DNA of 64,000 nt. Source: Squalus acanthias. Lineage: Eukaryota. Both the position numbers and the translations under genes were made by a program. Where the stretch lies: contig CM059431.1 of assembly GCA_030390025.1 (NCBI GenBank), forward strand, positions 106,456,001 through 106,520,000, written 5' to 3'. Positions 1 through 64,000 of the stretch are shown in pieces. Each line of letters starts with the position of its first letter. Within the stretch, counting starts at the first letter, position 1. Below the pieces are notes generated by a model. That model worked only from the letters and a program-made list of their open reading frames with translations. It had not been told where the DNA came from and made no database searches.

Positions 1-468
1 CCACCCCCATCTCCACTAACAAAAGCTTGTGTTTAGGTTTATATGTGGGAGTAATGAGTTTACGCTTGGGTTGTATAAAGCTTAATTCAGGAGTAGTGAA
101 GAGTAATTATGTTGGTCTGGTTTATAAAGATTTCCCAACAGGAGCGCTCGCTCTCTGAGTGCTTGTCCATAAACACAAGTTTTACTGTGGAATGTGTGAT
201 TATCTACCAATTCCTTGAGCACTGACCATTGAGCATCACACTCTCTGGACGTACCATTGATCAGTGAAATGTCTCATTTCTTTTATGTTGCAGTTTGTAA
301 TTCAGACTAACCATTTTGACCCTGGTGTATTCCTTTAACCGGGGTGCATCTGAATGCAAGTCCAATAGGATTGTACCCTGCCCAATCTTGCTAATAAATG
401 ATCACATTCTTAAAACAGAGTGGCAGTGGTCTGATCTTTGCATCAGCTGTTAACAGATAAGAGATATA

Positions 469-1357
469 GGGGGGGAAAATTCAGTTGGTTTGCGCCTCCC
501 GTTAGCGCCTTAAGAGGGCGCTAATGGGGCGCAAAGCAACTAGCGCCAGGGCGCGGCGGTTTGCGCCGCTCGCAAAATTAACTAGACATTTTGCGGTGGC
601 GCTAAACACTACCGCCACGATCTCCTGTGCCGGCAGATCGTGACGTCAGTCGAGTGCGCAACGCCCCGGTAGCGCCCCGGAGCGGATATTGAGTGGCGTC
701 CCCTGCCTTATCGCCTGCCGCTAGCAACGATAGGTTGAGGGGAGCGTTTTGCAGTCAGGAAGGGACTGTGGGAGCGCTATTTAAAGGCGTTCGCTTCCTG
801 CCTTTTTTTGTTGGTGACATTTTTGAACCACGCATTCTGAGAGAGAGAGAGACTTCTGGAGAGATTCAATGCTGTGTGAAGGAGTTTTGGGTACTGAGCA
901 GCACTTTGCAGGTTCATTTTGATTTGCCCTTCCTTGTATCGATTTAGAAGAGACAGTGGGGGTTGCACTCTGAGCTCTTTCCCTGGACCTCTCCATTGTT
1001 CTTTCCAGCAGATTTGATGTACAGGTCTCTCCAGGCCGAGATTCAAGGCTGCAATGAGCAGGATGTGGATGGAAAGCAAGATCAACCCTCCCCTTAAGAA
1101 CTGGCCGGCGCCATTGTGTCTGTGTTCCATTGCTGACTGACATCGCATGAGCTTCGCCAGCGCTCTGAGTTAGCGCCTCGCTCCTCAGCCTTTGCACCTT
1201 AAGACAGGTGTGAAGCGCCTGATTTAGCGCTCCAATCACCTCCAGGGGCGATAAAAGTCAAGTTTGCAGTCGGAGGCGATAATTAGCGCCAGGCGCTAAT
1301 CTTTGCGCCTGGCCGATAATTGCGCCCCAAATGGGGCGATACTGAATTTCTCCCCCC
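469..1357. mobile_element. Non-autonomous DNA transposon (PIF/Harbinger-like MITE)
   Basis: TIRs GGGGGGGAAAATTCAGT / ACTGAATTTCTCCCCCC, 3-bp ATA direct repeat on both flanks, many subterminal TAGCGCC/GGCGCTA motifs. Confidence 0.8.
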
Positions 1358-1649
1358 ATACTCAGGTGTGCTGATGGATTATAATAGAAAGGACCGGACA
1401 GATTACAACTGTGTTGGCTTTTTCAGTATTACTGAGTAACCCTCGAGCATTGCAGCATGAACTTTAGCATTCAGGAATAAACTGAATGCAAATATCCTTG
1501 ACTGTTAAAGCCTGCTTAAACACTGAATTTACCTCAGACCTATTGCTTCATATGGTGACTTCGCCCTGAACCAAAGTACATGCTACAAAATTACAGACTG
1601 ACCCAACCATGGGAGGGGACATAATCATCAGAGCTTTAGACCATCTTTT

Positions 1650-2175
1650 TACAGGATTACACATAAGAGCGAAGGTTCAGCCCATCTTAGCTTATCCATC
1701 CAGATTTGTATTTTTAATCACTTTCCCTCCCCCTACATCTTGAATAAATTAAGATTTCACCTCCACTGCTCTATCCAGAAGACCATTCCAAATATTGACC
1801 ATTCTTTGTGTGAAGAAATTCTTCCTGACATCTATCTTACATTGTCCTTTAACCACTTTTAGCCTTCACCCTCCTGTTCTAGTATCCTACTATAAATTGA
1901 AGCAGAGCTCCATACTAACCTTTGTCTACATCATTTAATATTTTGTATTCTTCTATAAATATCCACTTTCAGCTGCTTCCTTTCAAAGCCAAAGAGCCCC
2001 AGTTTCGCCAGTCTTTACCTAAAATGCAATCTTTTGACACTAGGGATCACCCTCGTGGCTTGAATGTTTCTTTCACGTCCTGGTGACCAAAGATTAACAC
2101 AATACTTGATGTGCAGTCAGACTAGGGAACTATAAAGTATTAGCATGATATCTTTCTAATTACAATCAATTGACT
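1650..2175 (-). mobile_element. Old, diverged CR1 LINE 3' fragment
   Basis: Degenerate similarity to the CR1 ORF2 C-terminus and 3' UTR seen elsewhere in the window (aagaaattcttcctga, aaagagccccagttt). Confidence 0.55.
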
Positions 2176-3435
2176 TAGCAATATAAGATAGCATTCGATC
2201 CATTTTGTTTATTGCTGCTACACAATGATTTGAGACAGATTGGAAATGTATTTTGTGCGCGTTGTGCCCACGTGCATCTGGTCATCGCGCTTTTCATTTT
2301 TCCATTATTTAAAAATGTTTTTCTCATTTTACTGCCTTCGCCATCTATGCTATTCCCTTTTTTGGACAGAGCATTTCTCCACACCTCCATGACTGGACCA
2401 TGCCCGTCTTTCTTTTGTACTTGAGATAGAGTGCTCACGCTACGTACTGGTGCTCTATTCAACAGTCTAGATGAAAATTACCAACAGTTTTCAGATTGAG
2501 GGTAGCTGAGTTGGAATGAACGTTGCGGCTGGTATTTAAACTGAGGTTGAATGAGAGTCTCGAGTTGTGTTGTGAGAGCCAACAGCACATGTATCGCCTC
2601 CTGTTTAAAAGAGTCAATGTAAGTGCACTAGGTGGTACCGTGGGTCAGAACACAATCTATTGCCCCTGTCTCTCAGACTTGCTCCAACGCAGCCATGACT
2701 GACAGGATGAAAGTTTTCTTTCTCTGATGTTAGTAAGGGTTATACATGAAATGCAGCACAAAACTACACATAAGGTGGTACTATTGGCAATCCATTTGGG
2801 TCCTCATTCAGAGATTGACTTCTAGCCTTCAAACTTTCTCTCCATTACATCATTTTTGTCTTTGTTTTATCAGTAAGACCCTGGTTTCCTCTAATTCTTC
2901 CGAACTCTTATTTTCCTCGTAAGCCGCAAAAGCATCAACTTATGTTATTCCTTTTCCCTGCATCCTCACTGCTTTGAAAAAGACTGATCCACTAAATCTT
3001 ATCTTTGTCTTCTATTCTAATTTCTTTCAGAACTGTGAAGCCTCTTAGCTGACTCAGCCTCCCCTTCCTCTTTCAATCTTTAGGCTTTTAAAACCCAAGT
3101 TTGGCATTACTTCATTATTACTTTCTCGTTTCTCTCTTTTCAACCTTGGCGGTGTCCTGCACCATGGCTTTGGGCCTTCATCTTGGTTTCTCAATAAAAG
3201 ACAAAAGACCAACACTATACAGTTCAACTCTTAGCACATTGTGGATGACCCATCTCATTTGAGGGCAACTGGTTTGTGAGTGCATTTTCCAAATGACTCA
3301 TCCAGTTGTAGTGCTATTAGTTCGACACATAAAAATTATAGTAAATATTGATCTGATTGCATCTATAGACTTGAGGGCTCTAACTGTCAGAAAAACAGTT
3401 CCATTCATGAGTTTTTCAATCAATACTAAAGAATG

Positions 3436-3721
3436 AAAGAATTTGCATTTATATAGCGCCTTTCACAACCTCAGGACATCCCAAAGCAATTCACAGCCAA
3501 TGAAGTCCTTTTGAAGTGTAGACATTGTTGTAATGTGGGAAACAATCAGAGCCATATTTTCCAATGGTGGAACTCATGAAGTTCAGCTGAAAAATGGAAG
3601 AAAGAACTTGCATTTATATAGTGTCTTTCATGACATCAAGATGTCCCAAAGCAATTCACAACTGATGAAGTCCTTTTGAAGTGGAGTCACTGTTATAATG
3701 TAGGGACACACGGTAGCCAAC
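3436..3721 (-). mobile_element. Two tandem DeuSINE (SacSINE1-like) 3'-tail fragments
   Basis: Twice ttgcatttatatag..tttca..tcccaaagcaattcaca..atgaagtccttttgaagtg, the reverse complement of the SINE tail. Confidence 0.8.
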
Positions 3722-3743
3722 GTATTTTAAATTTGAAGAGTAG

Positions 3744-4211
3744 GTGCCAGCTGTGGCTCAGTGGTAGCACTCTCGCTTTTGCGTCAGAAAGTTTGTGGAT
3801 TCAATTCCAGAAGCTTGAGCACAACAATCTAGGTTGACGCTTCAGTGCAGTACTGAGGGAGTACTGCACTGTCGAAGGTGCCGCACTGTCGAAGGTGCCA
3901 CCTTTCGGACGAGATGTTAAACTGAGGCCCCATCTATCCTCTCAAGTGGACGTAAAGATCCCACAACACTATTTGAAGAAGAGCAGGGGAGTTCTCCCTG
4001 GTGTCCTGGCCAATATTTATCCCTCAACCAACATCGCTAAAACAGATTATCTGGTCATTATCACATTGCGGTTTGTGGGACCTTGCTGTGTGCAAATTGT
4101 CTGCCGCGTTTCCTACATTACAATTGCAACTACACTACAAAAAGTGCTTCATTGGTTGTAAAGCACTTTGGGATGTCCTGAAGTCATGAAAGGTGCTATA
4201 TAAATGCATGT
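3744..4211 (+). mobile_element. Full-length tRNA-derived DeuSINE (SacSINE1-like)
   Basis: A-box TGGCTCAGTGG, B-box-like GTTCAA region, Deu-type core (aagatccca..cactatttgaagaagagcagggg..gtcctggccaatatttatccctca), L2-type tail aaaggtgctatataaatgca. Confidence 0.9.
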
Positions 4212-4358
4212 TCGTTCTTTTAGGAAAAAGAATGGATAAACATGAAGGAAATTGAACTGAAGATAAGAAAAATAGTAAAGAAAGAAAAGAATGAAGACAG
4301 AACTGAGAGAAAAGGGAGAAGAGGCAAGGCAATTCTTTATTTAAAATTGTTTTTCAAG

Positions 4359-4479
4359 GGGGTGAATTTCCACGGGGGGTTTCCTGCTCTTTCGCTGTAA
4401 CTCCAGTGTAAGGGAGTCGCGGAATCCTCGGAAGAATGGCTAAAAAGCCAGCCAAGAGAACCTCGAGGGAAATTCACCC
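4359..4479. mobile_element. Short MITE (~120 bp)
   Basis: TIR GGGTGAATTTCC / GGAAATTCACCC, flanked by AAG on both sides. Confidence 0.6.
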
Positions 4480-4740
4480 AAGTGTCTAGTTTTGCAGTAA
4501 TGGTAAAGGTTACTGTAATACACCTGTGAGTAACTTCATTATTGTCAGGTTAGTGTTTGTTTCAGCTTCCCAGTGCGTCAACTGAAAACTTGGGAAAAAA
4601 ATCTGTCTGGCCCAGGGAATTTCCCTCACCTATTGTCCATCCAAGGTTAATAACGGTTAATTCTTTAATTCACTGCAGATAATTTATACTGTGTGCTTTA
4701 ATTTACGACATAATGGTTTGTATTATTTATTACACTTTCG

Positions 4741-5310
4741 TTACCTCCAGACTCGACTATTCCAACACTCTCCTGGCTGGCCTCACATCTTCCACCTTCT
4801 GTAAACTTGAGCGCATCCAAAACTCGGCTGCCCGTATCCTAATTCGCACTGAGTCCCGTTCACCCATCAGCTAAGCTCACTGATCTACATTGGCTCGCAG
4901 TCCAGCCACACTTTGATTTTAAATTCTCATCCTTGTGTTCAAATTCCTCCATGGCTTCGCTCCCTCCCTATCCCTATCTCCTCCAGCCCTACAACCCTCC
5001 GAGATCTCTGTGCCCCTTCAATTCTGGCCTCTAGTGCATCCCCGATTTCCTTCTCCCCTCCATTGGCGGCCGTGCTTTTAGCTGTCTAGGCCCTGAGCTC
5101 TGGAATTCCCTCCCTAAACCTCTCTGCCCCTCCACCTCTCTCTCCTCCTTTAAGATGCTCCTTAAAACCTACCTCTTTGACCAAGCTTTTGGTCACCTGT
5201 CCCAATAACTCCCTATGTGGCTCGGTGTCACATTCTATCGGATAATGCGCCTGTGAAGTTCCTTGGGATGTTTTACTACATTAAAGGTGCTATATAAATG
5301 CAAGTAATTG
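4741..5310 (+). mobile_element. L2 LINE 3' fragment
   Basis: Encodes TSRLDYSNxLLAGL..IQNSAARIL..LHWL and ends aaaggtgctatataaatgcaag. Confidence 0.85.
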
Positions 5311-5345
5311 TTACTTACCCTAATTCACTACACATGATTTATATT

Positions 5346-6070
5346 GGCCCAGAAATTCCGTTCGCAGGCCTCCCGCGGGGGCGGAGGGCTACGATCTGGA
5401 AAAATCTGCGCCTGGACCGGAGGGCTCCCGGGAGGCGCAGAGTTCCGCTGCCGGGCCTCTCCAAACTGCCAGTGCGCAGGGCCCACGTATCCCAGAGGCG
5501 CAGGCGGTTCGCAGCGTCCCTGGGATCACGTGGGCCATGGGGAGCCAATCAGAGAAGGGAATCTCCATTCATACATTTGACAGGAAGACCTGTCAAATAT
5601 ATGAATAGAGATCACCCCCAAAACATAGTAAAACTTTAAATAATTTTTTTTAAAAACATCACATTCTTAAAATGACTTTAAATTACTATAAATTAAGTAT
5701 TTTAAACAAAAATTTTATTTTTTGAAAAAACTAATTAAAGTTTTTAACGGGGCTAAAAATAAACTTACCTTTCTTTAAAGTATTTTTAAATGATAAATCA
5801 GTGGAAATTTTTTTTTTTTTTACTTTTTTCAACTCTTATCCTGGTAAAAGCAGGTTAGGCCTGCTTTTACCAGGCGCAAGAATTGTAAGTGTTTTCTGCG
5901 GGCGAAGGGTCTCCAAAAAGCGGAACTCTCCCCCCGCAGAGGCCCTACTCCAGATCGGAAATGCCGGTTTCCAACGCAAGCGCAGTGCATGCCTGAAACC
6001 GGCATTTCCGTTGGCCTTACGGGTGAGTACACAGCGCGTACCCACCCGTAGGGATCGGAATTTCTGCCCC
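5346..6070. mobile_element. Harbinger-like MITE family B, copy 1
   Basis: TIRs GGCCCAGAAATTCCG / CGGAATTTCTGCCCC; GC-rich ends and AT-rich core; homologous to 51830-52480 and 23582-25536. Confidence 0.85.
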
Positions 6071-6073
6071 AAT

Positions 6074-6310
6074 GTGTATTTTAATTCAATGCACACTATT
6101 GACACTGCACATAATTCACCCCATGCCGTTTACATGATACATTTTAATTCACTACACGTGGTTTACACCATGTATTTTAATTCAGTACATGTGGTTACAC
6201 CATGCATGTTAATTAAGGGCGCATGGTTTAGACCGCGCATTTTAATTAAGACCACACCGTTTACAGCAGGCATTTTAATTCACTACACACGGTTTACACT
6301 ATGTCTTTAA
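6074..6310. repeat. ~33-bp minisatellite (ttttaattcactacacrtggtttacaccatgya), about 7 units; more units at 4655-4740 and 5320-5345
   Basis: Direct reading of degenerate tandem units. Confidence 0.75.
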
Positions 6311-7373
6311 TGCAGAACAGCTGAAAATCTGGCAGTAAACTGAATTAGCAGCTGTCATACAAACGGGATATCAGAGACACCCAAATGCTAATTCTGTCCG
6401 GGCTGCACGTGCGTCTGGAACTAGTCAAGTGAACTGAAGCAGTTGGACTTGAAAGAGGGCAGAGTGTGACATATTGCCTGTGCTGGTTGGTAAATAAAAG
6501 CGTACTAGAGCTGACGAGTGGGAGACGCGCAGCTAAAAGTCAAGCTAATGAACGAGGTGTTTGCACAAGAGGTGTGATAAGCTGTTGCTGCCTGCATGAT
6601 ACAAAACTCCTATCAACTGCCCACTGGGTCACCCGTCTGGTCTGTATCTGTGCTCCGCCAATCCTCACAGGGAAGCTGCACTGCTGGGCCATGAGATAAT
6701 GAAACTCTAATGAGCTTGCCCTGCTGATCACTAAAGTACGACAAGATGGACAAAAGTTAGCAGGCATCATGGGGACTAAGCTGCTAGATGCCTGCTAAAC
6801 CCCACCTCCTGTGCTGCAATTTCCTTTGTAATCACCATCACAGCTCCTTCACCGTTTTCCGATGGCCAAATGGGACTTTCATAAACAGTGCCTGCTCTGT
6901 TTTGCGCTTCTCGCATATTCCCAAACGTACCATCAGAGAGGCTTGTGTAGGTCTTGTTGCTCTGTTGTGCTTACCATATAACAGTGCGAACAAAAGCCAC
7001 AGATGAGAGACATCCACTTGTTATCCCACCTCTTAGACCCAACCTCTGCTGTAAAATCAAATCAAATTGAAACAGTTTCCTATCTATCTAATCTTGTTAG
7101 TAAAAATTATTATATTTTCTTACCTTCTAGTTAATAGAAAAAAGTATTTGGAGAGATGCAGACAGCAGACAAGACAACAGAAGCTCCTGTTGTAATGAGA
7201 TACTGATCTATTTATAACTCTGATAGCACTGTATGGGGTCCATAGAGCTGTGATGGAACAGCTTAGACCGAGATCAAGTATCTGTTTCAGGTTATGGTTT
7301 TCCCAAAGAAATGTATATCTTAGTTGTTTCTATTTTGGTCCCAAGAAGTAGATACACATGATCGTGTCTTTAA

Positions 7374-7818
7374 ATCATAGAAACATAGAAACATAGAAAC
7401 ATAGAATCTAGGAGCAGGAGTAGGCCATTCGGCCCGTCGAGCCTGCACCACCATTCAATACGATCATGGCTGATCATTCAAATCCAGTACCCTGTCCCTG
7501 CTTTAATCCCCACAGTACACATATCCCACCCGACCCCCGTAACCCTACGTATTTAATTCCCCCTAACATATCCCATCCTATCCCCATAACCCCACATATT
7601 TAATCCCCCCCTAACACTAAGGGTCAATTTATCATAGCCAAATCAACCTAACCCGCACATTTTTGGACAGTGGGAGGAAACCGGAGCACCCGGAGAAAAC
7701 CCACGCAGACACGGGGAGAATGTGCAAACTCCACACAGACAGTCACCGAGGTCAGATTCGAACCCGGGTCTCTGGCGCTGTGAGGCACCAGTGCTAACCA
7801 CTATGCCACCGTGTTGCC
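7374..7818 (-). mobile_element. V-SINE (HE1-like) with a CR1-type 3' tail
   Basis: tRNA head GGTGGCATAGTGGTTAGCAC..GGTTCGAATC, V-domain tgtggagtttgcacattctccccgtgtctgcgtggg..ctccggtttcctcccac, tail ending (TTTCTATG)n. Confidence 0.85.
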
Positions 7819-7914
7819 ATGAAGGCAGATGGATTACAAAATAATAGCTTATTGAACATGGGTCCACCAAGGGTCAAAAATACCTTATCTGTAACTAAAG
7901 TATTTGCAGTGATT

Positions 7915-8133
7915 CAGCTGCCAAGGCCCTAAGCTCTGGAATTCCCTCCCTAAACCTCTCTGCCTCTTTTTCCTCCTTTAAGACGCTCCTTAAAACCTAC
8001 CTCTTTCACCTATCCTAATATCTCTTTCTGCGGCTCGGTGTAAAATGTTGTCTGATCACGCTCCTGTCACGTGCCTTGGGATGTTTTACTACGTTAAAAG
8101 GCGCTATATAAATGCACGTTGTTGTTGTTGTTG
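7915..8133 (+). mobile_element. L2 LINE 3' tail
   Basis: Matches 5080-5310; ends tatataaatgcac(gtt)n. Confidence 0.85.
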
Positions 8134-8666
8134 TAAAGAGTTCTGACTCACTTCTATGCGCTAATGAGGGGCCTAACGCCAGTTTTAGGAGACTTCTGAG
8201 ACATTGAGGCTGCCTTGAGAGGAGCAGGCCTGCAAATTCATGTGGAGCCAGGAGGAGCCGCAGTGCCCCTCCCAGCTCTAGATCAATCCTGACGGCTACA
8301 ATTGCCAACCCCGCTACCCTCCCTATTCCATTATCCTCCCTCTCCCTCAGCAAGATGAAAAACATACAATAGATTAGACTAAGGATGATCTTCCTGTAGT
8401 GTATTGGTACAATATGCTAAATAAGACTACTGACAACATCGATACACACTTCCAGAGCAATTATGGCATACAAGTCCCACACTTACTGCGTTGCCAAACA
8501 TTTAGGTATTTCATTATGAAATGTATTTTCATTTGACGGCAATGGTGATAAAGTACTGCATTGTAGTATTAATGAGGTAGCTGGTGTACAGTTAAGTCTT
8601 AAAAATGAATAATTACTTTGCCAATATTATGCTGGGATCAGGATTATCCATGGCTAAGAATTTTTA

Positions 8667-8864
8667 TGATGCGGAGATGCCAGTGTTGGACTGGGGTGGA
8701 CAAAAGTGTGAAGTCGCACAACACCAGGTTATAGTCCAACAGCTTTATTTGAAATCACAAGCCTTCGGAGCGCTGCTCCTTCACCTGACGAAGGAGCAGC
8801 GCTCCGAAAGCTTGTGATTTCAAATAAAGCTGTTGGACTATAACCTGGTGTGCGACTTCTCACT
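8667..8864. mobile_element. Short palindromic Penelope-like element derivative
   Basis: Inverted arms around ~8783; 12-bp TSD TAAGAATTTTTA (8655-8666, 8865-8876); same terminal sequence as the PLE end at 29650-29747. Confidence 0.85.
8781..8817 (+). ncRNA. Minimal type I hammerhead ribozyme
   Basis: tcac CTGACGA A GGAGC agc GCTCC GAA AGCT T gtga: core, stem II, palindromic stem III, 4-bp stem I. Confidence 0.7.
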
Positions 8865-9310
8865 TAAGAATTTTTAGAAACTGCAATCAAAAATAGGCAA
8901 TTTGCAGTTTGTTGTAATAAATCCCAGTTCATGCAGCAACTCAATCTAAACAAGGATATCAAAAAGCACAACAAAACTATTGAGTTCACACAAAAATCAG
9001 ATACACAATGATCAGCCCTGAAGTCTCCAGCTCTCTGCAAGCAAATTTGAGGAATTGACTACAGTGTTTTTAATAATTTGATTTGAACAGCCTCTGGGTT
9101 ACTAGTCCAGTATCATAAGCACCAAGCTGCCATATTCTATTTACCACATGGGAGTATTAAAAATTAGATAATTGGGTACAATGTTAGTTTTGAACAGAAG
9201 GGGAGTGGGATTAATTGGAAAGCTCGAGCAAATAGCCGGCACAGGCACGATGGGCCAAATGGCCTCCCTCCGTGCTGTATCATTCTATGATTCTATGATT
9301 TTTAGTGTGT

Positions 9311-9715
9311 GTCAGCTGTGGCTCAGTTGTTAACACTTTTACTTCTGAGTCAGAAGGTTGTGGGTTCAGGTCGCACTCCAGAGACTTGAGCACAAAAATC
9401 TAGGCTGACGCTCCCAGTGCAGCACTGTCAGAGGTACCGTCTTTCAAATGAGATTCCACAACACTATTTAGTAGAAGATCAGGAGAGTTCTCCCCTGTGT
9501 CCTGGGCCAATATTTATCCCTCAATCAACATCACTAAAACAGATTATCTGGTCATTTTCACATTGCTGTCTGTGAGAGCTTGCTGTGCACAAATTGGCTG
9601 CCTCATTTCCTACATTACAACAGTGACTACACTTCAAAAAGTATTTAATTGACTGTAAAGCACTTTGGGACGTCCTGAGGTTGTGAAAGGCGCTTTATAA
9701 ATGCAATTCTTTTTT
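9311..9715 (+). mobile_element. DeuSINE (SacSINE1-like) with internal deletions
   Basis: Homologous to 3744-4211. Confidence 0.9.
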
Positions 9716-10499
9716 TTTAAGGTGTCATGCTTGGATCGAACACTCTAAATAGGAGCGGACAGATAGTGGCAGGGCACCTTTGAATTCTATGCTTGCTTGG
9801 GGACGGCAAGTGTACTGGAGATGTGGCTAAAATAATTTCCAATTTGTTCAATTTTATGATCAGCAATGAAAATGATTAAAAAAAAAACATCTGTATCCCT
9901 CGACAGACCAATGTGCTCCATCTTTCTTTACTGTTCTGAGTATTAGCTACCCTCCCTACCCATTACATTTTATTACTCGTTTTTAGCAATTCCCTCATGC
10001 CATTGACATGACAGATGCAGTTCCATAAAATTAGATCCCAATGATCCCAAATGAATTTAATTTCCATTGTGCTTGTACAACACCATCAACGGTAGTTGGC
10101 CCCCGTGCATGGTCTTCCAACGCAGTAGAAAGCACGCACGCGGACACCAAACAGGTCATTTTTTTTTTGTTTCTTTATTTTTGTAAAAAGGTAGTGTCAT
10201 TCTTTTTTTTGATATCTGGAAGCCAACGATAAGTGTCAGTGGTTTAGTGAACTGACCAGATCGAACTGTGCAGCAGTGAAGAAGGTAAGCAATGTGAGGG
10301 CGCAGAACGGGGCAGAGAATGTAAAGTTCTGGAGCTCCCTCATCAACAAAACAACTGGAGAACTAGCAGGCCACAAACCCAATACTTGCTTACGGAGTCT
10401 GAGCAAACTGTGCTAAGTTAGACCAGAATATGTACTGGTGTGAAAAGTAGAAAAACTATCGCATCATTAATGTCTCTGATAACCAAAAATTTAAAACAG

Positions 10500-10660
10500 A
10501 ACAAAAAACACTATAGCCACAGGCAACAGAAATAAATGAATAAACAGCAACAAAAAACAACATACACAAAATTATAAATTAGACAATGGTATAAAATAAA
10601 TTTAATAATCAGGCTATACTTTATTTAGTACAGAAATCTGCAACCACAATATGCGCATAC
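10500..10660 (-). terminator. Candidate intronic/alternative polyadenylation site in PCDH9 orientation
   Basis: Minus strand: UGUA motifs, AATAAA (10625-10620), ATTAAA (10606-10601), then a long GT/T-rich tract (tgtgtatgttgttttttgttgctgttt). Confidence 0.55.
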
Positions 10661-12104
10661 AGTTTTAAATATAATAATGGTAAAAACAGCGATAAAATAA
10701 ATACAAGTGTATAATAATTGGATATATTTAAATGTACATAGTGATTCAAGCCAATGTCTCTGTGAATACTGTATAATAATATTTATAAATTCGCCCTTTC
10801 CAACACTGACATGACTATCTGACCCTTCTCAGCACGTCCCAAAAGACCAGTCCTTTCAGATGCAGTAAAACGTGTGGTGTCTGGTTACTGATAAGCACTT
10901 CCGCAAAATCTTTTCCAGCCACTCAGTGTGACACAGCTTAAGGGAAAAGACTGGCTCAAAATACCCACGAGCAATGATTGGCGGCCAGTTTCAGTTCTCT
11001 GCCACTCGAACAGGGCTGAGGAGAAGCTGCTCGAATCTTCTCCTTAGGTATGCTTCTGTTGAGCTCCACTGATCCTTTCAACTCTCCCCCAATCCTATGG
11101 GTCTGTTATGGACGTAATCCCTGATTAATATGATTTAGTGAACTCTCCTGCTCCGAGGGGAGCAGATCTTAAAAGGAGGATGTCTGCTCTTCCTTGGCAT
11201 GTCCTTATTTTTGCAGGAACAACACTCCGCCCATAATGTTTTAGCAAAAAGCTGCATTAAAAAAAAAAGCATTTCGCAAACCTGTTGGGTGATTTTACTC
11301 CTTGTGTCGGAACACATCCAACTGCGTAACGCCAAATGAATATTTGGACTATTCACACAGAGCATTTTACTGCATTCACTAAGGCCATGGCAATATTGAT
11401 ACAGTTCTGCATTGATACTACAGGTGCAGCAGATTCAAGAGAAACATCTTGAAATAATTCCAGTTCCCACATCATTTCCCCTGACAAAAAGCCCATTGGT
11501 ATCGACTGAAACACGACAGGCATCAAATCGTCGTCTCAAGGAGGTCCCCTCTCAAGAGATGTCCCAATTAACCGTGTCCCACAAGCTTAAACGTGGGCAG
11601 CTGTTCCCTTTATCGCATTCGCTGGATAAATCCCTGTTTCCCGAGGCAGCATTCCAATTACAGTACAAGCCGAGCCATGAGCACTACATTTACGTATAGC
11701 TTTTCAGCATATTGATCATGAATTTCTCCGACAATTTTAAGTGTGCACTTGGTGAATGTCAGGATGGGCAAAGCGTCGGATGAGAGCCATCTTAACCCCT
11801 TTGAGAACTGACTTTTGCTCAGTTTAAACCATAATAAGTTTCCATCTCATACTTTTGGGAATACTGTGCGGGATTCTGCAAAAGAATAGAGCCCAATATT
11901 ACTCTAATTATAGATCACTTGGAAATAACTCGTCATTTCACAAAAAAAAACAGCCCTCACCTGATTTTGACTTTCACCTTCATTCTTACTTAAAAGAAGC
12001 AGAGATTCCAAATCTAACCCCACCCAAACATTCTCCGTCTGTATGTGTGTTTCCGATTTAAGCAACATACCAGTGCCAGCTTTAACTGGGCGATAAGTTA
12101 TATC

Positions 12105-12487
12105 TCATTGAAACATACAGGATTCTGAGCGGGATTGACAGGGTAGATGCTGAGAGGTTGTTTCCCCCTGGCTGGAGAGTCTCGAACTAGGGGGCATAGT
12201 GTCAGGATAAGGGGTCGGCCTTTTAAGACCGAGAGGTGGAGGAATTTCTTCACTCAGAGGGTTGTGAATCTTTGGGATTCTCTGCCCTAAAAGGCTGTGG
12301 ATGCTGAGTCTTTGAGTATATTCAAGGCTGAGATCGATAGATCTTTGGACTCCAGAGGAATTAAGGGATATGGAGAATCGGGCAGCAAAGTGGAGTTGAG
12401 GTCGAAGATCAGCCATGATCTTATTGAAATGGCGGAGCAGGCTCGAGGGGCCTTATGGCCTACCCCTGCTCCTAATTCTTATGTTCT
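12105..12487 (+). mobile_element. CR1 LINE 3' fragment
   Basis: ..NFFTQRVVNLWDSLP..IDRSLDSRGIKGY and 3' UTR tggcctacccctgctcctaattcttatgttc. Confidence 0.9.
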
Positions 12488-14232
12488 CGGTGAGAATGCT
12501 TTGGAAATGCAAAAATCTTATTTTCGACTAATTTACCTCACAAAACCGATCAATTGCTTTGCCTCCTGCAGATGGCATGTTAAAGCAGCGGCCTCACCAA
12601 GAAAGCATGGCTGCTGGATAATTCTGGTGAGATTACTTAAAACCCCCTTGAATTAGTACCGATAGTGCAACTGGCTATCACAGCACCACAAAAGACTTCA
12701 GCCTACCGTTTGGCTTCTGCTTAAATATTCTCACTGTTTCACCTCTTATCGCAAACTATCACTGTCTCGTTCTCTCTCACTTCATTTTGTTCATTTGGAG
12801 TCCGAAGCTCCAGAGAAAAAAATGCCGTGTAACTATTTTCTGCGTGGAATACAAGTCCGTTTCACTTTTCATTCCATGCAGCAAAAAGGATTTGAAAGCG
12901 GAACACCAGCATTCCCTCGTACAGAGGAAGCTGATGTATTTCCCATTTAAGCCAACTTCAAATTGATGACGTTTCACATTTTAAAATATACTTCAAACGT
13001 GATTCTCAAAGTACTCTGAACTGCTGGCTCACAATAATGTATTTCAGTCTACGATTTTGGCCAACCACACCAAAAAGCTGTTAACGCGGGTAATCGTAAC
13101 AAAAATCAGTCTGTGACTGTGGAAAGCAATCTCCAGTTGGTTCCTGTTTCATTTGCTTAGCTCGCTATGCTAACCTGTGCTGCATTTTTATACACCCATC
13201 CGCTAACCTGTGAGCACTTTACCAGTCACATTCACAAACTGACTCAAAACCGACCCTTTAAACATGCAGACCTGTCAAATTAACACTCACCTGAACGCAT
13301 CTGTGAACTAAGGAAATGAGAACCGATTAGCTTTCTGCAAAGAGACCAGCATACAGTCTGGTCCGATTTCAAAGTGACTTAATTACCTCATCATTCTTTT
13401 TTATAAAAGCGCTGCATTGTTACAAATGTTTAATCCAAATGATTGGATAACTTGATTTTTTTTGAAGTGCAAGAAACTTTGAATCATCAGAAGTAGAGTG
13501 TGTAACCCTCCCAAAAATGGACCTCACCCTATTACCGAGCACCAAGTTAGAGCCCAATGCACTATTTTCATAAAATTACAGGAATGGAAAGTTCTGATTT
13601 GTGTATTATTTTGGACTGTGCTACTAACACCACCATGAGCCTCATAGGGTTAAAATAGCCTGAGTTGTTGCTATAATACCAAACATGCATTTCACCCCTC
13701 CCCCCCCCCCCCAACATGGTAGTGCTTGTATTATCATTCATGGCAAGTTTAAGACAGAGTCATATTGTTGATTATTGCTTTCTCCACTATAACTAAACTT
13801 TACTTATGTTTTTACTTTAAACACTGCAATAAATTACCTGGGAATGAGATGGCACTGTTTGCATTAGAAGTCCTTGCAAATAGTCATATTGGTCAATGAT
13901 GCTACAAAGGTACTGACCAGCTTAGGAATGCTGAGTGAGTTACCTAAGCTTCCAGTTTTCTTTGACACTAATGTACAAACTATTTAGTAATGTAACTAAT
14001 GCTGTACTTACAAAGTTGTGCCCTGTTCTGCTTCATACACAACTGTGCATAATTTTAAGCAGCTTCTCCAAAACAAAATCTCATTTTATAAAGCATGTCT
14101 TGTGCGAATGCGTTATTTGTATTTTCAAACGGGAGATTAACATGCCTCTTGTTTCGAAGTGGAAGTCACCACACTCTCAATACTAATCAGCGAGTGGGCA
14201 GCAACATCCCAGCATAGAGGCCATGTAGACTT

Positions 14233-14795
14233 TCAGTAGTATAAAGCGCTGGAGCTGGCCACAGCTGGAGTATTTTGTCCAGTTCTGGTCACCACACTTT
14301 AGGAAGGATGTGAAGGCCCTTGAGAGGGTGCAGAGGAGGTTTATCAGAATGGTTCTGGGGATGGGGGATCTCAGCTACAAAGACAGGTTGGAGAAGCTGG
14401 ATTTGTTTTCATTAGCGCAAAGGAGGTTGAGGGCTGATTTGATAGAGGTGTACAAGATTAGGCTAGGCTAGACGGGGAAAGGCTGTTCCCACTAGTTGAT
14501 GGTACAAGGACTAGGAGACACAGATATAAGGTTTTGGGCAAGAGATACAGGGGGGATGAGAGGAAATACTGTTTTACGCAGCGAGTGGTGAGGACCTGGA
14601 ACTCGCTGCCGATGGAAGTGGTGGAAGTGGAGACACTCAATGTTTTCAAGGGGAGACTGGATAGGCACTTGAGGGAAATAAACTTGCAGGGCTACGGGGA
14701 TAGAGCGGGGGAATGGGACTGACTGGATTGCTCTACAGAGAGCCGGCACGGACTCAATGGGCCGAATGGCCTCCTTCTGTGCCGTTATGACTCTA
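14233..14795 (+). mobile_element. CR1 LINE 3' fragment
   Basis: LEY..QFWSPH..KDV.ALERVQRRF, FTQRVVRTWNSLP, 3' stem gggccgaatggcctcc. Confidence 0.9.
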
Positions 14796-16284
14796 GTATG
14801 GGGGATGAATCGCAATTTCATGCAGACAGTAAGATATTTTCAAAACCCAAGCAGATTGCAAACTAATTTTTTTTTTGGACATAGTCAGCTATTTGAGTTA
14901 CATACTTAAAAACTACAGGCTCTTGTTTGTAAAAAGCAGCAGAGATCTGTGCTAAATATCCAGAAATCTTTCGGTTGAGGCCAAATAACTGGAATACTTG
15001 ACCTCGATGACATACTGAAAAATCTCTGTACTGACTGACCTTTGTGAAAGCAAAATCTGAATTTGCACCAAAGAAAAAGTAACTGCTTCAATATGAGAAG
15101 GAATTGTCGGAGAAAGTACTGTGATACGGCTTTACTGCGATAAATACACACACACACACACACATAGACACATGCATACAGACAAACACTCACTCTCTTA
15201 GCCTAATCGCTGTCTAGTCTTTTTCTCTCTCAAGTGTTATGTCTATATACCTTACCACTTCACAACAGAAACTGAACATTCAAAATTATTAATGTTTTGG
15301 CTGTAGGCAATAAGGATATTCAGTGTGACTTGATCAAATCTTATCAATATTTACTGGTTAAAGATGATCAATCATTGATACACGGTAATAGCATTATATT
15401 GGGATCATAATCAGACATTGAATATATTGCACACTATTGCATTTTAAATTGATTCTGAAAATCAATTTTTTATTTTTTTCCCCCAATCTTGAATACTTCA
15501 AATCACATATATGTAGACAAAATAATATGTAGAAAGGCACTGAAAAAACAACAGTAGGTAGGCTTTCTTTATATAAGGGAAGTATCTCCGAAACTATAAA
15601 TGAGGTGAAGTGCTAGTAAACTCTAAATTATTGTATTCATAGTCGACCAGAAACATGGTCTAGTCCAAAAATAGTTGCAATATATATATAGATGAAATAA
15701 TTCACAAAGTTTCAAATGTTCTCCTAAAGTCTAGCTTTCTTAGAATAACTGGAACAATAATTAGATGTGGTTCTCTAGCTGAGAAGCATTTATCTGCAAT
15801 GCCTCACCTCATGCACTCATAGTTATTGTTTTTTTAGACGAGTATGTATAGTAATAATATAAACCACAACATTCCAAAGTTCATCACAAAACAAAACTGC
15901 AGGTGTAATATCGGACATCTGCAAATAACAAACAAACTACAACTATCTGGTGCTTTCCAGTATAATCATCAGTAAGCAACAGCCTTTCTTCCCTTCACCT
16001 TCCCCCACGATATAGACTGCAGTTGGCACCTTGCCACCAATAACCAGAAAGTGCTCCACTGCCATCTACAGGCCATACTGCTTTCCTAATTGTTTAGATG
16101 CAATCAAATAATTTGAAGCCAGCTGCACTTAAATCTTTATTAGTGGGAAATTAATAGGCCCAGAAAAATAAACTGTTTGCATAGCGAATAATAACTTTGT
16201 TGGTTTCTACCCACATTCTACAGTTTGGGCACGGGTGACAATTCACTTCAGAACAGAAAAGTTTAATTTGTAATGGAATCATTT

Positions 16285-16392
16285 CTATAGATTTCTGCAG
16301 GCAATTGCCAGTGCTGTATTTTGCCCTTGTTTGTGCTGGGGAATTGTGAATTTGAATGAGGTACTGATAGACCAGTAAAAGCTCTCGGTTAC
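16285..16392 (-). CDS. PCDH9: In-frame intron read-through tail ([35 protein letters not shown]), candidate short PCDH9 isoform
   Basis: ORF continues 35 codons past the donor to TAG; resembles the recalled mammalian short-isoform tail VNEHFYWSIST. Confidence 0.6.
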
Positions 16393-19300
16393 CTGTCTGG
16401 TGTGCAATGGACCCTTTGTCTTGAAGCCTCCTTGGGAGCTACACTCTGAGGCACTGAAGTGGTCTGAACTAGTGGAAGAACGCTTGGACAGGGTGTCGCA
16501 ACCCCCAACGAAGGTGTTGTCCAAAGGGAGCTCCTGAATCACGTGATGCTTTTTCGCTGAAATGGGAGTGTCTGGCTTTAGATGAAAAGAGGGCTGTGGC
16601 GAGCCAGATTTGTAATGCCGTGCTAGGTCTGGGCTGTTGGGCTTAAAGGTAGTTGGTGGTGTGGTGCCCCAGTCAAACCGTCCTATAGTCTGCTCCTCCA
16701 GCTCAGCTGGAAGGGTAATGGTCCCATTGATAGGCTCGTGGGCAGGATCATCAGGTTTGGATTCCTCGATGGTAACAAAGTTTAGAAGAGAACTCTTTGG
16801 AGACTTTCTTTTCTTCCTTTTCTTCTTTTTGTTCTGCTTGCTCTCCTGATTTGGAGACATCCACTCAGCGCCCTGCTTGTTCCTTTGTGTGGCTTTGAAC
16901 CTCGACGATTGCCGGCACCGCACCAGTACAGTAACAAAGATGACCACAATCACCACCATAGCCCCCGCCACTATGGCAATCATTATAGTAAGGTAGTCCT
17001 CATTTTGCCAGGGCTGGGTGCTATCTCCAATGTTCTTATCTAGGGGAGTCTCCATAGTCCTTCGTATTAGCTCGTAAATGTAACTAGCATTGCTTACGGT
17101 GTCATTTACATACAAGTAGACAAGTACAAGCGTGTGCAAGGGTTTAGGGTAACCTAAATCACTGATGTTTACCACCAAACGATGCAAGCCCTGGTCGGCA
17201 ACAGTTGGTTTCTCCTCCAAAGTAATATTACCCGTCACAGGATCAATTCTAAACAAGCCCTTATTATTTCCGCTGACAATGGTGTACTTGAGTTCTGCAT
17301 TCATCCCTGTGTCAACATCCACTGCAAACACTTCTGCCACCACAGAACCAGGGATAGCAGAAAGAGATACTAGTTTGAATGAAGAGTTTGAGGGCGGGTA
17401 GATTACAACAGGACTGTTATCATTGACATCTATGACATTGATGGTGACTTTGGCAATGGAGGTGCGGGCCGGTCTCCCCCTGTCTACCGCTTTGACTTCA
17501 AAGGTGTAGGAACTTTGCAGCTCTCTGTCGAATGAAACATTGGACCTTATAACTCCACTCAGCGGGTCCAAAATAAAATTATCGTTGTCGCCAACAACAG
17601 AGGCCATCACCTCCGCGTTCTCCCCAGCATCGGTGTCGGTCACTGTAATCACTCCCACTGTGCTGTACTTTGGTAAATTCTCAGAGACAAAAAACTGGAA
17701 GTGATTGTGGGTAAATTTGGGATTATTGTCATTCTCGTCCAGCACTGTGACAATCACGGCCGCTTGACTCTGAAGGGGAGGATTCCCACTGTCCCTGGCA
17801 GTCACGGTGAAAATGTAGCGCTCTTGCTCCTCCCTGTCAAACACCCTTGAAGCAGTCAAGACCCCGGTCTTGCGGTCCAGGTCGAAAAACGAAGCATTAG
17901 GCCCAAGCTGGTAAACGATCTCGGCGTTCTTGCCGCTGTCATCGTCGGTGGCGCTAATGGTGGTCAAGTACAGACCGCGGTGGTTGTTTTCAGGGACTGA
18001 CAGTTCAATGACAGGCTGACTAAACACTGGCGGGTTGTCATTCTCATCTTCCAGCTTAACTTTCACCAGGGCACTTTGATTCAGACTGGGCTTGCCTGAG
18101 TCAGAGGCAACAATCCTGAAGCTGTATTCTTTTGTGCTCTCATAGTCCAAGAAGGCAGAGGTCTCCAGCAGGTACTGGTTGTCATACACGGCCTTCAGGT
18201 GAAAAGGCACTTCTTTCTCAATGTAACAGACCACTTTCCCATTCACGTCAGTGTCCTTATCTGAGACCGTGATGAGCGCGATCTTGGTATTGACGGGGTC
18301 TTTCTCGGACAGGTAGACGGTGCCATTGATGGGGCTGATGATGTAGCGAATGTCAATGGTCGGCGGGTTGTCGTTGACATCGGTCACGTTGATAATGACG
18401 GTGGCCCTGGCCGGAGTGGAGCTGCCATCCGTGGCCAGCACGGTCATCTTGTGGATGGCCGTCTCCTCGCGGTCCAGGGGCCGCTGGACGGTGATGAGAC
18501 CCACGGTGCTGTTGAGGGCGAAATGCCGGCGGACGGCGGGGGAGACCTGGGGGCTGAAGAGGTAGCGGATCTCGGCGTTGGCCCCCACGTCGGCGTCGGT
18601 GGCGTGCAGCTGGATGACCGAGGTGGCCACGGGGGCATCTTCGGGCAGGTGGACCTCCAACTGGGTCTCTTTGAAGACCGGCTTGTTGTCATTCACGTCG
18701 CTCACCGTCACCTGCAGGATGGCGGTGCTGGACTTCTGCGGGCTGCCTCCGTCCTGGACCTTGATCTTCATGACATAGGTGTCCTTCTGCTCGCGGTCCA
18801 GGTCCTGCTGGACAATCAGCTGCGGCCACTTCTCGCCCTCGGGCGTCTCCACGATGTCCAAGCCGAAGATGCTCTGGCCGTTGAGCAGCTGGTAGTGCTG
18901 CACCCCGTTGGAGCCGGTGTCCGGGTCGGTGGCCGACGGGACGGGGAAGCGGCTGTTGACCAAGGTGTTCTCCGGGATGGAGATGTTGATGACCGGCGAG
19001 GGGAACATGGGCGCGTTGTCGTTGACGTCCCGCACGAAGATCTTGACCTTGACCAGCCTGAAGTGGTCGTTGGGCAGGATGACCACCTCGATCTCGAAGA
19101 AGCACTCGCTGTCGCTGTAGGTGCCGGCGCACAGCTTCTCCCGGTCCACCCGGCTGGAGGTGCTGAAGATCTCGCCGCTGCCGCTGGACACTCGCAGCAG
19201 CGGGATCTCGCCAGCCTTGGACACCAGCCTGTAGATCAGGTTGGCACCGCTGCCGGCGGCTGCATTGAGGTGGGAGATGTTCAGATCCCTGGGGATGTTC

Positions 19301-19422
19301 CCGATCAGGATATTCTCAGGCAGTTCCTCCTGGATGGTGTACACCAGCTCCTGGGCGAGGGCAGAGTCCCCCGTCAGACAAGCGATCAGGGCGAAAAACA
19401 GGTACAAATCCCGCAGATCCAT
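16393..19422 (-). CDS. PCDH9: Protocadherin-9 (delta-1 protocadherin), large first coding exon (1010 codons); downstream cytoplasmic exons lie outside the window
   Basis: [15 protein letters not shown] signal peptide; repeated cadherin Ca-binding motifs (DRE, DxD, DVNDNxP/DENDNxP); [27 protein letters not shown]; tail [45 protein letters not shown] characteristic of PCDH9; phase-0 donor CAG|GTAACC at 16392. Confidence 0.97.
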
Positions 19423-19612
19423 AATTCCACGGCTTGTCTCAGACGGACGCAGGGGTCACTTTCAGTTTTATTCGCACGTTGCAGACTTTGTTTCTCCCCT
19501 TCTAATTGTGCACGGATCGCCGGTCCGCTCGGTATCTATCCTCTGATGCAAGCAGCCATCGGTGCGGCGAAGAAGTTTGAATCTTTTTTTTTCTCCAGGC
19601 TTACGAAGATTT

Positions 19613-19635
19613 CTGCAGAGAAGAAAAAAAAAGCA
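19613..19635 (-). promoter_or_regulatory. Candidate splice acceptor of the large coding exon (would give a 190-nt 5' UTR segment)
   Basis: Minus strand reads tttttttttcttctctgcag|aaatc, with AG at 19614-19613. Confidence 0.55.
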
Positions 19636-20106
19636 GGCGGATACTATATTGCTCTCTCTCTCCTTCCTCCCCTCGGTGCAGTATTTAGAATGCACAGTGC
19701 ACAAAACTGCCGGAGGATGCATTCAGTTCCCAACCACGAGAAGCAGCCTGCAGAACCTTCTTAATGCCACTCGACCGGATGAAAATAATCATATATCTAT
19801 CAAAAAATCACGACCGTAGTCTGAGCAACCGAGGGGGCAGTAGTTTGCAATTATCCCACTATTGCGACAGTTTGCATTGCAACAGAAGTTGCGAGTATAA
19901 AGCACATACTACATACACCCAACTGCAGAATATTCGTGGATTTCTCCCTCCGCTTTAAATCCTCAGTTTTCTTAAAATGCAATTCCAGATTTAAAAAAAA
20001 ATAAATAAGATGATGCAAATAATTACTGATGGAGCTATAACGAGTTGCAGCAGGCAAATGAGTTTGGATCAGCTCTTGTCTTGTCTCCTCCGTTCCCTAT
20101 TCCCCT

Positions 20107-20116
20107 TCTCTCTCTG

Positions 20117-20154
<38 letters not shown>

Positions 20155-20155
20155 G
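20107..20155. repeat. (CT)n(CA)n compound microsatellite next to the promoter
   Basis: Direct reading. Confidence 0.9.
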
Positions 20156-20183
20156 TCTCTCCACTGAATCTTCTCCCTAACTC

Positions 20184-20330
20184 TCAATCAGCCCAAGTGA
20201 GTATAGCCCTCCTGATCCCGCCTCCGGGCCCGCCGCCCATTGGCTGCCCGCCGCCCCCTTGCTGGAGGAGGGAGGGCTCCCCCGCCCATTGGTCGGAGCC
20301 GCCGTCAATCATCGGCGGCGGCCTTGAAAG
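20184..20330 (-). promoter_or_regulatory. GC-rich promoter candidate with two CCAAT+GC-box modules
   Basis: CCGCCCATTGG (CCAAT-GGGCGG on minus) at 20233-20243 and 20282-20292, further CCGCC motifs, CpG-rich, ~0.8 kb upstream of the ATG. Confidence 0.6.
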
Positions 20331-20582
20331 TTGTGCAGAATTCCTAATGAGCTGCAAGGCTGATGTCATGCACCGACAGCCAGTGAGCCGGAGCAGGATC
20401 TGGTCCCAGGCACAGACTGACAGCAAAACCTGCACCGAGCCAGCATCATGAGCTCTCATTGCTCCAGCCACACTCAGTCTTCTTTATTGCATACCCACAA
20501 AAAAAGGCATGCAAAGAATTTACTGGCGAGCAGGACTCAAGAGGGTGCCATCAATATAAGACAGTCACTAATGAAACTTATA

Positions 20583-21055
20583 TACAACAACAACAACTTG
20601 CATTTATGTAGCGCCTTTGACGTAGTAAAACGTCCCAAGGCGCTGCACAGGAGTATTTTAAGGACAACAAATTTGACACCGATCCACATAAGAATAAATT
20701 AGGGCAGGTGACCAAAAGCTTGGTCAAAGAGGTAGGTTTTAAGGAGCGTCTTAAAGGGGGAAAGAGAGGTAGCGAGGCGGAGAGGTTTAGGCAGGGAATT
20801 CCAGAGCTTAGGGCCGAGGCAGCTGAAGGCACGGCCACAAATAGTTGAGCGATTATAATCAGGGATGCTCAGGGCAGAATTAGAGGAGCGCAGATATCTC
20901 GGGGGGTTGTGGGGCTGAAGGAGATTACAGAGACAGGGAGTGGGCGAGGCCATGGAGGGATTTGAAAACAAGGATGAGAATTTTGAAATCGAGGCGTTGC
21001 TTAACCGGGAGTCAATGTAGGTCAGCGGGCACAGGGGGTGATGGGTGAACGGGAC
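20583..21055 (-). mobile_element. L2 LINE 3' fragment
   Basis: Reverse complement of 4860-5310; GRAFSCLGPKLWNSLP..FKTLLKTYLF. Confidence 0.9.
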
Positions 21056-21076
21056 CCAGAGAGCAGTGAGACAGAA

Positions 21077-21378
21077 AGAAAGACTTGCATTTATATAGCG
21101 CCTTTCACGACCACCGGACATCTCAAAGCGCTTTACAGCCAATGAAGTACTTTTTTGACGTGTAGTCACTGTTGCAATGTGGGAAAAGAGTGTGGAACTC
21201 GCTACCACAGGGAGTAGCTGATGTGAATAGCATTTGAGGGGAAGCTGGATAAACACAGGAGGGAGAAAGGAATAGAAGGTTATGCTGATGGGATGAGATG
21301 AAGAAGGGGTGTGGAGCATAAACACCGGCATTGCCCAGTTGGGTTGAAGATCCGGTTTCTGTGCCGTACACTCGATGT
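21077..21378. mobile_element. DeuSINE tail (minus, 21077-21186) abutting a CR1 3' tail (plus, 21187-21378)
   Basis: Homology to the SINE tail and to the CR1 tail at 50600-50815. Confidence 0.75.
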
Positions 21379-23949
21379 AATCGGTATGTTGCACCATCTT
21401 TTCATTTCACCAATTAACAGGTGGCTCCCAAGTTGAAAAAGTAACATCTGAATATCAAACTGAAGAGTTGAGACACATGGTCTCACTGTGATGATCATTA
21501 AAGTGCATTGTATTTTCACCAGTACAGAATCTAGTGGTGTTTTCTTTTAAAAGTTGCCACAAAATGCAGATATTTGCCGATCGAATGCTAAAATGCATTA
21601 AGTTCATTGCAAGTGGCATATGAAAAGAGCGACTGTGTGAAATACCCGAAGCCCTCGGATCAGGGAGCAGTAGTTCTGCACTTGGCAGGGAAAAGAACAT
21701 TCACCTAACTGAATAATTCCCAACAACTCTGGGCAGGGGCCCAGAGTGAGTGATTTGCCGCTTGAAAGCACACGGAGAATCATGGCTCAAGTCTCGTCGA
21801 CTCGGTACGATTCAGATCCCCACCCTCTCCCTCTGTGTGTGTGTATTGTTGTATGTCGCGTTGGGATCGAACAGTAAGGTTTGTTTAAAATAAAAGAATT
21901 AAAAAAAAAAGTGCCTGCAATCTCGCCCTCTGAGATATCAAGAAAAGATGATGAGGTCGGGCATGTAGAACACACAAGTCAGTATATTACAATAATCCCG
22001 ACCTGAACGATCCAGAGCTAATACAATTACTTGCCGCCTGAATTACAAGCAGGGGTAACATTATTTTAACGTGTGTTGGAGATGAGTCGGCAACTGGTAG
22101 CAATTTGCATATTCTGTGTAAATTTTGCAATTTAAAATCTGTAACGTTTTGGGTCTTTCTTCAGTCTGTGCATTCCCACCGTCTTCAGTAGAAGTGTTGG
22201 GGGTGCGGATGAACAGGAGTGTTACATGATGAGAGATTCCGTTTTAATTTACAAAGCATAATGACAAATTAGATAATAAAAACATTCGCCCCGTTAAAAC
22301 TATTTTTCCCAATTCAGTTTTGGCGGTATTGTCATTTAACTAGAACGCGGTTCCAAATCAAGACCAACACACCGTAAGATGAGAGTCTTAAAAGTTTTGT
22401 GCCGTCACTTGGGAGAACTTTATCACCTCCCTTTTTTAAAAAATATAATATTCCCGTGAGATTTTGTTCAAAGTCAAACTATCAGGTTCATTCCGTGTGG
22501 CACTAAGAACTCGGTGCTGTAATTACAGGCAACATGCCAGCGAAGCGCTTCAATGGATCATCTAATCCTGGCTGTGGGGCACGTTTCATTAATTATCCAT
22601 TGGTTTAGACCCCCCAAATCTCCCCATAGCCAAAAAGGAGAACGAGAGAGAGAGAGAGAACGAGAGAAAGCGACTCCTACCTGAAATATCTGGTGCCAAG
22701 GGCCCGTCTAGACAGAGACAGATTACTGAAAAAAAAACAACCCACTATCGTCCTCTCCAATACATCGGGCACAAGACACAGAGCAAGCAAGGGGTTGGGG
22801 GGTTGGGGGGGAAATCAAGGATGCTCACAGCAGTGTCAAAACATTGGATTAACACTGCTTCAAAAATAGCAGTTTAACATCAAAGGTTAAATGTGCATTA
22901 TTCCACAAATTTTCTTTCACCAGACCTAACAAATCTAAATCGAAAATTACTCTTCTTAAAACAGTGCAGCCATTAAATTGGTAAAATGCCACATGCTGAT
23001 TTAAAAAAAAATCCATTAGTCTAATTTTGGTCATTATTTAGTCTTTAAAAGGACACAGGCACTCACATTTTCTGCGATAGACAGATAAGCTCAAACTTAA
23101 ATAAGCAAAATAAAGTACAGATTTAAGTAAAGCAAGGGCCCAAACCTTTGTATCTGTTAATCAATTTCCTCACGTTTCCATCTAAAACGGTGCTGTCTTT
23201 CACATCAACCCTTTATACACCCTTTCAAGAGTAATGCGGATATGTAATCTGACATATTATTCCTTTTAAAGAAGCCCGAAGGAATTTGCAACAAAAAAAA
23301 GCTTCAATACATTATGATTACTTCTGTGCTGGGAAGTGGTGAATATAATCGTCTCCAGAGATCCTCTCAAGCAAGGAAAGTTGTCTCACTGCTTTAGTCT
23401 AGGCTGCCATCTAGAGGAGGTTTTGTTCAATAGCAACCTGCCCGAATGCAGTCTTTGCATTTCCCCCTGTCCAGCTGCACCCGGAGCGCAACGGGGCTGG
23501 CGCATCTCACGTCGGCCTTCGGGCTCTTGGGACTAAAAATTAAAAGCTGAGCATATAAAAGAAAAGGGGTGGTAATACAACGGGCCGGATTTTCTGGGGG
23601 CCTGTGACCGCGTACACACGGCGTAAGCGCCCCGCAACTTGCGATCTGTCGAGTTTCTCCTTTGACAGGTTGTACGCATCCGCTGTAAATTCATGTCCGC
23701 TGGCGCAAGGTTGCTCAACTACTGCCCAGCGAACGCCCACCAAACCCTTATGCCCGGTAAAAGCAGGCGTAAGGCCTTCTTTTTTTTTTACCAGCGTAAG
23801 GGTTTAAATAAATGTTAAAATACATTTTTTTAATGATTTAAACACTCACTTACATTTAAAATTAGTTTTGGTCCATTTTGTCCCGGTTAAAAATGTTTAA
23901 ATTTATTTTTCAAAAAATTACATTTTTATTTTAAATGTTCCATTAAATG

Positions 23950-25033
23950 GTAGGGGGGTAGGGAAAAAGCAGGTAATTACAGACCTGTAAGCCTTACATC
24001 AGTTGTGGGCAAAATGCTGGAGTCCATCATTAAGGATGAAATAGCGGAGCACTTAGCAAATGGGGACAGGATAGGACAGAGTCAACATGGATTTACAAAG
24101 GGTAAATCGTGCTTGACTAATCTATTGGAATTTTTTGAGGGAGTAACTGGTAAAATAGATGGGGGAGAGCCAGTAGATGTGGTGTACCTGGACTTCCAAA
24201 AGGCCTTCGATAAGGTCCCACATAAAAGATTAGCAGGGAAAATTGAAGCTCATGGGATAAAGGGGAAAGTATTGACGTGGATAGAGAACTGGCTGTCAGA
24301 TAGAAAACAGAGAGTTGGAATAAACGGCTCATTTTCTGAATGGCAGGCAGTAACAAGTGGGGTACCACAGGGATCTGTCCTGGGTCCCCAGCTGTTCACA
24401 ATTTACATTAATGACCTGGATCAGGGAGTCGGATGCAGCATTTCCAAATTTGCAGACGACACTAAACTAGGAGGGGGGGTGGGCTCAGAGGAGGAGACCA
24501 GGAAGCTCCAGAGCGATTTGGACAGACTGGGTGATTGGGCGGATAAATGGCAGATGCACTATAATGTGGACAAGTGCGAAGTTATCCACCTTGGGTGCAG
24601 GAACGGGAGGGCAAATTATTATTTAAATGGCAATAAATTGGGAGAGGGGGAAGTACAGAGAGACCTGGGTGTTCTTGTACACCAGTCACTGAAGGCGAGC
24701 ATGCAGGTGCAACAGGCGATCAAGAAGGCAAACGGTATGCTGGCCTTCATAGCAAAAGGGTTGGAATACAGGAACAGGGATACCTTGCTGCAGCTGTACA
24801 GGGCACTGGTGAGACCACACCTCGAGTACTGTGTACAGTTTTGGTCGCCTCATCTGAGGAAAGATGTTCTTGCCATGGAGGGGGTGCAGCGGCGATTCAC
24901 CAGGCTGATACCAGGAATGGCGGGATTGACCTATGAGGAGAGACTATGTAGTTTAGGGATGTACACACTGGAGTTTAGAAGATTGAGAGGGGACCTCATA
25001 GAAGTGTATAAAATTCTGACAGGTCTAGATAGA
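23950..25033 (+). mobile_element. CR1 LINE ORF2 internal fragment with an uninterrupted reverse-transcriptase domain
   Basis: NYRPVSLTSVVGK, QHGF..KSCLTNL, YLDFQKAFDKVPH, GVPQGSVLGP, FADD, RPHLEYCVQFWSP; no 3' UTR. Confidence 0.95.
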
Positions 25034-25084
25034 ATTAATTTTGAACATGTGATGATTTATTCTTATCTAAGTATTGTGAATTTT

Positions 25085-25253
25085 TTTTATTTGTTTATGG
25101 GATGTGGGCGTGGCTGACAAGGCCAGCATTTATTGCCCATCCCTAATTGCCCTTGAGAAGGTGGTGGTGAGCCGCCTTCTTGAACCACTGCAGTCTGTGC
25201 GGTGAAGGTACTCCCACAGTGCTGTTAGGTAGGAAGTTCCAGAATTTTGACCC
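25085..25253 (-). mobile_element. LINE family C 3' tail
   Basis: WNFLPNSTVG..FKKAAHHHLLKGN* followed by gggatgggcaataaatgctggcc; same as the 28243 and 59393 copies. Confidence 0.85.
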
Positions 25254-25807
25254 ATTAGTGACTCCTATTATGCTCATGGGGATCCGTACGTAAATGGAAT
25301 CCCCATAAGCATAATAGAAATCCCCCTTTGTCATTGGTTGGCCTGGATCACGTGACCCCAGGGACGCTTGCGAACTGCGTGTGCCCCTGGAACCCGTGGG
25401 CCTTTACACAGGCCTACGCCCGGAGGCCCAGGACTGCGAGAGTCCGAAGCTCCAGAGGCAGCAGGTAAGTGCATACTTTTCTTGCGGTTCGGGGGCGTAC
25501 ACAGGCGGCAAGCCTCCGACCCGCAATGTCCAGCCCATTCTTTGCACTTTGACGCATCCCATTGCAATGTCCTTTAATCCAATATTGTTGTTGATGATTT
25601 TCTGTAAATTTCTAATAAATAAGCAAGTAGAATTGTACAAACTGTCCCACTTCAGTCAGTTTAAAAAAAATATGTATTTATCCACACATGTTTCTCTCCT
25701 TGTATGAAATTCATTGAAGTGAAGTGATTATATAACAGCAAAAAACTGCAGGTGTGTCAACAGTTACATGCATGTGTGCCTGCAATCCAACCTATCAATG
25801 CAGAATT

Positions 25808-26095
25808 AAACAGAAAATGCTCGAAAAGTGGAGAGAGAAGCAGAGCTAACGTCTCAAGTCGATGACCTTTCATCAGAACTGGTTTTAGCAGACACTCGAC
25901 CAAACATGAGAAGGGAATCAGAAAGCAATGAAGGTGAGCAAGGTAAAGAGACAAACGGAAATCCCATCAGAGAGAAGAGCAGAACTTCTTCAAGGTGGGC
26001 ATTCCTGGAATAGAAGTGGCAGTGAATTAAACACTAAACAAAAACCAAAATACTGCTGATTTCCAGCATCCGTAGCATTTTGCCTTTCTATTAAA
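25808..26095 (-). mobile_element. Second PLE-derived family fragment with a degenerate hammerhead (25844-25880)
   Basis: Minus strand agtt CTGATGA A AGGTC atc GACTT GAGACGT T agct (GAAA changed to GAGA); flanks resemble 56187-57200. Confidence 0.6.
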
Positions 26096-26129
26096 ACAAA
26101 TACAGATTTTCCAACTTTATTTGAAATTG

Positions 26130-26625
26130 CAACAACTTGCATTTATGTAGCGCCTTTAATGTAGTAAAACATCCCGCGGCGCTTCACAGGAGCGATTATC
26201 AGACAAAGTTTGACACCGAGCCGCGTAAGGAGATATTAGGACAGGTGGTGGTAGGTTTTAAGGAGCGTCTTAAAGGAGGAGAGAGAGGTAGAGAGGCAGA
26301 GAGGTTTAGGGAGGGAACTCCAGAGCTTAGGGCCTAAGCAGCTGAAGGCACGGCCGCCGATGGTGGAGCGATGAAAATCGGGGATCGTCAAGATGCCAGA
26401 ATTGGAGGAGCGCAGAGACCTCGGAGGGTTGTAGGCAATGTTCCCTTTAAGCTGCGCGGTTGCTCCAGGGATCCCGCGCAGCCGGCTTGCCGGCTTTTCA
26501 ATGCAAAAACCGCGCATGCACGGTATTATCAGTGGGCTGTGTGGCCCCCCTGCACCCCAAAAAAATTACAGGGAACATTGGTTGTAGGGCTGGAGGAAGT
26601 TATGGGCAAGAGGAGAGACAGGCTG
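26130..26625 (-). mobile_element. L2 LINE 3' fragment interrupted by a hAT MITE
   Basis: Homologous to 20583-21055; continuous across 26436-26580. Confidence 0.85.
26436..26580. mobile_element. 145-bp hAT-type MITE
   Basis: TIR CAATGTTCCCT / AGGGAACATTG; perfect 8-bp TSD GTTGTAGG. Confidence 0.9.
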
Positions 26626-26664
26626 GTAATGGTTATGATTTTGCATAAATTATTTCATGGAAAT

Positions 26665-26832
26665 GTCCAAAGATGTGCGGGTTAGGTTGATTTGGCTATG
26701 ATAAATTGACCCTTAGTGTTAGGGGGGATTAAATACGTGGGGTTACGGGGATAGGGTGGGATATGTGTCGGTGCAGGCTCGATGGGCCGAAATGGCCTCT
26801 ATCTGCACTGTGGGGATTCTGTGATTCTGTGA
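26665..26832 (+). mobile_element. V-SINE (HE1-like) 3' half
   Basis: Matches 7560-7665 in reverse; CR1-like tail ending gattctgtgattctgtga. Confidence 0.8.
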
Positions 26833-28242
26833 AATAAAATATGGCAGTGTTTATAGTGGTCAGATGGAATGGAACACAATGTTAGATGGCAACCTTGGTT
26901 GACGCATTGAACTTTGATCTCTGGCACCTTGGTTTAAAGTCTCTCCTCTCTGCTCAAGCTGTAAAGGTACAACATGAATGATTTGGGGCAGTTTAAACCA
27001 GTAGTGAGCACAGGTCCCATAGATCAGACTGCTTTCAATAGGAGGCACACATGGGCACCCTCACTTGAGAAACCATAAAGAAAAGTAATGTGGGAAAGTG
27101 GAGGCGGGGTGGGGGGGTGTGGAAACTCAGGTTAATATAGTGGGGAGGGATGGGGGGGGAGCTCTTTGGAGATTGAGATTAATGCTTGTGTTGAGGAATA
27201 CCTCACCTGACCCAAGAGTGCTTGACGCTAACATTGGGTGCTACAGTGTCCCTTGCTCCAGCATCTTTGATCGGGACAAAAACATTCAATAACCCGCCAC
27301 CTTCCAAAAAACGACAAAGGAAACCAGCCCAAAGGATATGTTTGAGTTGTGTGTGCCGTGTTCACAGCTGCAGTTAACAGCTGGATCAGCCAGTATATCT
27401 TTTTCAGCGCTTCGGTTTTTTTGTTGATGACTTATGCATGAGGTATCAGCGCATGTTAGAAATAATGTCTGGCGGATCGCTGGTGATGACAGTTAAAACT
27501 GACTTTCTGTTTGAAGTTGGTTCACTCCAGCTTTTGGCTGTGGGACATTTCCACCAACAAGGGCAAGCACGGCCATTGGGGTTGTGTACAGATGCTAACA
27601 AGGTGACATTGGTCACAGCTGACGTCACCTCTTAGCAGCTCTGTTGCAAACAGTTGCCAGGATAAAGATTCCAGACTGACACAGGGAGCCTGGTGACATT
27701 CCTGTGACTCCTGAAGAATAACGGAATATATTGTGTGAAGGATGGTGAATTTCTTGATCAATTCACTCAAATAATCTGATATCCCTTTTAGGTGCTATCT
27801 TACACAGTATGCACATCAATGTCAAAGCTATTTCCCCTGACAATACACTGCACCTCATGTTGTGGTACTGAACTGTGCAGCTCAGGAAGATGCCAAATTC
27901 GCTACCTAACAGCCCTAACCAAAGTCACAAATTACATCCAATGTGACTGTGATCAGAATGCATTATTCCTCTTTGATCTCTCTGCAACTTTTGACTCAGT
28001 TGACCATTAAATCCTCCTCCAATGCCTTTCCTCCCTTGTCCAGTTCAGTGGGATTGCCCTCACTGAATTACACTCATATCTATCTGATTATAGATCATCA
28101 TCAGCAATGGCTTCTCTTCCTGCCCCTGCACTGTCACCTCTGGAGTTCCCCCAAGGATCTTACCTTGGCTCCCTCCTCTACTTCATCTGCATGCTGTCCC
28201 TTTGTGACATCATCCACAGACGTAGATCAACTTCTACATTTG

Positions 28243-28768
28243 TTTTTATTTGTTTATGGGATGTGGGCGTCGCTGGCAAGGTCAGCATTTATTGCCCATC
28301 CCTAATTGCCCTTGAGAAGGTGGTGGTGAACCGCCTTCTTGAACTGCTGCAGTCCGTGTGGTGAAGGGATTCCCACAGTGCTGTTAGGGAGGGAGTTCCA
28401 GGATTTTGACCCAGCGACGATGAAGGATCGGCAATATACTTCTAAGTCAGGATGGTGTATGACTTGGAGGGGAACTTGGAGGTGGCGGTGTTCCCATGCA
28501 CCTGCTGCCCTTGTCCTTCTAGGTAGAAGAGGACGCGAGTTTGGGAGGTGCTGCCGAAGGAGCCTTGGCGAGTTGCTGCAGTGCATCTTGTAGATGGTAC
28601 ACACTGCAGCCACGGTGCGCCGGTGGTGGAGGGAGTGAATGTTTAAGGTAATGCATGGGGTGCCAATCAAGCGGGCTGCTTTGTCCTGGATGGTGTCGAG
28701 CTTCTTGAGAGTTGTTGGAGCTGTACTCATCCAGGCAAGTGGAGAGTATTCCATCACACTCCTTACAT
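28243..28768 (-). mobile_element. LINE family C 3' fragment (CR1/L2-group non-LTR retrotransposon)
   Basis: VRSVMEYSPLAW..LDTIQDKAARLIG..HRRTVAAVCTIYKMH..WNSLP..KKAVHHHLLKGN*. Confidence 0.85.
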
Positions 28769-28959
28769 GTACACTGACACCCAGCTCTATCCTCTCCATT
28801 ACCTCTCATGACGCCTTCCACTGTTTTTGTGTGTTGTCAGACTGCCTGTCCAACATCCAGTTGTGGATAAGCTGCAACATCCTCCAGTTAAACATTGGGA
28901 TGACTCAAGCCATTGTCTGTGGCCCCTCGCCATGAAGCCTGCACCCTTTCCATCAATTT

Positions 28960-29747
28960 CCTTACCCAGCTGTCAGGAGAACAGCGACCACAACACCACA
29001 CAACCCTGCCACGGCAACCTCTGCAAGACATGCCAGATCATCAACACAGATACCATCATCACACGTGAGGACACTACCCACCAGGTACATGGTACATACT
29101 CATGTGACTCGGCCAACGTTGTCTACCTCATACGTTGCAGGAAAGAATGCACTGCAGCATGGTACATCGGCGAGACCATGCAGACACTGAGACAATGTAT
29201 GAATGGACACCGCGCAACAATCGCCAGGCAGGATTGTTACCTCCCAGTCGGGGAACACTTCAGCAGTCAAGGACATTCAGCCTCGGATCTGCGGGTTAGC
29301 GTTCTCCAAGGCGGCCTTCGAGACACACGACAACGCAAAATCATCGAGCAGAAACTGATAGCCAAGTTCCGCACCCATGAGGACGGCCTCAATAGGGATC
29401 TCGGGTTTATGTCACGCTACAGAACGTGACTCGACATCGTTGTCTGTCTTTCCAGTTTTTAAAAAAAAACACCAAAAAAAAAAGTTAAAAGCTTAACTGC
29501 AGACGGCAGCATTTGACACGTTGGACCCCCTGTGACCCACCTCATTGTCTTAGCTGTACTCTGATGTGTCTTTGATGTAATGCCTCCCTAACAGATTGTA
29601 TCTCTGCAGACAAATTGTTCTCTGTGTATATATACTGTGTAATAGATTCCCTCACTGTACCTTTACCTGAAGAAGGAGCGGAGCTCCGAAAGCTCGTAAT
29701 TTTAAATAAAACTGTTGGAATATAACCTGGTGTTGTGCGACTTCTCA
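28960..29747 (+). mobile_element. 5'-truncated Penelope-like retroelement: GIY-YIG endonuclease C-terminus, 3' UTR and terminal repeat
   Basis: PC...CKTC..YSCDSANVVYLIRC..WYIGET.QTLRQ.MNGHR..PVGEHF..H..EQKLI.KF.T...GLNRD, a typical PLE GIY-YIG domain; stop at 29429. Confidence 0.9.
29663..29699 (+). ncRNA. Minimal hammerhead ribozyme in the PLE terminal repeat
   Basis: ttac CTGAAGA A GGAGC gga GCTCC GAA AGCT C gtaa. Confidence 0.75.
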
Positions 29748-30489
29748 TTATCATCCTTCTCAGCCATTGTCTCAGGCTGAACCAGACTGATCTAAGCATC
29801 CTGCTCAACCCCAATCTGAACCTATGACCTGATATTCTCTCCATTAAAAAGAACGCCTCTTCCACCTCCGTAACATCACCCATTTGCCCCCCTTGATTCA
29901 GCCCATCTGTCTCAAAACCCTCATTCATGCCTTTGCCACCTCCAGACTCAACTATCCCATTGCTCTCTAGACCGACCTCTCATCCTTAACCCTCCATAAA
30001 CCTCAGCTCATCCAAAACTCTGCTGCCTGTATTCTATCCTGCACCATGTTCCACTCACCTATCACCCTTGTACTTGCTGACCTACATTGGCTCCTAGATC
30101 CCTAATGCCTCCAATTTTAAATTCTCATCCTCATGCTTAAATCCCTTCTTGGCCTTGCCACTTCCTTCAGCTGTACAACCCCCACCCCCCTGAACTCTCA
30201 GTTCAACTCACACCCCCCCTGGCCCCTCCACCTTTGCCAGACCATTGGTTGCCATGCTGTCTGGACCCAATTCTCTGGAATTCCCTCCTTAAACACTTTC
30301 ACTTATCAATCTCCATCTCCTCTTTAAGACCCTCTTTAAAACCCAGCTCTTTGACCAAGGCTTTGGTCACCCCTCCTAATATCTCCTTCTTTGGCTCGAT
30401 GTCCATTGTTGTCTGAGGGCACGTTGGGAATTTTTTCGAAGTTAAAAGCACTATATAAATGCAAGTTGTTGTTGTCGTCATCATTATCA

Positions 30490-30760
30490 TCCCTGGTCTG
30501 TGCTGAGTTGAATGGCTTTTGTCCGGCACCAGTAGTCTTCCTTTGATGAATAGGGGAAAACTGAACCAGGGGGTTCCTAGTCATGATCTGTATTCAGTGA
30601 CCCCTGGTGAAAATACACATAAATGCTGGGTGAGGACAGGATTGTGCTTGGGAGCAGCATCCACCAGGATCAAATAGCTCAACAATACTGACAATCCAGG
30701 GTCACACTTAAAGAATGGTGACTTGAGCAGATAACAGCCATGGAACCACATCTATAACAC
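30490..30760 (+). mobile_element. Diverged unassigned SINE-like repeat (family D); other copies at 36160-36845 (split), 40455-40835 and 57560-57840 (minus)
   Basis: Shared blocks tctgtgctgagtt, cagtgacccct, gtgaggacaggatt, aagaatggtgacttg. Confidence 0.55.
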
Positions 30761-31453
30761 GATCGTGATAGAGTCACTCAAAATATATGGCCAGTTTCAC
30801 GTGTGACACTGTTGCCGAGGTTCTCCTCTGCGGGGCAGAGTTCTGGTGGAGCAGGACTTCCGTTCACCTCACCAGATCCAACCTAAACCCACACTATTTC
30901 CCAGTGGGATTGGCGTCACCAAGAGGAAGCCCGCCAGTACGAGGCCGGAAAATGTCAACAATGCTGAAGACAGGGACGTCACTATCATTGGAAGGGGTGA
31001 GGAACTTCAAAGAGTGGGGCAGGGCCCGCGAAGATTGGAATGCATGTCCCACTGAAGGCCTCAGCTGAGACCGGAGTCTTTAGCAGCTAATCGTTTGGGG
31101 CCAGACTTGAGGGAGAGGAGGCCATCGAAAGGCCCCCTCTCTTTACTGGGGAGCTTGTGGCCTTTTACTATCCCTTCCCACGATCTACCACCACTTTCCA
31201 CGTGGTGGCCCCAGGGAGCGGTGGTAAGTGGGGCAGACAGGAGGGAAATCCTCCAGGAAGCTGGGTCCATCCCTTCTGCAGCCATTTGCAGGCAGTGGAC
31301 AGAGGAAGGAGAGGCCAACAGTGGGAGGGAAACCCCAGACGGGGCAGTGAGGTGCTGGTTAGCACCACTGCCGAAATTAGCCCCTCATGTTCTGCCAATC
31401 ATCCTGCCCGAATTCAGGCTGAGGACGACATCCCCCCCACCCCCATTTGACAG

Positions 31454-31920
31454 TGTTAGCTGTGGCTCAGTGGGTACGCCCTCGTCTCTGAGTCAGGTGG
31501 TTGTGGATTCATAGTCCCACTCCGGGGCTTGAGCACACAAAGCTAGGCTGACACTCCAGTGCAGTGCTGAGGGAGAGCTGCACTGTCGGAGGCGCCAGCT
31601 TTCAGATGCGAAGTTAAACCGAGGCCCCGTCTGCTCTCTCAGGTGGACGTAAAAGATCCCACGGCACTATTTCAAAGAAGAGCAGGAGAGTTATCCCCGG
31701 TGTCCTGGCCAATATTTATCCCTCAATCAACATCACTGAAACAGATTATTTGGTCATTATCTCATTGCTGTTTGTGGGAGCTTGCTGTGTGCAAATTAGC
31801 AGCCGCGTTTCCTACATTACAGCAGTGGCTACACTTCCAAAGTACTTTATTGGTTGTAAAGCGCTTTGGGACGTCCGGTGGTCATGAAAGGTGCTATAGA
31901 AATGCAAGTCTTTCTTTCTT
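31454..31920 (+). mobile_element. Full-length DeuSINE (SacSINE1-like)
   Basis: Homologous to 3744-4211. Confidence 0.9.
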
Positions 31921-32774
31921 TATGGCCATCTAGGAGATGTCCTCCATTTGTATACTAATAGACCCACTTACTTTTCTACAGAAAATAGTAAAGTTTCAGA
32001 GCAACAGTTCCAATGTCATTTTCAGTGATAAATTGATGTATCTGCTGTGCTTTGTGCTTATTTTGCCTCTGCCCGTGGACCTGTGGACAATGATCTATGT
32101 GTATCCAGGGGTGTAGGCAAATTTAAAATTGTACACATTACTTCCAAATGGTGCCCCCACCACCCTTGTTAAACACATTTCTTGGGGCATCTTGGGCACG
32201 CTCCACTGTAAAAGTTTGAATTTTTACATTAAAACTGGTACTTAAGTCATTTCTACGCCACAATTGATAGATTTTTCTCTTTAAAAAAAATAGGAAAAAT
32301 GTGTGACATTTGGTATTATCCACATCCAACTAAACCATCAAGCTACCTCAACAGCCACTCTCACCCTTTCACAATGGCACTCCCTCTTTCCTACCCCCTC
32401 GTCCAGTTTGCGATTGCCCCAGTTCAATTTATAGCGACACCCTAACTCCTTGATTGCCCTCCCTCTTGCCACTCTTGGCTGCAGATTCTACCCTGCCGTT
32501 GCTGCTTCAGACTGTGCGGAGGGCTGCAACTCTCTGACTCACCACAAAGCATTTGTAGCAAAAGGGTGAGGCCCTGGAATGAAGCAACAGTGTCAACAGT
32601 GAAGAACAGCAGGAACTGCTGACGCACTAACCAACCTAGAAAACGAACAAAGGTTTACATAGCCTCAAAAAAACTGACAACTTAAAAGAAACACAGAATA
32701 TAGTCGCACTGAAAGTGCAGTGGGACAAGGGCTTGCCGCAACTTAAACAGCAGGTGTACTCAAAGTTCCCGAGA

Positions 32775-33170
32775 ATTTAGAAGGTTAAGGGCTGATTTGA
32801 TTGAAGTTTTCAGGATATTAAGGGGAACAGATAGGGTAGATAGTGAGAAACTATTTCCGCTGGTTGGGGAGTCTAGGACTAGGGGGCATAAAAATTAGAG
32901 CCAGACCTTTCAGGAGTGAAATTAGGAAACACTTCTACACACAAAGGATGGTAGAAGTTTGGAACTCTCTTCTGCAAACGGCAATTGATGCTAGATCAAT
33001 TGTTAATTTTAAATCTGAGATTGATAGATTTTTGTTAACCAAAGGTATTAAGGGATATGGGGCAAAGGCAAAGGGTATATGGAGTTTGGTCACAGATCAG
33101 CCATGATCTCATTGAATGGTGGAGCAGGCTTGAGGGGCTAAATGGCCTCTTCCTCTTCCTATGTTCCTAT
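32775..33170 (+). mobile_element. CR1 LINE 3' fragment
   Basis: RRLRADLIEVF..HFYTQRMVEVWNSL..IKGY and CR1 3' UTR. Confidence 0.9.
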
Positions 33171-33369
33171 CACTGGTTTAGCAGAACATTGTGACAGAAC
33201 CTCTAGGGATCTAATTTATTGTGAAGGAATTGTGGTGTATTGTGGATCTCTATGTTACTAACCCTGATTATTGAATAGTTTACACAGTTGTCACAGTAGT
33301 AGACAAGCACTCTTTCCTCCCCTAGTTTATTTAAGCACTCATCTTTGTGACCACCCCCCGCCCCCTCCA

Positions 33370-33775
33370 TATCACCCAGGCCATGCTGACAATTTTAATC
33401 CCCACACCACCCTTCCCATTCATACTGACACTCTTCCTCTCCTCCCTTAATTCAAGATGGCATTTGTCTGCCCCTTCTCAGTTCATGCCATTTTGTTACC
33501 CCCCCCCATTCAGTTCATGCCGGCACTTTCGATCCCCCCATCAGTTCGTCTTGGTACCTTTACAATTCCCGTCCCCTCAGTCCAGTTCAGTCTATAGTGT
33601 AATTTGCCACGCCTTCCTCCCAAATTCATGGTAGCATCATCCATATCCATTTCTTAGTTCATACTGGCATCTTTCAAACCCCTCCCCTCTCAGTTTATGT
33701 TGGCATCTTTCACACTCTTGCCCCTCATTTCATGCTGGCATTTTTCACCACCTTCATTCTTGCTGGCACTCTTTC
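33370..33775. repeat. ~30-bp degenerate minisatellite (cagttcatgctggcatctttca..cccc)
   Basis: Direct reading; about a dozen degenerate units. Confidence 0.7.
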
Positions 33776-35337
33776 GCCCGCTGCCCACCATCACTCCCTC
33801 GCCATTCCCTCACCACCTCGCCTGCCTCCTACCCGCTGGGCTTATTTGAGGAATGGAGCACTTCAGTGGGCAGTAATTCACGCGAATTCCTGATCACACG
33901 AGCATCCCATTCCCTCAGAGGAGCTCGGTAGGTAGAACTCAGGAACGCCAGCGGGACAAAGGGACACCCAGGAGATCACAAAGTGTACAGAAAGTGTATT
34001 TGCGGTACACACATGGACGCACCTGTGGCGTCTGACATCAAGCAAGGAGGCGACCTCTTTGAGAGTGTTGAAACTGCAAGAACACCAGTTTGATTCCTGA
34101 AGTATCATTTTGGCCTGAACCCAGTCTGCTCCAGATTCACATTAGGTATGGGTATTATTCCAGAATCAGGGCTTAGTGCGTATAAATGCAATTCGTCGTC
34201 GTTCTCTATGTTACGAACACTGTTTATTGAAGCGTTTACACAGTTGGCACAGTGGGAAAGAAGCACTCTTTCCTGCTCCCTAAGTTTATTGAAGCATGCA
34301 TCTTCCCCCTTTCCCCAAACCACCTAGGCTATTCTGACACTTCACCCCTTCCCACCACCCCCGCCACCCGCCACCCACTTTACTTGCATTTATATAGAAC
34401 CTTTAACATAGTAAAACACCCCAAGACGCTCCACAGAGCCTAACGTCCCAGACATTGCAGCTCCTTTGACACCAACCTCCAAAAATATGATACCTGCTGT
34501 GAGCGGTGTCAGCTCGTTGGCATCTGTCCAGAATGAAATAAGCAGTAGCACATGCCTGTGTCAGAAGTTTGAAATGGATCCGCTCAGATTGATGTATCGC
34601 AGTAGCTGATGGGTCACCATTTCAGCCCGCTTCTTGGAGCAAGTGTCAATCAGCCTCCAACGCCAGAGGAGCAAATGCCAAGTTCCAGTGCAGTCGCTGG
34701 AGATACTCGAGTCAGGATTAGCAACGGTGAGTTTGTCGACTGTGTGCTTCTCGCCTGTGAATGGGGGACAGAGGGTCTGTAAGATTTTAAGAGCAACAAT
34801 TAAAAAAAAAAAATATGGGCAGGTCTATTTGTGCCTAATGTGAGATACTCTGAATGTAACCACCCCCCGTGATAATCAGGAAATGGTGAGTGCGCGACTG
34901 AGAAAACATTAGCACATGCATTCTTATCCCAGTCTATCACTCTGGGTGAATTTGCAGAAGTGTGATGTGAGACACAGAAGAGATAGAAAAATGCTGACTG
35001 ATACTGTGTACATCGTAAACAGCTTTAAAGATATGAGCGACTTCAGTCAGCAAGCTGAGGCTACAAGCATGAGAGCATCAAAAGCAGAAAATGAAACTGA
35101 CAATTTAGACTTCACAAAAGTAACAACTCTACCAAGATTTACACCTTTTACTATCAGGTTATGCACTAACAGTATTTTTTCTGAAGCAAGAATAAATTAC
35201 TATTTGGCTGACAAAACAAACAGAGAATTCTAAGTTTATAATAGTTGTATTGACAGAAAGTGCTTTTGCTTTCAAAGCACCTTCCCCAAGCTCTGTCTTC
35301 ATATGGTACATATCTTTCTTTCTTAAATGTACAAAGC

Positions 35338-35895
35338 TTTTTTGTTCGGCAGGGGTATTACATGTTATGGAACCAAGGCGGGTAGATGGAGTAAATATAC
35401 AGATCGGCCCATGATCTAATTGAATGGCGGAACAGGCTCGAGGGGCTGAATGGCCTCCTCCTGGTCCTAGGTTCCTAAAAAGTTAACCAGGTGAAGAAAA
35501 AAAAAATATAGCATCTTTCACCTCCTCAGGATACCCAAAAGTGCTTCATAGGCCAATGAATTACTTTTGAAATGTAGTCAATCTTGTTTTGTAGGCAAAT
35601 GTGGCAGCTCATATGAGCTCAGCAAGAGCCCGCACATAGCAATGACATGAAGGGCTAAATAATCTGTTTTGTTAATGTTGGTTGAGTGATTAATGTTGAT
35701 TAAAACACCAGGAGAACTCCCTGCTCTTGGGATCTTTTGCGTTGACCTGAACAGCTTTGGTTTAATATTTCATCCAAATGAACATCTCTGACCATGCAAC
35801 ACTCCCTCAATATTGCATTGAAATGTCAGCCTAGACTTTGCACTCAGATCCTAAGTGGAGCTTGAATCCACAGCCTTTCTGATTTAGAGGCGAGA
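35338..35895. mobile_element. CR1 3' tail (plus, 35338-35475) followed by an old DeuSINE (minus, 35505-35895)
   Basis: Homology to other copies in the window. Confidence 0.7.
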
Positions 35896-35903
35896 GTCAT
35901 ACC

Positions 35904-36030
35904 CTATGTTCCTTGTAATTTTTTTGGCCCTGTGCGGCCCCTTTAAGGGGCTTTGCGGGCTATTCAAAATACCGCGTGCGCAATTTTTACACCAAAATGC
36001 CGGCAAGCCAGCACCTTACAGCGAACACTG
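35904..36030. mobile_element. hAT-type MITE, diverged copy of 26436-26580 in reverse orientation
   Basis: Ends CTATGTTCCT / GCGAACACTG; 8-bp TSD GTCATACC/GTCGTACC; internal gccggcaagcc and ataccgcgtgcgc match. Confidence 0.75.
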
Positions 36031-36258
36031 GTCGTACCCCTGATGTGGCAGGGAGTTGAAAGAATAGCTTTATAAACAGATGCAAATACAGTGGATTAGT
36101 TTGCTGTTACGATTTTTATTTACAAAATAAGCACCCCTAATGATTCATTTGGTACATGACAGTCTAGTGTGGAGATGAGCTGTGCAGGTGAGGAAAAGTT
36201 CCAGGTTTCATCCAATCTGTGCTGAGTTAGCTGATCTCATCCAAGTGGCTCAGTTGAT

Positions 36259-36722
36259 GTCAGCTGTGGCTCAGTGGGTAGCACTCTCGCCTCTGAGTCA
36301 GAAGGTTGTGGGTTCAAGCCCCCACTCCAGAGACTTGAGCACAAAAATCTAGGCTGACACTCCCATTGCAATACTGAGGGAGCGCCGCACTGTCGGAGGT
36401 ACTGTCTTTTGGGTGAGACGTTGAACCGAGGCTCCATCCACTCTCGCAGGTGAACATAAAAGATCCCATGGCACTATTTTGAAGAAGAGCAGGGGAGTTA
36501 TCCCTGGTGACCGACAATATTTATCCCTCAAGCAAAATCACTTAAACATTATCTGGTCATTATCACATTGCTGCTTGTGGGAGCTTGCTGTGCACAAATT
36601 TGCTGCCGCGTTTCCCACATTACAACAGTGACTACACTTCAAAAAGTACTTCATTAGCTGTAAAGCGCTTTGGGATGTCCGGTGGTCGTGAAAGGCGCTA
36701 TAGAAATGCAAGTCTTTCTTTC
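36259..36722 (+). mobile_element. Full-length DeuSINE (SacSINE1-like)
   Basis: Homologous to 3744-4211. Confidence 0.9.
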
Positions 36723-36845
36723 TTTCCTTAAGATGGTGTAAGGACCTTATTATCCCATAGGCTAGGGAGGGAAAAAATTCAATCAGGATTCCTGGTCCTC
36801 ACTGCTGTCCAATTCCTGCTGTAAAGTGTGCACTTGTGGACATTG

Positions 36846-37222
36846 TCTCACCTCTGAATCAGAAAGTCGTGGGTTCGAGTCCCACTCCAGGGACTTGAGC
36901 ACACAATCTAGGCTGACACTCCCATTGCAATGCTGAGGGAGCACCGCACTGTCGGAGGTGCCGTCTTTCGGATGAGACGTTAAACCGAGGCCCCGTCTGC
37001 TCTCTCAGGTGGGCGCAAAAGATCCCATGGCACTTTTGCGAAGAAGAGCAAGGAAATGACCCCCGGTGTCCTGGCCAACATTTATCCCTCAATCAACATC
37101 ACTAAAACAGATTATCTGGTCATTATCACATTGCTATTTGTGGGATCTTGCTGTGCACAAATTGGCTGCCGCCTGACCACACTTCAAAAGTACTTCATTG
37201 GCGGTAAAGCGCTTTGGGATGT
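36846..37222 (+). mobile_element. DeuSINE truncated at both ends
   Basis: Homologous to 36285-36680. Confidence 0.9.
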
Positions 37223-38266
37223 CTGCCCTATACCCCTGTGTGTCTCGCCCCTTTCTCCCTACAGTTGAACAGGCTAACAGCACTCCCAGTGCTCACACAT
37301 GAAAGATGTGCTGAAAAGCTGCCAGTGCCCATGGGACGGTATTCCAGCAAGAAGTCAGTCCTTTCAGGCAAAGAGAGCAGAAAATAGTCGGAAAATATGC
37401 TCGCCCAACATTTAATTGACTCACCAAGACCTCGAGCCAATATATCAGCAGGAAATTTTACAACAGAAAATTCTTATACATTTCCCATTTTCACGAAAGA
37501 TTGAGTGCAATATAAGCAGCTGTGTACCGTTATTGTTTTTAACATCGTGTAACTTTGCAATAAATAATGGACGTCTTGCAATGCATTAAAAATGGAAGTG
37601 ACGACATGTAAATTGGGTTGCAAACATGAAAACGGATGTAACATGATCAGAGTTGAATTCCTAAGACATTTGAGAAGTAATCTTTCTAGAATCTTGTTGT
37701 TGGCGGGGAGCCTCACCCATTGGAACCAATATTGGAATTTGGGAGTTTGGGTCCCATGCAATTTATCAACTACAATGGACGTAAAATTGTGGGGATGGTG
37801 TGCCAACATTCCCTGCTGGGAACATGATATCATAAAACAACCTCTTGTTAAAGTTATCTCAGCAGACAGTGCAGATAGACAATGGTTTGGGATTTAAATT
37901 TTCTATTCAGTTATTGGATATTCACTTAAGTAGGACTGTCCGTATCTCTCATTACCATTATAAACGTTTTATAAATTATGTAGCCGTTATTAATAAATTA
38001 TAAACTTAAAAAAATAGCATTATAAATGCAATTAAGGATTGCTCTTGAAAGCTTCCCATGTCTGCCTTATTCATCCGTTCCCCACCACCCCCCGCCCAGA
38101 TTGGATTTTTCTAGCAGATTTTGCACTGCTAAAAGTCTTCATGATTGGGCTGAACACAATGTGAGAGTTTGGATTCCAGAAACACTTTGCGTTTTGCAAC
38201 TTCTCCTTGTGCTTCCAAATGTAATTCCTCATCATCGGGAATCACAAAGATTCATATATTCAGGTT

Positions 38267-38472
38267 AGAAACACATAGAATCACACAGCACAAAAGGAGC
38301 CCATTTGGCCCATCGCGCCTGTGCTGGCTCTGTGAACGAGCTACCAATTAGTCCCACTCCTCCCTTGATTTTTTCCCCATAGCCTTGCAATTTTGTTCTT
38401 CCTTTTTAAGTAGAGATCCAATTCCCCTTCGAAAGTTGCCACTGAATCTGCTTCCACCGTCCTTTCAGGCAG
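38267..38472 (-). mobile_element. CR1 3' tail
   Basis: catagaatcacacagcaca..ccatttggcccatcgcgcctgtgctggctc. Confidence 0.75.
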
Positions 38473-39404
38473 CGCATAATGAATACTCTGCTGAATCAGG
38501 TTTTGTGGGGTATCTGGGGCACCTAAAATTCACAATGTTTCAGAATAGTGGGTGTGGTCAGCGAAGATCGCCACCCGAAACAACAAGTGAAACAACCGCT
38601 GCCCCGCTTCCCTCGTACCCCCTCCCACCCCCCGACTGCCAAAGGCATGAATACCTCAGACAGATAGACCCTCCACACTGCCAGTGAAATAGTCACAGCC
38701 CAGACAATGGAAAGCACGGGACACATACTACATCAGTACTCCAGTTACGCCATTAGACTCGTTGAATCAGTGCAAGTTGTTGCAAAAGCTGCATTAGCAA
38801 AATATACAACCACTGCATCAGCGTGCAAATTCTGGAAAACAAAATTCGAGAAGAAAGTTTACATCTACCAGATTCAGTCATATTGCTAATAGACTGCACA
38901 GCAATCAGACAAATTAAACAAAGGAGACAGACACCAACAGTAAGCAAAAAAATTTTTTAAAATACACTTACTCGGCAGTCAGTTCTTTTACACCAACGCC
39001 AGAGCCCGTTAAATTGTGAGAGCACAAACATTTGTCGTAGTATTAATGAAATAGCATCACTCTTGCACAGAAAACATTACATTGTTTGACTGTGCAAGCA
39101 GAGCCTCAGTGCTTTAAAGGGAAAGATACAGGCATATCTGAATGATCTTAACTGGATTAAATTGGTATTTTTCAGAATAATTCTGATGATTGTATCTTAT
39201 TGGGAAGCTGTCTGCCTTTTATTATTGATATTAAGATTAATGGATTGTATTTCCTCTGGAGGAAAGAGGACAAATTAAACAGATACATTTTTTCAAAATT
39301 TGTTATCTACATAATATGCTGCAACAAAGAGTTAGATTTGACGAGAGGATCGCAGACTGCACAAAAACATTACTGATTTAAAAAAAAATGTTATCTTGGA
39401 CTAT

Positions 39405-40050
39405 GGGTGTTCCTGGAAAGGCTGGCATTTATTGCCCATCCCTAGCTGCCCTGAGAAGGTGGTGCTGCAACTGAATGACTTGCTAGGGCAGGTAGAAGTC
39501 AACCACCTTGGTCTGGGACCTGGAGTCACAATTACATAGACATAGATTTTACATAGAATTTACAGCACAGAAACAGACCATTCAGCCCAACTGGTCTATA
39601 CCAGTGTTTATGCTCCATTCGAACCTCCTTCCACCCTACTTCACCTCAACCCTATCAGCATCTCCTTCTATTCCTTTCTCCCTCATGTTCGATCTAGATT
39701 CCCCCTAAACACACCTCTGCTATTCGCCTCAACCACTCCCTGTGGTACTTTCAATAAACCTCGGCCCAGGTTGCATGGTGTGTTTTATTCTTAGGACATC
39801 CAAATAGACCAGACCGGGTAAGGACGACAGGTTTCCTTCCCTAAAAGGACATTGGTGAACCAGTTGGGTTTTTTACGACAATCCGACAGCTTCATGGTCA
39901 CCTTTTACTGATGCCAGCTTTTTATTTCCAGATTTTTAAAATCTGAATTCAAATTCTCAAACGTCCATGGCAGAGATTTGAACTCATATTCTCTAGATTA
40001 TTAATCCAGGCCTCCGGATTGCTAGTCCAGTAACAAAACCACTATGTTAC
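39405..40050 (-). mobile_element. tRNA-derived SINE sharing its 3' tail with LINE family C; interrupted by a CR1 tail (39535-39747)
   Basis: Minus strand head GGTAACATAGTGG..GAGTTCAAATC; core aatgtccttttagggaaggaaacctg..ccttacccggtctgg; tail caccaccttctcagggcagctagggatgggcaataaatgcc. Confidence 0.75.
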
Positions 40051-41132
40051 CATGCCTACATATGCAAGAGATGAGCAGTTTGAGATGCAAAAGGCTCTCA
40101 GCAAAAAATCCAGAGGATTCGAGTGGTGTTTTGGGCGTGTATACACGTGGAAATATTTTGATTTTTAAAAAAAATGGAAAAACTGGAGCTGATAAACAAT
40201 TGATAGTAAATGAGCAGCTGGGAGATCTATATGATAAGTAGATGTAATGGGTGGAACTGGGGAATTCTGCTGGTGTAATTTAGTGCTGATTCCATTGATA
40301 AGTCACAGTCATTCAAATTGGTGTTGTCATGAAACCAATGCCTAAGTTGATTGTGGTTTACAGTGGCACCAACTGCAATACTGATCTGGGATCAATCTAA
40401 TCACTCAAATATGGTGTAGCAATTACATTAAAATTTAATTGTTAAATAGCTCACAGATAGCTTAGTGAGTAGATGCATGGTGTGTTATGTTGCTGAGCCA
40501 TATAAACAAATAAAGTTCCCATATTCTGCCTGTGTTGAGTTATCTGAACTCAGCCAAAGGGCAGCAGTTGTTCTACAATTGGCATCACTAAGATTGAGCT
40601 AGGGAGGGAAAAACGAGGTTTTTGCTTCTGATTGCGCAACAGTGCTGAACTCCTTTGGAAAATGCACATGAGTGGATGTCAGCCAAGGACAGAAATGGGC
40701 GTAGCTGTTGCCCGATAGTTGAATAGCTTGCACAAATTTCTAGGTTCACAGTTGAAAAATGGATGCTTAAACAGCTGTCAGCATCCTTGGAACTGTGATG
40801 CAGTGCCTTTAAGAGAGAAGGGGAGAAAGTGCAAAGCATAAAGAATCATGAGCTCTTGTCTGCTAAATCCTTATCAAAGAAAGAATGCCACTTTCATGTG
40901 GGGCCTAATCTCCAGTGAATTCCATGTTCCTTCTTTATCTTCCTTAAAGCCAATGTGTTGTGACAGCGTAACAGGAACAGAATGGAAAATGCTTACTACT
41001 TTTCCCCTCCTTCTTCCTCGCTTCCAGGCCTCTGTCAGTATCAGTCTAAATGTTCACTAAGAGTAGCCTGTGTTGACTCATTCTCTGACTCTCTCTCCCC
41101 CTTTACTGCAGGGAAATGCTTTGTCTTTGCTT

Positions 41133-42457
41133 GACATTTCCAACCAACAGTAGAGGCTCAGATTGCAAACTTGTCATGCAGCCAAGCCAAGACATGATCA
41201 TGCATCAAACTGCTCTACAGCATAGTGCGTTACTGCTCCAATGTGCTACACCACTGGACTGCCTTGTGCCCGATTTCCTTTTGCACTTTTCATCCTTTTC
41301 CACGTTACTATTATAGTCTGTGCAATGCATGACATAACAAAACAATGAAATCATTCAAACATTATAGGCCTTCTTTAAAGTTGCAAACCCCATCAGCTTA
41401 TGAAGTGCAATATTCACGATTATTAATGAAACTGGAAAATACTGTTATTTTACATTGACTTACAATGCGAATGTTACATCTAAAGCCAACTACATTGATT
41501 GGACTCAGTGCAGAATAGACATTTCCTCCAGTGTCAAATTAAGCTGAGCCAATTTAGCAATCCTTAGATGTTAATAGCTGCAAAACAAATTGAATAAATT
41601 CACAATTTGTTCGGGATTATGTTATTATGGTATGCACTGTTGAATTTTATATTAATAGAATTGCCATTTGTGGAAAATGCAGTTTTATTAATATTGACTG
41701 TAATCCTTCTAAATCCTGAGAGACTTTTTTAAAATTTTAATTAATCAAAGAAGGTCATCATGTATTTTTTCCACGTGAAATTCAATCTAAACAATGGGCC
41801 TTTTGATTTGGATAAGAAACAAGTAGAAATGAATTCAAATTAAAGGTGAATGAAGTGAATTAGAATGTAAAATATATTCTTTTTATTTGTTAATTTCCCT
41901 GCAACTTAATTCCAGAATCAATTTGGGTCAAGTCAGCATGGATGCTTCTAACACATTTATTTTACAGTACTACCCAGGCATAAGACTTGGGATCAGCCCT
42001 GAAATAGGCTACAATGCAACTCTCTGTTTGTTTTGCCAATATTAACATCTAAGGATTGCTAAATTGGCTCAACTTAATTTGACACTCTATTCTGCACTGA
42101 GTTCAATTAATGTAGTTGGCTTTAGATGCAACATTCGCATTGCAAGTCAATGTAAAATAACAGTATTTTCTGGTTTCATTAATAATCAGGAACATTGCAC
42201 TTCATAAGCTGATGGGGTTTGCAACTTTAAAGAAGGCCTATAATGTTTGAATGATTTAATCGCTTTGTTATGTCATGCATTGCACAGACTATAATAGTAA
42301 CGTGGAAAAGGATGAAAAGTGCAAAAGGAAATCCAGTGGTGTAGCACATTGGAGCAGTAACGCACTATGCTATAGAGCAGTTTGATGCATGATCATGTCT
42401 TGGCTTGGCTGCATGACAAGTTTGCAATCTGAGCCTCTACTGTTGGTTGGAAGTGTC
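41133..42457. repeat. Long inverted repeat: arms ~41133-41589 and ~42027-42457, spacer ~440 bp
   Basis: Arms align base by base in reverse complement with few substitutions and short indels. Confidence 0.95.
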
Positions 42458-42643
42458 TGCAGTGTAACTCAAATGATCGGCTCAGATTCAGCACTCACCA
42501 TTGTAAGTCAGACCCCACGTCAAATGCCTGCCAACCACACCAGTACAAAGGGGCAGCTTCACCAAGACTTCCTGAGCTTCCCTAGGTGCAACACTGAGTC
42601 TCAATAGACCAAAGGGGGAGCATCGATAGGCACACAAAGAGTA

Positions 42644-42822
42644 GGGCTAATTTTTAACTTTGGGCGATAGTGTAAGACCAGCGCTATGGGATCAGCTGCC
42701 CGTTATACATCTTGCCTGATGTTCCATTGAAGTCAATGGAAACACAAATTGTGAGAGGTGTCTAACGAGCAGCTTATCCAATATCCTTTGCTTTACACTA
42801 TCGGCAAAAGTTAAAATGACCC
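42644..42822. mobile_element. Hairpin MITE (~180 bp), Harbinger-like
   Basis: GGGCTAATTTTTAACTTT..CGATAGTGTAA / TTACACTATCG..AAAGTTAAAATGACCC; central palindrome TTCCATTGAAGTCAATGGAA. Confidence 0.75.
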
Positions 42823-43306
42823 TCATATGAACAATGTACTCTCAGAAATTGTAACTCCAATGCATTTGCAACCTACTTGGAGTTTCTACGTGTATGGATG
42901 CTTTGGGTGCTGAAGTAAAGAGAGTTAATTCAGATCATTAGGCAAAACTGTTGCTTTAATCTGCCAGGTTCCCCTTGCACGCCAGGTTGAAGCAGGATTC
43001 ACATGAAGAGATACAACAAGTATTTTGTTTTGAACTATCAGCTGCTAATTGCTTGCCCTGTTCCCTTTCTACCAATGCCTGTAGTTTGTCTAAAACAGAG
43101 TGCTTTGGTTGACATTTTGTTATCTCAGTACTGTAAAATCTTTAACCAGCTGCACACTGGCTTCTGAACTGTAGTTTTTAAAATGTCCCACTGAATATCA
43201 GAAAGTAAGATGTAATCCATTGTATGAACCACACTGACATGTTTCAATACTGTATTAAGGCATTATATAAATACATGTATTTCTTGTGTTTCTATTCTAT
43301 TATGGT

Positions 43307-43710
43307 GTCGGCCGTGGCTCAGTTGGTAGCACTCTTGCCTCTGACTCAGAAGGTTGTGTGTTCAAGTCCCACGCCAGAGACTTGAGCACAAAAATCTCGG
43401 GAGCGCTGCACTGTTGGAGGTGCCGTCTTTTAGATAAGATGTGAAACCAAGGTTCCGTCTGCCCTCTCATAAATATCCCATGGCACTATTTCGAAGAAGA
43501 GCAGGGGCGTTATCCTCGGTGTCCTGGGCCAATATTTAGCACTCAATCAACATTAGTAAAACAGATTATTTGGACCTTGCTGTGCACAAATTGGCTGCCA
43601 CATTTCTTACATTACAACAGTGACTACACTTCAAAAGTACTTCATTGGCTGTAAAGCGCTTTGGGACGTCTTGAGGTCGTGAAAGGCACTATAGAAATGC
43701 AAGTCTTTTT
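43307..43710 (+). mobile_element. DeuSINE (SacSINE1-like) with internal deletions
   Basis: Homologous to 3744-4211. Confidence 0.9.
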
Positions 43711-44919
43711 TTCTATTGCCAGCGCATAGCATTCCATATTACTGGACAATTCGAAAATGTCTTAATTCACAGTGATATCTATAATATATGAAATATCTAA
43801 TACCTACACACACATCCTGTCTGTGCCAATTGACATTCTATAGTCATATTTTTGGCACCATTTTAGCATGAACTATCTCCATTATAAATCCTTGTGTCCA
43901 CATTTATAATGGAAACACCTATATAAACTCATCACTCTGCACAATTTTCCACTGGGTTCCACAATCCTATCAAAATATTTTATGATTTTTTTTAAAACTG
44001 GCAAATTTATTTCCCTCAGTAACTGAAACTTCTAAGACAGGTTTGAAACAAAATAAACCATTCAAAACGTACATATTTCACAATAACGTGATTAAATTTA
44101 TCAATTGATTTGTGTTTAGTGTCTTTCAACCCGTTTCTTAACGTTTTTACTTGAGGGCCACTGCCAGGCTTGGAGTTGATAACTTTGCTCACAGCTGTGA
44201 CACTGTCAGCTGAATTTGAGTTGTGTAGACTGATAATATGCAAGACACCTAATTTTCCAGGATGCATCAGGACTGGCCAGCTATACTGAGGAATAATTTC
44301 CTCTAGTTTCGAGCAATTTCTTCTCCAAACTTTCTCAAAATTATTTGAAGGAAAGCTGGAGGTCAAAATTCAAAAGCTATGTGGAGGTAAAATTCATACT
44401 GAGTTTTTTTAAAGAGGCATGAGAGGGAGGGGATGTTAGGAAGGGAACTGGTTAATGGAAAGGATAGGGGGAAGAGACATGATGGGCATGTAGAGGTGAT
44501 GGGAAGCAAAAGTGGTTGGAAGAGGGAATGGGTAGGGAGCCGCTGAGGGTCACAGCTTCCCTGCAACCCCACCCCAAATGTACCTGGACTCACCCAAGCT
44601 GTTGGTGGCTCCTTTCCCTGGCACATCACACCACGCCATGCCACACATCGCCACCCAAAAGGAAAGAAGAAATGAAGAAAAAGATAGTGAGACAAACAAA
44701 AACAAATTAAGTGGAGAGAAGAGAGAGAATTCGAACCACAGGAGGAGAGATAGAGAGAGGAGCAGCAACATGAAAACAGTGGAGAAGGGTGAGAGAGATA
44801 CCACCCTCTAACTTACCCTGTGCCACACCATGGAAAATCGACTAGTAATACGTTAAAAACCTCAGTGCGCACTTCCTGTCAACTTTTCCATCATAAACTC
44901 CTATGTCCACATTTATAAT

Positions 44920-45644
44920 GGGCTGGATATTGCTGGAAAAATAACGGTGTGCTAACGGCGCACGCCATTATTAATGTGTAACTCGGCCAGCGAGTTCGAG
45001 GGATTAAGAGATACGCCATGAGTTGCGAATCTCCAGAACTTGCTGGTCGATTTACACTTTCTGCCGTTTGCTTCACACAAATGGTATCTCACCCTCAGCC
45101 TGCCCGCTATTTTTAAGGTCTTGCTGGATTTGCACATTAGTAGCCCATTGAACTCACCGCAGAAATTTAAGTCTTGTAAATATGAGCATAAGTACCCCGT
45201 TAACGCTGAGATAATTGTTAATGCAATACCAATCAATCTCTCCGGCCCAGAAAGGGAACAATTTAAACTGTTCAAATTCAAACCTGCATGTAGTAAATTG
45301 TTGTTGGTGATTTAAAAAAAAAATTCTCTCTCTCTTAATCCAATCTCTATTTCCCTCTCTTTATTTCTCTTTCTGTACCTGATTTGACTCTAATTCACCC
45401 TATTTCCTTCTCCGCTGTTGCTCTGTTTCTTTCTCAATCCTTCAATCCCATTGGTTACGGAGACGACCGTTGGTCCCGCCATTCACCAAAGTCCCAGATG
45501 ACCCATTGCCCTCGCCGTCCCGTTATCAGCCCGCACTTCCAGCAAGTGACGGTGCAAAAAAGATTTTCGAGCTGCAGGGTGGGGGAAAAAGTCTTAACTA
45601 ACGGCATGCACCGCGAGATGCCCCACTCCAGCAAGATCTGGCCC
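44920..45644. mobile_element. Harbinger-like MITE family E, copy 1
   Basis: TIRs GGGCTGGATATTGCTGGA / TCCAGCAAGATCTGGCCC; TSD AAT. Confidence 0.85.
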
Positions 45645-45954
45645 AATGAAAATTGCCGATATAAACTCGTCAGACTGTAATTTTGCCCTCCCACTAATGG
45701 AGGCACTGCAATAAAACGACCAGGTGGAGGGTATAATTGCAGCACGATTAGTTCACATAAGCAGTTTCCATTATCAACACACTTGTAAGAAATTTTAATG
45801 GAAATATGAAAATGAGGTCAGAATGTATGATTTTAAAATAGGGGTTAGAATTATCTCTCTATGCCTTGGTCCAATTAACCCCCACCATCTGATCCTGCAT
45901 CATCTGAGGACTACACTTGGCCTTCCCCATGGTACCAGAGGTGAACCGATATGT

Positions 45955-46400
45955 TTCAGCTATGTGGGGAGATTAGAGAACCTGGATTGTTCTCCTTAGA
46001 GAAGGTTAAGAGGATATTTAGTCGAGGTGTTTAAAACTCTGAGGGGTTTTGATAGAGTAGATTGGGAGAAACTGTTTCCACTGGCAGGAGGGTCAATAAC
46101 CAGAGGACACAGATTTAAGATAATTGGCAAAAAAAAGCCACGGGGGAGATAAAGTGAATTTTATTTTTTACTCAGCGAGTTGTTATGATTTGGAATGCTT
46201 TGCCTGAAAGGGTGGTGCAAGTGGCTTCAATAGTATCTTTCAAAAGGGGTTTGGATCTCTACTTAAAAAGGGAACATTTTGCAGGGCTATGGGGAAAGGG
46301 CGGGGGAGTGGGACTATCTGATGTGCTCTTGCAGAGAGCCGGCACGGGCTCGATGGGCCGAATGGCTGCCTTCCGTGCTGTAACCATTCTATGATTCTAT
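45955..46400 (+). mobile_element. CR1 LINE 3' fragment
   Basis: FTQRVV.IWNALPE; tail (ATTCTATG)n. Confidence 0.9.
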
Positions 46401-48055
46401 AGGTGATGGACTAGTTAATAGTTACTGATAGTGAACAAGTGCTGAATGTGTTCATATGGCATTCCTATTTTAGCAGGCGTGTTAATCTACATAAAAGCCT
46501 GTGTTAAAATAGTGAATAGGTGAATGTTATATGGACATGCTTATCTGCTAATATCACCAAAAGTAATATTTAGGCTGTAATGTTTGATATGTTTTTGCTT
46601 GGGCACAGATATGGCAATCCTTAGCACTACAGTAATAATGTAGAGTTTACTCTCTGCTATTATTCTCTCCCTATCCTGTAGTATTAAGGAATGTAAAGAG
46701 TTAACATAGATTGCATTAAGATCCAATTCGCAGTACTGAAGCAAAATGTGTATGTAAGTACTTTTCTCAACCAAAATTGCTTTTGTCTATGAAGTTTTCA
46801 TGTGTAGGTGCAGTGTCAGCCTGCCACCAGGGAATGACTCTTAAAAGATTTCAATAGAGAAAGATTGGTTTTGACATAAACCAAGGCATAATTTTGTTAT
46901 TGGCTAACATTAGTACGATAGAAAGTGCTTTGCCCAGACAGAAACTCAATCACACAAAATGTAACCAAACAAAAATACATTATATAAAATTGAGCAAGAC
47001 AGAGGTACTGTTTAAGAATGCTGTCACAAGGCATTTTAACGTGGTTGTCAAATCAAGCTATTGTAGTCAGACCTTGTAATAAGACATCGCCGACCAGCAC
47101 CAATTTGTTACATTAAATATTACCACGGTACGATTACAGGTTCCGTCCATTATCATCATTACATCAACAGCACTCACATTAAGTTTACTATTATGTGATT
47201 TCACATTTTCTAACTTTAATGAGAATAATGGAGTTTTGGTTACATTAGTCTGGCAAAGAAATGCATCTAATGGACCAGTCCACATCAGCAATTAAAAACT
47301 GCCCAACTATATGTACTAAACATGATTGATACCACTGAACAAATTGCCTTGAATGATAAACATTATGTCTTCTATTCATATTATGTGACGTGTCCATGTC
47401 ACTTTATACTGCACAAGTGGTATCATTCAAATACGCAAGTCAAAAAGGATCTTTTTGTTGATTTACCATTATTTAACTGCAGGTAAACAGTGCAATATTT
47501 AAAAACAAGGGGAAAGCAAGATCTACTCTATGTAGTGAACTTATAAACCTATCTGCAAAGCACAGAGGAAACCTTTCAAGGTGAGCATCTAAACAACATA
47601 TATAAACAAAAGATCCCGTTGTTAAATTTCAATCAGATGCCACCTATTCCTGTGGCTTATAAACTCTAACATATAACCACTTTGAAGAAGGCATTTGGGG
47701 TTGTCTCACCTGATGATTTTCTTCTCTCCCCCCTCCCCCCACTCCCCCGCAAGGTGGAGCCAGCACCTAATCCTACTTAATCCCAGTTTGCGACATCCTG
47801 ACCTCGGAACACACAGTGCGAGGAATCATCGGAGCAAACCTACATTCGATCAGTTTGTTGGTCGGTGCAATGGTACACCAACTCACTGTGCCACCAGATT
47901 GCCCTGGGTGAGGTATTTACAAAAGAAAAGTCTATTTTTGTTCATTTAGCTAAAGTACAAGTCAAAACTGTGTTTTAAAAAACAATGAAATGAAAATAAG
48001 TTTCAAAATAATTTATAAAATAGCCAAAGTGAATCCAATCAGGAAAAAAAGAATT

Positions 48056-48848
48056 GGGCCACAATTTGCTGTGGCAAGGCATTTAATGGCATCTGCCATT
48101 ACTTAGACTTGCTCTTGCACAATTAGGTTTTAACATTTTTTGGGTGGCAAGTTACTGAAAGTGCGAGCTGATAATGGCGCAGCGAGGGGAAACCGGGCAT
48201 CAAGGACCTGAGTGAACAGGGCAACGAACAGGGTATCTCCTTAACCAATCAGATTGAAAGATTGTGAAATTAATAGCGCAAGGACTGAGAAGGAAGTGTC
48301 AATTAGAGTGGGTAAATTCAATGACAAATCAGGTACAGAAAGAGAAATAAAGAGAGGGAAAGAAAGATTGGATTAAGAGAGAGAGAAAAAGAGACAGAAA
48401 GGAAAAGTAAATAAAAATGAAAATAATTTTAAAAATTACTTTTTAAATCTCCAACAACAATTGAAACCTAAAGGAATGAGACTCTACACTTGTAACAGTT
48501 AATTTTCAGTGTCAGAGAGTTTGACTAGCAGTAATTAACAGTTATCACATCGTTAAAGTGGTACTTAGACTGAAATGGACAAGACTTAACTTTCTGTGAC
48601 GAGTTTAGTTCGTATCTATCGCGCAAATACAACAGTTTCACACGATTCAATGCATTTCAATGGTGGGGCAGACAGCGAGATGCGTTTTCACGAAGCTAGC
48701 GGTGAAGTGGCACAAATTGGACAGCAACTTTTGGATTTCCGCATTTAATTGCGAAGCTGTCCCTCACCTGAAGTTGCTGTAGCACTTGCACATAAATAAC
48801 GGCGAGCGCCGTTAGCCTCATCATTACATTGACAGCAAATTCTGGGCC
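48056..48848. mobile_element. Harbinger-like MITE family E, copy 2 (reverse orientation)
   Basis: TIRs GGGCCACAATTTGCTGT / ACAGCAAATTCTGGGCC; 48300-48385 matches 45325-45400 in reverse. Confidence 0.8.
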
Positions 48849-50439
48849 AATGCTTGGTATGGTTTGGTTTTGATAGGTCTAAAAAAAAAATCACCCTATA
48901 AATATGTTGTGCAAGGTGGCATATTCACAATTCCTATTGCATGGACCAAAGTTTAGTTTAAGATGCACAGCACTGCAGTGGGATGCTGCATCTATTAATC
49001 CAAGATTGCTCTAATGAGAAAGAAGTATGTGGTGCACAAAATAACATTTATTCCATGGAATCCTTAAAATGCTGTGGGTATGTAATTGGACCTTAGAAAG
49101 CACAAGTTCAGCAATGTTGCTGTTTTCAGAGGTTTTGTTAGATAATGGATGTCAGGCCGTGCACAGCAATATAGTTCCCAGAAAGGTGATCCAAGCAGTT
49201 TAAAAAGCCATAGGTTGGCGTGCTGCGAGGGTACAGGTTATCTGCACTGGTTATGTTGTGCAGGTATGGCGCAATGTAGAGTCAATTTGCGAGGCAGATA
49301 AAAGCACACCTCTCCTAAAAAAAAAATAACTGGAGAATGATGCTGTATCGGGGAGATTTTAGACTGACCAATTTCATGGATAAAGCGGAAATAAACCCTC
49401 TAAAACCAGCTCAAAATCCACAAAATTATTTGCTGAGCTGTATTTCCACCGTAGCAGATGCAGAATCTTTTCTTCTTATTCCTATAAACTGGGCTCTTCA
49501 AATATTAACTCGCAAGCCTTTATAAAATTGTTTTATCTGCTGCTGGAATGGAGATGTTAATGCATTTATTTTTATTTTAAAGGCAGAAGTCATTACGTTA
49601 GCTGAGGCAGCCGTGATCAGTGTTACGATAATGTTTACAACTCTGCTAAAATAGCTTACAAGGTATTTTACAGGGAGAATATTCCCCTGAAGTAGAGATT
49701 TGAGACATGTCCATAATAAGCAAACAGAGCATGACTGAAATTTCTGATTGTCTCCTTGCTTGATTTATTCTTCTTCGATGGGCAAAGTAACTTTGCATTT
49801 CAGGAAAGGGGGATATCTTTTGCTTTCCATCTACTGTCCTGTGGGCTAGGAATCCCATTTATTGTAAACCTCCCCTCAGTTTTATATGAGTAAGGTTCAG
49901 TCCTCTAAAGCTGAGTTTCATTAAGTGTCATTCTATTATGGTGCTTTAATTATTTTGTTCACATACTCCATGTGCAGTCTAACGCTTTATTTTTTTCATT
50001 TAGGTTATGTCTATAGTTCATTTCCACAAATAAGTTACCAAGTCGATTGGATGTCAGATACGTGCATTGATCTGCAAGAGGGCATAATTTTACAATTTCT
50101 ACTTTCTGTGTAGTCAGTCACTAAACACGTATTTAGGTCATGTAGTATTTGTTTATCTACTACAGCAGGCAAGGAAAACACTTTTGTTTATTTTGCAGAT
50201 AGCAATGAAAAAGCACTTACTTCAATACTCAGGAAATCTGCTAATTATGTATGAAAAAAATGGTGCATTTGGCAAGTGTCCATTGCAGAAATAAAATCCA
50301 AATTAGTTCAAGTTTCGCAGGAACCAATCAAAAATGCCTACTCAGCACATCTCTCACAGACTTAACTCCTAGATAAGCGTGAGGAGGTGCATTTTGCTCG
50401 GAGGAATAAGGAGGCCACATAATCCTTGGAAAAGGCGAG

Positions 50440-50815
50440 TAAATGGAGTTGAGGTACAGATCAGCCATGATCTAACTGAATGGCGGAAGAGGCTCGAGGT
50501 GCTGAATGGCCTACTCCTGTCCAAGACGAGGGGCCATAAATATAAGACAGTCACTCATAAATCCAACAAGGAATTGAGGAGAAACCTCTTTACTCAGAGA
50601 GTGGTGAGAATGTGGAACTCGCTACCACAGGGAGTGGTTGGTGCGAACAGCACAGATGCATTTAAGGGGGAACTAGATAAGTACATGAGGGAGAAAGGAA
50701 TAGAAAGATGTGTTGATAGGGTGAGATGATGTAAGTAGAGTGGGAGGAGGCTCGTGTGGAGCATAAACACCAGCATAGTTGGGTCAAATGGCCTGTTTCT
50801 GTAAACTCTATGCAA
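50440..50815 (+). mobile_element. Two adjoining CR1 3' fragments
   Basis: CR1 UTR (gatcagccatgatctaactgaatggcgg) followed by TRGHKYK..FTQRVVRMWNSLP and a second tail. Confidence 0.85.
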
Positions 50816-51829
50816 TTGTTTCAATGGCCATGTGCACCTTGACCCCACGTCCACACCCCACTGTAATCTTCGTCTCAACATAAACTATGCCATGGCAGCT
50901 GTGCCAATAAAACGTGTTTTGTACATCATACTTCACCTTTTACTGCATGAAAATGTTGTATCCCTTTGATTTAAAAAAAAAATCTTATTTATAAAACAGC
51001 AACAAATCACAATTGAACAAATAGTGACTGTGTCAATCAGCATGTAGCGAGCAGGAATAAATAAAAGCAATCATGTTTATGCATCAGGATGACCAAAAGT
51101 AATTAGATGCACACTTGCTCACCCTCAACCATTGGCTGATTTCATTCCCTCCCCTTACCTTCTGAGAGAGGCAAAAAAAAACCACGTATGTGCATCCAGT
51201 TTAGGAGTCCTCTGGCAAAAAGCCCTCTCTGACCTATCATAGACACCGAGGTAAGCCCCTGACCCACTAATTATTATCCAGGAGAATTTACTCTTACCTT
51301 TCATACGACATGATGACCTCGTTTTCCCCAAATCCTTGCTCTGCTTAATCGAAGGACTGTAAATAATCACTCTTCACTACCTTCCCCATTATCATGTTCC
51401 ACAGATCGATCACCCCCTTGAGAAAAGTAAAACTTCTGAACCATTCAATACCACCCCTGATTCCTCTGTTTGTAAGAGTATTGTCAGGTATTTCTACCTG
51501 ACTCCATCATGTCAATTACTCTAGTTACTTGTATGATGTCCATGCCTATAGTAATCTTAAATACCTGGATCAGATTCCCTCTAACCCACTGTCTCTCCAG
51601 AAAGTACAAACGCAAGATATCAAACCTGCCTTCATAGCTCAATGAGCCTTGTGTGGAGCATAAACACCGGCATGGACCTGTTGGGCCGTATGGCCTGTTT
51701 CTCTGCTGTAAATACTGTGTAATTTTTTATGTCAGGGATCATTCTTGTCACCCTTTGCACCTTCTCTAGAGTCACAACGTTCTTCATGAAATGCCAGAAG
51801 CAAAAAGCCGTATATAACCCTTATATAAT

Positions 51830-52480
51830 GGCCCGTATTTTCCGATCTCTACAGGTGTGTACGAGCTGCGTACTCAACCGTAGGGACCTTGCAAATGCCG
51901 GTTTCGTGTATGCGAAGCGAATCCTCTTGACAGATTGCATGCCTGCCCTGGACAAGGGCCTCCACGGGTGGAGAGTTTAGCTTTCTGCAGAACCTCCGCC
52001 CACTGAAATCCCTTAAAACTCTTATGCCTGGTAAAAAAGTTTAAAAAAGTAAAAAAAAAAAATTTCCCACTCATTTATAATTTAAAAATACTTTAAAAAG
52101 GTAAGTTTATTTTTAGCCCCGTAAAAAACTTTAATTTTTTTTCCCAAAAACTAATTTTAAAAATGTGATTTAAAAGAAAAATGTATTTAATGTTTTGATG
52201 TGTTTTTGGAGTGATTTCCATTCATAAATTTGACAGGTGTAAGCTGTCAAAAGTATGAAGGGAGATTCCCTTCTCCCATTGGCTCCCCATGGCCCACATG
52301 ATCCCAGGGACGCTTGCGAACCGCATGCGCCCCTGGGATACGTGGGCCCTGCGCATTTCGTTGTGGAGACGCCCAGGATCGGAAATGGCCGGACCTCTGG
52401 AGCCCTCAGGTAAGGGCATAGATTTTTTCCAGATCGGAGGCCTCCGCACGCAGGAAGCCTTTGATCGGAAAATACGGGCC
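51830..52480. mobile_element. Harbinger-like MITE family B, copy 3
   Basis: Perfect 18-bp TIR GGCCCGTATTTTCCGATC; flanks AAT/AAC; homologous to 5346-6070 in reverse. Confidence 0.9.
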
Positions 52481-53361
52481 AACGTGGTCTTAGTTTTGTA
52501 ATGAATAGTTTGCTTTGGCTGCAATCTCCTGATAGTGAGTTTGAAATTTGAAGAAGTGATCAAAAATCATTCCCAAATCTTCTCCCTTTGTTGCTGTAGC
52601 TGACACACACTCAAGCCTCTATTTGTGTACTTGTGTGCTTAACTGCGCACTTATGTACACTGAAGGACATTTGCCAGTCATGGGCCCACTTCCTCAGCCT
52701 ATCCAAATCCACTATTTGACGGTTCTGGATTACTAGCTCTGCCACACAATTGGGGGTCACCCACAAATTTATTGTGCTACATATAATCTCCTCCAGATCA
52801 TCACTGAACATAATGAACAAAGGGGACCCAGCACTGAAGGTTGGGTCACCCCACTCATGCATGGACCCTACTTGGAGGCATCTCCATTTTAAAACAGCCC
52901 TTTCCTTTTGATCTGCCAGTCAATTTCTAATCCAACTTGCTATTTTCTGCCCACGCCACAAGATCGAATTTTCTCACACAATCACTCAGGTGCCACTTCA
53001 TCAAAAACCTTTTAAAAGTTCAAGGAGATGATGTCTTCCAGATCTCCTTGAATCACTGCTCTAATCATATCTCTTAAAAAAAGACTCAATCAGGTTTGTC
53101 AAATATGACCTTTTCTTTCTGAAGTTATGTTGGGTATCCTCCATAACCTCTGTACATTCTAAATGATAATTTATAGCATCTCTGATGATACTTTGTATTA
53201 CTTTCCCACCACAGAGTCTATAGTCAACGGGATTTGCTTTTAATCCCTTTTTGAATAAAGGGACCATATCCACTTTCCTCCAATCAACTGGCACTACCCC
53301 AGTTCTCAGTGAGCTACTGAAAATATCCACCAGGTCATCACACAAGAATTGTACACTACAC

Positions 53362-53492
53362 ATTGTTCTCTGTCTATATATGCTTTGCTGATTTGTATTC
53401 CTTCACTTTACCTGACGAAGGAGCAGCGCTCCGAAAGCTCGTGATTTCAAATAAAACTGTTGAACTATAACCTGGTGTTGTGCGACTTCTCA
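53362..53492 (+). mobile_element. Solo PLE terminal-repeat fragment with a hammerhead at 53408-53444
   Basis: ttac CTGACGA A GGAGC agc GCTCC GAA AGCT C gtga; near-identical to 63644-63747. Confidence 0.85.
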
Positions 53493-54796
53493 TATTTTAA
53501 GGACCCTGAGATAAATTAAGTATGGCCCTGCTGCTTTTACTATCTTAAGCTCTTTTAATTTAGTTAGCACCATTTCCTTTGTGATCTGCAAGAAACCCAT
53601 CTGGATTTTAATTCTACCACTAGGTGAGGAGATCTATCCTTTCGAGTAAAAACAAATACAAATTATCTGTTCAACAATTCTCCCAAGCCTTTTTTCATTA
53701 TATATAATACTTACAGAGTCATCCAACAATAGTCATATTTGATCCCTAACTGATCTTTCACTCCAAACACAAGCATAAAATGCTCCCCATTATCCTATTT
53801 TCCACTCACTTCCTATCCATATATATTTTAGCTTTCCTTAGTTAGCACTAACTGCTTCTTCTATCTGTATCTATTACTCTATTTATACATCCTTAAAAAA
53901 ATAGCTTCTTAAATGCCAATCACTGAATTCGCTCCCCATTTAACCACTGTGAGCCTATTTCATCATATACTCTTTTCCTTTTTGACAGGATAGATAGGGC
54001 TTCTTTTCCTTTTAGCACTTTATCAAAAGTATCCCATTTTATCTGGAGGGATGCATTTATTTTGCTCCAGCTCTTTCTTCCGCTTTACCATTATTACCAA
54101 GTCTCTTTTTTAATTGCGGAGCTTTTTTTCACTGAGCTTCTTTTGAAAATTCAACAGCACCATAGTGTCATCTCTGAACTTGCTGCAGCCCCATAGTTCA
54201 CCAGAGAGGTCTAAGTTCATAAGGTGCTTCACATCTAGGGGTCATATAGCCTGCTGTGGCTCATTACTAGAACACTAAATCCAATAATATTATCTGTTCT
54301 ACTTGTTCCAGCATATTGAGTTAAGAAGTAATCATTGATCATATCAGTACATGCCTACAGGGGGCCTCCCATCTCCTGTGTCTGCCCTTGTTTGTCCACT
54401 TTGTAAGTGAGTAATTGAAATCTCCCATCACTATTACCTTCCCTTCATTAACTACCTAATTGATATGATCACAGAGTTGCAGCTCTTCATTTCTCTCTTG
54501 GTTTGGTGGTCCGTAATACAGACTCATTATCACTCTGGTACGTCTCTTGAACTCTATTTGGAGCCAGACTATTTCTCAGCATGTATTTGTCCCTACAAGT
54601 TGCAAGACTTGTTTTATATGACTGACAACAAGATTGAATATTTATGAAGTAGGCCAGGTCCTGCTGTGTGTATAAATATATATATGTATATATCTCAACC
54701 CCTTTTCCGCTCCTGTATGTTGAATGGAAAACTATTGCAGAAGCAGTTAAGCCTATTTGCATTTTTTTTGTATAGCAGATCAAAAACTATCTATCA

Positions 54797-55202
54797 GATC
54801 TAGAGTTTCGAAGAATGAGAGGTGATCTCACTGAAGCATACAAAATTCTTAGGTGCAAGATGCAAGGAGGATGTTTCCCCTGGCTAGGGAGTCTAGAACC
54901 AGGGGTCACAGTCTCAGAATAAGGGGTCGGCCATTTAGGACTGAGACGAGGAGGAATTTCTTCACTCAGAGGGTGGTGAATCTTTGGAATTCTCTAGCCC
55001 AGAGGGCTGTGGAGGCTCAGTCATTGAGTATATTCAAGACAGAGATCGATAGATTTTTGAATATTAAGGGAATCAAGGGATATGGGGATAGTGCAGGAAA
55101 GTGGAGTTGAGGTCGAAGATCAATCATGATCATATTGAATGGCGGAGCAGGCTCGAAGAGCCGAATGGCCAACTCCTGCTCCTATTTCTTATGTTCTTAT
55201 GT
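54797..55202 (+). mobile_element. CR1 LINE 3' fragment
   Basis: RRNFFTQRVVNLWNSL..IKGY; tail tcttatgttcttatg. Confidence 0.9.
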
Positions 55203-56186
55203 AAAACAAGATAAAGCATGAAATGCAACTTGTTCTGCAGTAACTTTGAAACTAATTATAGAAAAGTTGATCTCGTGCAAATACAATCAGTAAGGGGTAA
55301 AACATGTACAGCTGAGGAGAAAGGCATTGAGTGAAAACCAAATCAGCATCTTTATCACTGGCAATATATTCCAATAGCTTATAGAAGCTTCCGTTGAATG
55401 GCAGAGGTCAATCACTACTTGGCGGAAGCATTTGCCCTTGCTGATGTTACCACGATATGTTTGCTCTGAACCAGAGGCCCTAAATTTATATTTAAATAAG
55501 ACTCCACAAAAGAACCCAGTAAATGTAGATAATTACAAGACTAAAGCTTCAAAAAGTTATCAGAAGCTGGAGAGCCACTCCAAGTACCTTCCCTTTTCAA
55601 GTGAGGGTATCTGGAGATCAGTGTAATTTGTTTCAAGTCTCCAGCTGAAATCTTGGCATCAAACAGATCTACACGGACCATGTACATGGTCGTGTAATCT
55701 CCGATTTACAATAAATCTTGTTACTGAGTGGGAGTTATTCACTAATCTATGCAGTTCACTCGTGCCATTTACAATTTTAAGCCTATTTTTGGTAAATATC
55801 TTGTATCATTTGACAGGACCTTGTGGCATCGAAAAACAATAAAGCAGGTGAGAATTTGATGCTACAAATAGCGTACTTTCAATCCCGTCAAACTCTACAG
55901 CGATTCTGTCTTTTATTGAGCACTGAGATTCTCGGAGTGTACGCTTTTTGGTGTCCTTCAATGGCGGTCACCTGAGAAGAGCCGGTAGAAGCCTCAGAAG
56001 AAAGAGAGACAGGAAAGGAACAAGTTAAGAGAGAAGCAACAGAGAGGGAAAGAACAAGAAATGATCAGGGAGAAGAGAGAACAGAAACAAATAAAAATAA
56101 TAGCAAGGAGAGATAGAAGAGGAGCAAAGAAAGTGAAGGAAACAGATGGTCATGAAAAGAGCAATGGGAAGGAAGAAAGAAACATT

Positions 56187-57200
56187 TTAACACAGTAGCA
56201 AAATACTGCGGATGCTGGAAATCTGAGGAGAGAGAAACAGATTTAACGTCAGTTCTGCTGAAGGGTCACAGACCTGAAACGTTGGGCTGGATTTTGTCAA
56301 TGGGGACGTGATGGAGGCGGGACTCCCACTTTTTGGGTTGTAGTCCCGCCTCCATCGAGTTGTGGCCAACCCACTGTATTTTCCCTTGATTGACCTTGTT
56401 AAGCCCGCCCAGCGGGCTTAGCAGGCCAATCAAGGGTCCCTTGGATACAGGTGATGTCAGCCATTGAAATTTCATCTGTTTTCAGCTTTTGACAGATGAA
56501 ATTTCAGCGTTTGACAGCTCTGTGAAGCTGTCAAACACTGACAATATGATTTCTAACGTGAGTCCCTGTACTTAGACTCAGTTAGAAATCAATCCAGCAC
56601 AGAAAGCAGAGACTGCAGCTTTTGACAGCTCCGCGGCCATTCTGCTTTCTGTGCCGTGGATGTGAAGGACTCCCGACACCTTAAGGAAGCTAGCCTGCAG
56701 GACAAAGTTAAGGTAAGTAAAAGTTCTTAAAACACTTTACACACACCAAACACACTTATCTCTGCATTCATGCACCCATCACTCACCTGCACACCGGACA
56801 TCTTGGCCCCTCCAAGCCCTCCAGACCGATGGTCCGCCTTGCTAAATCGGTGTGGTTCGGACCTGTCGGGAAGCCCACACTTCAGGGCTAAAAATAGGGA
56901 TTAGCCAATAAACTGCCTGTTAACTACCTGTTAACAGGCAGTTTATTGGCACTAATCCCCTTCCCGCCTCGGGGAGGTGGGTCCCAGCACAGGTCGGGCA
57001 CCCGCCTCCTGGGAAACTGGCATAGAGGCGGGTTGGGGGCGGGATGGGTTGGGACCCCCGAATCTGCTATTTTCCCACCCCACAGGCCTCCAAACCCGCC
57101 TCCACGGGCCGGTGAAAATTGAGCCCGTTGACTCAGTTTCTCTCTCCACGGATGCTGCCTGACCTGCTGAGTGTTTCCAGCATTTTCTGTTGTTATTTAA
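56187..57200 (+). mobile_element. Second-family PLE derivative whose degenerate hammerhead is split by a MITE
   Basis: agtt CTGCTGA A GGGTC aca GACCT GAAACGTT [MITE] gact..ctctctccacggatgctgcctgacctgctgag..tccagcattttctg. Confidence 0.7.
56284..57126. mobile_element. Harbinger-like MITE family F, copy 1
   Basis: TIRs GGGCTGGATTTT / AAAATTGAGCCC; 3-bp TSD GTT; repeated GGAGGCGGG subterminal motifs. Confidence 0.85.
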
Positions 57201-58304
57201 GAAGCATTTTAATCCTGGTTCAGTATCCTTCTGTCATGAACATGAGTGAGAACAAGCACCAAGATTAGTTTTTTCTTAATGAATTTGCAGTTGCTTATAG
57301 GAAAAGTAGCTTGTAGGAGAAATAGCTGTTCATTGAACCCAGACTTCACATATATCTTTTCCCCAGGCCTTTTTCTCCATGAAAATATCTACCACTCGAG
57401 TTATTTTTGCTGTTTTGCACAAGCATTTACAACTTCAAAGAACAAGTCAAGTGACAAAGAAAAGCAGTTTTATCTGAAACATTGACATGACTGATTATAG
57501 ATGACTGTGTTTCCTCATGATGAACCAACTGCATGTTTAGAAGGATTTTTTTTTTCGCTCTTTGGATTTTCTCTTCTCTCTAACAGACACAGTTTGTACC
57601 ATCTGCTTCCTCCACACACAAGTGATCATTCTTCGCTGTGAGCCTGGGCAGTGGGTATTGTCAGGCTATCTAGTCATCTAGGTGATCTAATTCTGTCCTC
57701 ATCCCAAGTCCACACGCATGCACTTTTTCAGCAGGAGTCACTAGATGATGACTCGAGAGGGAAAACTTGATCATCCCCAGTGCAGGAGCAAAATTTCAGA
57801 CCAATTTTAGCACCCATACAATTGCCCTGACTGAGAGCTCCACACTGGGCAGTGTGATTATCAATTGGACCACTAAGATGCACTTACAAACAATTTTTGT
57901 TGGTGTGATAACTTAGGAGTGAAAAGGAGGTGATCCTCCAAAGTTGCGTTGGCTGATATTAAAATGATTAGGGGGGGCGGGGGCTTCATGGGGGTAAACG
58001 TTCAAACAGTACTTCTAAAGTGACTGGAATGCAGATCAGGAAGTTGAGCATGAAAGGCCAATTTGCGGGCTGTACAATTCCCCTTCCATTAAATTTAATG
58101 CACAGAAAATTGTCTGGAGCACAAATCGGGGGAAGAGTCGTGGAATTCCCAAACTAAACTCCCTTTGTGCAAAGTTCTGCGCTGGGCATGCTAAATCTTG
58201 ATGATTACCCCCATATTTGAATGTGCAAAATATTAGGAAATAAAATCAGGGAACTGCAGTCACTAGTTAGAGAGCTATGACGTTACATCCTCAATGGAAA
58301 CTAT

Positions 58305-59138
58305 GGGCGTGATCTTGCCAGCCCTGGGGAGGCGGGTTTGGAGGTGGGACTGCCGGGAAAATGGCAGAATTTGGGGGCGGGTGCCCAACCCGCCTCCATG
58401 CCATCTTGCCAGGAGGCGGGTAGCTGTCACACGCCGGGTCCCATCTCCTTAGAGGGGGGAAGGGATTACAGCCACTTAACTGCCTGTTAACAGGGAGTTA
58501 ACAGGCAGAAAATAGGATTATCACCATTTTGCCCTCACAAGTACAGGCTTCCCGAAGGCTCCGAACCCCGCCAGGGTCACCGAGGCGAGTAGTGGGTCTG
58601 CGGGGGTCGGAGGGGTCCAAAAGTGCGCTGTGAAGGTAAGTGATGGGTGCAAGTGTGGAGAGGTGAGTATCTGAGGTAAGTACAAAGTGTTAGAAAAAGT
58701 TTACTTACCTTTGTTTCTTCCTGTAGGCTTCAGTCGGTGGGTATGTGGAGAGTCTCGCACCTCCGCGGTAGAGATGACAGATGGCCGTTGCATTCTCCAA
58801 TGCAACAATCATCTCATTTCTGCAAAAGAAAGAGGTTTGATGAGGTCTTGAATTCAAGAACTCATCAAACTACAGAGAATGTCAGTGTTTGACAGCTTCA
58901 CAGAGCTGTCAAATGATGACAATTCATCTGTCAAAAATTTTTGACAGATGAAACATCATACGTTGACATTCTCTGCAACCAGCTTTCCCTTAATTGGCCT
59001 GCTAAGCCTGCTGGGTGGGCTTAACAAGGTCAATCAAGGGAAATAGCGTGGGTTGGCCAGAAGTTGATGGAGGCGGGACTAAAACCCGACAAGTGGGAGT
59101 CCCGCCTCCAAAAGATCCCCATTGGCAAAATCCAGCCC
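58305..59138. mobile_element. Harbinger-like MITE family F, copy 2 (inverted relative to copy 1)
   Basis: Ends GGGCGTGATCTTGCC / GGCAAAATCCAGCCC; 58880-59138 matches 56284-56545 in reverse. Confidence 0.8.
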
Positions 59139-59249
59139 TTGGCTTCAGCAAAGCAGGACTCAAAACTAAATAGCCTTGTCTATCAGAATTTCAGGAGAGA
59201 TAGAGAAGGAAAAAAGGAAGAGGTGTGACCTTGTTAATTAAGGACATTT

Positions 59250-61366
59250 TTACACAAATAGATAGGAAAGTTTTTAATTAAGGAGAAGTGTGAAGTGATG
59301 CAATTTGGGAGGACTACTATGGAAAGACAGTGTACTATAAATAGCACGATTTTGAAAAGTGCAGATGAGCAGAGAGACCTTGGTGTCCATATTTTTTTTT
59401 TTATTCGTTTTTATGGGATCTGGGCGTCGCTGGCAAAGCCAGCATTTATTGCCATCCCTAATTGCCCTTGAGAAGGTGATGGTGAGCTGCCTTCTTGAAC
59501 CGCTGCTGTCCGTGTGGTGAAGGTACTCCCACAGTGCTGTTAGGTAGGGAGTTCCAGGACCCAGCGACGATGAAGGAACGGCGATATACTTCTAAGTCAG
59601 GATGATGTGTCACTTGGAGGTGGTGGTGTTTCCATGCATCTGCTCCCCTTGTCCTTCTAGGTGGAAGAGGTTGCGGGTTTGGGAGGTGCTGCCGAAGAAG
59701 CCTTGGCGAGTTGCTGCAGTGCATCTTGTAGATGGTACACACTGCAGCCACGGTACGCCGGTGGTGGAGGGAGTGGATGTTTAAGGTGGTACCAATCAAG
59801 CGGGCTGCTTTGTCCTGATGGTGTCAAGCTTCTTGAGTGTTGTTGGAGCTGCACTCATCCAGGCAAGTGGAGAGTATTCCATCACACTCCTTACTTGTGC
59901 CTTGTAGATGGTAGAAAGGCTTTGGGGAGTCAGGAGGTGAGACACTCACCGCAGAATACCTAGCCTCTGACCTGCTCTTGTTGCCACCGTATTTATGTGG
60001 CTGCTCCAGTTAAGTTTCTGGACAATGGTGACCCCCCAGGATGTTGATGATGGGAGATTCGGTGATGGTAATGACATTGAATGTCAAGTGGTGGTGTTTA
60101 GACCCTCGCTTGTTGGAGATAGTCATTGCCTGGCACTTCTGTGGTGCGAATGTTACCTGCCACTTATCAGCCCAAGCTTGAACGTCATCCAGGTCTTGTT
60201 GCATGTGGGCATGGACTGCTTCATTATTTGAGGAGTTGTGAATGGCGCTGAACACTGTGCAGTCATCAGCGAACATCCCCATTTCTGACCTTATGTTGGA
60301 GGGAAGGTCATTGATGAAGCAGCTGAAGATGGTTGGGCCTAGGACACTGCCCTGAGGAACTCCTGCAGTGATGTCCTAGGGCTGTGATGATTGACCTTCA
60401 AACACCACAACCATCTTCCTTTGTGCTAGGTATGACTCCAGCCAGTGGAGAGTTTTCCCCCCCGATTCCCATTGACTTCAGTTTTACTAGGGCTCCTTCA
60501 TGCCACACTCAGTCAAATTCTGCCTTGATGTCAAGGGCAGTCACTCTCCCCTCACCTCTGGAATTCAGCTCCTTTGTCTATGTTTGGACCAAGGCTGTAA
60601 TGAGGTCGGCAGCCGAGCGGACAAAAAGCGGGATTGTGGGACTAAGCACGACTGCTCTTTCAATGAGCCATATACACAAATCCTTAAAGGTGGCATGGCA
60701 AGTTGGTAAGGTGGTTAAAAGAGCATATGGGTTGCTTGGGTTTATAAATAGAGGAATAGAATATAAAAGCAAAGAGATCATGCTGGAACTTTATAAATCA
60801 CTGGTTAGGCCTCAGCTGGAGTGTTGTGAACAGTTCTGGACACCACACTTTTGTAATGATGTAAAGGCCTTAGAAAGGGTGCAGAGGAGGTTTACCAGGA
60901 TGTGACCAGGGACGATGGACTTCAGTTATGAGGAGAGGTTGGAAAAGTTAGGACTGTTCTCCTTGGAACAGAGAAGGTTAAGAGGTGACCTAATGGAGGT
61001 TTTCAAGGTGATGCGAGGTTTTGATAGAGTAGAGAGAGAAAAACTATTCGCTCTGGCGAGTGGGTCAATAACCAGAGGTCATAGATTCAAAATCATTGGC
61101 AAAAGATCTAGAGGGGAGATGAGAATTTTTTTCACTCAGAGAGTTGTTGGGATCTGGAACGCTCGACCTGAAAAGCTGGTGGACGCTGATTCCATCAATA
61201 ATTTTAAATGGGAGTTGGACGGGTAGTTGAGGAGGAGGAGCTCACAGGGTTACGGACAAACAGCGGAGGGTGTGGGACTGAACACGACGGCTCTTTCAAA
61301 GAGCCAGCACAGGCACGATGGGCCGAATGGCCTCCTTCTGTGCTGTAAGTTTCTATGATTCTATGA
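59250..61366 (+). mobile_element. Younger CR1 3' fragment (59250-59392 and 60668-61366) interrupted by LINE C
   Basis: KCEVMQFG..QRDLGVH|IHKSLKVA..LYKSLVRPQLE..ERVQRRFTRM..; tail ttctatgattctatg; CCATAT duplicated at the junctions. Confidence 0.9.
59393..60616 (-). mobile_element. LINE family C, 5'-truncated, with RT domain
   Basis: GVPQGSVLGP, MFADD, W.DKWQVTFAPQKC, ends KKAAHHHLLKGN* with an A-rich tail. Confidence 0.9.
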
Positions 61367-61967
61367 TGCTTTGAAGGAGTCTGGGTTAAGATAAGAAGTA
61401 ATAAATGATCTATTGCCATATTGGGAGTACGTTATGGACCACTGAATAGTGGGAAACAAATTGAGGATGTGATCTGCAGGCAATTTAGATTGTTACATTG
61501 GTAGCAAGAGTTGTAATAATGGGAACTTCAGCAATCCTAACATAGGATAAGACAAACATTTATGGTCAAATTGGGGCAGGATTCCAAGAACACATGCATT
61601 ACTCTATCCTTAGTCATCATGCTGCACAACCAACAAGCAAGGACGCAGTACTTGAACTGGTTTTGGGTACTGAAATAGGACAAGTAAGTGACCTGAAGTT
61701 AGGAGAACACTTGGGAAATAGTGACCAAAGCCTAATTAAGTTCCTACTGAAAATAGATAAAGAGAAAGAGGAGTTGAAGATGAAGCTGTTGAACTAGAAA
61801 TTACCCTATTTTCGGGAGGTGAAACGAGACCTAGCTCAGATTAATTAGTTGGAACAAATGTCAGATCAAACAGCAAACCAGATTAAGTACATAGGAGTAA
61901 AGGGGTGCATCAAAGCTTGGCATTTCATGGATATATATATTTCCAAAAATGCATCATCGCTCTGGCA

Positions 61968-62325
61968 TAATCATAGAATCATAGAAAGATACAGCACAGG
62001 AGGAGGCCATTCGGCCCGTCGTGCCTGTGCTGGCTCTTTGAAAGAGCAGTCGTGCTGAGTCCCACATCCCCCGCTTTTTGTCCGTAACCCTGTCAGTTCC
62101 TCATCCTCCAGAACCTGTCCAACTCCCATTTAAAATTATTGATGGAATCAGCTTCCACCACCTTTTCAGGTGGAGTGTTCCAGATCCCCACAACTCTCTG
62201 AGTGAAAACATTCCTCCTCATCTCCCCTCTAGATCTTTTGCCAATGATTGTGAATCTATGGCCTCTGGTTATTGACCCACTCACCAGAGGGAATAGTTTT
62301 TCTCTCTCTACTCTATCAAAACCTC
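61968..62325 (-). mobile_element. CR1 3' fragment, same subfamily as 61015-61366, inverted
   Basis: Aligns in reverse complement to 61015-61366. Confidence 0.9.
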
Positions 62326-63593
62326 CACGCTGACTTTGGCAGGAGTCTGTCAGAATGGCTGGAAAATAGACCAGGATCCAAATGCACCTGGTCCCAACCT
62401 TGCACCGAAGAATCCGGCTGACATTTTGGGGGTGGAGCCTCCACTGGCCCCCAAAAAGGCGACTGTCATAAAGGAACACGGCAGTGGGTGGGGACTCCCT
62501 GCGCCAGAGTTCAAGAACCTTGGGGCCTCAAAGGGCTATCGTGTGTGATTAGCAGAGGTACAACTAGTTATACTAGGCATACCTGACTGACAGAGGCGGA
62601 AGAGGAGAACACCTACGGTTTTAGGTCAGGATCAAGGCACGAAGCTTCGAAGAGGAGTGACATTATTTTAAAACATTTATCAATGCACCACCACCCCCCT
62701 TTCCAAGGCCTCAGTTTCTCTGCCAGACTTATTGAAAGTCTGCTTCTTAATGTTAGTTCCTGTAGTAAGTTTCCTCCTCCATTTGACATTGCCTTGTGTA
62801 AGTCTTTACTCATCCACACTGAGCAGTCAAGTGCACGCTTCACAGTGCATATGACACCTAATAAACATCAGTCACGATAGCAGTCGGTCTATTTTTCTTT
62901 GGATATTTGTAAATAAAAAGCTTGAACCTGCTGTGCAACAACTCCAGCCAGGTATGTGCTTGCTGCCACCTGACACATTAATTAACACAAAAATAAGTGT
63001 CAGCCATGCATCATTTTTGTGTATTAGTAGCTGTTGTTTATTATGTTAATAGTCTTGGTCAGCCACACAGCCACCTAACACTTAGCCTGATGATCTAGGA
63101 TGCACTGTGAGGGAACTGAGTTTATTTATGTGTTAAGTGGGTAGAGTATATAAATCTTAATATTTATGGATATTACTTGTTCCAAGCCTGCATTGCTATA
63201 TGAATTTTATCTATTCTGTAATCAATATATATCATAAGACTATGAAACATTGATGTTCTTCACAATCCAAGTTGCCCATATATCCATTTCCTTTCATATG
63301 AGATCAAGAGAAATGTACATGATTACATACCTGAAGCTGACATATATTGAATACATTAGTTTTACAGGATGTGTTCAAAAATGTCAAGAGATAATTCTGA
63401 ATAATTGTACAGTTGTAGTCGTGGTTAGTGACCCATGATGCCTTTTCTTGGGAAGGGCAGTTAAATATGTGTGTATCTGGAGCTTTGGTGATTGGTAATT
63501 ATTCTTGATGCGGAGATGCCGGTGTTGGACTGGGGTGGACAAAAATGAGAAGTCGCACAACACCAGGTTATAGTCCAACAGTTTTATTTGAAA

Positions 63594-63630
63594 TTACGAG
63601 CTTTCGGAGCGCTGCTCCTTCGTCAGGTAA
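63594..63630 (-). ncRNA. Minimal type I hammerhead ribozyme (mirror copy)
   Basis: Exact reverse complement of 63664-63700. Confidence 0.8.
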
Positions 63631-63663
63631 AGTGAGGGAATATCTGATTTGTATTCCCTCACT

Positions 63664-63700
63664 TTACCTGACGAAGGAGCAGCGCTCCGAAAGCTCGTAA
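63664..63700 (+). ncRNA. Minimal type I hammerhead ribozyme (predicted cut after C63696)
   Basis: ttac CTGACGA A GGAGC agc GCTCC GAA AGCT C gtaa. Confidence 0.8.
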
Positions 63701-63887
63701 TTTCAAATAAAACTGTTGGACTATAACCTGGTGTTGTGCGACTTCTCGTAATTATTCTAACATGGTTGTATACATCTACGGTCCGTGTCATTCTAACATT
63801 GTTTATCTCAGCATGAAGATCCAAATATAGGGCAATAAATGGCCTAAGTTGACAGTTAGTAAAGCCACCCATCAGGAAACCAAAGAG

Positions 63888-64000
63888 TGTCAGCTGTGGC
63901 TCAGTGGGCAGCACCCTTGCTCTCTCAGTCAGAATAGTTGTGGGTTCAAGTCCCACTCCACAGACTTGAGCACAAAAATCTAGGCTGACACTCCCCAGTG
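63888..64000 (+). mobile_element. DeuSINE 5' part (runs off the window)
   Basis: gtcagctgtggctcagtggg..gggttcaagtcccactcc.. Confidence 0.9.

Follow-up and report, generated by a model that had tools for sequence, protein, structure and literature searches.

The hairpin at 63506–63747 and its surroundings

The stretch of Squalus acanthias DNA analyzed here (64,000 nucleotides, henceforth the window) contains a palindromic hairpin at 63506–63747, in which the two arms, 63547–63642 and 63652–63747, are exact reverse complements of each other (96/96) and enclose a loop of 9 nt at 63643–63651. The hairpin is extended on its left side only, by 41 nt (63506–63546), and the resulting 242-bp unit is flanked by an 11-bp direct repeat at 63495–63505 and 63748–63758, the left copy being 82% A+T. 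Recomputation confirmed in every part the geometry given in a preliminary description of the locus, namely 96-nt perfect arms, a 9-nt loop, a 41-nt extension, and an 11-bp target-site duplication (TSD).

In terms of the Penelope-like element (PLE) family described below, the left extension is the known PLE tail, that is, the 3′ extension of one pseudo-LTR (pLTR) on the minus strand, and its outer end is family-wide. Continuous with this tail is a 5′-truncated pLTR in element sense (63547–63642, minus strand), followed by a putative junction base between two truncated copies (63643) and by an inverted, tail-less, 5′-truncated pLTR of 104 nt on the plus strand (63644–63747), which is identical to 53388–53491 at 101 of 104 positions. 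By the same comparison, eight of the nine loop bases (63644–63651) are native pLTR of the right arm; the base at 63643 fits the continuation of neither arm when judged by the copy at 53358–53493, a reading that could shift with subfamily differences.

The surroundings hold several further features. A large protocadherin exon (16285–19455, minus strand), with six cadherin repeats and a Pfam Protocadherin domain, has the hairpin 44 kb on its 5′ side, and a tRNA-like SINE-type repeat family (D6) adjoins the hairpin at 63889–63984 and occurs at four other places in the window. Other inverted repeats comprise a duplication of about 450 bp (41133–41589 and 42027–42457, 90% alike and found nowhere else in the window); a pair at 61015–61367 and 61970–62325 (91% alike), the repeat of which presumably represents a LINE 3′ end and is also found at 45955–46400 and 14358–14785; and an old, long inverted repeat at 56284–57112 and 58318–59138 (72% over about 830 bp), within which lie small palindromes. 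A listed reading frame at 60372–60905 was discarded because stops interrupt its translation.

Empty sites and age of the insertion

Perfect palindromes are a known artefact of sequencing and assembly, a point in favor of explaining the hairpin as a fold-back artefact. Public contigs from 4 of the 24 runs listed, representing two samples of organism A, organism B, and organism C, were aligned over 63130–63880. In organism B (run X6), one contig covers 63133–63494 and continues directly with 63748–63878 (record positions 1201 to 1202); similarly, in organism C (run X7), 63494 is joined to 63748 (record positions 1199 to 1200). An empty site with a single TSD copy is thus present in both of the two related organisms examined, and comparison of the flanks with the window shows 10 (organism B) and 11 (organism C) differences in 493 bases. 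In both runs of organism A, a left-flank contig enters the tail and extends to 63526, so the left junction is no assembly artefact; contig cover in these runs stops short of the right flank beyond 63780 and has no bearing on the right junction, which to that extent leaves room for an artefact. Against this stand the TSD, the empty sites of the relatives, the left junction in two samples, the family-typical ends, and an older, diverged hairpin within the same window, and an artefactual origin is barely credible. The 242-bp palindrome is a real insertion, missing from two relatives. Moreover, the probability of 0 differences in 96 positions is 0.12–0.14 even at the full age of the split from organisms B and C; the perfection of the arms therefore needs no special cause, since youth alone predicts it.

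Parentage in a Penelope-like element family

Besides the hairpin at 63506–63747, three more copies of the family lie in the window. The first is a second, older fold-back copy with a tail (8667–8864), flanked by a 12-bp TSD (8655–8666 and 8865–8876), of which the arms differ by two mismatches and a 3-nt gap. Its tail of 38 nt has the same tail end as the younger hairpin, and its tail-less end lies 3 nt further; unlike in the younger hairpin, the inversion point is located near 8779–8782, where folding back removes the core of one ribozyme and leaves the tailed arm without the CUGANGA motif. The other two copies are tail-less pLTRs on the plus strand, for which no TSD was found on searching: one at 29610–29749, with a TATA-like box and a hammerhead motif, and a solo pLTR at 53358–53493 with a TATA-like box, an Inr-like TCACT motif, and a hammerhead motif. 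In the longer copies, the TATA-like box and the TCACT motif stand just upstream of stem I; the right-arm pLTR of the hairpin (63644–63747) begins downstream of the position of this box, and the hairpin arms are without it.

The pLTR at 29610–29749 stands at the 3′ end of a remnant of a PLE GIY-YIG endonuclease reading frame (28962–29429, plus strand; P0001), 180 nt downstream of it. Residues 52–205 of P0001 are 88% identical to a shark protein (P0002) that carries the Pfam domain RVT_1 and 63% identical to an 881-aa reverse transcriptase (RT)–endonuclease protein (21 of 101 candidates passed the threshold of E 1e-20), and GIY-YIG clusters are among its look-alikes in the Atlas (31% and 18% of members). 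These protein matches by themselves point to a cartilaginous fish as host. Pfam called no GIY-YIG domain in P0001 or in the endonuclease piece of L003 described below, and a single PDB match was discarded as chance. A linker finger (CX2-5CxxC) before a C-terminal GIY-YIG domain with a CCHH motif marks the Neptune or Nematis clades in the classification of PMC8557442; P0001 possesses both the finger, in the form CX4CxxC, and a GIY-YIG-like core with a CCHH-type motif, as expected for Neptune, this being a feature common to Nematis. Neither a full-length autonomous PLE copy nor the RT of this family was seen within the 64-kb window; an open RT fragment of 387 codons at 23954–25117 (plus strand; RVT_1, E 1e-31) is unlike these PLE proteins.

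Judged by sequence, the arms are pLTRs of a Neptune-type PLE. The joining of a pLTR to a GIY-YIG reading frame, expected of endonuclease-bearing PLEs, is found in the sibling at 29610–29749, the 63.5-kb copy having lost the reading frame; the further hallmarks, i.e., a one-sided tail (41 and 38 nt), an inverted 5′-truncated pLTR, and an AT-rich TSD (11 and 12 bp), are present in the hairpins themselves. One of the two origins initially proposed, a young and extremely truncated PLE insertion, is supported by the sibling pLTR joined to an endonuclease, the inverted tail-less pLTR, the tail, the AT-rich TSD, and the empty site.

Beyond the window, an exact 20-nt pattern matched 0 loci in viral contigs and 0 in metagenome contigs, and a degenerate hammerhead pattern matched 0 viral and 3 metagenome loci; all three of the latter related hammerheads sit on contigs with RT-like or endonuclease-like pieces. 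Among these loci, L001 combines a related pLTR hammerhead with an inverted RT piece, and L002 and L003 combine it with endonuclease ends; they are probably animal DNA, with L002 a possible chimera. In all three loci, the hammerhead is followed by a GYTGGAC motif, as in the predicted pLTR–tail stem treated below. In addition, the endonuclease piece of this PLE family lies inside annotated shark host proteins (P0006, P0010, P0011, P0012, and P0017), affecting isoforms of P450, septin 5a, NOXP20, XRCC5, and PPP1R12A, through either exonisation or annotation error.

Hammerhead motifs

Each arm carries a minimal type-I hammerhead motif, on the plus strand at 63664–63700 and on the minus strand at 63594–63630 (descriptor match at 63626). 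On the plus strand, stem I pairs 63664–63667 with 63697–63700, followed by CUGACGA (63668–63674), an extra A (63675), stem II (63676–63680 with 63684–63688), GAA (63689–63691), AGCU (63692–63695), and C17 (63696). Cleavage is predicted between 63696 and 63697 on the plus strand and between 63598 and 63597 on the minus strand; the cleavage point proposed earlier, with a 5′-OH at 63697, is the right one for the motif. Similarly, the earlier claim of an intact hammerhead on each strand holds insofar as the motif is complete in each arm, "intact" being applicable to the motif only. The features of minimal hammerheads were all found, namely the conserved core, the extra nucleotide at 9/10.1, G10.1–C11.1, a palindromic stem III stub, and stems I and II.

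A descriptor of minimal hammerheads yielded five matches in the window, all in this pLTR family, compared with a mean of 0.02 and a maximum of 1 in 200 dinucleotide shuffles. Rfam reported no hammerhead family at E ≤ 5 or E ≤ 10 and none at gathering score, as is expected since the motif is without helix III and loop 1. Across four runs (n = 34 variant rows), no variant at 1% or more falls on hammerhead core positions, and the variable positions are N7, loop II, H17, stem I, and two CpG sites in stem II; this conservation argues, at the sequence level, that the hammerhead matters to the parent element. Stem I changes on both sides at two of its four pairs, in six distinct sequences, and all 54 cells pair; the covariation score was reached by 17 of 500 shuffles in a set that is small and related, which lends the hammerhead modest support. 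Co-folding of two hammerhead cores gave another intermolecular structure rather than the AGCU dimer, nearest-neighbor folding being uninformative here.

Predicted folding of the transcripts

For a plus-strand transcript of the hairpin, the predicted fold is a rod with an energy of −195.6 kcal/mol (z = −33), whereas the hammerhead fold within the same hairpin reaches −125.5 kcal/mol, at a cost of about 70 kcal/mol. The pair probabilities of the hammerhead are about 0 in the full transcript of either strand and equally about 0 in a prefix that ends just past the motif; since the arms are arranged head-to-head, transcription in either direction reaches the antisense arm before the sense one, so that the ribozyme would be sequestered. 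The switch between rod and hammerhead suggested in the preliminary description thus has the predicted folding against it and is unlikely in this hairpin.

In contrast to the full hairpin, a free sense arm with its tail contains both hammerhead stems in its minimum-energy fold. In such a free sense RNA (minus strand), a 9-bp stem is predicted between the pLTR and the tail (63523–63580, with 63572–63580 of the pLTR pairing to 63523–63531 of the tail); its inner pairs have a probability of about 0.8 in both this copy and the copy at 8667, compared with about 0 for the complete hairpin. The two sides of this predicted stem flank the tail-less end, and the stem may have a role.

A rod of 96 perfectly paired base pairs at −195.6 kcal/mol could also be taken for a regulatory hairpin retained by the host, as a source of siRNA or miRNA, as an ADAR substrate, or as a ribozyme switch near the protocadherin gene, and siRNA and dsRNA from inverted Penelope copies have been described in Drosophila (PMC3681739). 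However, the hairpin is missing in relatives of which the flanks differ by only 10–11 of 493 bases, the perfection of its arms is expected from youth, and it is without a TATA-like box of its own. Matches to miRNA-type hairpins in Rfam were rejected, all of them being below gathering scores, and retention by the host is accordingly a very improbable account of the locus.

Junctions in public contigs

The preliminary description had proposed, as its second possible origin, a non-autonomous family of ribozyme hairpins. In this alternative, the PLE enzyme would copy a subset of the hairpins whole and in trans, by tail-primed reverse transcription across both arms, as is conceivable given that pLTRs alone can suffice for trans mobilization (PMC3846280) and that pLTR-derived non-autonomous retrozymes exist (10.64898/2026.07.22.740005). 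The outer ends are shared in any case: at the tail end, 63506, 134 contigs in X1 and 156 in X2 diverge from the reference into unrelated flanks, this end being common to both window hairpins and to those contigs, and among the matches listed, loose ends also pile up at the tail-less end, 63541–63548, which is common within 3 nt to hairpin and non-hairpin copies. The use of the same tail-less end by non-hairpin copies speaks against a hairpin family. The summed contig depth of the element is 30,000–200,000 times that of the flank, a figure to be read as "very abundant" only and not as a copy number.

Public contigs from four runs contain 210 joints, and 15 of these were examined. All 15 skip from the left to the right arm and, once mirror images are merged, represent 14 distinct junctions; the deepest of them accounts for 0.06–0.37% of arm depth and the 15 together for less than 0.7%. 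At the same time, some of these junctions recur at 36–173 times the flank (single-copy) depth, and one, 63624 to 63666, is present in all four runs. Ten of the 15 joints end at 63661 or 63666, and the junction positions are approximate because these ends are partly alignment edges arising from subfamily differences; in addition, a junction of high copy number may be broken up in De Bruijn contigs and so escape notice. The junction of 63624 with 63666 coincides with a short natural inverted repeat at the border of stem I and the core, so its recurrence is explicable by microhomology.

Fold-back points that differ between copies, as they do between the two window hairpins and among the contigs, largely answer to the sign by which the preliminary description itself would recognize independent insertions; they make separate truncated insertions more plausible than a hairpin family that propagates itself, and the minority of recurring junctions is what still speaks for the earlier proposal. 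Many junctions with none dominant among those examined, a recurrent junction that microhomology can make, the hairpin without a TATA-like box, and a rod predicted to abolish both the hammerhead and the pLTR–tail stem weigh against propagation as a unit, which is improbable on balance. Moreover, the single internal structure and symmetrical terminal inverted repeats of MITE-like elements were not found, the tail being asymmetric and the junctions variable, nor were the two or more head-to-tail units of non-LTR retrozymes, the arms being head-to-head with no tandem among the six arms in the window.

Proposed origin by target-primed insertion

The hairpin very probably consists of two head-to-head, 5′-truncated copies of the hammerhead pLTR of a Neptune-type PLE, likely inserted through a single target-primed event, and is predicted to have been inactive from the outset. 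An inverted 5′-truncated pLTR with a one-sided tail of 30–40 bp has been described for PLEs (PMC8557442 and PMC3846280), the tail being the stretch between two RT start sites, with both DNA strands cut and extended at AT-rich targets (PMC11167929). In the proposed course, the RT–endonuclease of the element would nick the two strands of an AT-rich target at positions 11 nt from each other. Of the two 3′ ends released, one would prime cDNA synthesis on the RNA at the start site that marks the end of the tail, and the other at the inner start site, some 40 nt upstream. Each cDNA would stop after about 100–140 nt and the ends of the two would be joined, such that the palindrome would be built at insertion rather than inherited as a unit. 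It is PMC11167929 together with the anatomy of the hairpin that points to two nicks, two cDNAs, an early stop, and end-joining. The hammerhead itself would serve the parent element, likely in 5′-end processing just behind the pLTR promoter; in the in vitro work of PMC11167929, the PLE hammerhead is protein-assisted and dispensable for insertion.

Alternatively, the second arm may have arisen within the same kind of event by fold-back self-priming of a single cDNA, following Arkhipova's self-priming idea, by which palindromes at inverted junctions are so read in PMC3846280. The perfect arms of the young copy and the subfamily-diagnostic bases shared by the arms of the copy at 8667 agree with such a course. 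However, the loop is an extension of the tail-less arm in both window hairpins (n = 2). Had the tail-less strand snapped back, the tail would be unaccounted for; had the tailed strand done so, the loop should hold bases in antisense. Two full copies are too few to tell a two-primer join from fold-back self-priming, and the ownership of the loop suits the two-primer join better than snap-back, again on n = 2 copies; self-priming is rated the less likely course. The step at issue is left open by both PMC11167929 and PMC8557442.

Relation to known elements and significance

The hairpin pattern has already been described for PLEs and is ordinary. Searches of the open-access literature listed no paper on this shark family, on PLE hairpins in sharks, or on a hairpin-type non-autonomous PLE family. 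The closest parallels are Pen2a_Av of Adineta vaga (PMC3846280) and the insertions in PMC8557442, which share the shorter inverted 5′ pLTR, the one-sided tail, and a TSD of about 10 bp; the accounts of tails in these two sources give 30–40 nt, as compared with 41 nt here and 38 nt in the copy at 8667. These parallels further share a pLTR with a TATA-like box and a TCACT Inr-like motif and a palindrome at the inverted junction, and the present locus differs from them in that severe truncation leaves a hairpin with no reading frame and the arms meet inside the pLTR. Similarly, Poseidon PAc of Anolis carolinensis (PMC11167929) has two RT start sites bounding the tail, an AT-rich target, and a pLTR hammerhead; PAc, however, belongs to the Poseidon clade and its reading frame starts inside the ribozyme, whereas the endonuclease here bears the linker finger shared by Neptune and Nematis, and the start codon likely lies downstream of the tail, to judge by the consensus of loose ends in organisms B and C (agreement 0.52).

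The ribozymes resemble the minimal hammerheads of PMC4209133 in their core, the extra base before stem II, G10.1–C11.1, the palindromic positions 15–16, and a stem I of 4 bp, and that source already reports dual minimal hammerheads on opposite strands about 100–700 bp apart; in contrast to those, stem II here has 5 bp and only 33 nt separate the stem I edges of the two motifs. Like non-LTR retrozymes, as presented in 10.64898/2026.07.22.740005, the hairpin is a short non-coding derivative of a pLTR with a type-I hammerhead; retrozymes are nevertheless head-to-tail tandems in which a dimer is possible, whereas in the shark hairpin the arms are head-to-head and each transcript holds a single sense ribozyme. 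That the few junctions at 100 times single-copy depth or more in three organisms mark hairpin mini-elements copied by Penelope enzymes, as a head-to-head counterpart of retrozymes, is improbable; if true, such mini-elements would also feed perfect dsRNA against their parent element.

The single locus is of little weight, being a young and probably inert transposon stump. Stumps of this kind could mislead the annotation of miRNAs and hairpins in sharks. As a class, however, they constitute a large natural record of PLE integration, each stump keeping both RT start sites, the stagger of the nicks, and the join within 250 bp; because these are kept, a genome-wide table of stumps could separate two-primer joining from self-priming.
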